Source: Leptolyngbyaceae cyanobacterium bins.349 (lineage in GTDB: Bacteria; Cyanobacteriota; Cyanobacteriia; Leptolyngbyales; Leptolyngbyaceae). From it: a DNA stretch of 64,000 nt. The position numbers were made by a program, and so were the translations under genes. The stretch is from contig JANRIS010000050.1 of assembly GCA_033764685.1 (NCBI GenBank), forward strand, positions 98,034 through 162,033. Reading direction: 5' to 3'. Shown piece after piece: positions 1-64,000 of the stretch (positions within the stretch are counted from its first letter, which is position 1; every line of letters starts with the position of its first letter). The notes below the pieces were generated by a model, which was not told the DNA's origin, searched no databases, and saw only the letters and a program-made list of their open reading frames with translations.

Positions 1-180
1 GCGATAATCACCGGTACGAATACGGTACTCATTGTCAGAACCTTTCATCTTGACCACTCCATCAGGGCGTGGGGCTTCGGCAAGTTCCTGAATCTTGACA
101 GCAATGCGATCGTAAACGTCATCAGGCAAAGCATCTAGCTGTTTCTGCACAGCTTTCGGTGTGATAATGGTGTAAGTCAT
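1..180 (-). CDS. RelE/ParE-family type II toxin, N-terminal part only (the gene runs off the left edge of the window)
   Basis: My own reverse-complement translation from the ATG at 180-178 gives MTYTIITPKAVQKQLDALPDDVYDRIAVKIQELAEAPRPDGVVKMKGSDNEYRIRTGDYR. The KMKG...YRIR.GDYR block is the RelE/ParE core. The start overlaps the stop of the upstream antitoxin ORF (177-179) as ATGA. Confidence 0.65.
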   Translation of the reverse strand, partial: MTYTIITPKAVQKQLDALPDDVYDRIAVKIQELAEAPRPDGVVKMKGSDNEYRIRTGDYR

Positions 181-416
181 GCCGATCGCTCTGCCCGTTG
201 CACCCTGTATTCATCAAAGGTCAGGTAATCCCCTGCTGTGTAATCAGCACGGGCAGCTTGAATTTCAGCAATGTCCTCAGTCGAATCCTCATCGTCGGGA
301 AACAATTCCGCTTCTAAAAGCTCCCAAAGCTGATGTTTTTCAGCAATGCCTAGTGAGGAAATTGCTTGCAACAATGATTGAAATGAGATGTTTACTTTCA
401 CAGTATTGTCAGCCAT
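177..416 (-). CDS. Type II antitoxin-like small acidic protein, partner of the RelE/ParE toxin
   Basis: 79-aa ORF with an acidic centre (DDEDSTED) and a C-terminal AARADYTAGDYLTFDEY motif typical of cyanobacterial RelE/ParE antitoxins. It overlaps the downstream toxin start by 4 nt. A GGAGG-like sequence lies upstream (tggagg at ~424-429 on the minus strand). Confidence 0.6.
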   Translation of the reverse strand: MADNTVKVNISFQSLLQAISSLGIAEKHQLWELLEAELFPDDEDSTEDIAEIQAARADYTAGDYLTFDEYRVQRAERSA

Positions 417-434
417 TAGAACTTACCTCCATTT

Positions 435-529
435 TTATTTTGCATCGTATATTTTTAATTGCTCCTGTGCCCATTCTCGCAGTTGTTCATCGGGATCATT
501 GAGGGCGCGATCGCAAAGCGATCCGAAGT
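435..529 (-). repeat. Orphan copy C of the 3' end of the NACHT-HEAT gene (non-functional remnant)
   Basis: Minus-strand reading gives DFGSLCDRALNDPDEQLREWAQEQLKIYDAK*. Nucleotides 457-514 match 54 of 59 positions of the authentic gene end (about 1577-1635) by hand alignment. Homology begins at a HIP1 site. Confidence 0.8.
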
Positions 530-559
530 CTCAGGACGGTCGAATGGAGGTTAGGAGAG

Positions 560-843
560 TCAGCTATTTTTGTAGACATCACCTCTACTTCCAATCGCAT
601 AAATCTCAACATCGCCGGAATTCATGTCAACTGTAAAAATCAAACGAATTTTGCCAACTCGTAGCCTGTAAAAACCTTCCCATTCTCCTTTCATTTGTTT
701 GAATCGAGTTCTGTAAATGGAATAATGCTTTGCTCTTCAACAGCAGTCAATCGTTGATTTAGCTTCTCTTGAATTCGGCTCAGGGTGTCAGGATCAGTTT
801 TCTCAATAAATTTGATTGCTGGCTTACGAAATTTGATTGCCAT
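560..843 (-). pseudogene. RelE/ParE-family toxin split by an apparent frameshift
   Basis: Hand translation. Piece 1 (843-691) reads MAIKFRKPAIKFIEKTDPDTLSRIQEKLNQRLTAVEEQSIIPFTELDSNK*. Piece 2 (694-560, a different frame) reads MKGEWEGFYRLRVGKIRLIFTVDMNSGDVEIYAIGSRGDVYKNS*. Joined, they make one RelE/ParE-like protein (KG...YRLRVG.IRLIF core). Neither piece reached the 60-aa ORF cutoff. Confidence 0.6.
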
Positions 844-1045
844 GCTTCACCCAAGCAGTCATGTCAATCGCTTTCTCGTCCTGGTAATTGGCAGGTGAGC
901 CAAAGTCAGTCTCTAACTCCGCTTGTTCTTCATCATCCACATAGGGCGTGAGAATTTTGCAAAGTAGCAATCGCTCTTCCCGCAACACTTCCCGCATACT
1001 TTCTTTAATTAGTGCTTTAAGTTCTTGAATCTCCATGCTCATCAC
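824..1045 (-). CDS. Type II antitoxin-like protein, partner of the frameshifted RelE/ParE
   Basis: 73-aa ORF containing PYVDDEEQAELETDFGSPANYQDE...DMTAWVK, a common cyanobacterial RelE-associated antitoxin pattern. Its 3' end overlaps the toxin start at 843 by 20 nt. Confidence 0.55.
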   Translation of the reverse strand: MMSMEIQELKALIKESMREVLREERLLLCKILTPYVDDEEQAELETDFGSPANYQDEKAIDMTAWVKHGNQIS

Positions 1046-1084
1046 CTTTGATTTAAGATTGGTTTGTCTTTCAAGTCGTTTCTA

Positions 1085-1198
1085 TTAGTTTTTCTCCTCT
1101 ATCTTTTTCAACTGCTTCTGTGCCCATTCTCGCAGTTGCTCATCAGGATCGCTGAGGGCGCGATCGCGCAGCAGTTCAAAAGTTTTGGAATGAGTGGG
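1085..1198 (-). repeat. Orphan copy B of the 3' end of the NACHT-HEAT gene (non-functional remnant)
   Basis: Minus-strand reading gives FPTHSKTFELLRDRALSDPDEQLREWAQKQLKKIEEKN*. About 75 of 90 nt are identical to 1577-1666 by hand alignment. It starts immediately after the stop codon of the 1202-1414 ORF. Confidence 0.8.
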
Positions 1199-1201
1199 AA
1201 A

Positions 1202-1414
1202 TTAACCTTTCCAATTTTGTTTAGCTCTGGAAAAGATCTCGTCTAGTTGCTGTTCTTCATAGATCTGACGAAAAATTTCTACATAGTCAGTTGAATTCTG
1301 GTTAATTAATGCTAGAAAGCGCAGAGTTGCTGCCATACCGAGTTCCTGTTTGAGGGTGGCAATTACTCTGACTCGAAGCTGAGCATCATTCATGGCTGGG
1401 ATGGAATCTGTCAT
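1202..1414 (-). CDS. Small conserved antitoxin-like protein (unnamed family)
   Basis: 70-aa ORF. Its start overlaps the stop of the upstream PIN-like stub as ATGA. The pattern ...LRFLALINQNSTDYVEIFRQIYEEQQLDEIFSRAKQNW resembles small proteins I recall next to PIN-type genes in cyanobacteria. This is memory only. Confidence 0.4.
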   Translation of the reverse strand: MTDSIPAMNDAQLRVRVIATLKQELGMAATLRFLALINQNSTDYVEIFRQIYEEQQLDEIFSRAKQNWKG

Positions 1415-1545
1415 GGGGTTTCTCTCCGGATATAATCAACTGGATTCATCACTTCACAAGCTAATGCTTCAATTTGAATGCGAATCTGATTGGGGTCATC
1501 AAATCTTCGCTGAAAGCAGTTGTAGTCCAGGTAAATTAAGTCCAT
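1411..1545 (-). pseudogene. PIN-like toxin, N-terminal stub only (44 codons)
   Basis: MDLIYLDYNCFQRRFDDPNQIRIQIEALACEV resembles the N terminus (first acidic motif, (I/L)YLD..C..RPFDDQ.Q.RI..EAEA) of ~150-aa PIN-like proteins. The ORF stops after 44 codons. Its ATG (1545-1543) overlaps the last codons of the NACHT ORF. Confidence 0.35.
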
Positions 1546-4500
1546 CCGCTTGCTCCTCCCTGGCTCTCCATCTGTTGCAATTGCTCCTGTGCCCATTGGC
1601 GTAGTTGTTCATCGGGGTCATTGAGGGCGCGATCGCGCAGCAGTTCAAGAGTTTTAGGATGAGATGGATGGTAGTTCAGAAATTCATTTAGAATGAACCA
1701 TTTCGACTCTTGTGCTTGTGGAAGAAAATGATGCTGTAGCCATATCAGAGTATCTGTTTTATCACCGTAATGCTCGATTATTTCTTCTACCACTTGTCGC
1801 TGAGGAAACTGCTCAAGTCTGTCAAGAATAAATTGTTGCACCCACGTTAAAGCTGTTGAATTTTTGCCATAGTATCGAACGATTGCTACTAAAGCAGATA
1901 TTTGAACATCTGAATCTTCGTCTTGTTGAGCGTAATTCATCAGCTGTTCTAGAGATTTTGGATCACCTGCGTAATACTCAGCAATTGTGAACACTGCATC
2001 AGATACTCCATTTCTAACCAATGATTGTAGTGATGATAAAGCTTGTGGCTGATTCTTTAAATATCTCCCGATCATCTCTAAGACAAATGATGAAATCACC
2101 TCATCTTTACCGAAGACATCATTCAGCAGCCATGGCAGAGTTTGAGGATCATCTGAAAAATGGCGAGACACTGCTGATACCAGCGGTATTATCTCCCACC
2201 ACTCTGAATTGTCAATCATCTCCCACTGCTCTTTCAGCCATAGAAGCGTATCTGATCTATCTTGAAAATACTTGGAAATTCGATTGCAAATTGCATAGAG
2301 AATATCATGCAGATTTTCCAGAAGATTATGGTTGTTCTTGGTGGAAAACTTAGCTGCTAAAAGACTAGAAGAATGATCTTTATAAAACTCTTTCAGCATT
2401 GATAATAATCGAGAACCAATTAACTCAGTTATTTCTGATTTTCCTATCTCTCCGAAGCAATCAGTTGCGATCAAAAGTTTCTTCAGTGAATGGCTTGCCT
2501 GATATCCCTCATACTCTTCATCACCTTCAGGACAACCGAAATCTTCATCAATGTACTCAGGCTCTTGTTTTATCAGAAACTCGATTAACTCACCTGCAAA
2601 CCTAGGATCGATCGCCCCACAAATGAGCCTCAAAACCTCATGCCAAGTTTCATCTTGCCAATGGTTCCCAAACACCTCATCGCGGAGTTGTTCAAAGGTG
2701 AGGGTGCGTTGTTTTTCAAAGCGATGAACAATTTCAACGGCACAAAAATATTCTAAAAAGGTGCGGTGCATGAAGCCGTAGGTGTCGGCTCCGCGATAGC
2801 AGAGGATGAAGTTGCGTTCTCGGAGTTGTTGAATTAAGCGATTGGCTTTTTCACGGGGTTCGCTGAAGCCCTGATCACGCAAATAGTCCGTCAAAATGCG
2901 GGTGAGGCGATCGCTGCTAATCAAATTTCCCTTTAGACCTTCTTCGCCTGCCTGCATCTCATAGGCGATCGCCCGCAACATCTCCTTTTTTTCTCGTCGC
3001 CCGATCGCGTCCATTGGGATCTGCAACTGCTTATGGTCTACATCCCAGTGGTAGAGCAACACGCGCGAAGCCTGATCGTAGAGATCGGCGCGATCGCGGG
3101 GGAGTTCCTGCCGTCGATTCAGGATTGCCATCATCGTCAGCAACAGCGGATTATCTGCCAGGTTGGCGATCGCTTTAGAGTTGGCGATCGCATCCTTCAA
3201 GCGCTGTTTTAGCCGGACTTTATCGGGATCGCTGCCCATTGAGAGGTCATACCAACGATCGATGAATTCGTGCATCTCGTCGGTATTGAGGGATTGAATG
3301 GTGAAGTGTCGGAATCCGCTGTGCTGAAGGCGATCGGGGTTGTAACCGATGCTGCGGGATGTGACTAATATCTGAGCTTTGGGATATTGCTGGGAAAAGC
3401 GAATGATGTCATCGATGACGGTGGCTTGGGTGGCGCGATCGAACACCTCATCCAGACCATCAAACATCACCCGCGTTGGATTCTCTAGCAAATGCTGATG
3501 TAATTGTTGCTGATCAAACTGCCAATCGACACCGCGACCTCGATGCAAAAATTCGAGGAAGTTAGCAGATGGATTGATGGCAAATTCTCGCAACTCAATC
3601 AATAAGGGCAGTTTTTCTGTTTTGACCTCGACCCACTCCAGTGCCAGATATTGCAACAGACTCGACTTACCCGAACCTGGATCGCCCAGAATTACTGCCC
3701 GTTGTGCGTAAGATTCGATCCCCCTAAATCCCTCTTGAAAAGGGGGACTTTCACTTTCGGTTCCCTCCTTGTTAAGGAGGGCTAGGGAGGATCGCCCCTG
3801 TCCGATCACCTCGAAAACTTTTCGGGCAGGTTGCGTCCAGAAGTCAGACTTCTCTAAGAAGTCCGACTTCTGGACATCGCGAGGCAGGTCATAGCGCAGG
3901 GGGGGCAGGGCTTCTCGTACCGTTTGCTCGATGAACATAGCCCAGAGCTTGATGGCATCGGCGCGATCGGTGCTGTCGAGGGTAAACAACCTCAAATAGC
4001 CATAATTAGTCTGCAAAGTATGGCGATACGTCTCAATATCAAATCCGGGTGAGAGTTGCGCCGTATTGCGGGCAATGTTTTCCAGGAGTTCGGTGTCCAG
4101 GAGCGATCGCAATTCTGGCGATTCTCGCACAATCCGCCGCACTTTTTTGACATATTCGCTGCCAATCCGCTGCCAATCGAAATCTGCTGGCATGGGCGGA
4201 AAGGGTTGCTGCCTGAATAAAGACTTTTGCCAGGTTGCTGACAGCGTTTCAATGTCAATCGCACGACAGTCTTGCTCAAATGCCTTGCCCAGAATCGGTT
4301 TTACCGTGTCATCCTGAACAAACTGAAGTAAGGGTTGCTCATAGCGATCGCGAATCGCTAATTCCGAAATCCCCTGATCCAGCAACTCATCTTCTACGAG
4401 CAGTAAAAAGGCTTGTAATGCCTCTGCGATCGCTTTCTTTGCTGCCTCTGGTTTGGCCGCGACAACCCCGTCCTTCAAACATCCTTTGAAAAAATCTTTC

Positions 4501-4598
4501 ACATAATCTTCAGCGGCAGCCTGTCCTAACTTCAAGACTTGCTCAAAGATGACTTTTCCCAGTTCTGCGGTGGCAATCGTCGCGAACCATTCCAGCAT
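1536..4598 (-). CDS. NACHT (STAND) P-loop NTPase with an uncharacterised ~300-aa helical N-terminal domain and C-terminal HEAT-like repeats
   Basis: 1020-aa ORF. Walker A is AVILGDPGSGKSSLLQYLA and Walker B is RVMFDGLDEV, followed by ILVTSR, the usual NACHT layout. The C-terminal third is helical repeats ending in RDRALNDPDEQLRQWAQEQL, a HEAT/PBS-lyase-like repeat. Confidence 0.85.
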   Translation of the reverse strand: MLEWFATIATAELGKVIFEQVLKLGQAAAEDYVKDFFKGCLKDGVVAAKPEAAKKAIAEALQAFLLLVEDELLDQGISELAIRDRYEQPLLQFVQDDTVKPILGKAFEQDCRAIDIETLSATWQKSLFRQQPFPPMPADFDWQRIGSEYVKKVRRIVRESPELRSLLDTELLENIARNTAQLSPGFDIETYRHTLQTNYGYLRLFTLDSTDRADAIKLWAMFIEQTVREALPPLRYDLPRDVQKSDFLEKSDFWTQPARKVFEVIGQGRSSLALLNKEGTESESPPFQEGFRGIESYAQRAVILGDPGSGKSSLLQYLALEWVEVKTEKLPLLIELREFAINPSANFLEFLHRGRGVDWQFDQQQLHQHLLENPTRVMFDGLDEVFDRATQATVIDDIIRFSQQYPKAQILVTSRSIGYNPDRLQHSGFRHFTIQSLNTDEMHEFIDRWYDLSMGSDPDKVRLKQRLKDAIANSKAIANLADNPLLLTMMAILNRRQELPRDRADLYDQASRVLLYHWDVDHKQLQIPMDAIGRREKKEMLRAIAYEMQAGEEGLKGNLISSDRLTRILTDYLRDQGFSEPREKANRLIQQLRERNFILCYRGADTYGFMHRTFLEYFCAVEIVHRFEKQRTLTFEQLRDEVFGNHWQDETWHEVLRLICGAIDPRFAGELIEFLIKQEPEYIDEDFGCPEGDEEYEGYQASHSLKKLLIATDCFGEIGKSEITELIGSRLLSMLKEFYKDHSSSLLAAKFSTKNNHNLLENLHDILYAICNRISKYFQDRSDTLLWLKEQWEMIDNSEWWEIIPLVSAVSRHFSDDPQTLPWLLNDVFGKDEVISSFVLEMIGRYLKNQPQALSSLQSLVRNGVSDAVFTIAEYYAGDPKSLEQLMNYAQQDEDSDVQISALVAIVRYYGKNSTALTWVQQFILDRLEQFPQRQVVEEIIEHYGDKTDTLIWLQHHFLPQAQESKWFILNEFLNYHPSHPKTLELLRDRALNDPDEQLRQWAQEQLQQMESQGGASGWT
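3717..3793. repeat. Small palindromic dispersed-repeat-like insertion inside the NACHT ORF, in frame
   Basis: The ends gatccccCTA / TAGggaggatc form inverted termini. A perfect internal hairpin ccctcctt-gtt-aaggaggg lies at 3763-3781. It encodes ...LNKEGTESESPPFQEGFRGIE just N-terminal of the P-loop (P-loop DNA at about 3663-3690). Confidence 0.55.
3836..3874. repeat. Two adjacent copies of a 15-nt hairpin (agaagtcNgacttct) forming a 39-nt near-palindrome inside the NACHT ORF
   Basis: The sequence tccagaagtcagacttctctaagaagtccgacttctgga nearly equals its own reverse complement. It encodes the duplicated peptide QKSDFLEKSDFW. Confidence 0.7.
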
Positions 4599-4883
4599 GG
4601 CAACATTTTAGACGTAGCTGCTCTTCTACTATCGCATTCCCATTCAACTGGGTGCATCCCACAAATGCAGCCCTCATCCTACAATCCCTCTCCCAGGGAG
4701 GGCTACCGTGTATACATAAGGACTGCGATCGCCCAAGACTTCGCCCAAAATCAACGGGTTGCGCTGGGGTGGCATCGGTGGGGTGGCAAGGAGATTGGTG
4801 AACCCAGCGATTTGCTGAATGAATCGCCCGCCGCGGCCCATCGCCCTTCATAATGGAGACAGTCCGCTTTACATTGCTTCATC

Positions 4884-6395
4884 ATGGCGAGAGATCTTCA
4901 AGGGTTTATTCAACTGCTAGAGCAAAAGGGCAACCTGCGCCGCATCTCGGCACTGGTAGATCCCAATTTGGAAATTGCCGAAATTGCGAATCGGATGTTG
5001 CAAAGCGGTGGTCCGGCGCTCTTGTTTGAAAACGTGAAGGGGTCGCCTTATCCTGTGGCCATTAACCTGATGGGGACCGTCGAGCGGGTTTGCTGGGCCA
5101 TGAACATGGAGCACCCCGCAGAATTAGAAACGCTGGGTCAAAAACTGGCACTACTGTATCAACCGCGCCCGCCCAAAAAGATTTCGCAAGCGGTGGAGTT
5201 GGGCAAAGCCTTGTTTGATGTGATTAAAGCGAAACCCGATCGCGATTTGTTTCCCCCCTGTCAGCAAGTGGTGTTGAAAGGCGATGAGGTGGATTTGACC
5301 AAGCTGCCGTTGCTTAGAGTCTATCCGGGGGATGCGGCGAAGGTGATCACCTTAGGCTTGATGATTACCAAAGACCCCGAAAATAAAACGGTGAATGTGG
5401 GGGTGTATCGCCTGCAATTGCAATCCAAAAATACGATGACGGTGCAATGGCTTTCAGTGCGGGGCGCGACACGCCATCTTCGCAAAGCCGCCGAAATGGG
5501 TAAGAAGTTAGAAGTGGCGATCGCGATCGGGGTAGATCCACTTGTAATCATGGCGGCGGCGACTCCGCTTCCGGTGGACTTATCAGAATGGCTATTTGCT
5601 GGACTTTACAGCGGTCGAGGAATTAACTTAGCAAAATGCAAAACCGTGGATCTGGAAGTGCCTGCCGATTCTGAGTTTGTGCTGGAGGGCACGATTACTC
5701 CCGGTGAGGTGGCGATCGATGGTCCTGCTGGCGATCACATGGGCTATTACGGCGGGGTGAATGAAAAAGCGCCCCTGCTGCATTTCCACTGTATGACTCA
5801 TCGCAAAAACCCGATTTACCTGACTACGTTTAGTGGTCGTCCGCCGAAAGAAGACGCGATGATGGCGATCGCCCTCAACCGGATTTACACCCCCATCCTG
5901 CGGCAACAGGTGCCGGAAATTGTGGATTTCTTCCTGCCGATGGAAGGGCTGTCTTACAAAATTGCGGTGATTGCGATCGACAAAGCTTATCCTGGTCATG
6001 CGCGGCGGGCGGCGTTAGCCTTCTGGACCGCACTGCCCCAGTTCAACTACACCAAATTTGTGGTTGTCGTAGACAAGGACATTAACATCCGCGATCCGCG
6101 TCAGGTGGTATGGGCCATCACTTCTAAGGTGGATGCGGTGCGAGATGTGTTCATTCTGCCAGATAACCATTTTGACTCCCTAGACTTTGCCACCGAACGC
6201 CCCGGACTCGGCAGCCGTATGGGCATCGACGCGACAACGAAAATGTACCCTGAAAGCGATCGCCCCTGGAGCGATACCCTGGAACCGGATCCTGACACCG
6301 CTGCAATGGTCGATCGCCGTTGGGCAGAATATGGCTTAGCCGACTTGAAACTGGACGAGGTGAATCCCAACCTGTTTGGCTATGATGTGAAGTAG
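4884..6395 (+). CDS. ubiD: UbiD-family (de)carboxylase (4-hydroxy-3-polyprenylbenzoate decarboxylase type, plastoquinone/ubiquinone pathway)
   Basis: 503 aa. The N terminus MARDLQGFIQLLEQKGNLRRISALVDPNLEIAEIANR...GGPALLFENVKG and the overall length are characteristic of UbiD. Confidence 0.9.
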   Translation: MARDLQGFIQLLEQKGNLRRISALVDPNLEIAEIANRMLQSGGPALLFENVKGSPYPVAINLMGTVERVCWAMNMEHPAELETLGQKLALLYQPRPPKKISQAVELGKALFDVIKAKPDRDLFPPCQQVVLKGDEVDLTKLPLLRVYPGDAAKVITLGLMITKDPENKTVNVGVYRLQLQSKNTMTVQWLSVRGATRHLRKAAEMGKKLEVAIAIGVDPLVIMAAATPLPVDLSEWLFAGLYSGRGINLAKCKTVDLEVPADSEFVLEGTITPGEVAIDGPAGDHMGYYGGVNEKAPLLHFHCMTHRKNPIYLTTFSGRPPKEDAMMAIALNRIYTPILRQQVPEIVDFFLPMEGLSYKIAVIAIDKAYPGHARRAALAFWTALPQFNYTKFVVVVDKDINIRDPRQVVWAITSKVDAVRDVFILPDNHFDSLDFATERPGLGSRMGIDATTKMYPESDRPWSDTLEPDPDTAAMVDRRWAEYGLADLKLDEVNPNLFGYDVK

Positions 6396-6412
6396 CGGCA
6401 GGTGAAACTCCA

Positions 6413-6697
6413 ATGACGTCAACGACTCCTCCCAACGAACCCACCCTCGCGGATGTCATCAACAAGCTTGATGCCCTGACCCAGGGGCAACAGCACTTGG
6501 GTCAGACACAGGAACGATTTTCTCAAGACTTAGAAAAACTGGCTCAGACACAGGAACGATTTTCTCAAGAACTGGAGCGATCCAACGATCGCTTCAGCAC
6601 TTACCAGCAAGCGACACAGTGGGTTGTGCAACTGGCTTTCACCTTAATCGCCTCAGCCACTGTGACCGTCATCATCACCTCTGTGCTGAAGCGTTAA
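6413..6697 (+). CDS. Small coiled-coil protein with a C-terminal transmembrane anchor
   Basis: 94-aa ORF starting 17 nt after ubiD. It has the duplicated heptad-like segment QTQERFSQDLEKLA/QTQERFSQELERSN and a hydrophobic tail WVVQLAFTLIASATVTVIITSVL. Confidence 0.5.
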   Translation: MTSTTPPNEPTLADVINKLDALTQGQQHLGQTQERFSQDLEKLAQTQERFSQELERSNDRFSTYQQATQWVVQLAFTLIASATVTVIITSVLKR

Positions 6698-6735
6698 TGT
6701 TAAGGAAATTGGCTACTGTGCCAAGCTCTGCAACA

Positions 6736-7584
6736 TTAGGGATTGCAGAACTCACAAAACATCGGATCAGCCTGTTGTATCCCATGCGGATACATCGTTG
6801 GCTGCTTGTAACCGCATTGCTTGCAAGCATGAATGGAAATCAGAATCTGGTCAGTTGGATGCCCACATAACCCACAGGGTAAACCGCGCCGATATTCCAC
6901 CGCATCAAATCCAGGGTAGTGACATTGAGGACAGAATTGGTTGGCTTGACGAATCAGATCTTGAGTGGCTTGACGAATCACTTTCATGCGCGTGGGATTG
7001 TGCATCGCCCGCATATCTGTTTCTACATGAACTTGTTCAGATCTAGTCAGAAGTTGATTTACCACATCGACTAACTGAGATTTTGTTGTGATACCTTTCA
7101 TGATTTGATTGGAGTCCCCTGCCTGGGCATCGGGCCTTACCACCAAGCCGTGGGAGGGAAACCCGACTTTTTGGGCAAAGGCGATCGCCGCTTCGACTGA
7201 AGCGATCGCGGCATGGCTAAAATTCGTTTCCGTCGAAATCGCTTCCCCCACTAATTCCAGATCATGCTGGCGATCAATCAACACCACAATTTCGCGATCG
7301 CAGGGCACAAAGGGCAGCGCCGGATGAGGCGAAAAGCTCCCTTCGCTAGCGATCGCCAGGGTTCCGCCTACCAGTTCCAACGCCGCCAATGCTTTGATCC
7401 TCGCGGTTTCGAGTTGGTTGGCGGGACGCTCCACATCGCGGGTAAACGTACCAAAGCGATCGCTATCAAAATTTGCCGGGACAATCACGTCGATGTCTAA
7501 CGCCTGTTTCAGGAGGGGCGCGATCGCTGCTTCTTTCCGATGCATCGTCGCCAGCACAGCTTGCCGTTGAGCAAAGTAGGACAC
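6736..7584 (-). CDS. Conserved hypothetical protein with a C-terminal four-CxxC zinc-ribbon region
   Basis: 282-aa ORF. The C terminus carries CPQC, CGLC, CKQC and CEFC. The N-terminal ATMHRKE... region looks like a conserved DUF, but I cannot name the family with certainty. Confidence 0.6.
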   Translation of the reverse strand: MSYFAQRQAVLATMHRKEAAIAPLLKQALDIDVIVPANFDSDRFGTFTRDVERPANQLETARIKALAALELVGGTLAIASEGSFSPHPALPFVPCDREIVVLIDRQHDLELVGEAISTETNFSHAAIASVEAAIAFAQKVGFPSHGLVVRPDAQAGDSNQIMKGITTKSQLVDVVNQLLTRSEQVHVETDMRAMHNPTRMKVIRQATQDLIRQANQFCPQCHYPGFDAVEYRRGLPCGLCGHPTDQILISIHACKQCGYKQPTMYPHGIQQADPMFCEFCNP

Positions 7585-7586
7585 CG

Positions 7587-8171
7587 TTATTTCTTCCTAA
7601 ACCGCTGCATCTGTTTCACCAGCCAATCATCAGAACGCACTTTGAAGTCTCCCATCGAGAGCAACAACATCATCCCTCCGACTTTGACACTCATCAGGAT
7701 GTGAACCGCGATACCCAAAATCACCAATACCCAGGCGAGCAAGTGGGCATAGTAAGCCGCGTGATTGAGTTCGCCATTGGGGAGCCAGTTTTCGTCCATC
7801 AGTTTGCCCGTACCCACCGCGATCGCCGCCGCAAGGAGCATGGTCGTATTCGTCAGGCGTTGCAACGCTACCCACCAGATCGGCCTGCCGACCATAGTGA
7901 GTTGGCTGAGAGAGTTACCCTGAACCAGCTTTTTGCGTCCGGCAGTGACACTGTAAATCGCAAAGGCAATGAAGAGAAAGAACAGGAAAAAGCCAAAGGT
8001 GCCGTGGATGTCAATTAAACCGCGATCGCGCACCGTTAAACCCAGTCCACCAAAGCGTTTATCCCAACTGTCGTACACTAGAAACCCGGTGATGAGGGCC
8101 GCGATCGCGAGAATTGCCGTGATGCCGTGAGTTAGCCGCAGGAGTAAGGGTTGGTAAGGAGTGATCCGCAT
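7587..8171 (-). CDS. Integral membrane protein, possibly cytochrome b561/DUF4405-like
   Basis: 194 aa with 4-5 hydrophobic helices and conserved His residues (LTHGITAIL, IDIHGTFGFF, YAHLLAWVL, AVHILMSV). It starts 3 nt after the upstream gene ends. Confidence 0.5.
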   Translation of the reverse strand: MRITPYQPLLLRLTHGITAILAIAALITGFLVYDSWDKRFGGLGLTVRDRGLIDIHGTFGFFLFFLFIAFAIYSVTAGRKKLVQGNSLSQLTMVGRPIWWVALQRLTNTTMLLAAAIAVGTGKLMDENWLPNGELNHAAYYAHLLAWVLVILGIAVHILMSVKVGGMMLLLSMGDFKVRSDDWLVKQMQRFRKK

Positions 8172-8292
8172 AGGTGGGTGATGAGGAAAGAATTGTCAAA
8201 CGGTTCCGACTACCAGCATACCGATTGCCCGAACGAAGCATAGATAAGAGGATACAGCAGTTTGTTTAGAGTTCTATCTATCAAAATGCAAC

Positions 8293-8322
8293 AAAAAAGA
8301 CGCTCTGAGGCGAACGTCTTTT
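8293..8322 (-). terminator. Rho-independent terminator candidate downstream of the AbrB-duplication membrane protein gene
   Basis: Minus-strand sequence aaaagacgttcgcctcagagcgtcttttttg. The stem is aagacg/cgtctt, with an inner cgc/gcg extension, followed by a T-run. Confidence 0.5.
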
Positions 8323-8374
8323 GAAGGAATTTTACCGTGTTATGGATTACGCCACATCATCGTGAGCGAATTTG

Positions 8375-9562
8375 CTATAGAGGAACTCCAGGGCGCGATA
8401 GGGTTTGATTCCCAGGTTTGTTCTGTCGCGATCGCTCTAGGGAACTGGCAACCGAAACGATGAGAGGTAACAGGGCATTAATTGCAATCAAGCGGATCAG
8501 ATGCCCTGCCGTCACAAGTTCCACATCTTGATTCAAGGTCAATGCAATCCAAATCATTTCGGGAGACCCGCCAGGCGCGGTGACTAACAAGCAGGTGAGC
8601 CAATCCCAGGAGGTGAGCAACTTCGCCATAACGGCAACGCCCAAGCCGACGAGCAGAGTGAGTCCGGCAGGAACAGTGGCGCGGGCGATCGCAAATCGAC
8701 CCAGATTAGGATTCATCCCCCAGTATTCTCCAATGGTTGTGCCTAGCAGAATTTGCCCTAGCAGATTGAGTAAGGTGGGTGGATTAAAATCAACGGATGG
8801 CAAAAAAGGAACCGCGTTGACCAGGGCATTAAACCCAATCCCTACCATTAAGGGGCACATCAAGGCTGGGACTGGTATTTTGAAGGTTTCACCCACTTTC
8901 ACACTCAAACTCGCGATCGCCAGCACCAGCACCAGACGCGCAAGATAGATCATATTTGGATCAATTAAATGATGGGTTAGCCCGTTTAAGATCGCCCAGG
9001 CATCGTTAGAATGCGAGACGTTGGATAACAGTGGAATGGCTGAAGTGACTGCGGTAAACCGCACCAATTGCACCAGTGATACGAGCGCCGGATTGCTGCC
9101 ATAATCTGCGGCAATGCTGGCCATAACCCCAATGTTGCCGGGGGTGGTTGCGAGCATTGCCGTTAGCCAATCGGTTTTTTGCAAGCGTGTGTAAATTGCG
9201 GCAACTCCCACACTGCCAACTAATAAGCAACCCGTTAGCAGGACGAAGAGCGGCACAAAACCCGCGATCGCACCAACATCACTATGCTGAACTGAAAAGC
9301 CAACCGTTAACCCAACCAGCAATTGCCCAATCTTACGAGCATTCCGGTTGGGGGTAGCGTTGACCTGAAATCGGGAACGACTGACCACAAACACGATGGC
9401 TCCCGCCGCAATGCCCCCCAAGATCCAGGAGGTACCATCTGAACCGAGAAATAACAACCCTAACCCAATGACCGCCGCCAACAATAATTCAGCTAACACC
9501 ATCCAAAACTGAGTCAATGAAGCAGCAGGCAACCTGATCGAGCGTGGTGCGGTAAGGGTCAT
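8375..9562 (-). CDS. AbrB-duplication family membrane protein (PF05145-like, putative transporter)
   Basis: 395 aa, polytopic, with an internal duplication. The two halves carry the family-typical motifs TTPGNIGVMASIAADYG and TAPGGSPEMIWIALTL. Confidence 0.7.
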   Translation of the reverse strand: MTLTAPRSIRLPAASLTQFWMVLAELLLAAVIGLGLLFLGSDGTSWILGGIAAGAIVFVVSRSRFQVNATPNRNARKIGQLLVGLTVGFSVQHSDVGAIAGFVPLFVLLTGCLLVGSVGVAAIYTRLQKTDWLTAMLATTPGNIGVMASIAADYGSNPALVSLVQLVRFTAVTSAIPLLSNVSHSNDAWAILNGLTHHLIDPNMIYLARLVLVLAIASLSVKVGETFKIPVPALMCPLMVGIGFNALVNAVPFLPSVDFNPPTLLNLLGQILLGTTIGEYWGMNPNLGRFAIARATVPAGLTLLVGLGVAVMAKLLTSWDWLTCLLVTAPGGSPEMIWIALTLNQDVELVTAGHLIRLIAINALLPLIVSVASSLERSRQNKPGNQTLSRPGVPL

Positions 9563-9630
9563 TGGATTGTCTCAAGTACAGTCATTAAGTCTTTGTTACT
9601 TAAAGATAACAAGCTTAATGAGCGATCGCA

Positions 9631-9692
9631 CTTTTAAATCTTTTCTCGCGCTTTTAAATCTTTTCTTGCACCTTCAAATCTTTTCTTGCGCG
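9631..9692. repeat. Three tandem ~21-bp repeats that triplicate the last codons and stop codon of the DUF4336-like gene
   Basis: The copies are cttttaaatcttttctcgcg, cttttaaatcttttcttgcac and cttcaaatcttttcttgcgcg. The third copy holds the real ...AQEKI* end (stop at 9674-9676). The repeats lie in the 5' region of the AbrB-duplication family gene, which starts at 9562. Confidence 0.85.
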
Positions 9693-10885
9693 TCGGGAAC
9701 CAGGCGAATTCGGCTTAAGCGTTGGTCCAATGTGCGTAACAGGGCAAAGTCAGCTTCAGGTAAGGGGTAGTTGTCCTCTGTTGGGGTGCCCGCCGAGTCA
9801 GACGATTGCTCCAAAAAGGCGAAAGCTTGCCGAAATTGACGCGGGGTAGTCTCAATGGGCGCTTCCAGATGGCAGGGAATAATCCGTTCAAAATCCCAAC
9901 CGGCCACATCGGTTGCCCAATCCAGTGTCGTTTGGGGTGCCCGATTCAGAATTAATGCTTGCAAAATGGGAGCCACAAATAAGCGGCCATTCCCGCGCAA
10001 TGCCTCAAAGGATGCCACCCAGTTTTCATTCCACTTGAAAGGGAACCAGCCGAAGTAGGCCCGTTTGGAGCGATCGGGGGCTTGCCACGCTTCTCGAAGC
10101 GACTGCCAAGTTTCCACCGGTTCCAATGCCGCAGGCCGAAAAAAGAAGGCAAACAGAGACATTCGCTGCCAGCCCTTGCGCCGATTGGCGGGCGTGTCTT
10201 CCACCACATCAAAGGCGTTGTCCTTGGCGTGAAACAATAACCCATAGGGATCTAGTTGCACGATCGCGGGTGGCGCATCAGGAATGGAAACAACGGTATC
10301 TGTAACCAGTAAAGTACGCGATCGCTCGTGATAAAACGCCACTTCGGTAAACTTGCCAGCGCCTAAATCAATGGGGCCTAAAATGCGATAGTCAAACTCA
10401 TGCCCAAAGGGAGTGTTGCAAGCATACTCTGGCAAAATGTGGGTGCGATCGCGCGGGAAACCCAACCACGGTAGGGGAAGATTCAGCGGAAAACTCCATT
10501 GCCCTGGTGCGACAAACACCTGAGCGGTGGGGAAGCAGCGGGCAAAAGGACCAACAAATACTTTATGCTCCAGGCCAGAACTGGAGGGCAAAATGATATA
10601 TTTCACGTCCCCATGTTGGGTGACGAGTTCATGCATCAGTTGCAGGCATTCGGGGGTTGGTGCCACCGGAGCGTACACCAGCAATCCGCCCTCTGCCAGT
10701 TTCACCACCGTCATCCGAATCGGCACCACGACGTAAAGAATGCCCTGCATCTGGTCGAAGGTCCAGATGGTGTCTTTGACAATTTCCTGGCGCAACGTGC
10801 GGCGATCGCTGTAGGGATAAAGCGGCACCAGGAACCAAAATCGCCAGAACCAGTTTTTTGCTTGAGTAGTAGTCAGACTTTGCAT
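9674..10885 (-). CDS. DUF4336-like protein (conserved in cyanobacteria and plastid-bearing eukaryotes)
   Basis: 403 aa. The N-terminal WFWRFWFLVPLYPYSDRRTLRQEIVKDTIWTFDQ...GGLLVYAPVAPTPEC pattern matches my recollection of DUF4336. Confidence 0.65.
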   Translation of the reverse strand: MQSLTTTQAKNWFWRFWFLVPLYPYSDRRTLRQEIVKDTIWTFDQMQGILYVVVPIRMTVVKLAEGGLLVYAPVAPTPECLQLMHELVTQHGDVKYIILPSSSGLEHKVFVGPFARCFPTAQVFVAPGQWSFPLNLPLPWLGFPRDRTHILPEYACNTPFGHEFDYRILGPIDLGAGKFTEVAFYHERSRTLLVTDTVVSIPDAPPAIVQLDPYGLLFHAKDNAFDVVEDTPANRRKGWQRMSLFAFFFRPAALEPVETWQSLREAWQAPDRSKRAYFGWFPFKWNENWVASFEALRGNGRLFVAPILQALILNRAPQTTLDWATDVAGWDFERIIPCHLEAPIETTPRQFRQAFAFLEQSSDSAGTPTEDNYPLPEADFALLRTLDQRLSRIRLVPDAQEKI

Positions 10886-10957
10886 CGGGCAGCGCTATAC
10901 TTCTTTCAGAAATTAAAATCAGCCTAATTCTCAGATTAATCGACAGTAGACCAACCA

Positions 10958-11455
10958 GTGGACAAGAAAGATATCATCGGAGAACGGGGTGAATCTATTT
11001 TCCGAGTTCTACTAACCCGCAAGCATCCAACTCGAGGCTATTTATTCGACCATCCAAGGCAACTGGGTGAAAAGAAGCAAACGATAGACTTTTACGTTGA
11101 ACTCTTTCACGACGAATACTTAACCCCTTTTTTCTTGGTTCAAGTTAAATCAACCTCCCAAGGTTACACTCAGAAGGAGCAACGACTCAAGGTTCAAGTT
11201 ACGACTGCCGATATGAAGTTTCTGGCCACGTATCCAGCACCTGCTTACATCATTGGAATTGATGAAATAGGAGAGCAGGGGTATATTGTGGCGGTCAACC
11301 GGACTTATCAAAGGGGTTTTTCCAGTCTCTGCACAGATTATCCTCTCAATCCGGATGTGCTGGCGTTAGTATGGGATGAAGTAGCGGCGTATTGGACCTC
11401 TTCAACCGATTGGTCATTCCAATCAGTTTTTCGTGATCCAAAGTGGGGGCAGTAA
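10958..11455 (+). CDS. DUF4365-like protein (PD-(D/E)xK-type fold), paralogue 1
   Basis: 165 aa with a GTG start. IGERGESIFRVLL...TIDFYVELF...FFLVQVKST fits the DUF4365 pattern (G..GE...D-hhVE...VQ.K). Confidence 0.6.
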   Translation: MDKKDIIGERGESIFRVLLTRKHPTRGYLFDHPRQLGEKKQTIDFYVELFHDEYLTPFFLVQVKSTSQGYTQKEQRLKVQVTTADMKFLATYPAPAYIIGIDEIGEQGYIVAVNRTYQRGFSSLCTDYPLNPDVLALVWDEVAAYWTSSTDWSFQSVFRDPKWGQ

Positions 11456-11916
11456 TGAAGCAAGACTTAGCGTATTTTATCGGTCAACGTGCAGAAGCGC
11501 TTGCGAATGTCTACCTCACTCGCAGCCAAAATCTGGTAGTTCAACGATTGGATCATGATTTTGGCATTGATCTGTTAGTGGAAATAGCACACAATAACCG
11601 CACAACAGGGAAGGTTTTTGGCGTTCAAATCAAGGGACGAGATAAAGCTCTTAAGAACGGTCAAAAATACTTATTGCCGATTACTGAAGAATATAATCAG
11701 TATTTCCAGAATTTGCCTTTTCCTGTTTGTCTACTCCTCTTCACGATGGAGGACGATAAAGGGTATTACCAGTGGGTCAATTATTCGACTTCATCAAGCC
11801 CAGATTCCAACCTCGCTGATCAAGCAAAATGGCGATCGCTAGATGGGAATGGCATTGAACATCTCCTTCAAGAGGTCAATGATTGGTACGACGCAAAACG
11901 CCATTCTGTAACGTGA
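11455..11916 (+). CDS. DUF4365-like protein (PD-(D/E)xK-type fold), paralogue 2
   Basis: IGQRAEALANVYL...DHDFGIDLLVEI...VFGVQIKGR fits the same pattern. The ATG at 11455 shares one nucleotide with the TAA of paralogue 1 (TAATG). An alternative ATG lies at 11443. Confidence 0.6.
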   Translation: MKQDLAYFIGQRAEALANVYLTRSQNLVVQRLDHDFGIDLLVEIAHNNRTTGKVFGVQIKGRDKALKNGQKYLLPITEEYNQYFQNLPFPVCLLLFTMEDDKGYYQWVNYSTSSSPDSNLADQAKWRSLDGNGIEHLLQEVNDWYDAKRHSVT

Positions 11917-11931
11917 GGATCGGCAACCTGC

Positions 11932-12411
11932 TCAGGGATACGGATCATCGGTAGGCAGGACGATCGCTTCAAACCAGTAGTGCAAGAAGTTTTTAATCGT
12001 GTGTCTCAACTCAGGTACCCCAATTGGCTTGAGCATATAGCTATTGATGCCAAAGTGATAACAACTATCGACATCCCGTGGGTTAGAGGAGGTCGTTAGC
12101 ACCACAATGGGGATACTTTTTAAGGACTGATCCTGTTTTACTTGTTCAATTACTTCGCGCCCATCGGTGCCGGGTAAGTTTAAATCCATGACAATCACCG
12201 CAGGACGGGGTGCCCGTTGTGGCTCCAGGTATTGCCCCCGATGGTAGAGGTAATCGAGTGCATCTTCTCCGTCGCAAGCTCGCAACACGGGACGTTGAAA
12301 CTCACATTCCTGCATGATCCGCAGAAATGTGAAGTAGTCCTCGTCACTGTCCTCAACGATGAGCAGGGGTGAGATGCCAAGATTCAAGGTTGATGATGAT
12401 GAGTCTGGCAT
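11932..12411 (-). CDS. CheY-like single-domain response regulator (Rcp-type, downstream of the phytochrome gene)
   Basis: Receiver motifs are LLIVEDSDEDYF, VIVMDLNLPGTDG and LTTSS...K. I prefer the ATG at 12411 (MPDSSSS...). The longer ORF to 12540 adds a non-conserved extension. Confidence 0.8.
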   Translation of the reverse strand: MPDSSSSTLNLGISPLLIVEDSDEDYFTFLRIMQECEFQRPVLRACDGEDALDYLYHRGQYLEPQRAPRPAVIVMDLNLPGTDGREVIEQVKQDQSLKSIPIVVLTTSSNPRDVDSCYHFGINSYMLKPIGVPELRHTIKNFLHYWFEAIVLPTDDPYP

Positions 12412-12589
12412 AGGAGATGAATGGGTAAAACAGTAACAGATATTGTTGGCTAAAACGTGGGCGGCCCAGATTAAATTTAACTGAAGAAATATTCTCTTAG
12501 GGTTGGGGCCGATTTTGTCAGGGTTCTGGCGATCGGTCAATCATGTTTTGCTAAACCTGCCCGTACAGGTATTTTGTTTGCTAGAAATC

Positions 12590-14935
12590 TCATGTCTTTT
12601 GGGGGGGGAGGGGGAGGGTGAAGTAGAAAGTGCTGCCTTCGCCGTAAACCGATTCTACCCAAACTGTACCGCCATGCCGTTCCACAATTTTTTTAACAAT
12701 GGTTAACCCGGCTCCGGTGCCATCGCCATATTTTCCAGGCGCATGGAGCCGCTTAAAGATCCGAAAAATGGTATCCAGATGTTTGGTTTGAATGCCGATG
12801 CCGTTATCTCGCACATAAAAGGTGCCGATATGGGGGGAGGCCATTGCCTGAGGACGCGATCGCCACTCTTGGTGGCTTTCATGGGGTTCGAGATAGCCAA
12901 TTTCTACCCAACGAGTCGCTTTATCGTTGTATTTCAGGGCATTGCTGATCAAGTTGGTGAATACTTCTTCCATTAAAATGCGATCGCCTTCAATCGTTGG
13001 TAATGGGCAAGGGATGCGAATTTCCATTGCTTCGTTTGCCTGACTCATACCCAACATTTCCACCACGGTTTGCACCAATTCATTCAGGTTGAGCGATCGC
13101 ACGTCTAATTCCTGTCGTCCCAGGCGAGAAAAGTGCAACAGGGAATTAATCAAATCCTCCATGCGTTTCGTCAACCGGATCAGCGTTTGCAGCTTCGCCA
13201 CCCCATCTTCCGCCAACACAGAACTGTAATCTTCCAGTAAAAAAGTGGAATAGTTGTGGATGCCCCGCAGAGGTTCTTTTAAGTCGTGGGAAGCGATGTA
13301 GGCAAACGCATCCAGTTCATTGTTGCTGCGTTCCAGTTCCAGGTTAATTGTCGCCAGTTCATCTGCTTTTCGCAGCACAATCCCGACGATCGCACTCCGC
13401 AATTCTACGGCTCCCGCTACCTCATAGGCTTCCCAGGCGCGAGACTTGAGCCGGACCGTTTCCTGCCACCGTTCAAAGGATTGCCGCGGAAAAATGGTCA
13501 AACTGCCATCTGTTTCTACTCGTTTCGGCTTTTCTGGATCACCAGCCCAGTGGACCTGTTGCACAATTTCGGGCCGAAACCACAACACATAATTGGGTTG
13601 AATTTTGGTGATCGATAACGCCAATAGGCCACTGGCGACATCTTTGAACGCTCTGGCGGGAGGATACAAGGACGGGAGGGCATCGGTGACAAATACATGA
13701 TTGTGAAATTGATCGGGTAACCAACTGAGCAACTCATACACTTCTGACTCGGTGGGTGTTTTGCCTACTAGAATGACATTTCCATTCAGGCAAACCGCCG
13801 CGCCTTCAGCCCCCACGGCATCGAGTAGACTGGCGCGATCGCTGACTAACCCATCCATTAATTCATCGGATTGAGTGACCGCATCAATGAATTGAGTTTG
13901 AATTGATTTCAACTTTAGTTTGTATTCTAGATTCTCATTTGCTTCTTTTGTAGCTAATTCGAGTGACATGACTTGGCCTAAAAACTCACACACAGTGCGA
14001 ATTTCGTAAGGCACAAATTGAGGCGTATCATGATGACAGGCAATTAATCCCCATAATTTATGATCCTGCATTAATGAAATAGACATTGATGCACCAACGC
14101 CCATATTTTTCAAATATTCGATATGAATTGGAGAAACACTTCTAAGCACACTCAAACTTAAGTCAATTGGTTCATCGGCTGAAGATTGGGAATTGGACAG
14201 AATTGGAACTGAATTGTAGTCAACGTCAGGAATCAGACGCAGCCAGTTTAAGGTATAGAGATATTTGGCTTGTTTGGGAATGTCAGAGTCGGGATAGTGC
14301 AGCCCCAGGTAGGGTTTGAGATCATCCCGTTTGGCTTCAGCAATCACCCTTCCTGCCCCCTGCGCGTCAAACTGGTAAACCATGACGCGATCGAACCCGA
14401 TCAGGGTGCGAATTTCTTGCACAATTAACGTACAGAGCTGGCTGAGATTGGCGGATTGATGAATCCGGCTCAGAATATTTTGAGTCAGCTTAAAGAAATT
14501 AAAAAAGTTTGCCGCGATTTCTGAACTAATTGGCTCAAGTTCCAGGATGAGCTTGTTTTGTGGCGAACGATGAATAATGCCATCACAGGGAACAGGTTCC
14601 ATCTGGCCTAACACTTCCAACCGTAAGGGGTTGATCGATTCAAAGTCTCCCGCTAAACACTGCCGTAGGGTGGCAATTTGGGACGCATGGAGTAGGGTGG
14701 TTAGGGGTTGTCCTAAGAGTTCGGTGGCGGTAATACCGATGAGATCCTCCGTGTTGACACTGATGCGCTCGATCAGGAAGTCAGGTTCAGATAGAACCAA
14801 CAATATCCCGTGGGGTTGAATGGAGCCAGGAATATGAATCGGTTCGCGATCGCAATTGGTCAGATTTACCAGGGTAGAGGCTTGAAGTGGGTTCTGAAGC
14901 ATGAATGTTTTGAAAAGAAGTTTTTGATCCCTCAC
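12590..14935 (-). CDS. Phytochrome-class sensor histidine kinase (PAS-GAF-PHY-HisKA-HATPase), bacteriophytochrome/CphB-like
   Basis: 781 aa. The N terminus has NLTNCDREPIHIPGSIQPHGILLVL. The GAF domain has RSVSPIHIEYLKNMGVGASMSISL. The H-box is IASHDLKEPLRGI. The C-terminal HATPase has RDNGIGI...GTGAGLTIVKKI. Confidence 0.9.
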   Translation of the reverse strand: MRDQKLLFKTFMLQNPLQASTLVNLTNCDREPIHIPGSIQPHGILLVLSEPDFLIERISVNTEDLIGITATELLGQPLTTLLHASQIATLRQCLAGDFESINPLRLEVLGQMEPVPCDGIIHRSPQNKLILELEPISSEIAANFFNFFKLTQNILSRIHQSANLSQLCTLIVQEIRTLIGFDRVMVYQFDAQGAGRVIAEAKRDDLKPYLGLHYPDSDIPKQAKYLYTLNWLRLIPDVDYNSVPILSNSQSSADEPIDLSLSVLRSVSPIHIEYLKNMGVGASMSISLMQDHKLWGLIACHHDTPQFVPYEIRTVCEFLGQVMSLELATKEANENLEYKLKLKSIQTQFIDAVTQSDELMDGLVSDRASLLDAVGAEGAAVCLNGNVILVGKTPTESEVYELLSWLPDQFHNHVFVTDALPSLYPPARAFKDVASGLLALSITKIQPNYVLWFRPEIVQQVHWAGDPEKPKRVETDGSLTIFPRQSFERWQETVRLKSRAWEAYEVAGAVELRSAIVGIVLRKADELATINLELERSNNELDAFAYIASHDLKEPLRGIHNYSTFLLEDYSSVLAEDGVAKLQTLIRLTKRMEDLINSLLHFSRLGRQELDVRSLNLNELVQTVVEMLGMSQANEAMEIRIPCPLPTIEGDRILMEEVFTNLISNALKYNDKATRWVEIGYLEPHESHQEWRSRPQAMASPHIGTFYVRDNGIGIQTKHLDTIFRIFKRLHAPGKYGDGTGAGLTIVKKIVERHGGTVWVESVYGEGSTFYFTLPLPPQKT

Positions 14936-15135
14936 TGTTCTTGCATTACCTTAACCATCTAAAGATAGATAAAGTAATCATACTTTTGGTATATTCTCAA
15001 CTTGCTTGAGTTAAGTCATTCGCTATATCTGTTAAATTTAGATAAATTTAGACATATAGGCACATAGATTCAGGCATCAAGATAACGAGTGTACATCCTC
15101 ATGGGTCGCTGATTTGTTTTAACGAAAGCGTCCTG

Positions 15136-17229
15136 TTGTCCCCCTCAAATCTCTTTTACCGTGTGAATAGTCATCAGCAGCACACTATTCTGATTATTGA
15201 TGATGCATCCCACGATCGCGAGATGTATCGACGTTACTTGAAATCGGACCGCGCACATACCTATTTAATCCTGGAGGAGGAGACGGCAGAAGCCGGATTG
15301 GCAATTTGTCGGTCCCATGCGGTTGATGGTATCTTGCTAGATTTTTTGCTGCCCGACGCCAATGGGCTGGAATTTTTGGAGGCATTAAAAGCCCAGCATC
15401 TGGATGATTGTCCTCCCGTGATTATGATTACTGGTCAGGGCAGTGAGGCGATCGCGGCGAATGCGATCAAATCAGGCGCAGAGGATTACCTGATTAAGCG
15501 GCAAATCACTCCCGAAAATCTTCAGGTTACGATTCAAAATGCGATCAACCATGCCCAACTGCGTCGCCAACTGCAACAAAGCGAAGCCCGCTTCCAAACA
15601 TCAGTGGAAAATATGTTGGACTGCTTCGGCATCTTTTCCGCCATTCGGGCCGAGTCGGGGGAGATTGTTGATTTTCGAGCCGACTACCTCAATGCTGCCG
15701 CTTTGCAGGATCGGCAAGCCACCCTGGGGGATCTGAGCAAAGGGCTACACGACCTGTTCCCGGCCCATCATCACAATGACTCACTGACAGACTGTTGCCG
15801 TGTCGTTGAAACGGGGCAACCCCTGACGAAGGAAGCAGTGATTTGTCAGCAACCGGGGGCTGATTCTGCGATTGCACGAGTTTATGATGTGCGGGTGAGT
15901 AAATTGGGGGATGGGTTCGTAGCCTCCTGGCGAGATGTAACGGCCCGTCAACAGGCAGAACGATCGCGCCAGCAACACATGGAACGCGAGCGCATTATTT
16001 ACCAAATTGCTCAACAAATTCGGCGATCGCTCAATCTGGAAGAGATTTTGCAAACGACAGTGACGGAAGTGCGGCAGTTCTTGAACTGCGATCGGGTCTT
16101 TATTTATCAGTTTCAACCTGACGGTGCAGGGCGGGTGGCCGTGGAAGCAATCATTAATTCCCACCTCTCAATTCTGCCCAAACAACACGACTTATCCTGT
16201 GGAGGGTCTGAGCCGCGATCGCAACCACTGGCCCAAATTCGGGTCATTTCAGACATCGAGAGCCTGCCTGCCACCGATGCCCAGGTGCAGGTGCTCAAAC
16301 AGTTGCAAGTGCGGGCTAACCTGGAAGTGCCGATTTGGCAGGGGGAGGGATTATGGGGCTTATTGATTGCCAACCAATGCGACATTCCGCGCCATTGGGA
16401 TGAGTTAGACGTTGAACTATTGCACCATCTGGCCACTCAGGTCGGAATTGCCATCGATCAGGCTGACCTGTTAGCTCAGGCGGAAGCGGCGCGTCTGGTG
16501 GCGGAAGCAGCCAACCGGGCTAAGGATGAGCTGTTGGCGATGGTGTCCCATGAGTTGCGATCGCCTCTAACGACGGTGTTGGGTTGGGCTAAGGTTTTGC
16601 AAACCTGCACTCTGGAACCGACGCTGGTGCAACAAGCTCTGCAAACGATTGAGCGCAGCACCCAAACCCAGAGCCAACTGATCGAGGACTTGCTCGACGT
16701 GTCGCGGATGATTCATGGCACTCTGCGGCTAGACAGGACGGCGGTCGATTTGGTGAGCGTGATCGAAACGACGATCGCCAACCTCCGGTTGATTGCTGAA
16801 GCCAAGGCGATCGTGCTGGAATCCTACATTTTGGATGCCCCCGTCATCGTGTTGGGAGACTCCCAGCGGTTGCAGCAAGTGGTGACAAATCTCCTCACCA
16901 ATGCCATCAAGTTCACGGCGGAGGGTGGGCGAGTCGAGGTGCAACTTGAGATCGTCAAAACTCAGAGCACAGAAGGGCCGGAGCAAAGCAAGGCCCAAAT
17001 TACGGTGACTGATACAGGCAGGGGCATTGCACCCGACCTCCTCCCTCATATCTTCAAGCGGTTTTTTCAAGCCAATCACGCAACCTCTCCTCGCAAAGAA
17101 GGTTTGGGATTGGGCCTAGCGATCGTCCATCGTTTGGTTGAACTGCACCACGGCGCGATCGTTGCCAGCAGCCCCGGCGAAAACCAGGGCGCAACCTTCA
17201 CTGTGCATTTGCCTTTGTTAAACCATTAG
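15136..17229 (+). CDS. Hybrid sensor: N-terminal receiver, then PAS, GAF, HisKA and HATPase domains
   Basis: 697 aa. Receiver motifs are ILIIDDASHD, ILLDFLLPDANG and MITGQG. The GAF domain has CDRVFIYQF. The H-box is VSHELRSPLTTV. The ATPase has DTGRGI...GLGLGLAIV. The annotated start is TTG, so the start is uncertain. Confidence 0.85.
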   Translation: MSPSNLFYRVNSHQQHTILIIDDASHDREMYRRYLKSDRAHTYLILEEETAEAGLAICRSHAVDGILLDFLLPDANGLEFLEALKAQHLDDCPPVIMITGQGSEAIAANAIKSGAEDYLIKRQITPENLQVTIQNAINHAQLRRQLQQSEARFQTSVENMLDCFGIFSAIRAESGEIVDFRADYLNAAALQDRQATLGDLSKGLHDLFPAHHHNDSLTDCCRVVETGQPLTKEAVICQQPGADSAIARVYDVRVSKLGDGFVASWRDVTARQQAERSRQQHMERERIIYQIAQQIRRSLNLEEILQTTVTEVRQFLNCDRVFIYQFQPDGAGRVAVEAIINSHLSILPKQHDLSCGGSEPRSQPLAQIRVISDIESLPATDAQVQVLKQLQVRANLEVPIWQGEGLWGLLIANQCDIPRHWDELDVELLHHLATQVGIAIDQADLLAQAEAARLVAEAANRAKDELLAMVSHELRSPLTTVLGWAKVLQTCTLEPTLVQQALQTIERSTQTQSQLIEDLLDVSRMIHGTLRLDRTAVDLVSVIETTIANLRLIAEAKAIVLESYILDAPVIVLGDSQRLQQVVTNLLTNAIKFTAEGGRVEVQLEIVKTQSTEGPEQSKAQITVTDTGRGIAPDLLPHIFKRFFQANHATSPRKEGLGLGLAIVHRLVELHHGAIVASSPGENQGATFTVHLPLLNH

Positions 17230-17817
17230 GCCGATCATTCATCCTGGCAGGGGGAGGTGTTCAACGCCATTTTTTACCTGTTGCCGCAAGCTTGCTCAGA
17301 TATTCAAGCTGTACAGCAAAAGTTGGATGAAATGTGAGAAACCTTCAGCAACCGTCAACCAAGGGGTATTCAACACTCTTCCTGCAATTCAGTTTCAGCC
17401 GCGTATTCTGCTTTGCAGAAATAATCTACATAAGTATTAAATTTAGGGTCTTATATCGAATCATTCTGCCTATCTGGTTATATGGGTCTTAGACAGAAAA
17501 ATTCAGCCTATTAATAGTTATACCGCAATTCTTTGATGAGGACAGTTCTGGCAGTTTTTGAATGAGTCTTTGGGGTGCAGAGTGCGATCGCTGTTTAGGT
17601 TGTGGGAATAATAAGCGTGCATGAGTTTTCGATGCCGCAGGACAAGAATCTGTTTGTACCTGCACGCGTGTCCTTGGTGTCAGTTTTAGGTTGAACTTGG
17701 GTGAACGTTTGAAGGGTCGCTGAAGCGTGGTTACCAGAAGTTGCTGGTGGGGTGTTTAAGCTCTGCAACTGGTGATATTGCGGTTAAGTCCACAATAGTC
17801 TACAAGGATCACAACTT

Positions 17818-18576
17818 ATGCCAAAACCTCAAAAAATTCGGCTCTTTAGGGATCAGTTAAGAAACTCATCCATTGCACGAAGACGGTTTTTGAACTGGTT
17901 GTTCTGGGGGACAATTGGAGTCGCTGGAGTAACGGGTTGTGGATTGTCAAGCAAACACAATAGTCGTCAAAGCTCACCGACTGCCAGAGACTCGAACACC
18001 TCACCAGTAGCACCCAATCAGTCTAATTTGGAGAAACTTCTGCAAACACAGCAGTGGGAAGCGGCTGACCGGGAAACATCAAAGCTTATGTGGGAAGTTG
18101 TGCGTCAAAATGAAGAGCCTAATTCACCATATGATTCAGAAAGTTTCAATAGTTTTCCCTGCGATGTGTTGAACGTGATCAACCAACTTTGGGTGAAGCA
18201 TAGCCAGGGTAAATTTGGTTTTAGTGTCCAGGTGAAAGTTTGGCAGGAAGTCGGTAGCCCTCCTACATTGGAAAAAAATAGGTTAGCTGATGCTCCGTGG
18301 GAAGAGTTTGGAAACCGCGTCGGCTGGCGCAAAGAGGGAAGTCCTGTCGTGGATGTCTTTCGTATAGACGGTAATCCCGATTACCCCGAATTGGGATCGA
18401 AGGAAAAACCTTTTTCGGATTATAAGGAGTACGCGGAACTGGAAGCCCGTGGTATTGTCTCCCTTGCATCACCTCAAGGGATCTTACCGTTTGGGGTATT
18501 TCTTTTTGAAGGCATTTTGGAGCGCGAAAGAACCTGTGGAATTATCTTCTCCCGCGTTGCGGTTTGTAGATTGTAG
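17818..18576 (+). CDS. GUN4-domain protein with a Tat-type signal and lipobox
   Basis: The N terminus IARRRFLNWLFWGTIGVAGVTGCG contains an RRxFL twin-arginine motif and a V-T-G-C lipobox. The core FPCDVLNVINQLWVKHSQGKFGFSVQVKVWQEVG is the GUN4 signature. Confidence 0.7.
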   Translation: MPKPQKIRLFRDQLRNSSIARRRFLNWLFWGTIGVAGVTGCGLSSKHNSRQSSPTARDSNTSPVAPNQSNLEKLLQTQQWEAADRETSKLMWEVVRQNEEPNSPYDSESFNSFPCDVLNVINQLWVKHSQGKFGFSVQVKVWQEVGSPPTLEKNRLADAPWEEFGNRVGWRKEGSPVVDVFRIDGNPDYPELGSKEKPFSDYKEYAELEARGIVSLASPQGILPFGVFLFEGILERERTCGIIFSRVAVCRL

Positions 18577-18617
18577 TGCAATTTGCTTAACGACAAACAA
18601 AAAATGGATGGTGTTTT

Positions 18618-19652
18618 ATGCCTCGTAATAAAGCTAACTGTACCGTTCCCAAGTATGAGCCAACTAATATTGGGTTAATTGTTTTGTTTGCTCTAGGAAG
18701 TCTAGTGGTTGGAGGCTTTTGCCTATTAATCATTTTTTCTGTTCCAGATAGCACCAGCAACAGAGATCCTATTACTGATTTTATTGGCAAGTTTTTCATC
18801 GTTGTATTTGCATTTGTCTCACTCAGGATTCTTTTAGATTTGCTAGTAGCACTTGTAAGGTATGGAAGTGATCTTGGAGGTAATTTTAATGGTCAATGCC
18901 CGTATTGTAATGCCAAGGCATCGATCTATGCAGGTTTTAAGAATGCATCTGGTGCGATAGACTGCAACAAGTGCAAAAAAAGAATTGTACTTAAAAATAG
19001 CAGATTTTACCAATTAGATTTGCCAGCTCGATTAGAGGCAAAATTTGCTCCAGTCAAAGAAGGTATTGGATTGGTAAAACAAAGCATTTTAGTCGCTTGT
19101 TTTTTGCCTGTTGCTATTATAGTAGGTCTGTTTTCTGGCATTTTAACCTTTTTTACTCCTTTCTATATGCTTGGCTTTTTTGCTCCGATCGTGCTTTGTG
19201 CTGTAGTTAGTTTGTCAATAAAAGTAAGGGGAGTAGTTCTCTGTTTACAAACTCCCAATCGTGTATCAGGTGAGCAATGGGTTAAGAAAACTGTTTGGCT
19301 AGAGGGTATTGCCATTGCCCTGCTTGCTTTGCAGCTTATTCTAAGAGCTGATTGGTTAGACTTGCCCATCCAGGCTGTAATTTTGGCGGGTCAATTTACT
19401 TTTTTATCTTATTTGATGGTGTTGTCGTCTTTTGTACAACGTTCTGACCTCGCTGGTGAATTTGATGGTCTTCGTTGGCGGCCCGTATTACTTATAGGCA
19501 TACTCTTACTGATGCTGACTTTCACTAAGGTCTTTCAAACTCCAATAGTCGTCGTGCTTGCTATTTTTAGCTTTAATTGTTTACGAAGTTATTTGCATGG
19601 TTTGGATCTGCTCAGGAAACACTTAGAGCAAGCCATAAGTGCCCCATCTTAG
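18618..19652 (+). CDS. Polytopic membrane protein with an embedded CxxC...CxxC zinc-ribbon loop (hypothetical)
   Basis: 344 aa with multiple hydrophobic helices. The loop reads CPYCNAKASIY...IDCNKCKKRIVL. The DNA is AT-rich and lacks HIP1. Confidence 0.5.
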   Translation: MPRNKANCTVPKYEPTNIGLIVLFALGSLVVGGFCLLIIFSVPDSTSNRDPITDFIGKFFIVVFAFVSLRILLDLLVALVRYGSDLGGNFNGQCPYCNAKASIYAGFKNASGAIDCNKCKKRIVLKNSRFYQLDLPARLEAKFAPVKEGIGLVKQSILVACFLPVAIIVGLFSGILTFFTPFYMLGFFAPIVLCAVVSLSIKVRGVVLCLQTPNRVSGEQWVKKTVWLEGIAIALLALQLILRADWLDLPIQAVILAGQFTFLSYLMVLSSFVQRSDLAGEFDGLRWRPVLLIGILLLMLTFTKVFQTPIVVVLAIFSFNCLRSYLHGLDLLRKHLEQAISAPS

Positions 19653-20004
19653 AGTAGGTCAACGGCGCGATGATTGGGGGGAGAGGGTTGAGTTTTGGAA
19701 GGTTTAGGGCTGAGATCGCCCGCAAGATTAATTTTCTTCGTGAGAGCTTGAGTGCAGAGAGATTTTGGGGTAGGGCGCAGCTGCGGTCGAGGCTCTGGGG
19801 GTAATCGGGGGTTGGGGTGCGTTGCAGTCTAACTATCCTGGCTCAACGGACTGACCGAAACCGCTTGTGGGGTTTTCCAGGTTGTTAGCAACCGCTGACC
19901 AGAGCCGTTAGCTGGCTTCGTTTTTGGGCTGGGACGGTACAGCGGGGTTATCGGTTAGGCGTGAATGTTGAACTTGACTCAGAAACACCAGGAGCGCGAT
20001 CGCT

Positions 20005-20202
20005 GTGGCTTCCGTTACGATTGATCTTTCAGAGAGTCAATTCCAAAAGCTACAGAATTTAGCAAGAATACATGGCAATGCGACTGAAGTGCTTTTAGAA
20101 GCAGGCTTAGAGGCTTGGCTAAGTCTACAGAAAGATGATTTTGTTCATGCTGCCGATTATGTAATGGCGAAAAACGCTGAACTATATCGGCGTTTGGGAT
20201 GA
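20005..20202 (+). CDS. Ribbon-helix-helix-type antitoxin (Phd-like partner of Doc)
   Basis: 65 aa with a GTG start. The N terminus VTIDLSESQFQKLQNLA suggests a beta-strand plus helix. The C terminus is ...KNAELYRRLG. Its stop overlaps the ATG of the downstream Doc fragment as ATGA. Confidence 0.55.
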   Translation: MASVTIDLSESQFQKLQNLARIHGNATEVLLEAGLEAWLSLQKDDFVHAADYVMAKNAELYRRLG

Positions 20203-20360
20203 TCCGCTATTTGACGCTAATTGAGGTATTGGAGCTACATCGCAAAATTCTTGAACAATCCAGTGGAGCATTGGGTATCAGAGATATCGGTTTGTTGGAA
20301 TCAGCGATCGCCCAGCCTCGAATGTCGTTTGGCGGAGAGGATCTGTACCCAATGCTTTAA
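20199..20360 (+). pseudogene. Fic/Doc-family toxin truncated after 53 codons
   Basis: Hand translation gives MIRYLTLIEVLELHRKILEQSSGALGIRDIGLLESAIAQPRMSFGGEDLYPML*. This matches the Doc N terminus. The ORF ends before the catalytic H.F..GN.R motif, and no continuation is visible in any frame downstream. Confidence 0.65.
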
Positions 20361-20623
20361 GGAAGATCTTTGCCTATGCCAAGCAATTCTGCAATCAAAA
20401 CTGATGGTTCTTCGATCGCTGCCAAAATCGAGCTACTACGAACAAAAGCTGACGAGGCAATCGAAAAAGTTTGAGGTAATAGGCGAAATAATCGTAGAAA
20501 AGTTTCTCTCATCAAATTAGCGGCAACTTTCTATTCAGCTACAGCAACAATTTTGCTTGGATTGAAAGTGCCCAACTTAGAATCGCAATTTAAGGCGTTG
20601 TTGAATTTAGGTATGAAATCGGT

Positions 20624-20829
20624 GCAGTATGAATCGAAACGAAGTTTCGATGAGTGCATCCCAATTTTGCAGAATTGCCCTCCTCACGCAGTGGGGTAAA
20701 GCCCTCGCCCAACCCCTTCTCCCAAAATAGGAGCAGGGGAGCCAGATTCAAAGTCCCTCTCCCGCTCTGGGAGAGGAATTTAGGGTGAGGGTTACAAAAG
20801 TGGGATGCTCCCGTTTCGATTCATACTGC
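20624..20829. mobile_element. MITE-like element (~206 bp) with imperfect terminal inverted repeats and internal hairpins
   Basis: The left end is gcagtatgaatcgaaacg...gagtgcatcccaattttg. The reverse complement of the right end is gcagtatgaatcgaaacgggagcatcccacttttg (18 bp perfect, then imperfect). An internal hairpin cctctccc-gctct-gggagagg lies at 20756-20776. There is no coding capacity. Confidence 0.65.
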
Positions 20830-20871
20830 TTTTCAGCAACGCCTGAAGATCGCTGCTGCTGCTTAGGAACG

Positions 20872-22362
20872 TTAACTATTCAACTTTTGAGCAACCAGTT
20901 GGTTTGTGAGTTTGGGATCGCAACGCCCGCCGGTTTTTTTCATCATTTGGCCGACAAAGAAGCCCAGCAGTTTGGTTTTACCGTTGCGATATTGTTCCAG
21001 CTCTTTGGGATTTTCAGCTAGAACCTCGTCAATCATGGCGGAAAGTGCAGCTTCGTCGGAAATTTGCCCCAAGCCTTCTCGTTCCACGATCGCTTGGGCT
21101 GATCCACCTTCCATCAGCAATTCCGGCAGGATGGTTTTAGCTGCCGCATTACTAATGGTGCGGTCTTCAATCAGGTTGATCAGTTCAGCTAAACTTTCGG
21201 GTTTGAGCGCCAGATCGGTGATGGTCAGGTTGGCGTTGCTGTTGAGGTAAGCGCTGATGTCGCCCATGATCCAGTTGGCCGCTTGCTTGGCGGGTGCTCC
21301 AGCCGCAAGAACGGCTTCAAAGTATTCCGACATGGCGCGATCGTTGGTCATGACTCGCGCATCGTAGGCCGATAAGCCCAACTCGGATTCGTAGCGTTGC
21401 CGTTTTTGGGCGGGTAGTTCGGGCAGTTGCGATCGCCATTCCTCTAGCTGAGCGGGCGCGACTTCAATGGGTCCCAAATCAGGTTCGGGGAAGTAGCGAT
21501 AATCGCTGGAGCCTTCCTTGACCCGCATACTGATGGTGCGCTGCGACCCTTCTTCCCAGAGGCGGGTTTCTTGAATAATCGGCTCTCCGGCTTCAACTGC
21601 CGCAATTTGGCGTTCAATTTCGTGCTCGATCGCCCGTTGAATGGCGTTAAACGAGTTCATGTTTTTGATTTCCACTTTGACGCCAAATTCCTTCTGCCCG
21701 ACAGGACGTACTGAAATGTTGACATCACAGCGCAGTGAACCCTCCTGCATGTTGCCATCACTCACACCGAGATACCGCAAAATGCGGCGGAGTTCTTGGG
21801 CGTATTCTGCGGCTTCCTGCCCAGTGCGAATGTCGGGTTCGGAGACGATTTCCAGCAAGGGCACGCCCGCCCGGTTGTAGTCCACCAGGGAGTAGGTTGA
21901 TCCGGCTAAGCGATCGCTACCTCCATGCACCAACTTGCCGGCATCTTCTTCCATGTGTAGGCGCGTGATGCCAATTTTCTTCCGGGTGGCGGTGCCTGCT
22001 TCTTTATCAACGAGTTCAATCTCTAACCAGCCATGCTCTGCGATCGGTAGATCATACTGAGAGATCTGATAGTTTTTGGGCAGGTCAGGATAGAAATACT
22101 GCTTGCGATCGAATTTGCTGTAGGGTGCGATCTGACAATTCAGCGCTAAACCTGTTTTAACGGCATACTCCAACACCTTCTGATTCAGCACCGGTAAGGT
22201 ACCGGGTAAGCCCATGCAAACGGGATCAATTAAGGTGTTGGGTGGCTCGCCAAATTTGGTGGAACTGGTCGAGAAGATTTTTGTCGCAGTGTTGAGTTGG
22301 CAGTGAGTTTCTAACCCAATCACTGCTTCATATTGCGTCTTTGCTGGAGCGGATGCTGTCAT
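20872..22362 (-). CDS. gatB: Asp-tRNA(Asn)/Glu-tRNA(Gln) amidotransferase subunit B
   Basis: YEAVIGLETHCQLNT...GLPGTLPVLN...KIGITRLHMEEDAGK... and the C-terminal GatB/YqeY tail identify it. I prefer the start at 22362 (MTASAPAK...). The ORF extension to 22461 is Pro-rich and non-conserved. Confidence 0.92.
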   Translation of the reverse strand: MTASAPAKTQYEAVIGLETHCQLNTATKIFSTSSTKFGEPPNTLIDPVCMGLPGTLPVLNQKVLEYAVKTGLALNCQIAPYSKFDRKQYFYPDLPKNYQISQYDLPIAEHGWLEIELVDKEAGTATRKKIGITRLHMEEDAGKLVHGGSDRLAGSTYSLVDYNRAGVPLLEIVSEPDIRTGQEAAEYAQELRRILRYLGVSDGNMQEGSLRCDVNISVRPVGQKEFGVKVEIKNMNSFNAIQRAIEHEIERQIAAVEAGEPIIQETRLWEEGSQRTISMRVKEGSSDYRYFPEPDLGPIEVAPAQLEEWRSQLPELPAQKRQRYESELGLSAYDARVMTNDRAMSEYFEAVLAAGAPAKQAANWIMGDISAYLNSNANLTITDLALKPESLAELINLIEDRTISNAAAKTILPELLMEGGSAQAIVEREGLGQISDEAALSAMIDEVLAENPKELEQYRNGKTKLLGFFVGQMMKKTGGRCDPKLTNQLVAQKLNS

Positions 22363-22480
22363 GAACTCATCGCCTGAACATCTGGATTCTATTGTAGGGG
22401 AAGTCGGGAAGTGGGGGACAGGGATGTAGGGGAGAGGAGGATGCCTTGCGGCTGCCTCCATCCCCGATGCTCCTATTCCC

Positions 22481-23110
22481 TTACCGTTGGCTGATCTGAT
22501 TGGTTTTGACGGAATTGAGGATCGCTTTGGCTTCCGTCAGCTTTGCTTTGTCTTGGAAGAGGACTCGTACCTGCCAGAGTGTGGCATCCTTGGCGAAGGT
22601 GACGGCTTCCATGTAAAGCGGCCCTTCCTGGGGCAGATTGCACATGAGGGACAGATACCGCCCAGGCATGTTTGCAATCATTTGGGAATTGATCGTGTAC
22701 TCAGGTTTGCAGGCATTTTCCAATCCTTCAGCCACGTCTTCCACTGCACCCTTAGCGGCTCCACTTAGATCAAGCTCGATGTCGGGGCTATAAGTGATGC
22801 GATGGACAATCACAGTCCAATCACTATTCTCACTTTCTGCATTCCAGGATTCGTAGGACACAATTTTCGATCGAGCATCATCGGGAACTTTTCCCATTTC
22901 AGCATCCATCCTTTCGTTTTCACGGAAGGGTAGGGAGGTTGCGAGCGATAACCCTGCAACGGTTTGGGTTTTTCCAGCTTTTTCCCCACTAGCGGTTTTG
23001 GCTTCCGCCCTTTCAACCAGTCCATGATTGGTCGTCTGTTTAAAACATCCAGTACTGGTGATGAGGACTGCACCCAGCAAAACAGTCAAGGCAATGGAGT
23101 AGCGTTTCAT
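22481..23110 (-). CDS. Hypothetical lipoprotein
   Basis: MKRYSIALTVLLGAVLITSTGCF is a signal peptide with a lipobox. The ORF track extends the ORF to 23152. Confidence 0.55.
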   Translation of the reverse strand: MKRYSIALTVLLGAVLITSTGCFKQTTNHGLVERAEAKTASGEKAGKTQTVAGLSLATSLPFRENERMDAEMGKVPDDARSKIVSYESWNAESENSDWTVIVHRITYSPDIELDLSGAAKGAVEDVAEGLENACKPEYTINSQMIANMPGRYLSLMCNLPQEGPLYMEAVTFAKDATLWQVRVLFQDKAKLTEAKAILNSVKTNQISQR

Positions 23111-23804
23111 CGGTGAACTCTGATTCATCGTCGTAGTTGTGTAAAGGATCAAGCAGGATTGCTTGGCCTGTGCAGGTATCAGTTCTGCAACGATGTTTTA
23201 TGCAAGGTGTGCGCGCGATCGCTCGTATTGGCGATCGCCCGCACAATCCGCCGATTTTGCTCCTGATACTGTACAAATGCCGATGTTTGTCGCCTTAGTC
23301 GCAATCACGTTGGAAATGAGCTGGGGTGTACCGTTTTGTAACGAAATATCTACAAAATTTTGTGATTTACGAAATTTCAGGGTGTGGGGTTGTAGAAGGA
23401 AGTGGTCGGCAGCGGAGTGGTCAGCAGAGGAACTGTCACCAAACGTAATAGCAAGGAGCAATTAGAAATGATTTGATCAATTTAGATGAATTAGATGAAA
23501 TGTTGGTTTCCGCTCCAAAGCTTTGCACAGGTTAAAGTTTTTTCACACATTACTAACCTTCTATTCATCATCCGCTCCTGGCGCATTCAGTTGTCCGTTT
23601 GATGTGTCTTCCTTGAGTCAGAGCTAATCCACCGATAGGGTGAGTCGAGCGGATGAGGTGCCTGGTGTTGGGTAAATCGTACAGTGAATTTATCGAAAAC
23701 AAAGTTTGGGGCGATCGCATAATCCTTCAAACTTTCCCAGATAACTTTACAAAGCTTGTTACAGATAGCGAACTATTAATTTTGGGTGGGTTGGAGAAGA
23801 AATC

Positions 23805-24332
23805 ATGCAAAACGTCAATGTATCTCGGTCTAACTGGTCAGTGGTGGTTCGTCGCCTGGGTGCCGCTTTAGCGGGTGCTTCGTTGGCGGTTGGTGCTGTC
23901 GTCGCTGAAATGTTACCTGCTACTGCTGTACCCCAAACCCCCTCTACATCATCTGTCACATTGCCGGATGGGGTGTACTTGTATGGCGAATCTACCCAAC
24001 CCGACGAACTGGGCAAAGGATACTTTGTGTTTGAGTCGAAGCAAGGTCAGGTTGTGGGCGCACTCTATCTGCCCCGTTCCTCCTTCGATTGTGCTGCCGG
24101 AAGTTTTAAGCAGGAGCAACTGGCCTTAACCGTTACCAATAGTTACGATCGCCTGACAAATCCTTTGGAGATTGCCCTTGATCGGACTTCCACCGTTGCT
24201 TCCAGTGGCAATCCAGCTTTGGGTGTGGGGCTGCAAGGCTTCCATAAGTTGGATACTGTCACCGAGAATGACCTCCGGATGCTGAATGTTTGTAAAGATG
24301 ACTTACAAGGTCAAGCGAAGGCTGCTCGATAA
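23805..24332 (+). CDS. Hypothetical secreted protein
   Basis: 175 aa. The N-terminal RRLGAALAGASLAVGAVVAEMLPATA looks like a signal peptide. I recognise no family. Confidence 0.45.
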   Translation: MQNVNVSRSNWSVVVRRLGAALAGASLAVGAVVAEMLPATAVPQTPSTSSVTLPDGVYLYGESTQPDELGKGYFVFESKQGQVVGALYLPRSSFDCAAGSFKQEQLALTVTNSYDRLTNPLEIALDRTSTVASSGNPALGVGLQGFHKLDTVTENDLRMLNVCKDDLQGQAKAAR

Positions 24333-24361
24333 TGGCGCAGCACCAATAAAATCCCCTCTCC

Positions 24362-25231
24362 TCACTGCCCCAGGTAAGCTTCTAACACTTCCGGGTTGGA
24401 TTGAATTTCGGCGGGAGTCCCGACTGCCAAATTGCGTCCTTCCGCCAATACCCAAACGCGATCGCATAAGGACATAATCACATCCATATTGTGTTCAATG
24501 ATGAGGAAAGTCATGCCCTCACGGTTCCAGTGCTGGATGCGATCGCAAATTTGATTAATCAACGTTGGGTTCACCCCAGCCGCTGGCTCATCTAACAAAA
24601 TCAGCTTGGGATCAGTCATCAAGGCCCGTCCCATTTCCAGAAGTTTGCGTTGTCCACCGGAGAGCGCACCTGCATACTCGTGCGCCATGTGAGACAACCC
24701 AATTGACTCCAGCACTGTGAATGCCTTCTCTCGATTCTGCTTCTCCTCCAGAGCAATATCTTTGTTGCGCCACCAGGTATTCCAAAACTTTTCGCCCGTT
24801 TGTTTTTGGGCGGCCAGCAGTAGATTTTCCAGTACCGACAAACGAGACAAGGCGCGGGCCACCTGAAACGTGCGGACCATACCCATACGGGCGATGAGGT
24901 GGGGTTGCAAGTGATGCACAGGTTCCCCATCAAACAGCACTCGTCCACTATCTGGCCGAATGAAGTTAGACAACAAGTTGAATAGGGTGGTTTTTCCGGC
25001 CCCATTGGGACCTACTAAGCCCGTAATGCTGCCTTTAGCCACTTCGATCGCCGCATTGTCCACGGCTTTGATCCCGCCAAAATTTTTCACTAAACTGGTT
25101 GCGGCCAGCAAAGGCAACTCTAATTTGGGTAAAGCGGGGGCATTCTCAACGTCCGCCAACACTTCATGTAGATTTTCGCCAGACCATTCAGCGGCGGCTG
25201 GGTTTGGGAGATTGGGCGTATCATCGACCAA
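24362..25231 (-). CDS. ABC transporter ATP-binding protein, LivG/NatA-like (branched-chain/neutral amino acid uptake family)
   Basis: Walker A is GPNGAGKTT. The motif RTFQ is present. The signature is LSGGQRKLLEMGRAL and Walker B is LILLDEPAAG. It overlaps the upstream permease gene by 11 nt. Confidence 0.85.
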   Translation of the reverse strand: MVDDTPNLPNPAAAEWSGENLHEVLADVENAPALPKLELPLLAATSLVKNFGGIKAVDNAAIEVAKGSITGLVGPNGAGKTTLFNLLSNFIRPDSGRVLFDGEPVHHLQPHLIARMGMVRTFQVARALSRLSVLENLLLAAQKQTGEKFWNTWWRNKDIALEEKQNREKAFTVLESIGLSHMAHEYAGALSGGQRKLLEMGRALMTDPKLILLDEPAAGVNPTLINQICDRIQHWNREGMTFLIIEHNMDVIMSLCDRVWVLAEGRNLAVGTPAEIQSNPEVLEAYLGQ

Positions 25232-26396
25232 GGGTCAGTTCCTCCTTGTTGCCTAAAATGCCTTGCGGACGCATCATCATCAGAATTATCAGCAACAGAC
25301 CAATCACCATAATTCGCAGTGCTCCCAACCGGGCATCATCCAGGGGGACAATCGCAGGGAGGGCAAATCGGGTGACGGTGCTGTATAACCAGAAAATTAC
25401 CGCGCCCAATAAGGTTCCGGCATTATTTCCTGAACCGCCCAGCACAACAATGATCCAGGCTTGAAAGGTGATCAGGGGAATGAACCCATCGGGATTGATG
25501 AAGGTGAGGTTCCAGGCGTAGAAGGCTCCCGCGATCCCCGCGATCGCCCCCCCCAACATTAAGGACTGCAACTTATACCAGAACACATTTTTGCCCAGGG
25601 CTTTCGCCACCTGTTCATCCTCCCGAATGGATTTCAAAACTCGCCCCCAGGGGGCCTTAAGGGAGACTTCCAAGCGCCAATAGACAAAGGTTAGTACAGT
25701 CACCAGTAACAACATGAGGCCAACTTTGTAACCATAACGGGCGTAATCCATGATGGCGATCGCGCCAATGACGTATAAGAACAACCCCGAAACTGCTGTG
25801 ACTACTCCCCAGATGAGGCGATCGCGGCGAATGGTAGTGTTCTGCGGAAGGGGTTTAGCGGGGCGATCGCGGCCTCGCTTCACCCAGTGCCACAACTGCC
25901 GGCCCGCAATCAGGAACAACACCGTCCACCAGATCACCATGCCAATGCGAGTGGGGAGGGTGGGCCGAGTGAGCAGGCCAAGCGGTAAATACTGAGCGGC
26001 GATCGGCACTCCCAATGCGCCTCTCGTCAGCCATTCTTCATTGAGGGCAATCAACCGGATGACCTCGGATGCCCCAATCGTGACAATGGAAAGGTAATCT
26101 TCCCGCAGCCGTAGCGTTGTGGCTCCCAGAAGCAACCCCAACAAAGCCGCGATCGCGGCTCCAATCAAGGTTGCCAGCACGATGGGCAGTCCCTGGATAC
26201 TCAACAGCACTGTGGTATAGGCTCCCACCGTCATAAAGGCGACATGCCCAAAGTTAATCAGCCCGGTAAACCCCCATTGCAGATTCAACCCCAAACTAAA
26301 AAGGGCGTAAATGGCTGTAAAAATAATTAGGCTAACAATATAGCCCGGAGAAAAAATGTTTTGGAGAGCGACTGCGTCAGGCATGGGGAGGCACAA
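25221..26396 (-). CDS. ABC transporter permease, LivM/NatC-like
   Basis: 391 aa, polytopic, with GLINFGHVAFMTVGAYT as the LivM-family motif. It appears to be in an operon with the ATPase. Confidence 0.8.
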   Translation of the reverse strand: MCLPMPDAVALQNIFSPGYIVSLIIFTAIYALFSLGLNLQWGFTGLINFGHVAFMTVGAYTTVLLSIQGLPIVLATLIGAAIAALLGLLLGATTLRLREDYLSIVTIGASEVIRLIALNEEWLTRGALGVPIAAQYLPLGLLTRPTLPTRIGMVIWWTVLFLIAGRQLWHWVKRGRDRPAKPLPQNTTIRRDRLIWGVVTAVSGLFLYVIGAIAIMDYARYGYKVGLMLLLVTVLTFVYWRLEVSLKAPWGRVLKSIREDEQVAKALGKNVFWYKLQSLMLGGAIAGIAGAFYAWNLTFINPDGFIPLITFQAWIIVVLGGSGNNAGTLLGAVIFWLYSTVTRFALPAIVPLDDARLGALRIMVIGLLLIILMMMRPQGILGNKEELTLGR

Positions 26397-26646
26397 AAGA
26401 ACTAAACCCGTATCCTACCAGGCAATTTGTTGCGATTTCAGTACCTGAATGACGATCTGGCAAATCTCAGTGAATCGAGGGTAGACTTCAGGCAAACACC
26501 TGTTCGCTTAAAAGGTCAAAGAACTCATAAAATCTTTGTTGGCTCACGATAGGAAATGAGCCACCACGGGAATTCTAAGCAATAGCAGTAACGGAGGATC
26601 GCATCTCTGTAGTTCGTGCAACGGTAGCGTTTAGAGGGAGAGAGTT

Positions 26647-27621
26647 GTGCAAGCGACCAAGCAGCAGCAAATCATGGGATTCTTCATCGAGGAAGCGAAA
26701 GAACACCTCGATACGATTGAGCAGGGCCTCCTCGATCTACAAACCACAATGGCAGATCCAGAGCAATTGAATGAGTTGTTTCGAGCGGCGCACTCCGTCA
26801 AAGGGGGGGCGGCGATGTTGGGGTTTGATAGCATTCAGCGAGTCGGACACCATTTAGAGGACTATTTCAAGGTATTAAAAGAAAATCCAATCAAGCCCGA
26901 TCGCCAGCTAGAAGATTTATTTCTTAAAGGATTTGACGTACTCAAAGAATTGGTTGAAGCCCTCCAGTCTCCCTATGGGTTTCAAGAGGCGCAAGGGGTC
27001 CAAATTGTCCAGGCATCCCAACCGACGTTTCAGGCCCTACAAAACTATTTGAACCAGTTGATCAAAGCAGGTAGTGTTGCTCAGTCAACGGTGAAAACTA
27101 GCCCAGATGCCCCTGCATTGATCCCAGTTGCTCTGAAGAAAATGTTGCAACTGTTTAAGCAGGGAGATTCTGCAACCTGCCGTCAGCAATTGGCAATCTT
27201 GTGTAATCGCATGGGTCAGTTAACCACCAGTTCGGAATGGCGGGGGCTTTTGCGGTTATCTCAGGAAGCGATCGCCAATTCTAAACATTCCTATCAGGTT
27301 CTTGCGCCGTTGCTGATTCGAGAATTGAAGCAAGCGGGGGATTTACTGATTGCTGGACGGTCTGGCGAAATTGTTCCCAGTCGTGCTTTACACCAACTGG
27401 TGGGCACAGCGGTAGCTCCCGTTGCGCCACCTCCTGTCTCGTCTGCCAACGCGGCCCCTATTCCCACGGCCAAAGCGACTTCTCCCGTTTCTGCTGCCAC
27501 TACGCGGCCACAAATCACAATCCCCCTGGAACCTCGGGCGGCGGCCAGAGCACTGCTGGATGCCTTCAATAAAGAACAATTGATTGAGCTGGCAGAATTT
27601 TTGATGAAGGCGATTCAATAG
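26647..27621 (+). CDS. HPt (histidine phosphotransfer) domain protein with an Ala/Pro-rich C-terminal region
   Basis: FFIEEAKEHLDTIEQGLLDL...LFRAAHSVKGGAAMLGF is a CheA-type HPt motif. The start is GTG. Confidence 0.7.
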   Translation: MQATKQQQIMGFFIEEAKEHLDTIEQGLLDLQTTMADPEQLNELFRAAHSVKGGAAMLGFDSIQRVGHHLEDYFKVLKENPIKPDRQLEDLFLKGFDVLKELVEALQSPYGFQEAQGVQIVQASQPTFQALQNYLNQLIKAGSVAQSTVKTSPDAPALIPVALKKMLQLFKQGDSATCRQQLAILCNRMGQLTTSSEWRGLLRLSQEAIANSKHSYQVLAPLLIRELKQAGDLLIAGRSGEIVPSRALHQLVGTAVAPVAPPPVSSANAAPIPTAKATSPVSAATTRPQITIPLEPRAAARALLDAFNKEQLIELAEFLMKAIQ

Positions 27622-27673
27622 GAGAGAAAGGTCGGGAGCGGGGAGTCGGGAGTGGGAACTAGGGAATCAATAG

Positions 27674-27703
27674 AAAAGAGGGGGCAAGGTTGCTCCCTCT
27701 TTT
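27674..27703. terminator. Bidirectional rho-independent terminator between the convergent HPt gene and psaC
   Basis: aaaagagggggcaaggttgctccctctttt has the stem agagggggc/gctccctct, flanked by an A-run and a T-run. Confidence 0.6.
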
Positions 27704-27749
27704 GTGTATGGATCTCAGTTAATTAAAAAGCGATCGCAAAAACCACTTT

Positions 27750-28037
<288 letters not shown>

Positions 28038-28205
28038 TCAGCCCGTCGATTCAACAGCAAAAGCCATCAAACCTTTGGTCAACGGCTAGTTTACCCCACG
28101 CTCTGAGACACCTTTGGCAAAAGGCAGCAAAAGTTTAAACAACGTAATGAAGTGGAGAAATAGGATAGATCAAGCAAGCATGGATCCATTGATAAGGCCG
28201 AGAAT

Positions 28206-29357
28206 TTATTGAGGAAAGAGTTGTCCTGCTTTGACTGAGAAGATTTGGGACGATTTGAGCCACTGGGCATCGAAGGAGCCGAGATGGGTCGTGGTGATCA
28301 GGGTTTGAAAACGGTCTTGAATCGCCTCCAGTAATTGATTCTGGCGGTTGAGATCCAGTTCGGCCAGCACATCATCCAGCAGCAACAGTGGGGGGTCGCC
28401 GATGACTTCTTCGATCAGTTTTAACTCGGCTAATTTCAACGCCAGGACTAAGGTGCGTTGTTGCCCCTGCGAGCCGTATTGGCGGGCAGAAGATTGGTTG
28501 ATGGTGAATTCGACTTCATCCCGATGCGGTCCAACCAGGGTAGTGTGCTGGTATTGCTCTGCGATCGCTCGTTCCTTGATCTTCGCCAGAAATGCGGCCT
28601 GCACAATCTCTGGTTCATCCTGCGCCAACGGCACATTCGGCAAGTAGTTGACCGTTAATGCTTCGGTGCTACCGCTAATCGCATGATGCCAGTAATTTGC
28701 CAGCGGCGCTAACCGTTGGACGACCCGCGATCGCCGCCGAATTACGCGCGTTCCAGCTACAGCCAGTTGGGCATCCCAGAGGGCGAGTTCGTTGGGGCAG
28801 TGGGGTGGGGAGATGGGGAGATGGGGGGATGGGGGGATGGGCGTAGTGACGTCCTGATTTCTGAGCAAGGCATTTCGTTGGCGTAAGATCTGGTTGTATT
28901 GCTGCAAGATGGCAGCATACACGGGTTCGAGTTGAATCAGGAGGGAGTCGAGCCAGTGGCGGCGTTGTTCTGGCCCGCCGCGCACCAGGTTGAGGTCGAG
29001 GCTGGAAAATTGGACGACATTCAGGGTGCCGAGAAAGTCTAGATGGCGGCGCAGGGTTTGGCGATTTAGGGCTACGGTGCGCCGTCCGTTACTGCGGAGC
29101 ACGATGGAGAGATCGGTCAGACCCAGATCCCGTTCTAGCTGGGCGGAAATCTGGCCGATCGCGCTGCCATCCCGCACCAAGTCGCGATCACGAGCAGTGC
29201 GGTGCGATCGCAGGGTAGACAGCAACTCCACCGCTTCCAGTAAGTTTGATTTGCCCTGGGCATTGTCCCCCACCAGAATAGTTTTGGGAGCCGTAAACTC
29301 TACCTGTTGTTCGCCATAATTGCGGAACTGTTTCAGATAGAGCGATCGCAGGTACAT
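28206..29357 (-). CDS. recF: DNA replication and repair protein RecF
   Basis: [14 protein letters not shown]...[15 protein letters not shown] (Walker A), the signature [17 protein letters not shown] and Walker [13 protein letters not shown]. Confidence 0.92.
28805..28852. repeat. G-run tract with four 8-bp tandem units (ggggagat x2, ggggggat x2) inside recF
   Basis: The plus strand reads ggggcagtggggtggggagatggggagatggggggatggggggatggg. It encodes the Pro-rich insert [17 protein letters not shown] of RecF. Confidence 0.85.
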
Positions 29358-29363
29358 GGCACC

Positions 29364-29618
29364 CTACCGATTGACTTCTTGCTGAAGCCAGGGATCAACG
29401 GGCTGACCATCTTTGCGCTGCAATTCAATTTCGATCACCATGACTTCTCCCGATCCCGGAGGGGCAGGTTTTTCGTGAAACTTGATGTCGTAAGCGTTGG
29501 GGTCTTCGTGGCGTTCCTTCAACCAGTCCTGCACTTTGGTAATGGCAAACAAGGATTGTCCCTGCTGAAACATGCGGGTGATTTGTAGTTGCAGGGTGTA
29601 AGGGTTGAAGCGGGGCAT
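29364..29618 (-). CDS. Small conserved hypothetical protein
   Basis: 84-aa ORF packed tightly between the C39-like peptidase gene (15-nt gap) and recF (6-nt gap). I recognise no motif. Confidence 0.45.
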   Translation of the reverse strand: MPRFNPYTLQLQITRMFQQGQSLFAITKVQDWLKERHEDPNAYDIKFHEKPAPPGSGEVMVIEIELQRKDGQPVDPWLQQEVNR

Positions 29619-29633
29619 AACGACCTCCAGAAC

Positions 29634-31268
29634 TCACTTGGCAAAAAAATGTGCCCAAACGCTACCGTCGGGTCCGGCAACGCGATCCATGTAGCTGTAA
29701 GGATAGAGCAATTTGCGTCCATCGTAGCTGGTATATCCGGTCAGGGCGTTGCCCCAGGGATCATTCACGATGTAGCCCTGCGGCGTAAACCCAATCAGGC
29801 AAACGATGTGACCACTGGCGGTAAAATCGCCTCCCAACACTACCGGACGGCGATTGCTCAGTTCAGTTTTCACCTCGGCCCATTTGCGCCGAGTGGAAAA
29901 GGTAGATTTGGGGAAGCCGTAGGCTCTGATCAGTTCTGACAGAATCATGTTGTCGGTTTGGCGATCGCTGCCGTAGCGGTTGATGATCCATTGCAACAAT
30001 TCGTTTTCCAATTGTCCCCGACTTTTGGAGCGCACCCCAAAGTAGAACAGGGCCATCGCGATCGCGGTGACGTTGCACGTAGATTGGGGCGACCGGGGGT
30101 TGTCTCGTTGGGAAAAGTAGGGAATATTCAATTCCACCTGAGGCGGAAAGGGATTGAAGACTTCAGTGCCGCGCCTCAGTTGCACAAACCCCGGAAACAC
30201 ATAACCGGTATTGCCAAATCCGGGCAGTTCTTCTGTCAATGACACTTTAATATGTCCCGCTTCCAGGATGTAACTGGATACGCCGTAGTAGGTCCCTTTG
30301 GGAAAGTTGTACCGCTCGGCATCGCTTAATTTGGCGGAATCGACCGGACGTTTTTTAAAAATGGTGGCTTGAACGGCAGTCATCGTCAGCGCCGCCGGAT
30401 CATAAGGAATCACATCATCGCCCCGTTTAAGCTGAACGTGCTGCCAGTACACAAACCCGGTCTTGCCCAATCCGGGTAATTCGTCGGCCAGTGCCAACCG
30501 AAAATGTCCCCGTGTGCAGGCATAGCCTATAATCCGGAGCGTTTGTCCCTGGAGTAGATCCACTTTTTGGTTGGGTTGCAGGCGGGATGAATCAATGGGC
30601 CGCAACTTAATGGCCGTAGGTGTGGTGACGAGAGCGATCGCACTCAAAGGTGTCATGGGCACGTCGGCCAGCTCAAATTTGAGGACTTGATTGCCTTTTT
30701 TGAGTTCGGCAAAATCTTCGTAGATGTAGCCAAACTTGCCCACCGGGGCGATCGCATCCTTGAGTTCCAGTTTCAAATGGCCGTCCACATAGCCGTATCG
30801 CACCACTTCAAACGATTGGTCTGGTTTCACCGTTGCTTTTTGGGCCTCACTCAAACGACTGGACTCGATCGGTTGAGCCTTAAATAGGGTGGTTTGTAAT
30901 GGGCGCAGGAATAATTTGCCCAGGGCCAGGGGGTTATTCGTCACGGTCAAGTAAATCACCAGTTGACTGATCTCTTTCCCGACTGCATCCCACCCCTTCA
31001 ATCGCAACCATCGGGTTCCGGGCGACTGAAAGCCTTTCTCTAACTTGCATTGCCAGGTTTTGGCGATCGCATCCACAGTCAGCGGCAAGGAGAATTTATC
31101 TTCCGCCATTAAGGTGAGACGTGTTATGCGCTGGGGATCGTAGGCTCCCGCCAAGACTGTTGGAGAGTTTAGCAATGCTTCTCTAGGCCCGTTGTAAGTG
31201 AGGCCACCGACGGTCGTAGGCGATGCCGCAGAGAGGTCTGTGTAATCTTGAGTTGATGCATTCGTCAT
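29634..31268 (-). CDS. C39-like (papain-fold) cysteine peptidase domain protein with three tandem ~80-aa SH3-like repeats
   Basis: The C terminus YFSQRDNPRSPQSTCNVTAIAMALFYFG...GHIVCLIGF...IVNDPWG fits the Peptidase_C39_2 pattern (Cys, His, Asp/Asn). Three internal repeats each read ...(F/L)K..P(I/V)(E/D)S..L...(Q/E)...GH(L/F/I)K(L/V)...G..G(Y/F)(I/V)(Y/F). Confidence 0.65.
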   Translation of the reverse strand: MTNASTQDYTDLSAASPTTVGGLTYNGPREALLNSPTVLAGAYDPQRITRLTLMAEDKFSLPLTVDAIAKTWQCKLEKGFQSPGTRWLRLKGWDAVGKEISQLVIYLTVTNNPLALGKLFLRPLQTTLFKAQPIESSRLSEAQKATVKPDQSFEVVRYGYVDGHLKLELKDAIAPVGKFGYIYEDFAELKKGNQVLKFELADVPMTPLSAIALVTTPTAIKLRPIDSSRLQPNQKVDLLQGQTLRIIGYACTRGHFRLALADELPGLGKTGFVYWQHVQLKRGDDVIPYDPAALTMTAVQATIFKKRPVDSAKLSDAERYNFPKGTYYGVSSYILEAGHIKVSLTEELPGFGNTGYVFPGFVQLRRGTEVFNPFPPQVELNIPYFSQRDNPRSPQSTCNVTAIAMALFYFGVRSKSRGQLENELLQWIINRYGSDRQTDNMILSELIRAYGFPKSTFSTRRKWAEVKTELSNRRPVVLGGDFTASGHIVCLIGFTPQGYIVNDPWGNALTGYTSYDGRKLLYPYSYMDRVAGPDGSVWAHFFAK

Positions 31269-31393
31269 AGGTCATGCCTGTTAAAGTGAGTCCCTGATCA
31301 GTAATTTGACTGCAAGTTGATTGGCAGGGGTGCCCGTAGACCAACCCCCCATTTTATTCAGCCTGCCCACCACTGCTCTACCACTCAAGCATG

Positions 31394-31422
31394 AAAAAAG
31401 CCTTGCCTGAACCAGGTAAGGC
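31394..31422 (-). terminator. Rho-independent terminator downstream of prxQ/bcp
   Basis: Minus-strand sequence gccttacctg-gtt-caggcaaggc followed by tttttt. The 10-bp stem has one G-U pair. Confidence 0.65.
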
Positions 31423-31465
31423 CAACTTTGCATCAAATGAAGGACGATGCAAATGGGTTAGAGCA

Positions 31466-31915
31466 TCAAGCTCCGATCGCGGTCAAAATATCAGTGGCAT
31501 GAGTTTCCGTATTGATCGTGGTGTAAACCTGACTGATTTTGCCGTCCGCGCCGATCACGTAGGTTACTCGCTGGGCGTAGGTGATGCCGTTACGCTCGCC
31601 AATCACGTCGTAAGCGCGAGTAATCGCCCCGTCCACGTCCGCCAGGAGAGGAAAGGGCAAGTTGAATTTTTGAGTGAATGCCTGGTGCGAGGCTTCGTCA
31701 TCCAGACTGACGCCAAATACGGTGATCCCCTGGCTCAAATATTGGGCGTAGTTATCTCGAAAGCTGCACGCCTCCTTGGTACAACCGGGCGTATCATCTT
31801 TGGGGTAAAAGTACAGCACAACGGGTTTCCCGGCGTAATCAGCCAGGGTAACGGTGTTCCCGTTGGTGTCTTTAACGGTGAAGTTGGGGGCAGTATCGCC
31901 AACAGCCAATGGCAT
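31466..31915 (-). CDS. bcp: Peroxiredoxin, Bcp/PrxQ type
   Basis: GDTAPNFTVKDTNGNTVTLADYAGKPVVLYFYPKDDTPGCTKEACSFRD contains the PrxQ active-site motif P.D.TPGCT.E.C. Confidence 0.9.
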   Translation of the reverse strand: MPLAVGDTAPNFTVKDTNGNTVTLADYAGKPVVLYFYPKDDTPGCTKEACSFRDNYAQYLSQGITVFGVSLDDEASHQAFTQKFNLPFPLLADVDGAITRAYDVIGERNGITYAQRVTYVIGADGKISQVYTTINTETHATDILTAIGA

Positions 31916-32073
31916 AGGACGGATTTCCCTTGAGGTGCAAGAACATCACGAATTGTAACGCCTAATGGGATCGCGCGATCGCCTTGTAACGTTCTAAGAC
32001 GAACCGCACAGATTGCATTAGAAAATCTGTAGCATAAGATACGAATTTTTTTCGCCATTCCGGGTGACAAGGG

Positions 32074-32448
32074 GTGGCTTTGAGGCGATCACGGAGGGGG
32101 ATGGATATGGGGGGAATGATGAGCCTGGAAACCGAGTTTCGCATCCGGGTAGAACTGATGCAGTGGGAGCAGGCGATCGCGGACCAGATCATTCCCTGGT
32201 GCGATCGGGCGTTTCCTGGTTGTCATCACGACACCCCCAAAGCTTGGAATACAGAATTGCCCCCCCAATGGGAACTTACTCCGTCTACCTGGGTCAAGCT
32301 ATGGCAGGATCCTGGCATTTTTAGCAGTGATGACGCATTATTACTCTGCCAACTTGGGCACACCCAATGGTTGGCCTGGATTCCCGACTACGGCGAGCTG
32401 GTGCTGGAGCGGGAAGAGTTTTATTTGGGTTGGGAAGACATGGACTAA
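32074..32448 (+). CDS. Hypothetical protein
   Basis: 124-aa Trp-rich ORF. The start is uncertain (several in-frame Met codons). I recognise no family. Confidence 0.4.
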   Translation: MALRRSRRGMDMGGMMSLETEFRIRVELMQWEQAIADQIIPWCDRAFPGCHHDTPKAWNTELPPQWELTPSTWVKLWQDPGIFSSDDALLLCQLGHTQWLAWIPDYGELVLEREEFYLGWEDMD

Positions 32449-32646
32449 ACCCAGGAATTTACTGTTCCAAAAATCACAGAACGGCAAAAATTTTTCTTAG
32501 AAGTAAATTCTGACGGTTGATGTAAAGTTTTCAAGAAGATTGAGAATTGTTCCGGAAAACAACACCAGGAGATTTGGGGATCAGCTTATTATGTCCCCAG
32601 AGGTTGTACGTGTTTGTACGTAGTTCATTTACTTCGCTGAAAGGAT

Positions 32647-33315
32647 ATGCAGTCAGCAAATTCAGAGGCGATGTCAATCCTGGACCCGATGTCAGGAATG
32701 CTTATCCCTCATATCTCCGTGTTTTCTGTTACTAAACGTCTTGTCGATATTGTTGGTAGCTTGATTGGGCTGATTTTCCTGGCTATTATTTTTATCCCCA
32801 TTGCGATCGCTATTAAGCTCGATAGCCCCGGCTCCATTTTCTATTGTCAGCAACGCTATGGCCTTATGGGACGGCCATTCAAAATCTATAAGTTCCGCTC
32901 TATGGTGGCTGAGGCTGACCAGCTCAAAGCTCAGGTCAATAATGAAGCGAAAGGTTTAATTTTCAAGAACTCCAACGACCCACGGGTGACACGAGTTGGG
33001 CGCTTCTTACGGAAAACCAGCCTGGATGAGTTTCCGCAATTCTGGAATGTCTTGAAGGGGGAAATGAGCCTGGTGGGCACCCGTCCACCCACTTCAGACG
33101 AAATCGCTCGCTACCGGGAGCATCACTGGCAGCGGCTTAGCGTCAAGCCTGGGATTACCGGGGAGTGGCAGGTGAGTGGGCGATCGCTGGTCAAAGACTT
33201 TGAAGATATTGTGCAACTTGATCTGCGGTATCAAGCCCGATGGAATCCGCTTTACGATTTGTTGCTGATTCTCAAGACCATTTTGATCATTTTTTCAAAG
33301 CAAGGTGCTTACTAA
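32647..33315 (+). CDS. Bacterial sugar transferase (WbaP/ExoY-type undecaprenyl-phosphate hexose-1-phosphate transferase)
   Basis: [14 protein letters not shown]...[27 protein letters not shown]...[37 protein letters not shown] are the family hallmarks. Confidence 0.88.
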
Positions 33316-33517
33316 GCGATCGATGATTGGGTTAGCCATGCGCCAGCAACACGACTGTAGAAGTTGTTGTGGCGGGTGAGGGCAACTCTGGCAGACCAAC
33401 GCTGCCTTCGCGAATCGCTCAAGTGCTCCCCTGCTGACTCCCGCGTCTGCCTTTCCCATTTCTCGCCAAACTCTTTATCATAGGGAGCAAGCTTCTCCAC
33501 ATGATGTAAGACGGGTT

Positions 33518-34012
33518 ATGAACAACATCGGCACCTCCTACGTGCTATGGCTTGGCTGCCTGCTTCAACTCCACGGGCTGCAACGGCTTTACAACGGCAA
33601 AATTTTCACGGGTTTTCTCTGGCTGTTTACCTTCGGTCTGATGGGGTTTGGGCAACTCATCGACCTGATGCTGATTCCCGGCATGGTAGATGAGCATAAC
33701 GCTAAGTACAAAGCTAAACATGGGCTATTGCCCTCTGCATCCCACGGCCAACCTGTGATTCAACGAGTTGTGGCACAGGAGTATACCCCACCGCCCACGA
33801 TCGCCCCCGATCGCGATCGCCTCATGGTGAAGCTGGTCAGAGCGGCCCACGCCCGCCATGGCAAGCTAACGGTGACTCAGGCCGTGATGGATACCGAAGT
33901 CAACTTTGCGGAGGTCGAAGCGGCACTGCGAGGATTGGTGAAAACTGGCTACGTCGATATGTATAACGATGCAGAAACGGGCGTTGTCACTTACGATTTT
34001 CGAGAACTGTAA
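33518..34012 (+). CDS. TM2 domain-containing membrane protein
   Basis: YVLWLGCLLQLHGLQRLYNGKIFTGFLWLFTFGLMGFGQLIDLMLIP is a TM2-type two-helix motif. A soluble C-terminal region follows. Confidence 0.65.
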   Translation: MNNIGTSYVLWLGCLLQLHGLQRLYNGKIFTGFLWLFTFGLMGFGQLIDLMLIPGMVDEHNAKYKAKHGLLPSASHGQPVIQRVVAQEYTPPPTIAPDRDRLMVKLVRAAHARHGKLTVTQAVMDTEVNFAEVEAALRGLVKTGYVDMYNDAETGVVTYDFREL

Positions 34013-34132
34013 ACGAGAATTATCAATCGGCCTTGAGCGGCAGGCATGGCGGAAGAGAATGTCTTATCCCAGGATGCCCTACACTAAGTAGGTGCGATCC
34101 TGTTGGTTGTTGAATAACCAGAACATTCACCT

Positions 34133-34624
34133 ATGGCTTCTACATTCTCTTTTGATATCGTGAGTGAGTTTGACCGCCAGGAATTGGTCAACGCGCTGGA
34201 TCAGGCCACGCGAGAAATTCAGAGTCGGTATGACTTGAAAGATACGAAAACAACGGTAGAACTCGGTGAAGATACCATCACCATCAATACCGATAGTGAT
34301 TTCACTCTGGATGCTGTCAATAGCCTGATTCAAACGAAGGCGATCAAACGGAATTTGTCGCTGAAGATTTTTGATTACGGCAAGCCCGAATCATCCAGTG
34401 GGAATCGAGTGCGGCAAATTGTCACCCTGAAAAAAGGGATCAGTCAGGAACTGGCGAAAAAAATTACCAAACTGATTCGAGATGACTTTAGTAAGATTCA
34501 AGCCTCCATTCAGGGCGATGCGGTACGAGTCACGGCAAAATCGAAAGATGATTTGCAAACCGTCATTCAACGCCTGAAGCAGGAGGATTACCCCGTTGCC
34601 CTCCAATTTACCAACTACCGCTAA
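34133..34624 (+). CDS. yajQ: YajQ-family nucleotide (cyclic-di-GMP)-binding protein (UPF0234)
   Basis: [37 protein letters not shown]... and the 163-aa length match YajQ. Confidence 0.88.
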
Positions 34625-34729
34625 CGGGAATTGCGACCTGTGGGGTTCGGTTCAGCGACTACCGTTTCAGGGCTATTCCAGATAACCTCGTAATAGCAGG
34701 AATGATATGGGCGATGACGAGGTGAGATT

Positions 34730-36451
34730 GTGCCGAAGTGGCTGTTGCCAACATTAAGTGAAGTGGTAGCGTTAAGCGACCCGACCTGGGTGGTTGGCGA
34801 TGTTTCGCAAACTATCCATTTCCATGCTCCACTCGCCAATGCTTCACTCCCGAATGGGCACTCCCAAACGCGGCGGAGCCTGTCCCAACATTTAACAAAA
34901 CAATTGCGGGCAGAGCGTGAATGGACGGGAGCGATCGCCGCGCTGGACGAATTGTTGCATCAATGCCTGAATCAGGCAATTTCTGCCCACACAATTAGCC
35001 TGAGTAGCACCATTGACCATTACGGATTTGTGCTGTCGGGGCCATCTCCCGTTCTCAGTCACGGCAATGTGGTGAAGCATCTTTCGAGTTGGACGCTGGC
35101 CTCGCCCTCGGTTCATGCCCCCCATTGGATTGGGTTCCAACTGCTACCTGCCGACGAATCCCGGCCTGCTGAGCATCGGACTAATCCAGTGTTGCCTCTT
35201 CTACCGGGTGATCCCCTCGCCGCCGAGCAGTTTTGCTTAGTGCTAACTCCCTGGTTCAGTTTGGTCATGGTGCGGGGTGAAACACTCACCGGGGAACCAG
35301 CTTTCATGTTTTCCTTTGAGCCAGACGTAGTCCAGCGCAGTTGGGAAGCGGTGCGTCCTCGTATTTTACTCATGAGTTCTCATCAGGTTGATTTTTTGGA
35401 TGAGTTGACGCTGCAATTTCCACCCGTCACCCCCGACTACAAAACGGTGATGAAATTTAGCCGCTTGATGTTAGAGCGGTTGCCCGATCCGGTGGAAGAA
35501 GGGCAGTGGAATTGTACTGGAGACTCTGGCCGTCCCGTTGCTGAGGCTGAAGCCTCCAATGTTGGGATGCCTGATGCGATCGGGGATCAAGCCCCAATGG
35601 GGCAACCCTCCCCCGTTCATGCCCACCGAGACGTTTCCCTGAAGGATTGGCAAGACAGCCCAAACGGACATGGGGTTGACTCGGCTGGGCCAGAAACCAG
35701 CAGTTTTGATGTGGAGTTGGTGAAGGCGATCGCTCATGAAGTTCGCACGCCCCTCACCACCATTCGCACCCTGACGCGATCGTTGCTCAAACGGACGGAT
35801 CTTGCTGCCGATGTGCTGCGTCGTCTGGGCATTATCGACCGGGAATGCAGTGAGCAAATTGATCGGTTTGGCCTCATCTTTAAAGCCGTGGAACTGGAGT
35901 CTACTTCTACCCATGCGGCTTCCATGTCGCTGATTCGCACCTGCTTGAGTGATGTATTCCAGCAGAGTATTCCTCGCTGGCAACAGCAGGCCAGCCAACG
36001 CCAAATGACCTTAACCGTGGAACTGCCGGAAGCGATGCCCGCTGTTGTGAGTGATCCCACTGTGCTGGATCAGGCATTAACCAGTTTAATTGAGCGATTT
36101 ACCCGCAATTTGCCAGCCGGCAGTCACATTCAAGTGGAGGTCACTCCGGCGGGTAGTCAGTTGAAGGTGCAGTTGCAGTCTCAACCCGATGCTACGAACG
36201 ATAGCAGTCAGGAGCATCCGTTTAGTTCCTGGAAAAGCTCGGCCAAGTCGATTGGGCAAATGCTAATGTTTCAACCGGAAACGGGTAGCCTGAGCCTGAA
36301 CCTGGCCGTAACGAAAAATCTATTTCAGGCGATCGGGGGCAAGCTGATTGTGAAACATCGGCCCCAGCAGGGTGAAGTGATGACGGTCTATTTGCCGCTG
36401 GAAGTGGGTAGCATCAGCCCTCTGGATGGCAACAAGATCATTACGGTGTGA
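34730..36451 (+). CDS. Histidine-kinase-like sensor with an intact H-box but a degenerate ATP-binding domain
   Basis: The HisKA motif is AIAHEVRTPLTTIRTL. The C-terminal region lacks recognisable N-box, D.G.G and G.G.G motifs. The start is GTG and uncertain. Confidence 0.65.
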   Translation: MPKWLLPTLSEVVALSDPTWVVGDVSQTIHFHAPLANASLPNGHSQTRRSLSQHLTKQLRAEREWTGAIAALDELLHQCLNQAISAHTISLSSTIDHYGFVLSGPSPVLSHGNVVKHLSSWTLASPSVHAPHWIGFQLLPADESRPAEHRTNPVLPLLPGDPLAAEQFCLVLTPWFSLVMVRGETLTGEPAFMFSFEPDVVQRSWEAVRPRILLMSSHQVDFLDELTLQFPPVTPDYKTVMKFSRLMLERLPDPVEEGQWNCTGDSGRPVAEAEASNVGMPDAIGDQAPMGQPSPVHAHRDVSLKDWQDSPNGHGVDSAGPETSSFDVELVKAIAHEVRTPLTTIRTLTRSLLKRTDLAADVLRRLGIIDRECSEQIDRFGLIFKAVELESTSTHAASMSLIRTCLSDVFQQSIPRWQQQASQRQMTLTVELPEAMPAVVSDPTVLDQALTSLIERFTRNLPAGSHIQVEVTPAGSQLKVQLQSQPDATNDSSQEHPFSSWKSSAKSIGQMLMFQPETGSLSLNLAVTKNLFQAIGGKLIVKHRPQQGEVMTVYLPLEVGSISPLDGNKIITV

Positions 36452-36557
36452 TGGGGGGTGGGCGGGGATAGCACCAGACCTGTGAATACTGCTTATCAGT
36501 AGTGTCTACTATCTGACGCTTATCTTACGCTGCAACCTCCAGGCACGATCGCGGACT

Positions 36558-38195
36558 CTAGTTTTTGATCCGTTCTAAATGTCGATAGAGCCGAGCGATC
36601 GTCACGCCTAAGGTTTTATAGCCCACTTTCTCAAATAACACGACGACCTTATCGCCTTCGTGCCGCATCACGGTGCCTTCCCCCCAGGTTTTGTGCATCA
36701 CGCGGGCATTGAGCGGGAACGGATGATTGTCGCCGTGTTCATTGTCTACGCTGACTCCTGCTTTGCAATTGTCGCAACCGTCACAGGGGGCATCGTAGGC
36801 TTCCCCAAAGTAGTTGAGCAGATATTTGCGGCGACAGTCTTTGACTTCGGCATAGCCCCGCATCATTTCTAGGCGCGACTTTTCCCACTGGCGGCGTTGT
36901 TGTTGAATTTCCACGACCGCAGCCGTTGCTTCATCGGGGTCAATATCCGGTTCAGCGATCGCCACTTCTCCGGTGGGCAAGGTTTCCACTACCCCTACTT
37001 CTTGCAGCCGATTCAGCGCTACTTTCAATTTAGACTGGGGCACATCCACCTGTTCCAGTAGTTCCTCCAAAGCGATCGCTTCATCCTGTTGTTGCAAAAC
37101 TTCGGCAATTTGTTCTACCTGGGCCGCATCTACTTTGCTACCACTGGCAAAGAACCGTTTCAAATTGAGATCTGCCGGATTGTAGAACAGTAACGCTCTG
37201 GCCGGTTCGCCATCCCGTCCGGCGCGGCCAATTTCTTGATAGTAGGAATCAACGGAATTACTAATGTCGGCATGATAGACAAAGCGCACATTCGGTTTAT
37301 CAATGCCCATGCCAAACGCGGTTGTCGCTACCAGGACATCAATTTCGTCTTGCATGAAGGCGATTTCTACTTGTTCTCGATCTGCCGCTTTCATGCCGGC
37401 ATGGTAGAAACTGGCACAGATGCCGTAGTCTCCCAATCGTTGGGCAATTTCTTCGGTGCGTTTGCGAGTTGCGGCGTAGATGATACCGGGCTTGTCGGTC
37501 TGGTCTACGCGATCGCACAGGGCATCCAGTTTTTCGGCATCATCGTCATACCGTTCGGCGGCCAGCCAAATGTTAGGGCGATCAAACCCTTCCACAATGA
37601 TGGTGGGGTTTGCCATGCCTAACTGGTTCACAATTTCCTGCTGAATGGGTGGGGCCGCAGTGGCGGTGAGGGCCAGAATGCGAGGATGGCCCAGCGTGGC
37701 AATGGCGATGCCCAGGCGCAAATAATCAGGTCGAAAATCATGCCCCCAGGCGCTAACGCAATGGGCTTCATCGACGACAAAGAGGGATGGTTTCGCCGCC
37801 TGTAATTGTTCCAGCGTTGCTGGATTGCTGAACTGTTCTGGCGCGAGAAACAGAAATTCCAACTCCCCTGCTTGCAAACTCTCGAAGGTGTCCTGGCGAT
37901 CGCCTTCCCGCACAGTGGAATTAATCAGGGCGGCATCGCCCACATCCTGTTGCGCGATCGCCTGCACCTGATCGCGTTGGAGGGCCAGCAGGGGAGACAC
38001 CACCACCGTGACGCCGTCGATCATGGAGGCCGCCAATTGATAAATTGCTGATTTGCCACCTCCCGTGGGCATGACGACCAGGGTATCGTTCCCCTCTAGA
38101 ACAGCCTTAACGGCTCGTTCCTGGCCGGGATGCAAACCGTCATAACCAAAGCGTTCTTGGGCCAGAGTGTGAAGGGAGGGCGATCGTTTGGGCAT
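36558..38195 (-). CDS. recQ: RecQ-family ATP-dependent DNA helicase
   Basis: FGYDGLHPGQERAV, MPTGGGKS and VVDEAHCVSAWGHDFRPDY (DEAH box) are present, with a zinc finger CDGCDNC. I prefer the start at 38195 (MPKRSPS...). The ORF extension to 38276 lies in a C-rich repeat tract. Confidence 0.88.
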   Translation of the reverse strand: MPKRSPSLHTLAQERFGYDGLHPGQERAVKAVLEGNDTLVVMPTGGGKSAIYQLAASMIDGVTVVVSPLLALQRDQVQAIAQQDVGDAALINSTVREGDRQDTFESLQAGELEFLFLAPEQFSNPATLEQLQAAKPSLFVVDEAHCVSAWGHDFRPDYLRLGIAIATLGHPRILALTATAAPPIQQEIVNQLGMANPTIIVEGFDRPNIWLAAERYDDDAEKLDALCDRVDQTDKPGIIYAATRKRTEEIAQRLGDYGICASFYHAGMKAADREQVEIAFMQDEIDVLVATTAFGMGIDKPNVRFVYHADISNSVDSYYQEIGRAGRDGEPARALLFYNPADLNLKRFFASGSKVDAAQVEQIAEVLQQQDEAIALEELLEQVDVPQSKLKVALNRLQEVGVVETLPTGEVAIAEPDIDPDEATAAVVEIQQQRRQWEKSRLEMMRGYAEVKDCRRKYLLNYFGEAYDAPCDGCDNCKAGVSVDNEHGDNHPFPLNARVMHKTWGEGTVMRHEGDKVVVLFEKVGYKTLGVTIARLYRHLERIKN

Positions 38196-38297
38196 GGGGA
38201 AGAGGGGGTGGGAGCGGGGGGAATAGCGTCTAAATGATCCAACGATAGTGAAGGGCGGGGGGGAGGAAATCTTCAAATAGAAGGAGTTTGGCCCGTC

Positions 38298-38831
38298 TCA
38301 GGCGGGGCGATCGCGTTCCAGACACACCCCCTCATGCTGCAAGAGCCAGCGTTTACGCGCCAACCCACCGGAATATCCCGTTAACTGCCGATTACTCCCG
38401 ATGACTCGATGGCAGGGAAGGGCGATCGCGATGGGATTTTGCCCATTTGCCATACCTACGGCCCGATACGCTGTTGGTTTGCCAACTCGTTGTGCCAGGT
38501 CTGCGTAGGTGATGACGGTCCCCACAGGAATCGATCGCAGCGTCAGCCAAACTTGCTGCTGAAACGGCGTGCCCCCCGGATTGACGGGAAGTGTTTGCAA
38601 ATGTGTTAGCTCACCTGCCAGGTAGGCGCGCAAACAGCCGGAGAACCCTTGAGGATCGGCTTGAGAAACCCATTGAACGGCCCCAAAGCGTTTTTCCAGC
38701 CCAGTCATCATGCGGGTTTGTGCCTCGGCAAAGTCCAAGGCACAAAGGGCCACACCATCTGTCACCAGCACGATGCGCCCCAGTTCACTCGCAACGTCGT
38801 CAAGAAATAAAGTTTTCATCCCGATACCCAT
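38298..38831 (-). CDS. ogt: Methylated-DNA-protein-cysteine methyltransferase
   Basis: The active site is IALPCHRVIGSN, within the preceding helix-turn-helix DNA-binding region YADLAQRVGKPTAYRAVG. Confidence 0.88.
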   Translation of the reverse strand: MGIGMKTLFLDDVASELGRIVLVTDGVALCALDFAEAQTRMMTGLEKRFGAVQWVSQADPQGFSGCLRAYLAGELTHLQTLPVNPGGTPFQQQVWLTLRSIPVGTVITYADLAQRVGKPTAYRAVGMANGQNPIAIALPCHRVIGSNRQLTGYSGGLARKRWLLQHEGVCLERDRPA

Positions 38832-38948
38832 AATTGTGGTAGTAAACTAGCCCACACATCGGCAAGCACTTCACTCCTAGCAGAGTCGATGGCGTGCCAC
38901 AACTATCGTTGCTACCGACCCTACAGGTTATTTAGCCATGATCTCTGG

Positions 38949-39662
38949 TTAAGGATTGCTGACGGTAGCTCGAATTTCATCCAACTTTTGCCGCACGGCT
39001 TGAATATCTTGCCACATCAGCCATTTGGGACTGCCGGTTTCACGGGAGGGATTGCGAAGCAGATAAGCCGGGTGGAAGATGGGCATGTACAGGCGATCGC
39101 CCCGTTCCATCCACTGTCCCCGCACCTTAGTAATTCCTTCTTTAATGCCCAACAGGTTACGCAGGGCCGTTTTACCCGTCAGCAGAATAATTTTCGGATT
39201 GATCATCCGAATCTGCTCCATCAAATAACCTTTACAAGCATCGGCTTCTGGCAGGGTCGGTTCCCGGTTTTCCGGTGGGCGGCATTTCACAATATTGCAA
39301 ATAAAGACATCCTGTTCTCGTGTCAGTTTAACGGATGCCAGAATCTTATCCAGCAACTCGCCCGATCGCCCCACAAACGGTCGTCCGGTTTCATCCTCCG
39401 TTTGTCCCGGACCTTCCCCCACGATCATAATATCGGCGTTCAAGTGCCCCTCACCCACCACCGCATTCGTGCGATTATGACCCAGATCGCACCGATAGCA
39501 TTGATTACAATGCACCTTCATCTCAGCCATTGACGTGTAAATGCCTGCGGGAATCGGCACCGTCGCACTAGTTGGAATGAGGGCCGGATCAAAACTTTGC
39601 GGCAGCGCCGGCTCATCGTTGTTGGCAAGATTAAATAAATCAATTTGGCTATCGGCAGACAT
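38949..39662 (-). CDS. Uracil-DNA glycosylase, family 4
   Basis: Fe-S cysteines in CNQCYRC, motif A GEGPGQTEDETGRPFVGRSG, and motif B HPAYLLRNP. Confidence 0.88.
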   Translation of the reverse strand: MSADSQIDLFNLANNDEPALPQSFDPALIPTSATVPIPAGIYTSMAEMKVHCNQCYRCDLGHNRTNAVVGEGHLNADIMIVGEGPGQTEDETGRPFVGRSGELLDKILASVKLTREQDVFICNIVKCRPPENREPTLPEADACKGYLMEQIRMINPKIILLTGKTALRNLLGIKEGITKVRGQWMERGDRLYMPIFHPAYLLRNPSRETGSPKWLMWQDIQAVRQKLDEIRATVSNP

Positions 39663-39795
39663 AGAAGTAGGTAAGACGCAGGTGGGCTACAGAAGCAGAA
39701 TTATTCTGTCTTTGCGTTAGATTAAGCCAGCCGAGCGATTTTTTCCAGTCTGTTCAGGAGGATTCTGGGAATTCTCTGGTCAAGAACTGGTGTAG

Positions 39796-40557
39796 GTGAT
39801 TCAGTCTCCCAAATTTTTCAGGCATCATGGAGGGGAGACCACTGGAAGAAGCGGGGAGGTCACTATGACATCTGGTTCAATTACCCAGCCACCTGACTCA
39901 ACAGTTTGGTTTAGCGATCGCCAGCAGGCCGGCGAACAATTAGCCCAACAAGTCTTGCAAGTTCTGGCTGAATCGCCATCGACGGTGGCTCCACGTCTGG
40001 TTGTGTATGCTTTGCCGCGAGGCGGTTTAGCCGTGGCGGCTCCCATCGCTCAACACCTGCATTGTCCTTTAGATGTCATCATCGCGAAGAAAATTACCCG
40101 CCCCGAAAACCCAGAATTAGCAATTGGAGCGGTCACTTCTGATGGGCATACCCTCTGGCTTCCCCGATCGCGATCGCCGCGCGAATCCACCGAGCCGAAT
40201 GCTATGGCACTTAAACAGGCGCAGGAACGGGCAGTTTTGCAATCTCAACAGTTTGCGGCCAGTCGGCCTCAAGTCGATCCGACACAGGCGATCGCTCTGG
40301 TGGTGGATGATGGGATTGCGACAGGCATGACGATGGCGGTGGCCGTCCAGGCCCTCCGAGCACGAAACCCGGCCCAAATCTGGATTTGTGTGCCTGTTGC
40401 GCCACCGGAGATCGTGCCCCACTTGCAGCATTGGGCAGATCGGGTGGTGCTGCTGGCCACACCCAGTCCATTTCAGAGTGTCAGCCGCTTCTACAAAGAG
40501 TTCAATCAGGTCGCAATCGAGGACGCGATCGCCTGTTTACAAAATGCAAATCCATAG
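39796..40557 (+). CDS. Phosphoribosyltransferase-family protein
   Basis: VVYALPRGGLAVAAP and the PRPP-binding loop LVVDDGIATGMTM. The start may be the internal Met at 39865. Confidence 0.75.
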   Translation: MIQSPKFFRHHGGETTGRSGEVTMTSGSITQPPDSTVWFSDRQQAGEQLAQQVLQVLAESPSTVAPRLVVYALPRGGLAVAAPIAQHLHCPLDVIIAKKITRPENPELAIGAVTSDGHTLWLPRSRSPRESTEPNAMALKQAQERAVLQSQQFAASRPQVDPTQAIALVVDDGIATGMTMAVAVQALRARNPAQIWICVPVAPPEIVPHLQHWADRVVLLATPSPFQSVSRFYKEFNQVAIEDAIACLQNANP

Positions 40558-40565
40558 TCCGGCCA

Positions 40566-41363
40566 TTAAGCCTCTTCAGCAGATTGCAATTCGTCAATTG
40601 CGTAACGAGCGATCGCCAAGCCTAACCGGGCACGCTGCACCTCTGACAGTTGCTCCCATTGGAGTTGGGGCACCTGAGCGATAAAGGCATCTACTGTCGT
40701 CGTGGTGCTGCCATTCCGCATCTGCACCGCCAGGGGCCGCGCCAACACATAAAAATCTTCTTCCGCTAGACCCGGTGCAATTTCACGGACACACTGCACC
40801 AACTGATCTGCCAAATTGGTCGAAGCGGTAGCCACGGCCTGCTGCGTCTCAGCAACCACTTTTTGGGCTTGTTCAGCGATCGCCATCAGCCAGGCTTGGG
40901 GTACACGAGCGGCAAACTGTTCCATCAATGTGGCTTGCAAACTTGCACCAGACCACAATTGGTTGACCTGGTTGAAAAAAGAACGAGAACGACTTGTAAT
41001 TTCCGCATCCTGCCAACCCTCAAAAATAGAGGGCACATCTGAATCGGTAAAAAACGGCTCTGACTCTGGTGCCGCAGGATTCCAGGGATAAGCAATCTGG
41101 GCATTTGGAAGCGCTTCTACGGTAAAAGCAGATTCCATTGGTTCTTCACCCAGTTGCCAGGAACAACGCATTCCTTCGGCCTTTAATAACGCATCCCAAA
41201 AAGCTTGTTCAACGATCCCATTGGGATGGCCCATATCACCAGAACAGAGTTTGTCTTCCATCGTTCGGACTCCTGCATGCACTAAACAAAAATCAATTAC
41301 GCTGTTGAAGGTATCTACAGAATGATGTGGGTCAATTTCGGAATTGGCTCCGATCTCAGCCAA
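40566..41363 (-). CDS. Acidic hypothetical protein (YPWNP motif), downstream partner of the CHAT-FHA gene
   Basis: 265-aa ORF beginning 14 nt after the CHAT-FHA stop. It contains AYPWNPAAPESEPFF, a helical C-terminal half and a TTTT cluster (NGSTTTTVD). The start is uncertain. Confidence 0.5.
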   Translation of the reverse strand: MAEIGANSEIDPHHSVDTFNSVIDFCLVHAGVRTMEDKLCSGDMGHPNGIVEQAFWDALLKAEGMRCSWQLGEEPMESAFTVEALPNAQIAYPWNPAAPESEPFFTDSDVPSIFEGWQDAEITSRSRSFFNQVNQLWSGASLQATLMEQFAARVPQAWLMAIAEQAQKVVAETQQAVATASTNLADQLVQCVREIAPGLAEEDFYVLARPLAVQMRNGSTTTTVDAFIAQVPQLQWEQLSEVQRARLGLAIARYAIDELQSAEEA

Positions 41364-41377
41364 AAGTTGTAGCCAGC

Positions 41378-43030
41378 TTAGCGCGAATTGGGCAATTCAC
41401 CCGGATTAAAAATCACAAATTCCATCGCCTCATTCTGCTGGCTACCAAATTTAATCTGAGTTTTCGGCTTCAATTCCACCTCTTTATGATGGACTTTTTG
41501 CCAACCCACCGAACTTAATACCCAGGTGCCAAAGCGAGAAAAATCTTCTAGAAAATAGCTGGTCTCATCTTCGCTATCCTGTCCGTCTCGGCACAAAATC
41601 ATGGCATGTTCGCGAGAAACGCCGCTTTCGTCTTCCTTCAATACGAGATCATTCTCAGTGCTGCGCCCAATTTTCATCCGACCACCGCGCACCTGCCAGA
41701 CGCGCCCATCGGTGAGCGATCGCAAACAGGCCACATGAGTCAGTGGTTCCGGTGAGCCAAACCCAGTCTCACTACTTTCCAACGGTTTCAACAACTCCCC
41801 ATCAAACTCCGGATGCATATACAACACAGGCAAGGTCCAGGTTTGATGATTGAACTTGTAGAGAGTTAATAGGTTTTGTCGCGCCACTGCCACTGCCTGG
41901 TCAATCGGCATCCGTTGCACCAACGCCTGAGCAAAGACTTGAATAAAGCTAATCGCCTCCGGATCAGAAATGGGGTCTCGCATTCCCAAGACGGCAGGGA
42001 CCCCATGATGCACCAGCACTTCTGCCAAACTACTGCGCGGAATTGGTTTGGATAACTTCACCCCTGGTACGCACTCCAGACCATTTTGATCTTCATAATG
42101 ATCGGGTTGTGCGCCCCAGCAAGCATTAAACACCGCTAACTTGACCTGGCACCGAGTTAATACCTGCGCCAACTCTGTCCCATTCAGGGCCATGTCAGGT
42201 CGGAGAAAAATTAACCCCCCATCCGGACTGGGCATTCCATGACCTGCATAAAACAGGACGTTATATAGCCGCTTTTCCAGAGCTTGAACCAGTTCACTGG
42301 GGGAAGGCTGCACTAACGTATCGACCTGGCAGGCAATTCCTCTAGAAGCCCCAATCCCAGAATGACCCGAAGTCTTAAACACCTGCGCCAGAGTAACCGC
42401 TTCCTGCTCCAGTTTCAGGGTTTGCAAGGTGTCTGTCGCCAAACCCGCACCACTGGCTGGATCCGTGGCCTGCCCAAGCACCAGCAGAATTCGTAACGCA
42501 TAATCTGCCCGCAGATGCGGTAAAGGATTGACATCACTGGTGGTACGGCTAAACAGCAACTGCTGACTTAACGACACCGCTTGCCGACCGGGAGCATCTT
42601 GCATGATCTCCCAGGGCAACGCGATCAGATTGGGATCACGAATTTCCAATCTGAGTCTCAATGGTTTACTTTGACCTGCGGCAATACCCTGACTATGGTT
42701 CAGGCTGGCCATGACCGAGCCTTCAAATAACCACTGCCACAGTTGCACTCCCAGCGTTTGCATCAGGCGACTGGATAGCCCTCCCGGTCCGGCTTCTGCC
42801 ACGATATTGGAAGACACAGGCTCATGGGGGTAAGGCGGCATCCGGCGATGGGAAAACATATCCTGCCAGTCTTGCCAGAGTTGGCTGAGGCTACTCGTCC
42901 AGACACAATCGCGCAGGACTAGCCCCCCTGGGTAAGGTGCCTGGGTGACATGAATCGCAAAATGATCTGTCCCTATCGCTTGTAGCGGGGTAACAGCAAG
43001 ACTCAGAGAGGGAATTCCAGGTGAAGGCAT
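41378..43030 (-). CDS. CHAT (caspase-like) protease domain protein with a C-terminal FHA domain
   Basis: The CHAT dyad context is VLFYAGHGMP (His) and LAVFNACWGA (Cys). The FHA-like C terminus reads GRMKIGRSTENDLVLKEDESGVSREHAMILCR...YFLEDFSRFGTWV. Confidence 0.75.
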   Translation of the reverse strand: MPSPGIPSLSLAVTPLQAIGTDHFAIHVTQAPYPGGLVLRDCVWTSSLSQLWQDWQDMFSHRRMPPYPHEPVSSNIVAEAGPGGLSSRLMQTLGVQLWQWLFEGSVMASLNHSQGIAAGQSKPLRLRLEIRDPNLIALPWEIMQDAPGRQAVSLSQQLLFSRTTSDVNPLPHLRADYALRILLVLGQATDPASGAGLATDTLQTLKLEQEAVTLAQVFKTSGHSGIGASRGIACQVDTLVQPSPSELVQALEKRLYNVLFYAGHGMPSPDGGLIFLRPDMALNGTELAQVLTRCQVKLAVFNACWGAQPDHYEDQNGLECVPGVKLSKPIPRSSLAEVLVHHGVPAVLGMRDPISDPEAISFIQVFAQALVQRMPIDQAVAVARQNLLTLYKFNHQTWTLPVLYMHPEFDGELLKPLESSETGFGSPEPLTHVACLRSLTDGRVWQVRGGRMKIGRSTENDLVLKEDESGVSREHAMILCRDGQDSEDETSYFLEDFSRFGTWVLSSVGWQKVHHKEVELKPKTQIKFGSQQNEAMEFVIFNPGELPNSR

Positions 43031-43273
43031 TCGTAGACAGTGCGGCAGAATCCGAGAAGATCGGGATTGATTCAGGTGTGAAATCGCCAGTTGTTATACC
43101 AGTCTACACTTTGAATAAAATTGCAGTGCCTGGATGGATGAGCGGTTGGCACAAACAAGGGCCAACTTGCGAAGCAGAAGGTTTTGCCCCTTGCACATTA
43201 CTTGCACATTAGTTACATCCTAGAGGCAGGGCCAACAGCAGCACTAAGGGCCAACAGCAACAATAATAGTGTT

Positions 43274-43684
43274 CTATTTTGAGGTCAACGCGGCTTGGGC
43301 GAGGGTCCAGTCCGGACGCAGGTTGCGAGCTTGCCGGAGATAGGGATGATAGATTTCTACGGCTGGATTGGGCGTATTGAAGTGGATCAGGAAGCGGATA
43401 CAACGTTCCAGGCTACCCTCGACATGCATTTGCTGCACATCCAGCAGGGGCACATTGGCCCAATGGGCGCGTTCTCGCGCGATCGCAGCCGGAAAAATTG
43501 CGTCCAGATCCCGCGTCACCGAGAAGGTGATACTGACGATCTCATCCATGTCTAACTGATTGTGAAGCTCCAGCTCATCTAACAATTCATGCACGGCTTC
43601 CCGAATTGCAGCGACAGAATTTTCTGAAACGGTTGTTGCACCACGAATTGCTCGAACTCGCCACCCCACGCTGTTGTCCTCCAC
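43274..43684 (-). CDS. aroH: Chorismate mutase, AroH class
   Basis: VRAIRGATTVSENS...IVSITFSVTRDLDAIFPA is the AroH-type signature. Confidence 0.88.
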   Translation of the reverse strand: MEDNSVGWRVRAIRGATTVSENSVAAIREAVHELLDELELHNQLDMDEIVSITFSVTRDLDAIFPAAIARERAHWANVPLLDVQQMHVEGSLERCIRFLIHFNTPNPAVEIYHPYLRQARNLRPDWTLAQAALTSK

Positions 43685-43922
43685 TTGATTGAACCACCTG
43701 ATACTATTCTACCGAGAAGTAAATTCTGGAAACGACATTAGTTTCCTTCCACCCTGATCATGGCGGATAACCTCTAAAACGTCAGCCCACTCACCAAAAG
43801 TGTTACTTAAACTTTAGAGAAGCGCGTAGACCGGAGCAGGAAGGGCAGAAGAGAGAAGAAAGACCCTGAAAGTCAATGCCCTCACTCCATACCTGATGCC
43901 CCACTCCTCCTCATCCCTACTG

Positions 43923-44762
43923 CTACGGACGATACATCCACAAGGGCAACCCATTCGTGGCAAGTTCAAATTCGAGCCAATTGGCGCTGGTGGTTAATCC
44001 AGGGAGAGTCCGAATCTGATTCAGGGTGCTTTGCTCTCGGGAAACGAGACGATTCAGGAAGGGTTTCTTTTCTTCCAGGGTGAAGGTTTGGGCTTTGTCT
44101 GGATCGAGTCCTGCGAGTTCAGCGGCCCAGCGACGGGCATCTTCTTCGGTACCCAGGCGATCGACAATGCCCAGTTCCACAGCCTGTTGCCCGGTAAAAA
44201 TCCGCCCGTCCGCAAAGGTTCTGACGGTATCCACGGCTAGATTGCGAGCTTCGGCAACCGTCTGGACAAACTGCTGGTAGCTGACATCAATCAATTCCTG
44301 CAAAATGTGGCGCTCCTGATCGGTCATTTCGCGATCGAAGGCCAGAATATCTTTGTAGGGGCCGGATTTGATCGTTTTGAAGGACACGCCGACGCGATCG
44401 AGGAGGCGTTCCAGGTTATTTCCGCGTAAAATCACGCCAATGCTGCCGGTGATCGTGCCGGGGTTGGCCATGATGTGCTGGGCACCCATGCCGATATACA
44501 CCCCACCAGAGGCGGAAATGTTGCCAAAGCTGGCCACAATTTTGATCTTCTCCTGAAGTTTCCGCAGGGCATTGTAGATTTCCTGAGAATCTCCTACCGT
44601 TCCACCAGGGCTGTCAATGCGTAGCAGCAAGGCGGGGAACTTGCGTTCTTTGACGGTTTCTAGCGCTTCGAGGACCCGCTTTCGAGTTGCTCCGGCGATC
44701 GCGCCATTGATCTCAATCCGAGCAATTTGTTTCCGAAACCGGGGCTTGATGAACCAAACCAT
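43923..44762 (-). CDS. sppA: Signal peptide peptidase SppA, 36K type
   Basis: LLLRIDSPGGTVGDSQEI...NISASGGVYIGMGA...GSIGV are the SppA serine-protease motifs. Confidence 0.88.
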   Translation of the reverse strand: MVWFIKPRFRKQIARIEINGAIAGATRKRVLEALETVKERKFPALLLRIDSPGGTVGDSQEIYNALRKLQEKIKIVASFGNISASGGVYIGMGAQHIMANPGTITGSIGVILRGNNLERLLDRVGVSFKTIKSGPYKDILAFDREMTDQERHILQELIDVSYQQFVQTVAEARNLAVDTVRTFADGRIFTGQQAVELGIVDRLGTEEDARRWAAELAGLDPDKAQTFTLEEKKPFLNRLVSREQSTLNQIRTLPGLTTSANWLEFELATNGLPLWMYRP

Positions 44763-44928
44763 GATGCGTCAATCACTTCTGATAAAAATGTTAACCACGC
44801 CATCACGATCGGCTGAGCTTGCACTCAATCTACAGATCGTGACAGACCACTGTTCTACGCTCTAGTGTGCCTTAAACCAGCAGAAGTTGCCGAGATAAGA
44901 AATAAAGCTGCTTAACATAACTATAGAA

Positions 44929-46047
44929 TTGGCTACACTAATACAAGCTCGATTTCACCTACACCGCTTCCCCCTCATGAATTCTTCCTCTGCTCCTGCC
45001 AAGCTTCCCTTGTATGCCTTGCTGCTAGTCGCCCCCTTTTTCTTCTGGGGAACGGCCATGGTGGCCATGAAAGGAGTGCTGCCAAACACTACTCCTTTAT
45101 TTATGGCGGGAGTGCGTCTGGTGCCGGCGGGGGGCTTGGTGCTGGCGACAGCCGCGATCGCAGGCAGACCCCAACCCAAAGGCTGGACCGCCTGGTTGTG
45201 GATCGCCTTGTTTGCGCTGGTGGATGGGGTTATGTTTCAAGGCTTTTTGGCGGAAGGGTTGGTTCGCACTGGGGCTGGGTTAGGTTCCGTCATGATCGAC
45301 TCGCAACCGATCGCCGTGGCGCTGATGGCATGGATTTTGTTTGGTGAACATATTGGTCTGTGGGGTTGGTTGGGTTTAGGGATTGGGATTGGCGGCATTA
45401 GCCTTTTGGGCTTACCGGATGCGTGGATTGTGAGCTTATTTCAAGGCAAGGTGCCATTGGATGGGGCGCAACTGGGAGCCAACCTGTTGTACGACCTGTT
45501 TCAAAATGGGCAATGGCTGATGTTGCTGGCCTCGCTTTCGATGGCGGTGGGGACGGTGATTATGCGCTACGTGAGCCGTCATGCCGATCCGGTGGCGGCT
45601 ACAGGGTGGCACATGATTTTGGGTGGCTTACCCCTATTTGCCATGTCTGCTCTGACAGAAACCCATCAAATCACCCATCTGGATGCGGCCAACTGGGTGG
45701 CAATGGGTTATTCCACTATTTTTGGCAGCGCGATCGCCTATGGCTTGTTTTTCTACTTCGCCGCCAGTGGCAGTCTCACCAGCCTCAGTTCCCTGACCTT
45801 CCTGACACCCGTATTTGCTTTATTGTTTGGCAATTTGTTTCTGGGTGAAATGTTGACCCCGATTCAGTGGGGCGGGGTGAGCTTAACTCTAGTCAGTATC
45901 TATTTGATTAATCAACGAGATGTTTTAGCGCAGAAGTTTCAAGCCAAGCAGACTGAGACTCTCTCTGATGCGGTGCCGTTAGTGTCAACCGATGCGACTA
46001 CTCAAGAATTAGCGCAAGTTTCTGTTAAGCTGACCCAGCCAGAGTAG
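44929..46047 (+). CDS. DMT-superfamily (EamA-like) transporter
   Basis: About 10 TM helices with two EamA-like halves (FFFWGTAMVAMK...; ...STIFGSAIAYGLFFY). The start is probably the internal Met (MNSSSAP...). Confidence 0.75.
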   Translation: MATLIQARFHLHRFPLMNSSSAPAKLPLYALLLVAPFFFWGTAMVAMKGVLPNTTPLFMAGVRLVPAGGLVLATAAIAGRPQPKGWTAWLWIALFALVDGVMFQGFLAEGLVRTGAGLGSVMIDSQPIAVALMAWILFGEHIGLWGWLGLGIGIGGISLLGLPDAWIVSLFQGKVPLDGAQLGANLLYDLFQNGQWLMLLASLSMAVGTVIMRYVSRHADPVAATGWHMILGGLPLFAMSALTETHQITHLDAANWVAMGYSTIFGSAIAYGLFFYFAASGSLTSLSSLTFLTPVFALLFGNLFLGEMLTPIQWGGVSLTLVSIYLINQRDVLAQKFQAKQTETLSDAVPLVSTDATTQELAQVSVKLTQPE

Positions 46048-46062
46048 TGTCATCCAATCTTT

Positions 46063-47139
46063 ATGCCATCCCTACGATCGCTCAAATTATTGTTTCTTTC
46101 CACGTCTGTTGGTCCGCTGGGATCGGGTTTGGGCGGTGGTGTTGAACTGACGCTAAAAAACATGGCGCGATCGCTGGCTCAATGCGGTCATCACATTACC
46201 GTGGTTGCGCCTGCGGGTTCAATGTTAGACGATTTTTCCGTAATCGAGATTTTGGGCGATTTGCAGATGACGGCGCAGAGTGAAGGGCGAGATGCCTGGA
46301 TTACAATGCCGGGAAATTCTGTGTTGGCCCAAATGTGGGACTATGCCCGGCAGGTGCAGGATCAGTACGATCTGATTCTCAACTTTGCCTACGATTGGTT
46401 GCCGTTTTATCTCACGCCCTTTTTCGTTCATCCGGTGGCGCACCTCGTCAGCATGGGGTCGTTAACGGATGCTATGGATCAGGTGATTGGCCAGGTCATT
46501 CAGCAATTTCCTCATGCGATCGCGGTGCATAGTCGGGCGCAGGCGGAGACCTTTGCGTTTGGCGATCAGTGTCACATTCTGGGCAATGGGTTTGATCTCT
46601 CCCAGTATACTTTTTGTCCAACAGCTGACAATGTTCTCGGTTGGGTTGGTCGTTTAGCGCCAGAGAAAGGCTTGGAAGATGCTGTCGTTGTGGCGGAGAA
46701 GACGGGCATACCGCTCAAGATTTGGGGGGTGATGCAGGATGTCGCTTACTGGCAGGATATTTGTGACCAATATCCGAATGCTCCAGTCAGTTATGAGGGG
46801 TTTTTACCGACTGCTGAATTGCAGCAGGAGTTGGGGAAATGTCGGGCATTGTTAATGACTCCTCGTTGGGTGGAAGCCTTTGGCAATGTGGCGATCGAGG
46901 CGTTGGCTTGCGGCGTGCCCGTCATTGCGTACGATCGCGGTGGGCCATCTGAAATTGTGCAACCTGGACAAACAGGATGGTTGGTCTCGCCGGATGATGT
47001 GAATGGTCTGGTCGAGGCGATCGCCAAGCTAGACCAAATTGATCGGGCAGTGTGTCGCCAGTATGTGGAAGCAAAATACTCTTTGGAGGCGATGGGCGAT
47101 CGGCTAGAAGCCTGGTTTAGCAGTATTCTGAAAGCTTAA
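46063..47139 (+). CDS. Glycosyltransferase, GT4/GT-B fold
   Basis: GRLAPEKGLEDAV...EAFGNVAIEALACGVPVIAYDRGGPSEIV contains the E-x7-E motif region. Confidence 0.8.
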   Translation: MPSLRSLKLLFLSTSVGPLGSGLGGGVELTLKNMARSLAQCGHHITVVAPAGSMLDDFSVIEILGDLQMTAQSEGRDAWITMPGNSVLAQMWDYARQVQDQYDLILNFAYDWLPFYLTPFFVHPVAHLVSMGSLTDAMDQVIGQVIQQFPHAIAVHSRAQAETFAFGDQCHILGNGFDLSQYTFCPTADNVLGWVGRLAPEKGLEDAVVVAEKTGIPLKIWGVMQDVAYWQDICDQYPNAPVSYEGFLPTAELQQELGKCRALLMTPRWVEAFGNVAIEALACGVPVIAYDRGGPSEIVQPGQTGWLVSPDDVNGLVEAIAKLDQIDRAVCRQYVEAKYSLEAMGDRLEAWFSSILKA

Positions 47140-47155
47140 TCCACTCAAGGTCGGA

Positions 47156-47455
47156 TTGATGCGGTCTCCTGCCGAGAAAATTGCTTACCATCGCCACCAA
47201 ACTCGATGGGCGTGGTGGGGTCTTGCGTTACAACCTATTGCGGTCCTTGTTATGGGATCACTGAATGAACTGGATGCCATGAGCCTGCGCGGTATTCTGG
47301 GAGTGAGCTTATTTTTGCTGAGTTTGGGATGCATGAATATTGGCATCTGGCACTATGCCAAGGCAAAAGGCTACAGCAATTGGGTCGCGGCTCTCGGCTG
47401 CTTCAATGTGTATGGCTTGATCGTGTTATTGATTTTGCCTCGACGAAACCCTTAA
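47156..47455 (+). CDS. Small hypothetical membrane protein
   Basis: 99 aa with three hydrophobic segments. I recognise no family. Confidence 0.4.
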   Translation: MMRSPAEKIAYHRHQTRWAWWGLALQPIAVLVMGSLNELDAMSLRGILGVSLFLLSLGCMNIGIWHYAKAKGYSNWVAALGCFNVYGLIVLLILPRRNP

Positions 47456-47603
47456 ATTTTGGCGATCCGTCAACCTGTCCCCAAAAGCGCGATCGCGGAA
47501 CTGCCAAGTAATTTGCCCGCACGAAACCAGCCTCTCGTCTATTAGCGCAAGTTGATACAATAGGAACTTGTGAATTTCACACCACTACATTAAGACAGAA
47601 CTT

Positions 47604-49007
47604 ATGAGCCAGGGGACGCTATTCGACAAAGTTTGGGATGCTCACACCGTTGGAGTTTTACCATCTGGACAAACCCAACTCTTAATTGGGCTGCACCTGA
47701 TCCACGAAGTCACTAGTCCTCAAGCGTTTGCTATGCTACGCGATCGCGGCCTAAACGTACTCTTTCCTGACCGCACCATTGCCACGGTGGATCACATCAT
47801 TCCCACCGATACCCATGCTCGTCCTTTGCAAGATTCCTTGGCCGAAGAAATGATGCAAGCCCTGGAGCAAAATTGTCAGGACCACGGCATTACTTTTTAC
47901 AATGTCGGTTCTGGCAATCAGGGCATTGTGCATGTGATTGCGCCTGAACTGGGCCTCACCCAACCCGGCATGACGATCGCCTGCGGTGATAGCCACACCT
48001 CAACGCATGGAGCCTTTGGCGCGATCGCCTTTGGCATTGGCACCAGTCAGGTACGGGATGTGCTGGCTTCCCAAACCCTGGCCCTGTCGAAGTTGAAAGT
48101 GCGGCGCGTGGAGGTGAATGGCGCGCTGCGGCCAGGAGTCTACGCCAAAGACGTAATTTTGCATATCATCCGCAAATTGGGCGTAAAAGGCGGTGTGGGC
48201 TATGCTTACGAGTTTGCTGGCACTACATTTGAGCAGATGAGCATGGAAGAACGGATGACCGTCTGCAATATGGCGATTGAAGGAGGTGCCCGTTGCGGCT
48301 ACATCAATCCTGATCAGGTGACGTTTGATTACCTGCAAGGACGGGATTTTGCCCCTCAAGGTGCCGCCTGGGATAACGCAGTAGCCTGGTGGACGAGTAT
48401 GGCCAGCGATCGCAATGCCGTTTATGACGATGTGGTCGTGTTCGAGGCGGACGCGATCGCCCCCACCGTCACCTGGGGCATTACTCCCGGTCAGGGCATT
48501 GGGGTCGATGAGAAAATTCCCACCCCTGATGAAATGCCAGCAGACGAACGGGCGATCGCGGAAGAAGCCTATCAATATATGGACTTGCTTCCCGGTACAC
48601 CCATTCTTGGCACTAAAGTCGATGTGTGCTTTGTCGGCAGTTGCACCAATGGCCGCATCTCGGACTTACGAGAAGCCGCGAAACTGGCTCAAGGTCGCCA
48701 AGTCGCCGCCGGAGTCAAAGCCTTCATCGTCCCTGGCTCAGAACGGGTCAAAGTCCAGGCAGAAGCGGAAGGATTACACGAAATTTTCCTGCAAGCTGGA
48801 TTTGAGTGGCGGGAAGCAGGCTGTTCTATGTGTTTGGCGATGAATCCGGATAAGCTTCAGGGTCGCCAAATTAGCGCGTCATCGTCTAATCGCAACTTTA
48901 AGGGACGACAAGGTTCAGCCTCTGGCCGCACTTTGTTGATGAGTCCGGCGATGGTGGTCGCGGCGGCCATAACGGGACAGGTCACCGATGTTCGCGAGTT
49001 AATTTAG
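47604..49007 (+). CDS. leuC: 3-isopropylmalate dehydratase large subunit
   Basis: [14 protein letters not shown]...[12 protein letters not shown]...[15 protein letters not shown]...GSCTNGR...CSMCLAMN are the aconitase-family LeuC motifs. Confidence 0.95.
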
Positions 49008-49009
49008 AG

Positions 49010-49231
49010 GTGGAGAGTGGAAACGAGCGGGACTGGCAACAGGATAAACTGCTCAGTCCTTATGAGATCGCTAAACTGAAAAAATCAGGGATTGACATTC
49101 ATGAGTTGAAGGGTGTGCGTGGTGCGTCTAGAAAAGACCTTTATAAGGACAAGGACGGAGCGATTTATATCAAGTTGAAGGATGGACTTGGCGCAGGTGA
49201 ATTCACAGGGCTGAACATCAATGATTTCTGA
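49010..49231 (+). CDS. Small ORF resembling the C-terminal tail module of polymorphic toxins
   Basis: 73 aa with a GTG start 3 nt after the leuC stop. LSPYEIAKLKKSGIDIHELKG...SRKDLYKDKDGAIYIKLKDGLGAGEFTGLNINDF resembles tails I recall on LXG/Rhs-type toxins. This is memory only. Confidence 0.4.
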   Translation: MESGNERDWQQDKLLSPYEIAKLKKSGIDIHELKGVRGASRKDLYKDKDGAIYIKLKDGLGAGEFTGLNINDF

Positions 49232-49254
49232 TTCTGATAGTTAGGAGTAGCGGG

Positions 49255-49695
49255 ATGGCATCAGAATGTTATGCTTCCTTCGTGTTAACTGGCTTAGATC
49301 TGAATCCAGATGAGATCACAGCGAAGACAGGGGTGATACCGACAAAAACCTGGCGAGTAGGGGATTTAATCTCTCCACAAGCGACCATTCGATACCAACA
49401 CAACGGTTGGAGGCTTTCAAGTCAACGGAAATTTGTTGATTTTGAAGATGCGGATGATTTAGCGGATCATGTGAGAGCAGTATTGGAACAACTTCATGTA
49501 AGCTGGCAGACCTTTGTTGAGGTCGGTGCTCAGTTTGACTCAGAAGTTTGCTGCATTATCTACACAGGTGGTGAAAGACCTGCGATTCACTTTGACCGTG
49601 CTATTTTGAACCAACTTTCAGAGCTAAATGCTGAATTAGATGTAGATCTCTATGTCCTGCCTGAGGATAGTTCTGAAAGGACTTCCGCAAGTTGA
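49255..49695 (+). CDS. DUF4279-like protein (possible immunity or partner protein)
   Basis: 146 aa. ASFVLTGLDLNPDEITAKTGVIPTKTWRVGD...NGWRLSS matches my recollection of the DUF4279 N-terminal pattern. Confidence 0.5.
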   Translation: MASECYASFVLTGLDLNPDEITAKTGVIPTKTWRVGDLISPQATIRYQHNGWRLSSQRKFVDFEDADDLADHVRAVLEQLHVSWQTFVEVGAQFDSEVCCIIYTGGERPAIHFDRAILNQLSELNAELDVDLYVLPEDSSERTSAS

Positions 49696-49709
49696 GAACT
49701 GTTTCAATC

Positions 49710-50393
49710 TCAAGTAATGGGGCTGACTTTGGCGCGATACAGTAAGCGATCGCCCTGCCGATAACCCGTGTATCTCACCCGGACGCGATCGCCGGGATTG
49801 GCACTCCCTTCCATTAACTGATGGGATTGGGGATCGTAGGGGATTTCTGCACCGACGGGAGCGATCGCGTCAATGCCCCATTGCTGTAACAAATGCTCAA
49901 TCGGACGCAACAGGGGAATTAGCTTAACGGCTGGCACCTGGGGATTTTGTTGGGCCGCATAAATCGCGGTAGGCAGTTGCAGAAGTAAGGATTCCAATGC
50001 CTGCAAACTGGACTGCTGAAATTCTTGCCAAAGTTCCTGTTGCTGTTGCGCCAACTGGTTTTGGAGGCGATCGTACTCCTGCCGTAACGCTTCTACCTCT
50101 GAGTCGCTTTCAACTCGTGTCGGTGGTGGCTGGGTTGGTTGAGCGATCGCCTCGTCAACGGTTGCTTCCGGCCCAAATGTGGTTAACAACTTGGCTGGAG
50201 ATACGTGCAAGACGTGCCCCAATTTGATCAACGCTTCAACTCGCAGGGTTGCCAAATTTCCCTGCCGTAGTTTGCGAAGTTGCTTTTCAGAAATTCCTGT
50301 GGCTACACTCAACGCCTTGAAGCTGGAAAATCCTACCGCTTGCATCAAGTGTTGCAGTTGAGAGGTGCGATCGCGCGTTGAAGGTTTTGTCAT
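49710..50393 (-). CDS. HTH (XRE-like) domain, coiled coil and GrpE-like C-terminal domain protein
   Basis: The N terminus FSSFKALSVATGISEKQLRKLRQGN looks like an HTH. The middle is Gln-rich coiled coil. The C terminus GAEIPYDPQSHQLMEG...GDRVRVRYTGYRQGDRLLYRAKVS resembles the GrpE beta-domain. Confidence 0.6.
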   Translation of the reverse strand: MTKPSTRDRTSQLQHLMQAVGFSSFKALSVATGISEKQLRKLRQGNLATLRVEALIKLGHVLHVSPAKLLTTFGPEATVDEAIAQPTQPPPTRVESDSEVEALRQEYDRLQNQLAQQQQELWQEFQQSSLQALESLLLQLPTAIYAAQQNPQVPAVKLIPLLRPIEHLLQQWGIDAIAPVGAEIPYDPQSHQLMEGSANPGDRVRVRYTGYRQGDRLLYRAKVSPIT

Positions 50394-50425
50394 GCGATCG
50401 AGCTTACAGCGAAGTCACCTTGGCA

Positions 50426-50698
50426 TCAATCACCGTGGTCGTCTTCCTGTTGCAACACATCCAGAATGCGACGATTTTCCACTTGTAAGCCCCGAACCTC
50501 AGATTGCATTTCTTGCATATCTGCCCGCATTGACCGAATTTCAGCCATGATCGTTTCAAAATTGCGTTGGCTGGTTTCGTGGTACACCTGATGTCGCTCC
50601 ACCACTGCCAGCAACGAACTGACGGCCAGTTTCAAGTCAATATGTTCATGCTCAAGGCGTTCTACCCGTTGGGGTAAGTCTTGATTGGATTGTGTCAT
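50426..50698 (-). CDS. Small coiled-coil protein (hypothetical)
   Basis: 90-aa heptad-rich ORF with an acidic C terminus. Confidence 0.4.
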   Translation of the reverse strand: MTQSNQDLPQRVERLEHEHIDLKLAVSSLLAVVERHQVYHETSQRNFETIMAEIRSMRADMQEMQSEVRGLQVENRRILDVLQQEDDHGD

Positions 50699-50752
50699 GG
50701 CACTATCAGAAAAATTGTAAAACCTAATCTAGCAAATTTTTGGTGGCAAGCC

Positions 50753-52144
50753 CTACTTGCTGGCCTGCTCCACGGCTTTTTGCAGTTGAGTATTGAAGTA
50801 CTCTTCCCGAAATTTGAGTTGACGCGCGATCGCCAATCCCTCCTGAAAAGCCGCGATCGCGGCGGGATATTCCTGTTGTTGCAAGTGGATTTGTCCCAGT
50901 TGGTCATAGGCCGCCATCACGCCGTAGGTGTTGTAGGCTTGCTGTTCCACATTCACCAGAAATGTATAAATCCGTTGAGCGGCACTGAGGCGATTGTTTG
51001 TGCGATACATTTCGCCCAACTGTTTCAAGGCATCTCCCGCATCGGCCCACTGTAATTGAGGTTGAGCCGCTTTATAGGCCAGTTGGTAATTGGCTTCGGC
51101 GCGATCGAGTTGGCCGAGGAGGCGCTGATTGTTGGCAATTTTGGTGATCAGGGCCGGAACGGGTTTGGGATCATTGATTTTGCGATAAAACTCAATTAAT
51201 TGCTGCTGATAAAAAATCGTTTCCTTTGGTTGTTTGGCCTGTTCATGGACAAAAATCAGTTGACTCAGATAGATCGGCTCGTTGAATACATCCTGACGGG
51301 CCTGCGATCGCTGCCACAGTTCCCGGTAAACATTTGCCGCCTTGGCATAGTCAAACCAACCTAAATGAAGCTGGCCCAGATTGATCAAGGTGGCTTCCAA
51401 TTTCAGATCATCCCCTCGTTGGCGAGCGGCAGCCACCACCTGTTCATACAAACTGGCGGCAATTTTGGGTAAGCGCACCTGCTGATAGGCCAACCCTAGC
51501 GCTTCCACCAGTTCCATCCGGCGTTCAGGATTGAGCAGTTCCGCTGGCGTGTTGGAGTTATTTTCCAGTTGGGCGATCGATTTCTCGGTTTCCAACCGAA
51601 TCGCATCCAGCCGTTTAGTGATGTAGCGCAACTGCTGGTTGTTGTTTTGGCCCCAAGTCACGTCACCGATCCGCCCCAGTGCCCGGACTTCATCCACCAG
51701 GGAAGCCACCAGGCGACGATACCGAAGTTCCTGGTTCCACGCTGCATAAGCACCCACCGCATCCTGGCTTTGCAGCCGTTGTGCCCCAATGAGCGCCAGC
51801 CGATCTGCGGCCTTGATCAGGTCTGAGCGTTCATCAGCCGTAAGCGGACGCTCTTTATAATCAAACGGGATCAGCGGATCAAGGGGTTCAGAAATTTCTA
51901 GCGGGTTGGGCGGAAACTGATCTGGCAGGGGTTGTTTCTTCGTCTCTTGCGGTTTGGCGGGCGGTGACGGGCGGTTGGGAGTGGAGGGTTGGGCGTTGGG
52001 GGAGGGCAGGGGGGCAGGGGCCGGAGCGTCTGGGGAGGGCGGTAGGGGAGTTGTTTGAGCCACCGTGAGGGGATGATGAATGCCCATATTGCCCAGAATT
52101 GCAATGGCGATCGCGACCCACTTTGTCATCCCAACACTGCTCAT
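50753..52144 (-). CDS. Secreted TPR-repeat protein with a Pro-rich linker
   Basis: Signal-like N terminus, a PPSPDAPAPAPLPSPNAQPSTPNRPSPP linker, then repeated TPR-like A..Y...L patterns. Confidence 0.65.
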   Translation of the reverse strand: MSSVGMTKWVAIAIAILGNMGIHHPLTVAQTTPLPPSPDAPAPAPLPSPNAQPSTPNRPSPPAKPQETKKQPLPDQFPPNPLEISEPLDPLIPFDYKERPLTADERSDLIKAADRLALIGAQRLQSQDAVGAYAAWNQELRYRRLVASLVDEVRALGRIGDVTWGQNNNQQLRYITKRLDAIRLETEKSIAQLENNSNTPAELLNPERRMELVEALGLAYQQVRLPKIAASLYEQVVAAARQRGDDLKLEATLINLGQLHLGWFDYAKAANVYRELWQRSQARQDVFNEPIYLSQLIFVHEQAKQPKETIFYQQQLIEFYRKINDPKPVPALITKIANNQRLLGQLDRAEANYQLAYKAAQPQLQWADAGDALKQLGEMYRTNNRLSAAQRIYTFLVNVEQQAYNTYGVMAAYDQLGQIHLQQQEYPAAIAAFQEGLAIARQLKFREEYFNTQLQKAVEQASK

Positions 52145-52354
52145 CCTGGCTTCTCCTCACCCATTTACAAACTCAGTAGATACAGTTGCAGTCAACGCTC
52201 CCTCCGTCAAGACGGCGCTTTCGCAAAACTGTTCCTCTATCCTTATACCCATTTCTTGCCGCGCTTTTCCAAATTCGGGCAGGAGCGTGACATAATTTTG
52301 GATGCATTCACCTGACAGCATTATGCTGAAAGGGTCAGTCAAGGATAGGACGAC

Positions 52355-53635
52355 GTGAAGGTTCTGGTAATTGGAAATGGCGGTCGAGAACACGCGATCG
52401 CATGGAAATTGTTGCAGTCTCCAAATGTGCAGCAGGTCATTTGTGTACCTGGTAACGGCGGTACTGCTGCTACCCCGCGTTGCTTGAATCTGGCTATGAA
52501 TGCGCTGGATGTGGAAGGCATTGCCCGCTTTGCCCTGGTGAATGGAGTTGCGTTGATTGTTGTCGGTCCTGAAGCACCCCTTGCCGCCGGAGCGACTGAC
52601 TTCTTGCAATCCCAGGGACTCACCGTTTTTGGTCCCACGCGCCTGGGTGCCCAAATCGAAGCCAGCAAAGCCTGGGCCAAGGACTTGATGCGAGAAGCCA
52701 AAATTCCCACGGCGGCGGCGGTGGTGTTTACGCAAGCCGAACCCGCGATCGCCCATGTGCAGAAGCAGGGCGCACCCATTGTGATTAAGGCCGACGGATT
52801 AGCGGCTGGCAAAGGCGTGACGGTAGCCGCCACGGTGGAGGAGGCCGAAGCTGCGATCGCCGATGCCCTGGGGGGCAAGTTTGGGGAGGCGGGGCAACGA
52901 GTGGTGATCGAAGAATGTTTGACCGGCCAGGAAGTATCGGTGTTGGCGGTGACGGATGGGTTAACCATTCGGCCGCTGCTCCCGGCGCAAGACCATAAAC
53001 GCATCGGCGAAGGCGATACCGGAGCCAACACGGGCGGCATGGGAGCCTATGCCCCGGCCCCCATCGCCACGCCAGACTTGATGGCCCGCATTCAACAAGA
53101 AATTCTGGAACCCGCGATCGCCAGCCTACGCCACCGTGGCATTGATTATCGGGGCGTGCTCTACGCTGGCTTGATGATCACCCCAACGGGCGATCCCAAG
53201 GTGATTGAATTTAATTGCCGCTTCGGCGATCCAGAAACTCAGGTCGTGTTGCCGTTACTGGATACTCCTCTGGCAGACTTGCTGTTAGCCTGTGCCGAAC
53301 AGCGATTAGAAGCTTTTCCCCCGTTGGAATGGCGATCAGGGGCAGCAGCCTCTGTGGTGTTGGCAGCGGCAGGCTACCCGGAATCTTACGAGAAAGGCAA
53401 ACCGATCTCCGGGTTAGAGCAAGCCGAAGATCAGGGGGCCACTATTTTTCATGCGGGCACCCAAAAACGGGGACCGCAAATTGTTACGGATGGGGGACGA
53501 GTGCTGAACGTGACCGCAACGGGAGAAAACCTGGAAGATGCGATCGCCAATGCCTATGCGGCCCTGAACGTGATCGACTTTGAGGGGATGTATTACCGCC
53601 GCGACATTGGCTTCCGCGCCAAAATCACCCAGTAA
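52355..53635 (+). CDS. purD: Phosphoribosylamine-glycine ligase
   Basis: MKVLVIGNGGREHAIAWKL...IVIKADGLAAGKGV...TGANTGGMGAY...RFGDPETQ are the PurD motifs. The start is GTG. Confidence 0.95.
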   Translation: MKVLVIGNGGREHAIAWKLLQSPNVQQVICVPGNGGTAATPRCLNLAMNALDVEGIARFALVNGVALIVVGPEAPLAAGATDFLQSQGLTVFGPTRLGAQIEASKAWAKDLMREAKIPTAAAVVFTQAEPAIAHVQKQGAPIVIKADGLAAGKGVTVAATVEEAEAAIADALGGKFGEAGQRVVIEECLTGQEVSVLAVTDGLTIRPLLPAQDHKRIGEGDTGANTGGMGAYAPAPIATPDLMARIQQEILEPAIASLRHRGIDYRGVLYAGLMITPTGDPKVIEFNCRFGDPETQVVLPLLDTPLADLLLACAEQRLEAFPPLEWRSGAAASVVLAAAGYPESYEKGKPISGLEQAEDQGATIFHAGTQKRGPQIVTDGGRVLNVTATGENLEDAIANAYAALNVIDFEGMYYRRDIGFRAKITQ

Positions 53636-53804
53636 GCAAGGCAGTAAGGCATGAGAATTGAATACCTGTAATTTTCGGAGGATGGGCAGCTTGCCCGTCT
53701 GGGCAGGCGAGACACCCGCCCCATAGGTGATTCAATCCATAATCCTAAGTCGGAGGGTCCAGGTTTCAGGGGCAAGTTTCAAAACTAACCCCTAACTCCT
53801 CCGC

Positions 53805-56800
53805 CTACTTGTCCGCAATCACTAATGTTGTGGCCGCCGATCGCCCGAATTCCTCCGGAGCATATTGCAGGTGAGCTTCGGCACCGGGGTAAGCAAAAGT
53901 GCCGGGAGTGACCGATCGCACCAGGTAATGCAGCGTGTACACCCCAGGATTAAGTTTGTCGCCAAAGGCTACCATCCGATCTTTGTAAAGGGTTTGATAA
54001 GCCACCTGCCACGAGTCGCCCTTTGCTTTGAAGTAGGGCGTGGCAGTCTGAAAACTGTTGTCTACGGCTTCCAGTCCGGCGGGGAGTGGATCGGTGATAA
54101 CGACATGATCGACCGGATGATCAGTGATGACTTCCAGGCCAATGTCGAAGACCTGTCCGGTTGGCAGTTTCAAATCATCCCCGGCATACAGGCCAGTGGT
54201 AAACAGAGCCTTTTCCTGATTGGCAGGACGAATGGTGCGGGTGACTCGTAAGCCATTCAACCGTCCGGGTGGGTTGCCCTGGAGCCGATAGCGATAAGCC
54301 ACTAGATAATGCAGGATGCCATTGCCGGATTTCTTCAAGATCAGGTCGTTTGAGCCACGGGGCAGATTGGCGATCGCGACTTTTACCGTCTCACTGGGTT
54401 TTTGATAACCCTGAAACTGAGCCGTTGCCAACTCTTTGCCTGCTAAAGTTGCCGCTACTGTGAAATTGGGCGGCGTGGGTTGCAGTTGACTGTAGGCCAC
54501 CAAGGCCGCGAGCGCCTGAGCATTGTCATAAGTGGTTTGCCAGGTGCCGTTGCGTCGTTGATCCAGCAAGCCCTGTACCTGTTTGTCAATGGTTTCCGGT
54601 CTGGCTTTTTGGGCGATCGCCAGTTGCAATGCTGCCGCCTGCGTCGCCGTATCCGAACCCAACCAGCGCCACCCTTGCGGCAAATTCACTCTGGCATTCC
54701 GCCCCGTTTCGTAAGTGGTTTGTTGGAACTGGGATGACAGTGTGCTGGCTTCCTGTTGCCAATCTGGAAACTGGGATAAGTACCGCGCCAATTTCATTTG
54801 ATCAATCGGGTCCAGTTGATCTCGTTGGGCGTAAATATCCGCCAGAAACTCAGTTCGTTGGTCGCCCAAAGCCGACAGCGCGATTAAGGTTTGCAATCGC
54901 ACTTGAGTTTTACAAAGCGCTGGTTTACAAAACTCATACTGGCCTGGGTCTGCCAGCAGTTTACTCAAGTAAGATCTCAGCCCCGGCACCAACTCCTGAT
55001 TCCCAAATGCGCCCTCCACTTGCGCGATCGCGGTTGCTGCATAGGTCGTCCCAAAGGGATCGGACTTAGGCGCATCAGGATAAGCGGCAAATCCACCATC
55101 CGGTTTCTTCAGCGCTTGCAATTTCTCCATTGCTTGCTTGACTTGCTTGGCGATATCGAATCCGGCAAAGGTTTGGCCATAGGTTTTGGTTAATGTTTGG
55201 AGATTTGCCGCAATGCTGAGTTGACTGGCGGCAGGTTCCAGAAACGGTAAATTTTGTGCTTCTAAAACCTGTTGCGCGGGGGCCGTGAGTTGTGGGATCA
55301 GGGAACTGGCGAGGGAAATATCCAGGCCGCCCGTATCATTAGCAACGGCGTTGTCTATCTTGAGCGGAATGATGGCTTGATTGTTCGTCGTGCCTGATTC
55401 TACTACCTGTTCTGTGACCGTCAGCGGTTTTACCTCCAGGGGCACGGCAAAGGCATCCTCATTCCCGTTGACCTGGGCGGTAAATTTCACCGTTGCGGTG
55501 CCGGGTTGATCGACGACGACTGGGAACTGGTAGGGCGTTGTGCCAGTGCCGACTTTCGCTTGCTGACTGCCGGAAGCATTGTCGAATGTTAATGGGGCAC
55601 TGACGCTACCAGTGACCGCCAAATCCCCTTCGCGGCCTGTGTTGTTGGTGACGGCTACCCCCACCCGAAAGCGATCGCCCGGTCGGGCAAACTGCGGCAG
55701 GATGGGATTGGAGACGACGGGTTGGCTCGTGGTGAAGGTGGCATCGCCATTGCCAAAATTGAAATTGCCATCCGTAGCGACGACCATAACGCGCCAGGTG
55801 GTGAGGTCATCTGGCAGTTGAAAGGTGACTTTTGCTTTACCGTTGGCATCGGTCGCGATCGCGCCATTGTAGTAAGCCATTGGTCGAAAGTCGGTGCGGG
55901 TGCGGGTGTTGGCCGCTCCGGCTGAAAGTCCGCCGCCATAGCCCCAGCCTTTTTGCAAAGGTGAACCAATGGGCGACAAAACAACATCGGGGCGGTTATC
56001 ACTCAAACGGGTCGAAATCGGTTGTTCCGCAAACACGGTTTTCACCAGGTCGGGCGGACGGTAGCCACTCAGTTGCAACACGGCTTCATTCACCACCATC
56101 ACGGTGAATTGGCCCTGGACTGGATTGTCAATGTTGTTTTTCAGTGTGAGTTCCAGGGTTTGGGTGGCTCCCGGTTGCGTGTCGGTGGGTTGGATGACTT
56201 CCACCTTCAAGTAGCGATCGTCGAGGGTGGTGGCAAACGGGGCGAACCCCATCCGCATGAGACCATCCAAACTACCGGGTTCGGTTTGGGCCAGGGGTTT
56301 ACCCTGGCGCACCAGCACCGCCTCGACGGCAGCATTGGGCACCATATCCGGCATGACCGTGAACTGAATCTGTGGCGCACTCCCTTTGACCTTTTGCACC
56401 GTTTGATAAATCGTGTTGTGGCGCACCACGGCAAAGTAGAGTTCGGCATCTGGGTAAGGGGACTGGATGATTGCCGTTGCCACATCACCGGGACGGTAGG
56501 TTTTTTTGTCTAGTTTGACTTCCAGGCGGTTGTTGCGATAGCGATCGCCCCAGAAGGTTGGTTCTGTTCCGGCAATCCATACCTGCATATCAGTTGTCGT
56601 GGCTTCATTGTTGTCCAACCGGGCGCGGATGCGGTAAGAGCCAGATTTGGGAGCGGTCAAATTCACCGTTTCTGCCTGTTCACGAGAATTGACAGCCTGC
56701 GTTGCAATTGTTTTGTACTCCACCTGATTTTGGGGTGTGCGGCTCCCTTCAACGACGCGCGTGATGTTGCTGTAGTTCATTTCCTGCAACTCCAGTTGCA

Positions 56801-59624
56801 CCCGTTGATTGGCGATCGCCTTGCCACTGGGATCGCTCACAATCACCTGCACCGGAAATTCTTTGCCAGCCTCGGCCACAAAGTTGGTTTTGAGTCCAAT
56901 GAGGCGATCGCTGGGCACCGACACAAACGTGCTGGCATCTGCCACCGTCAGATTCGACACATCCGACACCTGAGCATCGACGCGGTATTCCATTGGGTAA
57001 GGCAACTCTTGATCAATCGTGAACTCGTAAGTTCCCTGGCCTTCGTTACTCAAGGTTTGGGTTGCCTGCAATACATCACTCGTCACTTCAGGGGCTTCTT
57101 CCGGCCAGAACCAGCGGCGGCCAAAGGTATACCCCTCCCATCCAGTAGGTGCAAACTCAGTTTGTTGGCGGGTGATGTAATATTTTGCCTCACCGCCCTG
57201 CACCGGCGCACCAAACAGGTAGTGACTCTGGATTTTGGCTTGGACTTTTTGGTTAGGGATCGCGATCGCGCTCACAGGCGGATTATCCGGCGCAATCGGT
57301 AATACATTTCGGTCGTTGGCGATCGGCGTATTGCCGACCGTCAAACCATTCAACTCCAGCGCTACTCTGAAATTGGGCGGTTTGAATTCGGCCACCCGGA
57401 ATTCGCCGATAATTTCCGCCCCACTGTCACCTTTGGCCCGGACCGTGTACGTCCCCAATGGCGCACTTTTACTCAGGGGGACGGATAGGGAAAAGGTGCC
57501 AAAGGGGGTGGTTTTCTGGTTCCCTAAGGCTTGTTTTTGCCCGTTGGGTGGTTCCAGAGTGACGGTGTAATTGGTGTTTTTGTCCTGCTTTAACTCGCCC
57601 GCTTGCAAATAGTAAGCGGCACCTGTGAGATAAGCTGTTTCATTGGGTTGATACAGGGTGCGATCGCTAAAGATCGTCCCGCGCGAAACGGGTTTGCCAC
57701 TGTCCCATCCGGCATCAATGCCATAGCCATAGGCTCCGTCATATTCCAGCGTGCGGGTGTAGGCCCAATCCTTGCCCTGTTGCGCGACAACCAGGAGTGG
57801 GGCCGCCGTTTCACTGCCAGAGTTGCGGCACCCAGCAAACTGATTCCCGTTTAAGGTTAGCATTCCGGCGGCATCCGTTTTACCTGTAGCGCAGGGAGAT
57901 GAAGTTGACTGGGTTTTTGCTTCTAATTGAGAGCGATAAATTTGAATCGTGGCATTTCCTACGGGAGTGCCATCAGATAATTGATGAACTCGCACCATAC
58001 CCGATTCAGGAAACCATTGAGCAAATACACCTAAATTGGTGAGTTGCACCATGCCGTAGTAGGTTGGTTCTCTAAATTTTTGCTTACCTTCTTCTTGATA
58101 AGCATTGGTGCGTGCCTGAATCCCGTAAGCCACCATGCCCGTTGGACTACCCAGTAGTTTTTGTAGGGGAATGGTTGTTTCTATGGCTTCATTCTTTTTC
58201 GGCTGAATCTTATTAGTCTGCCAATTGTTCGGAGTCGGTAATAAGTCCGTTCCATTTCCTTGAGGATAGGCTGAGTTAGTATAAATTAAGTCCGTCGGTT
58301 GTACGACCTTAAAGGTACTTTTGTATTCTGATAGGTTCACTGTTGAAATATTTAATTGCAACGGCGAATTGCTATTACTGGCCGGAAAGATGTTCAAATT
58401 CGACGGTGCCCAGAGGTCCGGGGCGACATCTCCTGTCTGGTAGTTGACGGTGATGGGTTGGCCCAGGGTTTGCCCAAACTTATCCTTGAGATCGGCCCCA
58501 ATCGTCACGGTGTAGTTTGTCGTCGGTTCCAGTGCCCAGGGGTTGAGATTGATCACGCGATCGCCCTCGTAAGCTCGCACCAGGGGCACATCCTGATTCT
58601 TCGGTTCCGGGCGAATGGCAATATTTTTTAACGCTGATTCCGCATCAATCGGATTGTTAAACACCAGTTGCCCGGTGCCCTGTTGAAAGCGGCCATAGGT
58701 GCCGCTAGCATCGGGTTTACCCAAATAACTCAGCGATTGATACGCCATCGGCGCATAGGTTTCGACCTGACTGACAAAACTTTTTTCTGTCGGTAAATTT
58801 CCCTTAGCGGGTCGCAAGCCCGGAGTAAATTCCAGTTTGTACTTCGTGGCTTTGGCTAATTCCCGTTGCGGTTCTAGCGTGTAAATCCAACTGCGGGTGG
58901 CAGGGTCAAACGAGTCCTCTGGGGTGGATGGATCGACTTCAGAACTTTCCGGTTGCTTCTCCAGGGCCACTTTTAAGGGAATAGTTTCCGGTTTGCCCTC
59001 TGGCATGAGTTTGGCGTGTTCTTGCAATGAAGCTTGATCCAGTTCAGCGTTGGAAAACACTTTGAGGATGGGTTTAGTGTCAAGCGGTGCCGTCACTTCT
59101 TTGGGGTTGTCGGCGCTGTAGGAGGTGGGCAGTTCCGAAAGTTTGAGGCGATCGCGTTGAAATGTCCAGGCTAAATCCTGCTCCAGTTTGTGATTTTTCA
59201 AATCTGCTAACCCGGCTTTTAGCGTGACTCGCACTCGAGTGGCCAGGGGCGTTGCTTCGTCGGCCTGAAAACCCACCATGCGAGGGGTGAGAAACCGAAA
59301 TTGCCCCTGGAGCGGTGGCACCAGTTCAAATTTTTGCAACAGTTGGCGCTGGTCTTCACTCTCTAAACTTTCCACCGGGATCAACGGTTCTTTGAAGCGA
59401 ATCCGAATCTGAGCCTGGGTTTTGGTATTTCCAATTGGACTGATCTCCTCAATCCAATCGGGCAATTGGGGCGGGGGGAGTTCCGCCACTTCCGGTAAGG
59501 TCACAGGAGCGTTAGTGAGATTGGCCGTGCCACAGCCAGCAAAGCCAATTGCTATCAACACTCCGAATAAAAATAACAGGGGCAGAATGCAGCGTTTGCC
59601 CAATCTCATACCAGTTCTCCCCAC
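53805..59624 (-). CDS. Bacterial alpha-2-macroglobulin family lipoprotein (thioester motif absent)
   Basis: 1939 aa with an N-terminal lipobox (LIAIGFAGCG). The layout is long MG-domain repeats followed by a C-terminal alpha-helical TED-like region. No C.EQ motif occurs anywhere in the translation. Confidence 0.8.
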   Translation of the reverse strand: MGRTGMRLGKRCILPLLFLFGVLIAIGFAGCGTANLTNAPVTLPEVAELPPPQLPDWIEEISPIGNTKTQAQIRIRFKEPLIPVESLESEDQRQLLQKFELVPPLQGQFRFLTPRMVGFQADEATPLATRVRVTLKAGLADLKNHKLEQDLAWTFQRDRLKLSELPTSYSADNPKEVTAPLDTKPILKVFSNAELDQASLQEHAKLMPEGKPETIPLKVALEKQPESSEVDPSTPEDSFDPATRSWIYTLEPQRELAKATKYKLEFTPGLRPAKGNLPTEKSFVSQVETYAPMAYQSLSYLGKPDASGTYGRFQQGTGQLVFNNPIDAESALKNIAIRPEPKNQDVPLVRAYEGDRVINLNPWALEPTTNYTVTIGADLKDKFGQTLGQPITVNYQTGDVAPDLWAPSNLNIFPASNSNSPLQLNISTVNLSEYKSTFKVVQPTDLIYTNSAYPQGNGTDLLPTPNNWQTNKIQPKKNEAIETTIPLQKLLGSPTGMVAYGIQARTNAYQEEGKQKFREPTYYGMVQLTNLGVFAQWFPESGMVRVHQLSDGTPVGNATIQIYRSQLEAKTQSTSSPCATGKTDAAGMLTLNGNQFAGCRNSGSETAAPLLVVAQQGKDWAYTRTLEYDGAYGYGIDAGWDSGKPVSRGTIFSDRTLYQPNETAYLTGAAYYLQAGELKQDKNTNYTVTLEPPNGQKQALGNQKTTPFGTFSLSVPLSKSAPLGTYTVRAKGDSGAEIIGEFRVAEFKPPNFRVALELNGLTVGNTPIANDRNVLPIAPDNPPVSAIAIPNQKVQAKIQSHYLFGAPVQGGEAKYYITRQQTEFAPTGWEGYTFGRRWFWPEEAPEVTSDVLQATQTLSNEGQGTYEFTIDQELPYPMEYRVDAQVSDVSNLTVADASTFVSVPSDRLIGLKTNFVAEAGKEFPVQVIVSDPSGKAIANQRVQLELQEMNYSNITRVVEGSRTPQNQVEYKTIATQAVNSREQAETVNLTAPKSGSYRIRARLDNNEATTTDMQVWIAGTEPTFWGDRYRNNRLEVKLDKKTYRPGDVATAIIQSPYPDAELYFAVVRHNTIYQTVQKVKGSAPQIQFTVMPDMVPNAAVEAVLVRQGKPLAQTEPGSLDGLMRMGFAPFATTLDDRYLKVEVIQPTDTQPGATQTLELTLKNNIDNPVQGQFTVMVVNEAVLQLSGYRPPDLVKTVFAEQPISTRLSDNRPDVVLSPIGSPLQKGWGYGGGLSAGAANTRTRTDFRPMAYYNGAIATDANGKAKVTFQLPDDLTTWRVMVVATDGNFNFGNGDATFTTSQPVVSNPILPQFARPGDRFRVGVAVTNNTGREGDLAVTGSVSAPLTFDNASGSQQAKVGTGTTPYQFPVVVDQPGTATVKFTAQVNGNEDAFAVPLEVKPLTVTEQVVESGTTNNQAIIPLKIDNAVANDTGGLDISLASSLIPQLTAPAQQVLEAQNLPFLEPAASQLSIAANLQTLTKTYGQTFAGFDIAKQVKQAMEKLQALKKPDGGFAAYPDAPKSDPFGTTYAATAIAQVEGAFGNQELVPGLRSYLSKLLADPGQYEFCKPALCKTQVRLQTLIALSALGDQRTEFLADIYAQRDQLDPIDQMKLARYLSQFPDWQQEASTLSSQFQQTTYETGRNARVNLPQGWRWLGSDTATQAAALQLAIAQKARPETIDKQVQGLLDQRRNGTWQTTYDNAQALAALVAYSQLQPTPPNFTVAATLAGKELATAQFQGYQKPSETVKVAIANLPRGSNDLILKKSGNGILHYLVAYRYRLQGNPPGRLNGLRVTRTIRPANQEKALFTTGLYAGDDLKLPTGQVFDIGLEVITDHPVDHVVITDPLPAGLEAVDNSFQTATPYFKAKGDSWQVAYQTLYKDRMVAFGDKLNPGVYTLHYLVRSVTPGTFAYPGAEAHLQYAPEEFGRSAATTLVIADK

Positions 59625-59932
59625 ACCTACACAGATGAATAACTGATGAACAACTTAGAATTCCAGCAGATACCCTCATTCCTACCCCTACTCGATCGCG
59701 AATTCCTGGGAACTTTAAAAAACTTGATGTTGAAGTTGTATCGAGTTTGCGATCGCTGATTTTTGAGTCGTTGAATTAATCACTCAAATGATGCTGTCAA
59801 AACCAGTTCTTTAACTGTCTATCGTGATAAAACCATAAGAAAAATGTCGCGTTATATGTAAACTACAACAGCTGCAAATCCGGCGATTCGTCGCCTTGTT
59901 TTGGCCCTCAAAAAATATGATTTCAACTCGAT

Positions 59933-60229
59933 TTGGAGATTGTTATGGCTAAGTTTAATGCGCCTCAAGCTCACAGTTCTGCCTGGATTGCTCAAGCCTG
60001 GATTTCCTTTATTGTTTCGGGCAGTGCGATGATAGTCGGTATTTTATACTTGCCTGTTGACAACTGGATGAAGGGATATTTAGGGATGGGTTACTTGTTT
60101 GCAACAGGTTCAACCATTAGCCTTTCCAAAACAATTCGAGATATGCATGAATCGAACAAAGTTCTGAGTCGAGTTGATGAAGCAAAGCTGGAGAAATTAT
60201 TGGCAGAATACGATCCGTTTAAAAAGTAG
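59933..60229 (+). CDS. YiaA/YiaB-family small inner-membrane protein
   Basis: AWIAQAWISFIVSGSAMIVGILYLPVDNWMKGYLGMGYLFATGSTISLSKTIRD is the YiaAB two-helix motif. Confidence 0.65.
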   Translation: MEIVMAKFNAPQAHSSAWIAQAWISFIVSGSAMIVGILYLPVDNWMKGYLGMGYLFATGSTISLSKTIRDMHESNKVLSRVDEAKLEKLLAEYDPFKK

Positions 60230-60383
60230 CGATCTCAACAGTAGCAATTTAAGCAGTAGCGATCTCGGGTTGTGAGGCTTTTGTGGGTCGTGGCGATCGC
60301 TCAGGAGCCGCTAAACTACCTGAATCTTCATGCAGCCCGTTATAATGCCGAAGATATTCTCGTTTTGCTGCTAAGGATTTGCC

Positions 60384-61316
60384 ATGCTGTCAGTCATTTA
60401 CTCCGATGAGTTTTTGCTGCATGAGACGGGCTACTTCCACCCCGAAAAACCAGAGCGACTGACCGCCATCAAACAGGCTCTAAAATCAGCCCCGTGGGCC
60501 TCCCAATTGCACTGGCAACTTCCCACCCCGGTAGAACAACGGTCGGTGTTGCCCAGCATCGCACGGGTGCATTCACCGCAATACATCGAAGCCATCCGGA
60601 CCCTGGCCAATTTGGGTGGTGGCTATCTGGATGCGGATACGCCTGTTTCGCCTCGGACGTTTGAGGTGGCTCAACTGGCAGTAAGTGCCTGGTTAGACGG
60701 GGTTGATACGGTTTTGCAAACGGGAACGCCCAGTTTCGTCCTATCGCGACCTCCTGGTCATCATGCCATTAGCGATCGTGGCATGGGCTTTTGTATTTTT
60801 TCTAATGCGGCGATCGCGGCATTTTATGCCCTGGAACGTCCTGATGTGGAGCGTGTTGCCATTCTGGATTGGGATGTGCATCACGGGAATGGCACGCAGG
60901 CGATCGTGGAAACCAATCCCCACATTGCCTATTGCTCCCTGCACGAATCGCCCCAATACCCAGGAACAGGAGCCGCCAGCGAACGAGGCTTTCACAATAA
61001 TGTGTTGAATGTGCCGATGCGTTCTGGCAGCGCGATCGCCCATTATCGAGCTGCCTTTGAGCAAGCCATCATCCCCTTCCTGACTAACTTTCAGCCTGAC
61101 CTGTTGATTGTCAGTGCGGGGTATGATGCCAACGTGGATGATCCCCTTGCTGGCATTTGCCTGCAACCAAATGACTACAGCATTCTCACTGAGCAATGCC
61201 TACAACTTACTCCCAAAATTCTATTTGGCTTAGAGGGCGGGTATGATCTAGATGCGTTAGCCCGCTCCGTCGTGGCAACCGTCCAACCCTGCCTTCCCCA
61301 AACCGTATCTGGTTAA
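60384..61316 (+). CDS. Histone deacetylase-family amidohydrolase (AcuC/HDAC-like)
   Basis: RPPGHHA...GFCIFSNAA...DWDVHHGNGTQ...SAGYDA...GGY are the HDAC-family catalytic motifs. Confidence 0.88.
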   Translation: MLSVIYSDEFLLHETGYFHPEKPERLTAIKQALKSAPWASQLHWQLPTPVEQRSVLPSIARVHSPQYIEAIRTLANLGGGYLDADTPVSPRTFEVAQLAVSAWLDGVDTVLQTGTPSFVLSRPPGHHAISDRGMGFCIFSNAAIAAFYALERPDVERVAILDWDVHHGNGTQAIVETNPHIAYCSLHESPQYPGTGAASERGFHNNVLNVPMRSGSAIAHYRAAFEQAIIPFLTNFQPDLLIVSAGYDANVDDPLAGICLQPNDYSILTEQCLQLTPKILFGLEGGYDLDALARSVVATVQPCLPQTVSG

Positions 61317-61325
61317 CCCCTGGCC

Positions 61326-62327
61326 TCAACTCTGATGACGAGATTGATGCCAGTTCCAGGCGTGGGTCAAAATTTGCTGCAAATCGGCGTATTGCGGATT
61401 CCAACCTAAAACCTGACGGGCGCGATCGCTTCCCCCCACCAGAGCCGGCGGATCTCCCGGACGACGGGGACATTCAATGGCGGCAATCTCTCGCCCCGTG
61501 ACCTGACGTGCCGTCTCAATCACCTCTTTCACCGAGAAGCCATTGCCATTCCCCAGATTAAACACCGTTGTTTCGCCTCCTTTTAGTAAATACTCCAGCC
61601 CCAGTACATGGGCCTGCGCCAGATCGGTAACGTGGATGTAATCTCGAATGCAAGTGCCATCTGGTGTGGGGTAATCCGTCCCAAAAATCGAGACCGACTC
61701 CCGCTGCCCCAATGCCGTCAACAATACGAGCGGAATAATATGAGTTTCCGGGTTGTGATCCTCTCCTAGCCGACCGTTGGGGTCTGCTCCAGCCGCATTA
61801 AAATACCGAAACCGCACTGACCGGAAGTGGTAAGCGCGATCGTAGTCCTGCAAAATTTTCTCCACCATCAATTTTGTCATCCCGTAAGGATTGATGGGCT
61901 GTTGTGGATGATCTTCTGGAATGGGAACGGTATGGGGCACGCCGTAGGTGGCGCAGGTTGAGGAAAACACAAATTTGTCAATCCCTGCCGCTCGCATGGC
62001 ATCCAGCAGGGTCAGGGTGCCAACGACATTATTCTGGTAGTACTTGTCAGGCTCCGTCACCGATTCGCCCACATAGGCATAGGCGGCAAAATGCATGACG
62101 GCGGCAATATTACGGGTGGCAAAGAGTTGATCCAGCAAGGCGCGATCGCGGGTATCTCCCACCACTAATTCCACCTTTAATCCCTGTTCAACCAGTTCCC
62201 GGTGGCCGTAAACCAGATTATCCAGGACGACTACCTCATATCCGGCCTCTTGCAGTGCCAACACCGCATGGGAACCAATGTAGCCCGCGCCACCAGTGAC
62301 TAAAATCGTGGTCTGATTGTTCAGCAT
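61326..62327 (-). CDS. galE: UDP-glucose 4-epimerase
   Basis: ILVTGGAGYIGSH, the STCATYG...YGMTK catalytic motif (Y..xK) and NLGNGNGFSV. I prefer the start at 62327 (MLNNQTT...). The ORF track extends the ORF to 62423. Confidence 0.9.
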   Translation of the reverse strand: MLNNQTTILVTGGAGYIGSHAVLALQEAGYEVVVLDNLVYGHRELVEQGLKVELVVGDTRDRALLDQLFATRNIAAVMHFAAYAYVGESVTEPDKYYQNNVVGTLTLLDAMRAAGIDKFVFSSTCATYGVPHTVPIPEDHPQQPINPYGMTKLMVEKILQDYDRAYHFRSVRFRYFNAAGADPNGRLGEDHNPETHIIPLVLLTALGQRESVSIFGTDYPTPDGTCIRDYIHVTDLAQAHVLGLEYLLKGGETTVFNLGNGNGFSVKEVIETARQVTGREIAAIECPRRPGDPPALVGGSDRARQVLGWNPQYADLQQILTHAWNWHQSRHQS

Positions 62328-62679
62328 TGCCGTCTCCTTATCGGGGTTTATCATTGTTGAGCGATCGCGGGGACCTTGCTGGCATGACGTTTCCCTGTCA
62401 TAAGCCTGAAGAAAATGGTGCAAAAATCCAAGCAGAGGGAATAATAGTGCAGGATTTGATCATTAGTCATGTGGCAAGACTCACCATTGGGGCAGAAATG
62501 CAAGCTATCGTTACCCGCTACGGGTCAAACATCTCCTCAAGGCAACTCAGGTTTAACACTAACTGGATCGCCACAACCAGTCAGTTAATCCAATCATCAC
62601 GGTCGCACCAAAAGCAGTATTGTTACCTTGAACCTTATCAGCACATCCAGCACTATCAATCAGCGGAGGTACGAGTCTG

Positions 62680-63003
62680 ATGAATCAGCATGCAATCAAA
62701 CTTAGCAGTACTGGCTGGTTTGGCTGGTTGGCCCGCAAAATCCACAATTCCTATAGACCCAAAAAGACTCATGATTATAGCCATCTCGTGTTTGGCGTAG
62801 ACTACGTCTTCGAGCACCTTAATGAATTGGCGAATCAGGGGTATATGACGGCGCAGAAAAAGGGAGTCAAACCAGGTGATTACGTTATCCTGAAGCAGAA
62901 TGACACGCTGCAAAAATACTGCATTCAGGAGATCAACTACTACTCATCCCCGAATGATATGTGGATTGCTTTATTGCTAAAAGTAGAGCTATCAGGCGTT
63001 TGA
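62680..63003 (+). CDS. Hypothetical protein
   Basis: 107-aa ORF in a HIP1-poor stretch. I recognise no family. Confidence 0.35.
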   Translation: MNQHAIKLSSTGWFGWLARKIHNSYRPKKTHDYSHLVFGVDYVFEHLNELANQGYMTAQKKGVKPGDYVILKQNDTLQKYCIQEINYYSSPNDMWIALLLKVELSGV

Positions 63004-63439
63004 CACCCATAAACCACAGCTTTCAGTATTTCTTTATACAGATAAAGAACAATATAAATGTACGTATTCTTATTGTTACTTATATTTAAAGTTTCAGTAA
63101 ACTTGCTATCTCCCCGGTGGACCTACCGAGTTGTGGTTAAGTATATTCTCTTAAAGTAAAGTTATTTCACACCATTTTTCTTGGAGGGGAGAGTGTATTC
63201 CCATCAATTCAATGGCGAAACTGAGTTCCTCACATAGTGAAACGTTCGCAGTCACGATGCCAGTCTCCCTCATAGCCTCCCGTGAGGTTTAAGGATAGCC
63301 AGGTAATATCATGCACTTGGAGTCATCCTTGCACGAGGTTAGTGCTAGTGATTTGTAATGCTCGCTTGCTCTACCGTGTCAAAGCTTGGAATCCCCTGAT
63401 AGATAGTCTTTGTGTGGACTCTAGAACTAAGCGCAAGTT

Positions 63440-64000
63440 ATGACTCTACAAAACAGTATAGGTATGACGTTAGAAATGCCGTCTCAGTCTAAAGATGTGA
63501 TTGGTTTTCCTGTAACCGCAATCCCGTTTGACGGTCAAATCGCTTTGATGACTCAATGGGCGAAGGAGCGTCGCAGTAAAGCCGTTTGTGTTGCGAATGT
63601 ACACATGCTGATTGAGGCCCATCAGCATCCAGACTTTGCAACTGTTTTACGTGCCGCTGATCTGGTGACTCCTGATGGAATGCCACTGGTCTGGATGTTG
63701 AAGATGTTAGGGGCTACCAATCAAGACCGGGTGGCCGGATTAGACATTCTTGAGGGCTTGTGTACAGCGGCCTCAAATAGCGGAGTGAGTGTATTTTTCC
63801 TGGGTTCTCAGAAAGTCATTCTTGACCAAATGAGAGCCAGATTAGAGCAAGAATTTCCTGAACTGGCGATCGCTGGCATGGAACCCCTACCATTTCGGCC
63901 ACTTACACTTGAAGAAGATAATGAATTAATTCAGCATGTCAACGCCAGTGGTGCTGGTATTGTTTTTATCGCTTTAGGTTGCCCGAAGCAGGAAGTATGG
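63440..64000 (+). CDS. WecB/TagA/CpsF-family glycosyltransferase, 5' part only (runs off the right edge)
   Basis: Hand translation gives ...VIGFPVTAIPFDGQIALMTQWAKERRSKAVCVANVHMLIEAHQHPDFATVLRAADLVTPDGMPLVWMLKMLG...VFFLGS...IVFIALGCPKQEVW. It is not in the ORF track because it is open-ended. Alternative starts are at 63464 and 63476. Confidence 0.75.
   Translation, partial: MTLQNSIGMTLEMPSQSKDVIGFPVTAIPFDGQIALMTQWAKERRSKAVCVANVHMLIEAHQHPDFATVLRAADLVTPDGMPLVWMLKMLGATNQDRVAGLDILEGLCTAASNSGVSVFFLGSQKVILDQMRARLEQEFPELAIAGMEPLPFRPLTLEEDNELIQHVNASGAGIVFIALGCPKQEVW

Follow-up and report, generated by a model that had tools for sequence, protein, structure and literature searches.

The conserved last ~90 nt of a family of cyanobacterial NACHT-HEAT genes is, in our estimate with somewhat better than even support, a portable homology anchor at which recombination inserts, exchanges, and displaces compact toxin-antitoxin (TA) cassettes. 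An equivalent arrangement is present in about 20 other genomes of filamentous cyanobacteria, and so interchangeable cassettes seem to accumulate at this gene end, which would serve different genomes as a common recombination anchor. The array that led to this proposal lies in a window of 64,000 nt of Leptolyngbyaceae cyanobacterium bins.349 (GCA_033764685.1, contig JANRIS010000050.1, positions 98,034 to 162,033, forward strand), and a public contig with DNA identical to the window, L001, carries it further to the left (window coordinate = 3794 - L001 coordinate).

The host gene (minus strand, 1536..4598) encodes an NNH2-NACHT-HEAT protein of 1020 aa (profile matches: NNH2, 3.9e-60; NACHT, 5.7e-14; HEAT_2, 1.1e-7). 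With a NACHT domain, an N-terminal adaptor/effector region, and a C-terminal repeat sensor, it has the organization of a bacterial NLR-like STAND NTPase; its similarities to the named antiphage NACHT families are weak and sub-threshold, and consequently it is not placed in any named defence system. In this gene a conserved NACHT/winged-helix part is followed by a hypervariable HEAT part and then by a conserved stretch of the last ~30 codons. A repeat search of the window places these codons in one family of 103-nt direct repeats, with copies at 444-546, 1097-1199, and 1566-1668. A 32-nt degenerate core matches these three copies alone in the 64 kb, where the expectation from 100 shuffles is 0. 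The first-pass annotation of this DNA, which had described three direct copies of the NACHT-HEAT 3' end and had quoted their peptides, is therefore correct on both counts.

Copy A, defined by the repeat family and its alignment, is the gene's own 3' end (minus strand, 1530..1686, core 1566-1668; L001 2108-2264); it codes for a peptide ending in HPSHPKTLELLRDRALNDPDEQLRQWAQEQLQQMESQGGASGWT and a stop codon, and contains the HIP1 palindrome GCGCGATCGCGC. Across an 84-nt core its identity is 0.85 to copy B and 0.81 to copy C. Copy B (minus strand, 1076..1205), which is without a start codon, begins directly 3' of the TAA of a 70-aa gene. Since only 19 (B) and 13 (C) open codons precede the DEQLR motif, both copies are indeed orphans that lack a gene body. 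Copy C (minus strand, 416..552) is canonical from its HIP1 site onward. It had been thought that homology starts exactly at this site; high identity does start there, but degraded homology (~58%, with two indels) extends ~45 nt farther upstream. The suspicion that the array continues past the left edge is borne out by L001, in which copy D (3867-4018; peptide MISYRSDYPKTLELLRDRAINDLDEQLRQWAQEQLEKLKM and stop) and a fourth TA pair are found ~80-770 nt past window position 1.

All of the cassettes in the window are encoded on the minus strand. The first gene of cassette 1 (1411..1545), whose ATG lies within a 10-nt overlap with the NACHT stop codon, as had been proposed, is by homologue comparison what remains (44 aa) of a 147-aa VapC/PIN-family toxin after an in-frame deletion of ~103 codons between two ...ALAC motifs. 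The 147-aa protein has homologues that match PF01850 (PIN) and are annotated as VapC; the stub has no direct Pfam match, and its putative PIN identity comes from this homologue annotation. Both genes that had been placed behind copy A are present. The second gene (1202..1414) encodes the 70-aa partner, which has no family match and is assigned by co-occurrence, as in other genomes it is always alongside the 147-aa PIN-family gene. Cassette 2, behind copy B, consists of a RelB-like antitoxin of 73 aa (824..1045; profile and homologues) and a ParE/RelE-family toxin pseudogene (560..843), which a frameshift divides into ORFs of 50 and 44 aa and of which a fragment matches ParE_toxin at 4.4e-4; the frameshift had already been read from the letters, and homologues in four other genomes (L016, L023, L039, L043) are intact at 94 aa. 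Cassette 3, behind copy C, encodes a 79-aa antitoxin (177..416; from the ORF, contig L001, and the shared-cassette comparison) and the ParE toxin that had been seen to leave the window (1..180; ParE_toxin, 1.5e-10), 86 aa in full, of which the first 60 codons are within the window and the remainder past its left edge. This cassette is also found 3' of the repeat in L004, L009, L010, L015, L026, L032, L046, and L049. Cassette 4 is a RelN-like/RelE-like pair beyond the left edge (L001 4024-4558; RelN-like, 2.9e-7; RelE_StbE, 6.9e-4). With two small adjoining or overlapping genes, one from a known toxin family, the cassettes are predicted to be type II TA systems.

A comparative scan for the conserved gene end, using one genome per species, found it on ~30 homologous genes of filamentous cyanobacteria and in 42 orphan copies. 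At 20 loci there are arrays of 2-4 direct copies, 400-1250 nt apart, with compact TA pairs between them. The cargo includes ParE, HigB/HigA, AF2212-like VapB plus PIN, and DUF2283 pairs, as well as RelE/YafQ-like genes (matches in other arrays: HigB, 6.2e-21; PIN, 5e-11; AF2212-like, 3e-14; DUF2283, 1.2e-11). The idea of a genome-wide dispersed repeat is thereby ruled out; as the first-pass annotation had held, the motif is tied to NACHT-HEAT genes, being the C-terminus of one family of them and the orphans in the arrays behind them. Terminal orphans without a cassette (L008, L024, L028, L039, L044) are expected if repeats flank cassettes on both sides.

The cassettes behave as modules. There are 176 cassette pairs common to different loci, with nucleotide identities of 67-99%, and the same cassettes are found in different genera; the shared homology starts ~1-20 nt from the right end of one repeat and stops ~0-10 nt from the next. 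The similarity of the repeat core is 0.67/0.80 in cassette-sharing pairs versus 0.66/0.78 in the background, and the ~40-nt repeat tail beside the cassette is the sole linked part (0.54 versus 0.41). Because the core is unlinked to the flanking cassettes, crossovers are placed inside the repeat. Through the second repeat, L033 shares 97% identity with L041; directly past WAQ the two part, and the cassettes that follow are different. The first cassette is common to L008, L024, L045, L014, and the window, and the subsequent content differs. Different cassettes also occupy one position in related genomes (again one genome per species).

Relative to the nearest gene end, and counted in the codons left free by the search pattern, orphans have a pN/pS of 0.15-0.35 with a pS of 0.41-0.54, which argues that they diverged as coding gene ends; in the window and its extension the synonymous-site differences are 8/18.8 for A-B and 7/19 for A-D. 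Synonymous divergence within an array equals that between copies of different genera, and the nearest relative of each copy comes from a different genome; local duplication is therefore not their origin. The first-pass annotation had offered two alternatives: that elements bringing a new 3' end inserted serially, or that recombination, with the motif as its anchor, repeatedly exchanged sequence. Comparison among genomes supports this view in general and, as far as sequence can tell, favours the second alternative, with exchange inside the repeat.

Such an exchange would begin with a cassette, comprising a short leader with its ribosome-binding site and two genes, that lies between two repeat copies of a donor array. 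The repeat-cassette-repeat DNA would arrive by uptake from another cyanobacterium, or loop out as a circle, and would recombine, by crossing over, with the one repeat copy that terminates the recipient gene. The recipient's C-terminus would stay intact, possibly as a hybrid, the new cassette would lie directly behind the gene, and another gene-end copy would remain downstream. Repeated rounds would stack cassettes, whose loss may be slowed by TA addiction. The responsible enzyme is presumably that of general homologous recombination; the transfer routes are likewise presumed, and the NACHT protein and the toxins may be functionally linked. The array is probably transcribed together with the NACHT gene, because it occupies a single strand, its first cassette overlaps the stop codon of the gene, and no terminators were detected in it.

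Several observations count against general recombination at the repeat. The longest identical runs between copies of different loci, which sit in the DEQLREWAQ block, have a median of 14 nt and reach at least 20 nt in 21% of pairs, lengths that are marginal for RecA-type exchange. Orphan copies match the consensus as closely as functional gene ends do, which needs recent displacement, ongoing gene conversion, or a DNA-level function. The event that made the first duplicated gene end is not accounted for. Finally, the large orphan insertions and several degraded-to-canonical switches sit at the HIP1 centre and not in that block, which simple homology length does not predict.

These last features would instead fit a dedicated site-specific system, in which the ~90-nt core, centred on HIP1, would be an attachment site for a recombinase or nuclease encoded elsewhere and circular cassettes would be captured at the gene end, much as in an integron but with an att site that is protein-coding. 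All ten of the large orphan insertions (22-29 nt; three or more sequence types, from eight or more genomes) follow the same column, the HIP1 centre, and in metagenomes the 22-nt insert turns up nowhere in the DNA of cyanobacteria but within this repeat. HIP1 is also where copy C, L045.1, L035.1, and L042.1 switch in character. The left edge of the orphans is narrow, with occupancy rising from 0.12-0.46 to 0.84 within ~12 columns, and the identical runs are short for RecA. However, one founder duplication would equally give a fixed left edge, the switch points vary between orphans, with further breakpoints after WAQ or elsewhere, and about half of the gene ends encode RDRA as GACAGAGCC, hence without HIP1. 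Moreover, no recombinase gene recurs near the 50 loci, where RAYT-like Y1 transposases are seen in three (L016, L040, L051) and a tyrosine recombinase in two, and the window shows none over ~8 kb upstream. Apart from HIP1 itself, the core lacks inverted-repeat arms, and four copies, folded as DNA on both strands, show no significant attC-like fold (z of -0.84 to +0.66). We regard a site-specific system as unlikely on this evidence, and still a little less likely its fullest form, in which a cassette-capture system not yet described uses the ~90-nt end as its true attachment site, which a factor encoded elsewhere cuts and rejoins at HIP1. Were that form true, NLR-like immune genes would collect and exchange TA effectors, and HIP1 would have a direct function in recombination.

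It is similarly doubtful that the orphans are kept as DNA or RNA leaders, i.e., that function, and not a history of recombination, has conserved them and that they supply shared promoter, operator, or translation signals to an array that is mainly an expression platform. This idea draws on the finding that the repeat reaches as far as the Shine-Dalgarno sequence (AAAATGGAGG) of the first gene in every type of cassette, with only ~10-40 nt of leader specific to the cassette, and that first cassettes overlap the NACHT stop codon; internal orphans are conserved like gene ends, whereas the terminal cassette-less orphans of L008 and L024 are degraded. Yet the coding strand of the window's repeats has no sigma-70-like site, there is no Rfam family match, orphan substitutions are biased to synonymous positions in keeping with a coding history and not with a leader function, and the plasmid relatives of the same TA genes are without the repeat. 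Since a leader function leaves the origin of the copies unaccounted for, it would complement rather than replace recombination at the gene end. That the orphans are instead remains of tandem full-length NACHT-HEAT paralogues, each with its TA pair and a deleted gene body, is very improbable and largely refuted: gene decay does occur, with ten copies at the ends of genes that are truncated or interrupted and 90-300 codons long (L010, L013, L018, L020, L021, L025, L043, and others), and some genomes have several loci (three in Elainella saxicola, two in Stenomitos rutilans), but 84% of orphans start in one ~12-nt zone directly 3' of the preceding cassette's stop codon, so that dozens of independent deletions would have had to start at that codon and stop at one shared point, ~55 nt short of the DEQ motif, tandem-paralogue recombination yields chimeric genes rather than orphan ends, and four-copy arrays fit into 2-3 kb with no NACHT trace between copies.

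The first-pass annotation named no described mechanism that stacks TA cassettes behind a STAND NTPase in this way; this needs qualifying, as analogous arrays are known for Rhs, CDI, and type VI secretion loci. The array resembles the displacement arrays of Rhs and type VI secretion loci, but it lies behind a STAND NTPase and has type II TA cargo. C-terminal displacement and arrays of orphan modules have been described for polymorphic toxin loci (Rhs, CdiA-CT/CdiI; Jackson et al. 2009, cited by PMC5361080; PMC3150448; PMC3482391). As there, a conserved stretch of a large gene is followed by a variable end, older ends lie downstream, each with a conserved piece and small cognate genes, modules pass horizontally from strain to strain, and the process is proposed to be driven by recombination within the conserved stretch; all 42 orphans keep a piece of the main gene's conserved region and are followed by a cassette or terminal. 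The main gene there encodes a secreted toxin, whose variable part is a fused toxin domain with an immunity gene, whereas here it encodes a cytoplasmic-type, intracellular NACHT NTPase, whose variable part is a tail of 6-25 codons without a domain plus a separate two-gene type II TA operon with toxins as ORFs of their own. In addition, the conserved stretch here is the extreme C-terminus, and cassettes are often repeat-flanked on both sides. For the effector-immunity displacement arrays of Vibrio cholerae type VI secretion, homology-facilitated illegitimate recombination has been invoked (PMC5361080); there too additions occur one after another at one position without a dedicated integrase, older genes are pushed downstream, and the members of an array were acquired from different donors instead of being duplicated. 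Those arrays hold mostly orphan immunity genes, in contrast to the complete TA pairs here, each of which has the end of the upstream gene, ~100 nt, repeated in front of it. Thus the NACHT-end array differs from described displacement arrays in host gene and kind of cargo, and no published description of such TA arrays behind a NACHT gene was found in the literature.

Other systems share single features with the array. TA cassettes are common cargo of chromosomal integrons, which also have compact co-oriented cassettes with little or no promoter room, a recurring element of ~60-150 nt between them, and a fixed neighbouring gene. Here, however, no intI was found (~8 kb upstream in the window; 50 loci), and the element, rather than folding into an attC hairpin, is protein-coding sequence of the neighbouring gene that supplies a leader and ribosome-binding site upstream of the cassette genes. 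Islands at the 3' ends of tRNA or protein genes likewise leave the target intact with displaced partial 3' ends, and may form tandem arrays, but they are kilobases long with their own integrase, whereas the units here are 0.4-1.2 kb, have TA genes only, and encode no recombinase. A diversity-generating retroelement does not fit, as the copies differ in all bases, mostly synonymously; there is no reverse-transcriptase-sized ORF in the array. In Microcystis aeruginosa the orthocaspase gene MaOC1 is followed by a ParDE-like pair between two identical 152-bp direct repeats, and cleavage of the antitoxin by the protease suggested a functional tie (PMC7935541). That arrangement likewise joins a cyanobacterial cell-death or immunity-type gene to a type II TA pair and direct repeats of ~150 bp; its repeat, in contrast, is outside the gene (14 bp past the stop) and contains an inverted repeat, and it is a single module in few Microcystis strains, with no array or multi-genus cassette pool reported. 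The Xer pdif modules of Acinetobacter have 28-nt XerC/XerD sites in alternating orientation; the repeats here are all direct and ~100 nt long.

The 3' end of the NACHT-HEAT gene (NNH2-NACHT-HEAT ORF, 1020 aa, window 1536-4598, minus strand, with NNH2, NACHT, and HEAT domains) recurs twice downstream on the same strand, as the first-pass annotation had proposed: a repeat search of the window finds a 103-nt direct-repeat family at three places on the minus strand, 1566-1668 (copy A, the gene end itself), 1097-1199 (copy B), and 444-546 (copy C). A 32-nt degenerate core matches only these copies in 64 kb and gives no match in 100 shuffles. Copies B and C, which had been read as orphans lacking a gene body, indeed have just 19 and 13 open codons, respectively, ahead of the DEQLR motif. 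The suspicion that the array might continue beyond the left edge was also well founded. A 4.6-kb public contig of the same DNA (L001), recovered via a 79-aa antitoxin, is identical in sequence to the window (window position = 3794 - L001 position) and adds ~800 nt past that edge before ending in a repeat. In the added DNA the ParE gene is completed and followed by a fourth copy (D) and by a RelN-like antitoxin with a RelE-like toxin; the array therefore comprises at least four units. At the contig end (L001 4530-4598, ~740-800 nt left of window position 1) a palindromic repeat-like sequence, ...CCTCAGCCTAAGTCCCTCTCCCAGAGCGGGAGAGGGATT, cuts into the end of the toxin gene of this fourth cassette and probably broke the assembly.

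Each copy is followed by a toxin-antitoxin (TA) cassette. Cassette 1, behind copy A, consists of a 44-aa stub (window 1411-1545, minus strand), whose ATG overlaps the NACHT stop codon by 10 nt, and a 70-aa gene. Compared with L008 6067-6510 (NACHT-forward orientation), the stub is the remnant of a 147-aa protein from which ~103 codons are missing, in frame, between two ALAC motifs. Its earlier description as PIN-like holds solely through the annotation of homologues, which have 62-70% identity to the 147-aa protein, carry PF01850, and are named VapC; neither the 147-aa nor the 70-aa protein has a direct match in Pfam, NCBIfam, PADLOC, PHROGs, or PDB sequence searches. Cassette 2 is a RelB-like antitoxin and a ParE-family gene split by a frameshift, just as the first reading had it, and the toxin is found in an intact 94-aa form in four other genomes. 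Cassette 3 is an intact antitoxin with ParE (1.5e-10). The PIN-family toxin is truncated in a second locus (L045) as well, and its 70-aa partner is intact in the window; toxins are the first to decay, and their partners persist. Plasmid or phage carriage was rejected, because relatives of the cassette genes on cyanobacterial plasmids (69-72%) lack the repeat and the cassette genes have no phage matches.

The same architecture is seen in other genomes. A scan of one genome per species with the degenerate protein-level pattern DEQLR[QE]WAQ yielded 55 DNA stretches, 50 of them cyanobacterial in sequence, with Nodosilinea, Leptolyngbyaceae, Elainella, Stenomitos, Microcoleus, Tychonema, and Egbenema among the carriers; many of the loci are from metagenome-assembled genomes. 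The motif forms the end of ~900-1250-aa NACHT-HEAT genes homologous to the window gene, and a nucleotide profile divides 83 repeat copies into 31 gene ends, 10 ends of truncated genes, and 42 orphans. Twenty loci (L001 included) have 2-4 direct copies spaced 400-1250 nt apart, and L014, L039, L043, and L051 each have four copies within 8 kb; as the loci are 8-kb cuts, the arrays may be longer. Compact pairs lie between the copies: a PIN-family gene with the 70-aa gene, HigB/HigA, the 79-aa antitoxin with ParE, an AF2212-like VapB with PIN, RelN-like with RelE-like, and DUF2283 pairs. A RAYT-like Y1 transposase is present in three loci. This IS200-like gene (PF01797, 7.8e-6) takes the place of HigB before a HigA-like gene inside two arrays (L016 4402-4860 and L051 4419-4886), and a homologue lies ~900 nt downstream of the repeat copy in L040 (5722-6213), all in the repeat-forward orientation. 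One locus (L054), whose record is titled Planctomycetaceae bacterium MAG, combines a NACHT-HEAT gene of typical cyanobacterial kind with the repeat and the start of a PIN-family cassette; this contig is probably a binning contaminant.

Motif-anchored alignment and profile occupancy define a core of ~90 nt, centred on a HIP1 palindrome and running from ...CCCATCCCAAAAC to ...TGGGCACAG, followed on its right by a ~40-nt tail that extends up to the next gene's Shine-Dalgarno sequence. The left edge is uniform: 84% of the orphans hold the core from profile column 24 on, few reach 12 nt further left, and the edge usually adjoins the stop codon of the last gene in the preceding cassette. This uniformity is at odds with the idea that the orphans are what is left of decaying tandem NACHT-HEAT paralogues, which is very unlikely. 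Among 176 cassette pairs common to loci (67-99% nucleotide identity), homology begins ~1-20 nt from the right end of the repeat and ends ~0-10 nt from the next repeat, and five arrays close with a cassette-less orphan that has no tail. Together, the flush homology limits and the terminal orphans argue that the cassettes are discrete modules, often bounded on both sides by the core.

Because the search pattern had fixed nine codons, divergence was calculated from neighbouring codons. Between an orphan and its nearest gene end, pN/pS is 0.35 in the five codons before the motif and 0.15 in the three after it (pS 0.41 and 0.54, respectively); between gene ends the pN/pS values are 0.27 and 0.08. 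In the window, copies A and B differ at 8 of 18.8 synonymous sites and copies A and D at 7 of 19, and almost all copies of five arrays have their closest match in another genome. The copies are thus not recent local duplicates; they diverged as coding gene ends and were brought together afterwards. In loci that share a cassette, the upstream and downstream cores are no more alike than random pairs, and only the cassette-adjacent tail is linked to cassette sharing. Two loci (L033 and L041) match at 97% from the gene end across the first cassette and on through the second repeat; right after WAQ they continue with different cassettes, and then re-join at 92%. The repeat behind the shared PIN-family cassette is degraded on the left and canonical on the right, with a switch point that differs among the window, L014, L045, and L035. 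These three observations locate crossovers within the core, and not all at the same point.

Exchange between core copies would insert, swap, and displace cassettes, and it is the most economical account, one toward which we lean with modest confidence. The identical stretches that copies have in common are short (median, 14 nt), and events are concentrated at the HIP1 centre, both of which weigh against a purely RecA-type process; the proposal that the longest identical run sets the breakpoints was dropped, since the WAQ block agrees with it and HIP1 does not. A site-specific or HIP1-directed process is a doubtful alternative, and no recurring recombinase was found near the arrays in 50 loci. 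The recombination enzyme, the transcription of the arrays, and any functional tie of the toxins to the NACHT protein are inferred. A leader or expression role for the orphans, which would complement either account, is improbable: the repeats match no RNA family or riboswitch at E<=1 and have no promoter or terminator on the coding strand. Translation of the orphans as mini-proteins was rejected, given that copy B has no start codon and the frames vary relative to the preceding gene. A diversity-generating retroelement was likewise discarded, as no reverse transcriptase is present and the copies do not differ specifically at adenines.

Ten insertions of 22-29 nt are found among the 42 orphans, all after the same column at the HIP1 centre, and none among the 31 gene ends, from which selection would remove them. 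Insert-bearing orphans are at L004:7397, L015:2203-2377, L021:6903, L029:768, L033:4034, L035:5814-5972, L041:3124, L051:5293/6144/7206, and L052:96, and in the metagenome loci L060, L069 (two), L073, and L075. The inserts, of 22, 26, or 29 nt, lie at the exact centre of the palindrome and each contains a small hairpin (TCTC-GTA-GAGA; CACA-TTAG-TGTG with GCGAAGC; ACTCC-TTT-GGAGT); they are present neither elsewhere in the loci nor in the window's own copies. In cyanobacterial metagenome contigs the 22-nt insert is seen only inside the repeat, and 13 other metagenome matches are unrelated high-GC sequence. A REP-like mobile origin is not supported, since the insert's cyanobacterial occurrences, in loci and metagenomes, are confined to the repeat; the insert is therefore a variant specific to orphans that spreads along with the arrays and is no general mobile sequence. 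These insertions offer a concrete place to study the role of HIP1.

The repeat also borders a variable part of the host gene. Among 28 full-length genes, amino acid identity is 0.8-0.9 in the NACHT/winged-helix part, 0.2-0.3 in the ~270-aa HEAT part, and again 0.6-0.9 in the last 30 codons. In genome pairs whose NACHT parts are 86-92% identical in DNA, ~800 nt of HEAT have no detectable DNA similarity, which picks up again at the repeat; the repeat therefore also marks where a replaceable sensor segment ends on the right. This segment corresponds to window 1700-2500, and in the genomes concerned (L011/L006/L048, L008/L024/L045, and L016/L051) the breakpoints are fixed on both sides. The pattern looks like wholesale swapping of the HEAT sensor domain between close relatives, and cassette stacking and sensor exchange may make use of the same anchor.

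Among described processes, the nearest are the C-terminal displacement known from Rhs/CDI loci and, in type VI secretion clusters of Vibrio, effector-immunity displacement (PMC5361080 and works cited there). Window-type arrays are like integrons in form, but without the integron enzyme or attC sites; an attC identity was rejected, as the core lacks the fold and there is no intI. The pairing of an NLR-like sensor with TA modules echoes Microcystis, in which a single TA pair, with a 152-bp direct repeat on either side, follows an orthocaspase gene (PMC7935541). In full-text literature searches, no account turned up of arrays in which copies of a STAND NTPase coding end separate TA cassettes. Such arrays would represent an integrase-free way for bacteria to build and shuffle gene cassettes, with a short, protein-constrained gene end common to many species supplying the shared homology for cross-genus exchange. 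In them an NLR-like immune sensor is physically joined to a changing TA set and is probably transcribed with it, so that functional coupling becomes testable.

The window NACHT allele has no close relative among species representatives (closest full-length match, 56% amino acid identity); its protein matched no database record, and a window-specific 30-mer had no metagenome match. A UbiD-family decarboxylase gene adjoins it (window 4884-6395, plus strand) and is also found in two Microcoleus genomes (L011 212-1717 and L048 1217-2722; 78% amino acid identity), the orientation in the window being opposite; the arrangement is either coincidental or a case of old synteny plus an inversion. Three Microcoleus genomes carry the 79-aa antitoxin/ParE cassette (L009 533-870, L026 4535-4800, and L046 400-981) in loci in which no NACHT-HEAT family homologue was detected; the sole STAND-like match in each of L026 and L046 has ~25% identity and lies over 2 kb off. 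There the cassette is preceded by the right half of the repeat only, with the junction at GCGATCG in two of the three, and it seems to have escaped, taking part of its anchor along.

What the first reader, a model, noticed from the sequence alone, without database searches (positions are those of the whole stretch)
1536..4598. NACHT/STAND NTPase with an unassigned N-terminal domain and a compositionally foreign HEAT-repeat C-terminal third
The architecture is a ~300-aa helical N-terminal domain that I cannot assign (a possible effector or adaptor), then a NACHT NTPase, then HEAT-like repeats (a possible sensor). This matches bacterial NLR-like proteins, some of which are established antiphage factors. 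Within the ORF there is a sharp compositional break. From about 1680 to 2620 the DNA is AT-rich; my hand count of line 2281-2340 is 21 of 60 G+C. I found no GCGATCGC from about 1640 to 2906. From 2907 to 4598 the HIP1 octamer is frequent and GC is high; line 3061-3120 is 39 of 60 G+C. The break coincides with the end of the NACHT-associated module and the start of the repeats (protein position about 655, ...ICGAIDPRFAGELIEFL...). Together with the displaced 3'-end copies downstream, this suggests the repeat module was acquired or swapped as a unit.
Basis: partly seen in the sequence, partly recalled or inferred. Interest (0 to 1): 0.6.

Follow-up and report, generated by a model that had tools for sequence, protein, structure and literature searches.

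The report
Swappable sensor cassette in NLR-like gene
A cyanobacterial relative of NOD-like immune receptors carries a low-GC, hypervariable sensor segment that relatives exchange as a cassette between two conserved anchor sequences, and displaced gene ends with toxin-antitoxin genes lie downstream.

Summary
Window 1536-4598 (-) is one 1020-aa ORF. GC3 falls from 0.56 (residues 1-655) to 0.35 (656-1020), and no HIP1 site lies between 1629 and 2907. The N-terminal domain is not unassigned: it is Pfam NNH2 (E 3.9e-60), a named family of unknown function.

The low-GC block is not a one-off import. In 37 of 40 homologous genes GC3 drops by more than 0.1 at the same place. The gene has four parts:
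- NNH2 plus NACHT, highly conserved.
- A head anchor, residues 633-660.
- A hypervariable body, about 661-975.
- A conserved tail of about 35 codons.

Close relatives keep near-identical DNA up to codon about 650 and again in the tail, but carry unrelated bodies. In L009/L018, dS is 0.00-0.08 in the flanks and saturated in the body. The window's body is 51-56% identical to bodies on Mrr-nuclease NACHT proteins whose NACHT is only 24-28% identical.

The downstream orphan tails, each followed by a toxin-antitoxin cassette, match the intact gene termini of other genomes, so they look like displaced former ends.

Antiphage function is inferred, not tested. An earlier first-reader note of this scan (e1-3081765) reports a similar compositional break in a NACHT gene of another genome.

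The parts
1536..4598 (-). NNH2-NACHT-HEAT gene, 1020 aa (P0001)
   Evidence: Single ORF. Pfam NNH2, NACHT and HEAT_2 all score above their cut-offs.
3975..4526 (-). NNH2 domain (NACHT N-terminal helical domain 2), residues 25-208
   Evidence: PF22734, E 3.9e-60, 203.1 bits against a cut-off of 27. No PDB relative at E<=10 with a 31-sequence profile.
3708..3797 (-). In-frame insertion of about 30 aa in the NNH2-NACHT linker (residues about 268-297). It is absent from most homologs.
   Evidence: Alignment excerpt. The 271-300 window of the 37-gene alignment is 79% gaps.
2703..3698 (-). NACHT NTPase module with its helical extension, residues 301-632. Walker A GDPGSGKS starts at 305 and FDGLDEV at 379.
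   Evidence: PF05729, 52.7 bits against a cut-off of 26.7. Motif positions. Mean pairwise identity 0.78-0.95 over 37 genes.
2619..2702 (-). Head anchor, residues 633-660 (LTFEQLRDEVFGNHWQDETWHEVLRLICG...). It is conserved even in the Mrr-NACHT clade, and DNA homology to relatives ends here.
   Evidence: The alignment to P0122 switches from about 25% to near identity at residue 633. blastn homology to L022, L055, L003, L018 and L004 ends at ORF codons 657-677.
1674..2618 (-). Hypervariable low-GC sensor body, residues 661-975: HEAT-like repeats with a period of about 34 aa.
   Evidence: GC 0.388. Family mean pairwise identity is 0.16-0.36 and mean GC3 is 0.22-0.37. HEAT_2 scores 32.4 bits. The repeat motif recurs every 33-36 residues. 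The nearest bodies are P0121-P0124 at 51-56%.
1536..1673 (-). Conserved tail (tail0), residues 976-1020 plus the stop codon. It contains the HIP1 site at 1629.
   Evidence: DNA homology to relatives resumes at ORF codons 979-982. Family identity is 0.45-0.57. It is repeat family D1.
1411..1545 (-). 44-codon stub of a conserved 147-aa ORF (cassette 1). About 290 nt are missing relative to L004, L011, L018, L024, L026 and L055.
   Evidence: The full-length homolog has no Pfam match at E<=0.01.
1202..1414 (-). 70-aa ORF, partner of the 147-aa ORF (cassette 1)
   Evidence: The pair is conserved behind tails of the '...GWT' type. DNA homology to the start of this cassette is seen in 9 loci.
1085..1201 (-). 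Orphan tail 1, a displaced copy of the gene's last codons
   Evidence: 80% identity over 30 aa. Tail HMM E 3e-20. Together with cassette 2 it matches the terminal tail plus cassette of L005 and L022.
824..1045 (-). Cassette 2 antitoxin (RelB-like), 73 aa
   Evidence: PF25734, E 9.4e-4, below the cut-off. A homolog with an intact toxin partner is in L005.
560..846 (-). Cassette 2 RelE/ParE-type toxin, broken into two frames
   Evidence: ParE_toxin 22.5 bits on the second piece. An intact 94-aa homolog is in L005.
435..530 (-). Orphan tail 2
   Evidence: Tail HMM E 7e-16. With cassette 3 it matches the terminal tail plus cassette of L010 and L041 at 84-85%.
177..416 (-). Cassette 3 antitoxin, 79 aa
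   Evidence: ORF. It is conserved next to the ParE toxin in L016 and L036. It has no Pfam match.
1..180 (-). Cassette 3 ParE toxin, 86 aa. It runs off the window's left edge (contig C38:97953-98213). Orphan tail 3 and cassette 4 follow outside the window (L001 9807-9923 and 9236-9770).
   Evidence: ParE_toxin 41.9 bits against a cut-off of 23. Tail 3 is 67% identical over 39 aa, HMM E 6e-19.

Best explanation
The gene encodes a bacterial NLR-type STAND switch of the large cyanobacterial NNH2-NACHT-HEAT family.

How the protein most likely works (inferred from the protein class): the C-terminal HEAT-like solenoid binds a trigger, either an invader protein or a guarded host protein. The NACHT NTPase then oligomerises. 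The N-terminal NNH2 domains deliver an output that is still unknown.

What the comparisons here show is how the gene evolves.
- The sensor body (residues about 661-975, window 1674-2618) is a cassette.
- It lies between two conserved stretches: the end of the NACHT module with a head anchor (633-660), and a tail of about 35 codons.
- Homologous recombination in these two stretches replaces the body wholesale. This has happened recurrently and recently across the family.
- The body of the window's gene belongs to a type otherwise found on Mrr-nuclease NACHT proteins.

The low GC3 and the lack of HIP1 are a property of these bodies in every host examined. They are not a mark of a recent import into this genome. 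Their cause is unsettled. It could be a shared mobile pool, or AT-biased mutation in a segment too divergent to recombine internally.

Incoming DNA often carries a tail and a toxin-antitoxin cassette behind the body. If the downstream crossover falls in a tail copy, the older tail and its cassette are pushed downstream. This would give the array of orphan tails and TA cassettes at window 1-1545 and beyond. That last step is inferred from the layouts.
For: Protein class:
- Pfam NNH2 (203 bits), NACHT (52.7) and HEAT_2 (32.4) all score above their cut-offs.
- Walker A is present, and so is the NACHT signature D[GAS]hDE as FDGLDEV (the criterion is quoted from Kibby et al.).
- 2,587 homologs at E<=0.001 among the 8,000 candidates scored.

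Family-wide break:
- The GC3 drop exceeds 0.1 in 37 of 40 genes, median 0.22.
- In a 37-gene alignment, identity is 0.78-0.95 for residues 301-660, 0.16-0.36 for 661-960 and 0.45-0.57 for the tail. GC3 is 0.22-0.37 in the body.
- Body GC3 is 0.21-0.37 (sd 0.033) in 34 loci whose flank GC runs from 0.40 to 0.61.

Replacement:
- L009/L018: dS is 0.00 in the N-terminal part, 0.08 in NACHT and saturated in the body (dN 1.2).
- L027/L028, L005/L012 and L015/L023 show the same pattern.
- blastn of L009 against L018 gives 98.9% over 2,862 nt ending at codon 647, then 89% over 227 nt at the tail. Four further pairs break at codons 634-661.
- For the window's gene, homology to five relatives ends at codons 657-677 and resumes at 979-982.

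Decoupling:
- Across 128 non-redundant proteins, the Spearman correlation of pairwise identities is 0.63 for N-terminal part against NACHT, 0.08 for NACHT against C-part and 0.03 for N-terminal part against C-part.
- 6 of the 12 pairs with NACHT at least 97% identical have C-parts under 40% identical.
- C-parts form 83 clusters at 50% identity. NACHT modules form 1 cluster at 70%.

Cross-clade sharing:
- P0121-P0124 are 51-56% identical in residues 656-1020 but 24-28% in NACHT. P0122 and P0124 carry Mrr_cat at the N terminus.
- The switch to near identity falls at residue 633.
- In the body tree, {window, P0119, four Mrr-type rows} has 100% SH-aLRT support.
- The body data reject {window, L022}, sisters in the NACHT tree, at p-AU 1e-5.
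- The NACHT data reject {L022, L027}, sisters in the body tree, at p-AU 2.8e-7.

Array:
- All 26 orphan tail hits, in 16 of 58 loci, lie downstream of the gene on its strand.
- The window's tail1 plus cassette 2 matches the terminal tail plus cassette of L005 and L022. Its tail2 plus cassette 3 matches that of L010 and L041.
- TA toxin families dominate the 2 kb downstream (149 ORFs in 31 loci): PIN 7, ParE 6, HigB 5, RelE 4. Upstream (81 ORFs) only ParE matches, in 2 ORFs.

Accessory nature:
- A homolog is present in 11 of 31 related genomes, counting the window's own.
- The locus sits at a synteny break next to UbiD.
Against: - No function was tested. The protein falls far below the cut-offs of named antiphage models: EruA 44.5 bits against 1000, DS8 31 against 790. 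PADLOC gives only a partial NACHT-level match.
The solenoid and its docking are therefore unverified.
- The NACHT data do not reject a clade {window, P0119, Mrr rows} (p-AU 0.16).
- The body data do not reject {L009, L018} (p-AU 0.067). For these two cases the argument rests on distances and dS, not on topology.
- Pairs that share a body type still diverge faster in the C-part: 0.73-0.87 identity against 0.93-0.96 in NACHT. In-situ fast evolution therefore contributes as well.
- The nearest known body is only 67% identical in DNA. Neither the donor nor the date of the window's own swap is known.
- No reservoir of silent full-length bodies was found near the gene or in its genome.
- N-terminal and NACHT GC3 do not follow flank GC either (Spearman 0.12 and 0.08). 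Composition therefore says little about how long the gene has been resident.
- The link between body replacement and array growth is inferred from layouts. A separate insertion of TA cassettes at the tail would leave the same pattern.
Confidence: 0.75

Rival explanations
1. One recent horizontal acquisition. This genome took up a foreign, low-GC repeat module from a low-GC donor and fused it to a resident NACHT gene. This is the narrow form of the first reader's reading.
For: - Sharp GC3 change point.
- GC of the block lies at the 0.5th percentile of the genome.
- The nearest relatives of the module sit on another NACHT clade.
Against: - The same drop is seen in 37 of 40 homologous genes whatever the host GC.
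- The nearest known body is 51-56% identical in protein and 67% in DNA, so no recent donor is in view.
- The tail and cassette 1 behind the body are of the family's own type, 84-89% identical in DNA to nine other loci.
Confidence: 0.08
2. No exchange. The body diverges in place through diversifying selection or targeted hypermutation. Its AT-richness reflects mutation bias.
For: - Pairs with the same body type diverge 3-5 times faster in the C-part than in NACHT.
- Body GC3 is uniform and low.
- Kibby et al. describe a rapidly diversifying C-terminal region in another bNACHT clade (passage seen).
Against: - Body types are shared across lineages. L009 with P0014 and P0090 is 0.83-0.86 identical in the C-part but 0.55-0.83 in the N-terminal part.
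- L022 and L027 are sisters in the body tree, and the NACHT data reject that pairing.
- The window's body groups with the Mrr-clade bodies.
- The bodies of L009 and L018 cannot be aligned as DNA, although their flanks are 98.9% identical.
- The only reverse transcriptase in the genome lies on another contig.
- No template-like repeat of the body exists in the genome.
Confidence: 0.07
3. The orphan tails arise from toxin-antitoxin cassettes that insert on their own at the conserved tail, using it as an attachment or homology site. They are then independent of sensor replacement.
For: - Each orphan tail is followed by one TA pair, and the same cassettes occur in different orders in different loci.
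- L059, from a different NACHT clade, also has a TA pair behind the gene.
- IS200-like Y1 transposase ORFs sit in two of the arrays.
Against: - In the two comparisons that can be read (the window against L022, and L005 against L012), the extra proximal tail plus cassette goes together with a different body.
- The L009/L018 tail region is 89% identical against 98.9% upstream, so the replaced tract seems to reach past the tail.
- Neither point excludes two separate events.
Confidence: 0.3
4. The protein is not an immune sensor. It is a regulatory or scaffolding STAND NTPase of cell physiology, and its variable repeats bind host partners.
For: - No known effector enzyme domain is present. NNH2 has no known activity and no PDB relative.
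- No hit reaches the cut-off of any named antiphage model.
- The immediate neighbours UbiD and DUF6671 are not defence genes.
Against: - The distribution among relatives is patchy: 11 of 31 genomes, and none in a complete genome of the same genus.
- The locus sits at a synteny break.
- The binding module is extremely diverse and is exchanged.
- TA cassettes cluster downstream.
- Tested bacterial NACHT proteins defend against phage (Kibby et al., passages seen).
Confidence: 0.12

Closest known systems
Bacterial NACHT / NLR-related proteins (bNACHT; Kibby et al., bioRxiv 10.1101/2022.07.19.500537; passages and the Supplementary Discussion read)
   Same: - NACHT NTPase with the D[GAS]hDE signature.
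- An N-terminal 'NACHT N-terminal helical' (NNH) domain, a name coined in that paper.
- A C-terminal HEAT superstructure-forming repeat of the 'antigen receptor type'.
- Abundance in cyanobacteria.
- A conserved NACHT module with a diversifying C terminus.
   Different: [quoted passage not shown]
- Here, within one tight NACHT clade, the HEAT body is replaced wholesale between fixed anchors and is shared with a distant NACHT clade.
- In what I read, no member of this NNH2-HEAT family is shown to have been tested.
- The compositional break, the conserved tail and the orphan-tail arrays are not mentioned in the parts I read.
Polymorphic toxin systems with displaced 'orphan' C-terminal modules (Rhs/CDI type; Zhang et al. 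2012, PMC3482391, abstract seen in the search listings; the details of orphan arrays are recalled)
   Same: - A conserved main body with a variable C-terminal module replaced by recombination with cassettes.
- Older ends are pushed downstream as orphans, each with a short stub of homology.
- Each orphan is followed by small partner genes.
   Different: - The variable part here is a sensor repeat, not a toxin.
- The orphans keep only the last 30-40 codons or so, not a whole module.
- The linked small genes are ordinary type II toxin-antitoxin pairs, not cognate immunity genes.
- The protein is cytoplasmic and has no secretion signal domain among its Pfam hits.
Antiviral STAND (Avs) pattern-recognition receptors, and a sensor shared across STAND clades (Nature 2026, PMC13581612, passages seen)
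   Same: - Tripartite logic of effector, STAND NTPase and repeat sensor.
- One sensor type can occur on several STAND clades (Avs7/Dsr1 in that paper).
- Mrr-type nuclease effectors occur on the relatives P0122 and P0124.
   Different: - The window's protein belongs to the NACHT clade, and no Avs model matched in PADLOC at E<=1.
- It has no enzymatic effector.
- In that paper 'recombination' and 'swap' occur 0 times.
DGR-diversified STAND sensors of multicellular bacteria (Dore et al., PNAS 2024, PMC10907252; abstract seen in the listing)
   Same: A hypervariable sensor end on NLR-like proteins of filamentous cyanobacteria.
   Different: - No reverse transcriptase lies near the locus. The only one in the genome is on contig C7.
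- No template repeat was found.
- The variable part is a 300-aa HEAT body with indels. It is not a short CLec/FGS tip mutated at adenines (that last feature is recalled).
Fungal NLR repeat diversification (PMC13449251 and PMC12222747; abstracts seen in the listings)
   Same: NLR sensor repeats are the fast-evolving, diversity-enhanced part of the gene.
   Different: - As I recall, the fungal cases rest on highly similar internal repeats that reshuffle within a gene.
- Here the repeats within one body are divergent, and the whole body is exchanged between genomes.

Membership tests
NACHT clade of STAND NTPases | Walker A GxxxxGK[ST], and Walker B followed by the D[GAS]hDE signature (criterion quoted from Kibby et al.) | tested here: met
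   GDPGSGKS starts at residue 305. FDGLDEV (D-G-L-D-E) starts at 379.
NACHT clade of STAND NTPases | Match to Pfam NACHT above the gathering score | tested here: met
   PF05729, 52.7 bits against 26.7, residues 301-450.
NACHT clade of STAND NTPases | Winged-helix extension C-terminal to the NTPase core | not testable with these tools
No sequence model for this part was scanned.
NNH2 (PF22734, NACHT N-terminal helical domain 2) | Match above the gathering score over the full model | tested here: met
   203.1 bits against 27, profile positions 2-180 of 181, residues 25-208.
HEAT-repeat solenoid sensor | HEAT-type repeat models, and a periodic unit of about 30-40 aa | tested here: met
   HEAT_2 scores 32.4 bits against 27.7, with two stretches. 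The motif D/N-x-x-T/S-L-x-W/L-L recurs at C-part positions 125, 161, 194, 257, 291 and 324.
HEAT-repeat solenoid sensor | Alpha-solenoid fold | not testable with these tools
Named antiphage NACHT proteins (NCBIfam EruA; DS8) | Score above the curated equivalog cut-off | tested here: not met
   EruA 44.5 bits against 1000. DS8 31 bits against 790.
PADLOC defence-system models | Full-length match to a system protein | tested here: inconclusive
   The only notable match is PDC-S60 at E 3.8e-7, over residues 295-454 (the NACHT core). No Avs or bNACHT model matched.
Antiphage function (bNACHT as a class) | Protection against phage on expression or loss | not testable with these tools
The role is inferred from the class.
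Polymorphic-toxin-type orphan arrays (Rhs/CDI) | Variable C-terminal toxin with a cognate immunity gene; orphans that hold whole toxin modules | tested here: not met
   The variable part is HEAT repeats. The orphans are tail stubs in ORFs of 31-41 aa. The linked genes are ParE/RelE-type TA pairs. The locus works like such an array but is not a member.
DGR target | Nearby reverse transcriptase and a template/variable repeat pair | tested here: not met
   The one RVT_1 match in the genome is on contig C7. Repeats in 1-5000 are the tails only.
Type II toxin-antitoxin (ParE/RelE superfamily) for the downstream cassettes | Toxin match above the Pfam cut-off, with a small upstream partner gene | tested here: met
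   Cassette 3 toxin: ParE_toxin 41.9 bits against 23. Cassette 2 toxin: broken, 22.5 bits. Cassette 4 toxin: 14.8-14.9 bits, below the cut-off.

The most novel reading that the evidence does not exclude
In this cyanobacterial NLR-like family the unit of exchange is [sensor body + conserved tail + toxin-antitoxin cassette].
- The conserved head anchor and the tail act as portable recombination sites. They let a population trade recognition specificities, even between NACHT clades that carry different effectors.
- The linked TA pair acts as an addiction module that helps a newly acquired sensor persist.
- The string of orphan tails downstream is then a readable record of successive sensor replacements.

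This would be an immune-receptor counterpart of polymorphic-toxin orphan arrays.
Probability: 0.35. Interest if true: 0.8.

Novelty: new variant of a known kind. Interest (0 to 1): 0.65.

Why it matters
Bacterial NLR-like proteins are known antiphage sensors, but how their recognition modules diversify is mostly described as fast sequence evolution or, for one class, retroelement mutagenesis.

This locus and its relatives show a third route: wholesale cassette replacement of the sensor between two conserved anchors.
- It is recent enough to be caught between genes with near-identical flanks.
- It leaves a compositional signature (uniformly low GC3, few HIP1 sites) that can be found by eye in raw sequence.
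- It leaves a trail of displaced gene ends with toxin-antitoxin cassettes.

If this holds, three things follow:
- It gives natural chimeras for mapping which sensor body recognises which trigger.
- It gives defined junctions for engineering sensor swaps.
- It offers a testable case for why hypervariable, recombination-cold segments drift AT-rich.

It also cautions against reading a low-GC block inside a gene as a recent foreign import.

Tried and rejected
**Fold of residues 1-300 and 656-1020.**
- In its place, a 31-sequence profile of the N-terminal domain found nothing in PDB at E<=10.
- The C-part found only a TPR protein at E 0.77.
- The protein atlas returned NNH3 and NNH1 clusters at 0.90 and 0.87. 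These are leads only.
- The output mechanism of NNH2 therefore stays unknown. I considered a membrane-attacking helical bundle like HeLo/CC, but nothing here tests it.

**DNA around the nearest body relatives.**
- Only P0122's locus could be read, through the search for related loci (L059).

**Tree tests that did not reject.**
- NACHT data against {window, P0119, Mrr rows}: p-AU 0.16.
- Body data against {L009, L018}: p-AU 0.067.
- The body-data test of {L027, L028} did not finish and I did not rerun it.

**HIP1 contrast in this gene alone.** 8 sites against 1, not significant (hand binomial about 0.11).

**My first idea that NACHT GC3 follows the host while the body does not.** Rejected. Neither follows flank GC (Spearman 0.08 and 0.09).

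**Elevated synonymous conservation at the anchors, as a sign of selection on the DNA.** Not seen. Fourfold third-position identity is 0.41 at residues 631-660 and 0.52 at 991-1020, against 0.30-0.56 elsewhere.

**A reservoir of silent full-length bodies.**
- None in the window's genome.
- The search among shorter proteins gave mostly contig-end fragments and orphan-tail ORFs, and no closer relative of this body (best 36%).

**Promoter or terminator scan of the array.** 5 promoter-like sites against 2.7 expected, none in the tails on the gene's strand. Uninformative.

**'PIN-like' identity of the 44-codon stub.** The full-length 147-aa homolog has no Pfam match at E<=0.01.

**Synteny with genomes of the same genus.** Homology stops at UbiD. 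No empty site or allelic gene could be compared.

**Rows dropped before counts.**
- One search used 40 of 57 loci: those with an ORF of at least 600 aa, a Walker A motif and at least 150 residues after the boundary.
- Searches used 37 genes of at least 800 aa, leaving out L046 and L050.
- One search left out L046's five ORFs to fit the limit of 150.
- One search dropped 11 rows as duplicates.

**Literature.** Five searches and two in-paper term searches found no description of this cassette exchange or of tail-anchored TA arrays.

Full report
**1. The observation**

Window 1536-4598 holds one ORF on the minus strand, 1020 aa. Because the gene runs leftwards, the AT-rich stretch at 1680-2620 encodes the C-terminal third.

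- 21 of 60 G+C at 2281-2340, 39 of 60 at 3061-3120, and GC 0.388 for 1680-2620.
- HIP1 sites at 1629 and 2907 with none between.

The break also holds formally:
- GC3 is 0.563 for residues 1-655 and 0.351 for 656-1020.
- A single change point falls after codon 613 (2-lnL support 609-663). Its likelihood ratio of 50.6 is reached by 0 of 500 permutations.
- The block's GC lies at the 0.5th percentile of 11,167 1-kb windows of the 5.66-Mb genome.
- Its GC3 lies at the 1.3rd percentile of 2,326 long ORFs. The rest of the gene is near the median.
- The HIP1 contrast inside this one gene (8 against 1) is not significant on its own.

**2. What the protein is**

Pfam gives three domains above their cut-offs:
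- NNH2 (NACHT N-terminal helical domain 2), residues 25-208, E 3.9e-60.
- NACHT, residues 301-450.
- HEAT_2, residues 868-927.

The N-terminal domain is therefore assigned, to a family named in Kibby et al. (passages). Its function is unknown. A 31-sequence profile finds no PDB relative at E<=10.

Walker A (GDPGSGKS) is present, and so is the NACHT signature D[GAS]hDE as FDGLDEV. The C-part shows a motif that recurs every 33-36 residues, as HEAT-like units do.

The protein does not reach the cut-off of any named antiphage model. It belongs to a very large cyanobacterial family: 2,587 proteins at E<=0.001 among the 8,000 candidates scored.

It is an accessory gene. A match is found in 11 of 31 related genomes, counting the window's own, and in none of the contigs of a complete genome of the same genus. 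In four same-genus genomes, homology to the window stops at the start of the neighbouring UbiD gene.

**3. The break is a property of the family**

I fetched 57 homologous loci.
- In 37 of the 40 genes that could be split at the equivalent point, GC3 falls by more than 0.1 (median 0.22). The exceptions are L027 and two distant relatives in very AT-rich hosts.
- In a 37-gene codon alignment, mean pairwise protein identity is 0.56-0.81 for residues 1-270 and 0.78-0.95 for 301-660. It collapses to 0.16-0.36 for 661-960 and recovers to 0.45-0.57 in the last 60 residues.
- GC3 follows the same steps: 0.47-0.67, then 0.22-0.37, then 0.39-0.44.
- Body GC3 is 0.21-0.37 (sd 0.033) in 34 loci whose flanking GC runs from 0.40 to 0.61. 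It does not correlate with flank GC. N-terminal and NACHT GC3 do not correlate with it either.
- Pooled over 39 genes, HIP1 is 1.32 per kb before the boundary and 0.36 per kb after it (p 1.2e-7).

A low-GC body is therefore what this family looks like everywhere. It cannot by itself show a recent import into this genome.

**4. The body is replaced as a cassette**

Per-segment dN and dS on the codon alignment give the clearest case in L009 against L018:
- N-terminal part: dS 0.00.
- NACHT: dS 0.08.
- Body: dN 1.2, dS saturated.
- Tail: dS 0.31.

L027/L028, L005/L012 and L015/L023 show the same pattern at dS 0.2-0.44 in the flanks.

At the DNA level, L009 and L018 are 98.9% identical over 2,862 nt up to codon 647. 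They share nothing across the body, and are 89% identical over 227 nt from the tail onwards. Four other pairs break at codons 634-661 and resume in the tail.

For the window's gene, homology to its five nearest relatives (84-87%) ends at ORF codons 657-677 and resumes at 979-982.

Across 128 non-redundant family proteins:
- Pairwise identities correlate between the N-terminal part and NACHT (Spearman 0.63).
- They do not correlate between NACHT and the C-part (0.08), or between the N-terminal part and the C-part (0.03).
- 6 of the 12 pairs with NACHT at least 97% identical have C-parts under 40% identical.
- C-parts fall into 83 clusters at 50% identity, while all NACHT modules form one cluster at 70%.

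**5. Where the window's own body belongs**

A search with residues 656-1020 alone finds P0121-P0124 as the closest relatives, at 51-56% identity over 98-99% of the region.
- Their NACHT modules are only 24-28% identical to the window's. P0122 and P0124 begin with Mrr-type restriction endonuclease domains instead of NNH2.
- By contrast, the proteins with 92-95% identical NACHT modules have bodies 29-31% identical.
- In the pairwise alignment with P0122, similarity switches from about 25% to near identity at residue 633 (LTFEQLRDEVFGNHWQDETWHEVLRLICG). This defines a head anchor shared by both clades.
- The only such locus I could read (L059) is 67% identical in DNA over 1,032 nt of the body. 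The exchange is therefore not recent, and its direction is unknown.

Trees agree in part.
- The NACHT tree separates the four Mrr-type rows from all 28 NNH2-type rows with full support.
- The body tree places the window with P0119 and the four Mrr-type rows at 100% SH-aLRT.
- The body data reject {window, L022}, sisters in the NACHT tree (p-AU 1e-5).
- The NACHT data reject {L022, L027}, sisters in the body tree (p-AU 2.8e-7).
- Two tests did not reject: NACHT data against {window, P0119, Mrr rows} (p 0.16) and body data against {L009, L018} (p 0.067). For those two cases the case rests on distances and dS.

**6. The downstream array**

Behind the stop codon lie four small cassettes separated by three orphan copies of the gene's last 30-40 codons. 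The orphan tails are at window 1085-1201, at 435-530, and just left of the window.

The cassettes are:
- A 44-codon stub of a conserved 147-aa ORF, plus its 70-aa partner.
- A RelB-like antitoxin with a RelE/ParE toxin split into two frames.
- An antitoxin with an intact ParE toxin.
- A fourth pair whose toxin match is weak.

A tail HMM finds 26 orphan tails in 16 of 58 family loci. All lie downstream of the gene on its strand. A few of these hits sit in fragmented genes rather than true orphans.

Within 2 kb downstream of 31 loci, TA toxin families dominate among 149 ORFs: PIN 7, ParE 6, HigB 5, RelE 4. Within 2 kb upstream (81 ORFs), ParE matches only 2 ORFs and the rest are housekeeping families.

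The key point comes from DNA comparison:
- The window's orphan tail 1 plus cassette 2 is homologous to the terminal tail plus cassette of the intact genes in L005 and L022 (74-79%).
- Orphan tail 2 plus cassette 3 is homologous to the termini of L010 and L041 (84-85%).
- The current tail plus cassette 1 matches nine other loci (77-89%), whose bodies are unrelated to the window's.

Each orphan unit therefore looks like a former gene end. L022, the window's sister in the NACHT tree (81% support), has the order tail, cassette 2, cassette 3, and a different body. That fits a replacement that brought in a new body with tail 0 and cassette 1, with its downstream crossover in tail 1. A separate insertion of TA cassettes at the tail cannot be excluded.

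**7. Mechanism, with what is shown and what is inferred**

Shown:
- The four-part structure of the gene.
- Recurrent, recent replacement of the body between conserved flanks.
- Sharing of body types across lineages and across NACHT clades.
- The family-wide low GC3.
- The homology of the orphan units to gene termini elsewhere.

Inferred:
- The exchange is by homologous recombination in the flanks.
- The TA cassettes travel with the body.
- The protein is a trigger-activated immune switch whose body is the recognition surface.

Unsettled: why the bodies are uniformly AT-rich. Two readings fit.
- Bodies form a mobile pool with its own composition.
- Bodies are too divergent to recombine internally, so they drift toward the AT-biased mutational equilibrium while the recombining flanks are held at higher GC. 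(GC-biased gene conversion in bacteria is recalled here, not checked.)

Targeted hypermutation is unlikely. The genome's single reverse transcriptase is on another contig. No template copy exists. Hypermutation also could not produce bodies shared across lineages.

**8. Comparison with what is known**

The protein is a member of the bacterial NACHT class of Kibby et al. and works, by inference, like those proteins. The way the locus evolves works like polymorphic-toxin orphan arrays, but it is not one of them: the variable part is a sensor and the orphans are mere stubs.

Sensors shared between STAND clades have been noted for Avs7 and Dsr1. A diversifying C terminus has been noted for another bNACHT clade.

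In five literature searches and two in-paper term searches I found no description of anchor-bounded sensor cassettes, their compositional signature, or tail-anchored TA arrays in NACHT-HEAT genes.

Earlier notes of this scan report related patterns. These are unchecked AI notes and I did not use them as evidence.
- A similar compositional break in a NACHT gene of another genome (e1-3081765).
- A sensor-half swap in a different membrane NACHT family (e1-3132276).

**9. Verdict**

This is an untested member of a known protein class. It shows a well-supported mode of sensor diversification by cassette replacement that, as far as I could search, has not been described. I rate it a new variant of a known kind, interest 0.65.

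Noticed in passing
window 3708-3797 (residues about 268-297): An in-frame insertion of about 30 aa lies in the linker between NNH2 and Walker A, and an adjacent deletion of about 16 aa accompanies it. Most homologs lack the insertion. L002 and L036 carry other insertions at the same spot, so the linker tolerates inserts.
   Followed up: partly
window 1411-1545; L004:8913-9353 and equivalents: A conserved 147-aa ORF and its 70-aa partner follow genes whose tails end in '...GWT'. The 147-aa ORF's start overlaps the NACHT stop codon. DNA homology to the start of this cassette is seen in 9 loci. In the window it is cut to a 44-codon stub by a deletion of about 290 nt. The full-length form has no Pfam match, so the 'PIN-like' label is unsupported.
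   Followed up: partly
L005:9676-10131 and L012:8937-9401; P0281 and P0282: IS200-like Y1 transposase ORFs sit inside two of the tail/TA arrays. Two database ORFs with a Y1_Tnp domain also carry a tail-like stretch. These may offer an alternative route for cassette movement.
   Followed up: no
L001 5594-5773 and 8843-9016 (contig C38, left of the window): Two small plus-strand ORFs end in nearly the same 22-residue peptide (...LVVCQDCFAGLKxLKTLxNWVL). One lies at the far end of the TA array. This is a dispersed repeat of unknown kind.
   Followed up: no
L009 (record titled Planctomycetaceae MAG): This 3.9-kb contig is 98.9% identical over 2,862 nt to Nodosilinea sp. P-1105 (L018). It is probably a cyanobacterial contig placed in the wrong bin.
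   Followed up: no
family proteins P0014, P0090 and L009: These pairs have C-parts 0.83-0.84 identical but N-terminal domains only 0.50-0.55 identical. N-terminal domains form 6 clusters at 70% identity. The NNH2 end may therefore be exchanged too.
   Followed up: partly
window 4840-4866, upstream of UbiD (4884-6395): Homology to four genomes of the same genus stops at the start of UbiD. The NACHT locus and at least the next 18 kb on that side have no counterpart next to UbiD in those genomes.
   Followed up: partly
L059:4071-4717: The Mrr-NACHT-HEAT gene that carries the nearest body is also followed by an antitoxin and a RelE-like toxin. That toxin resembles the window's cassette 4 toxin.
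   Followed up: no
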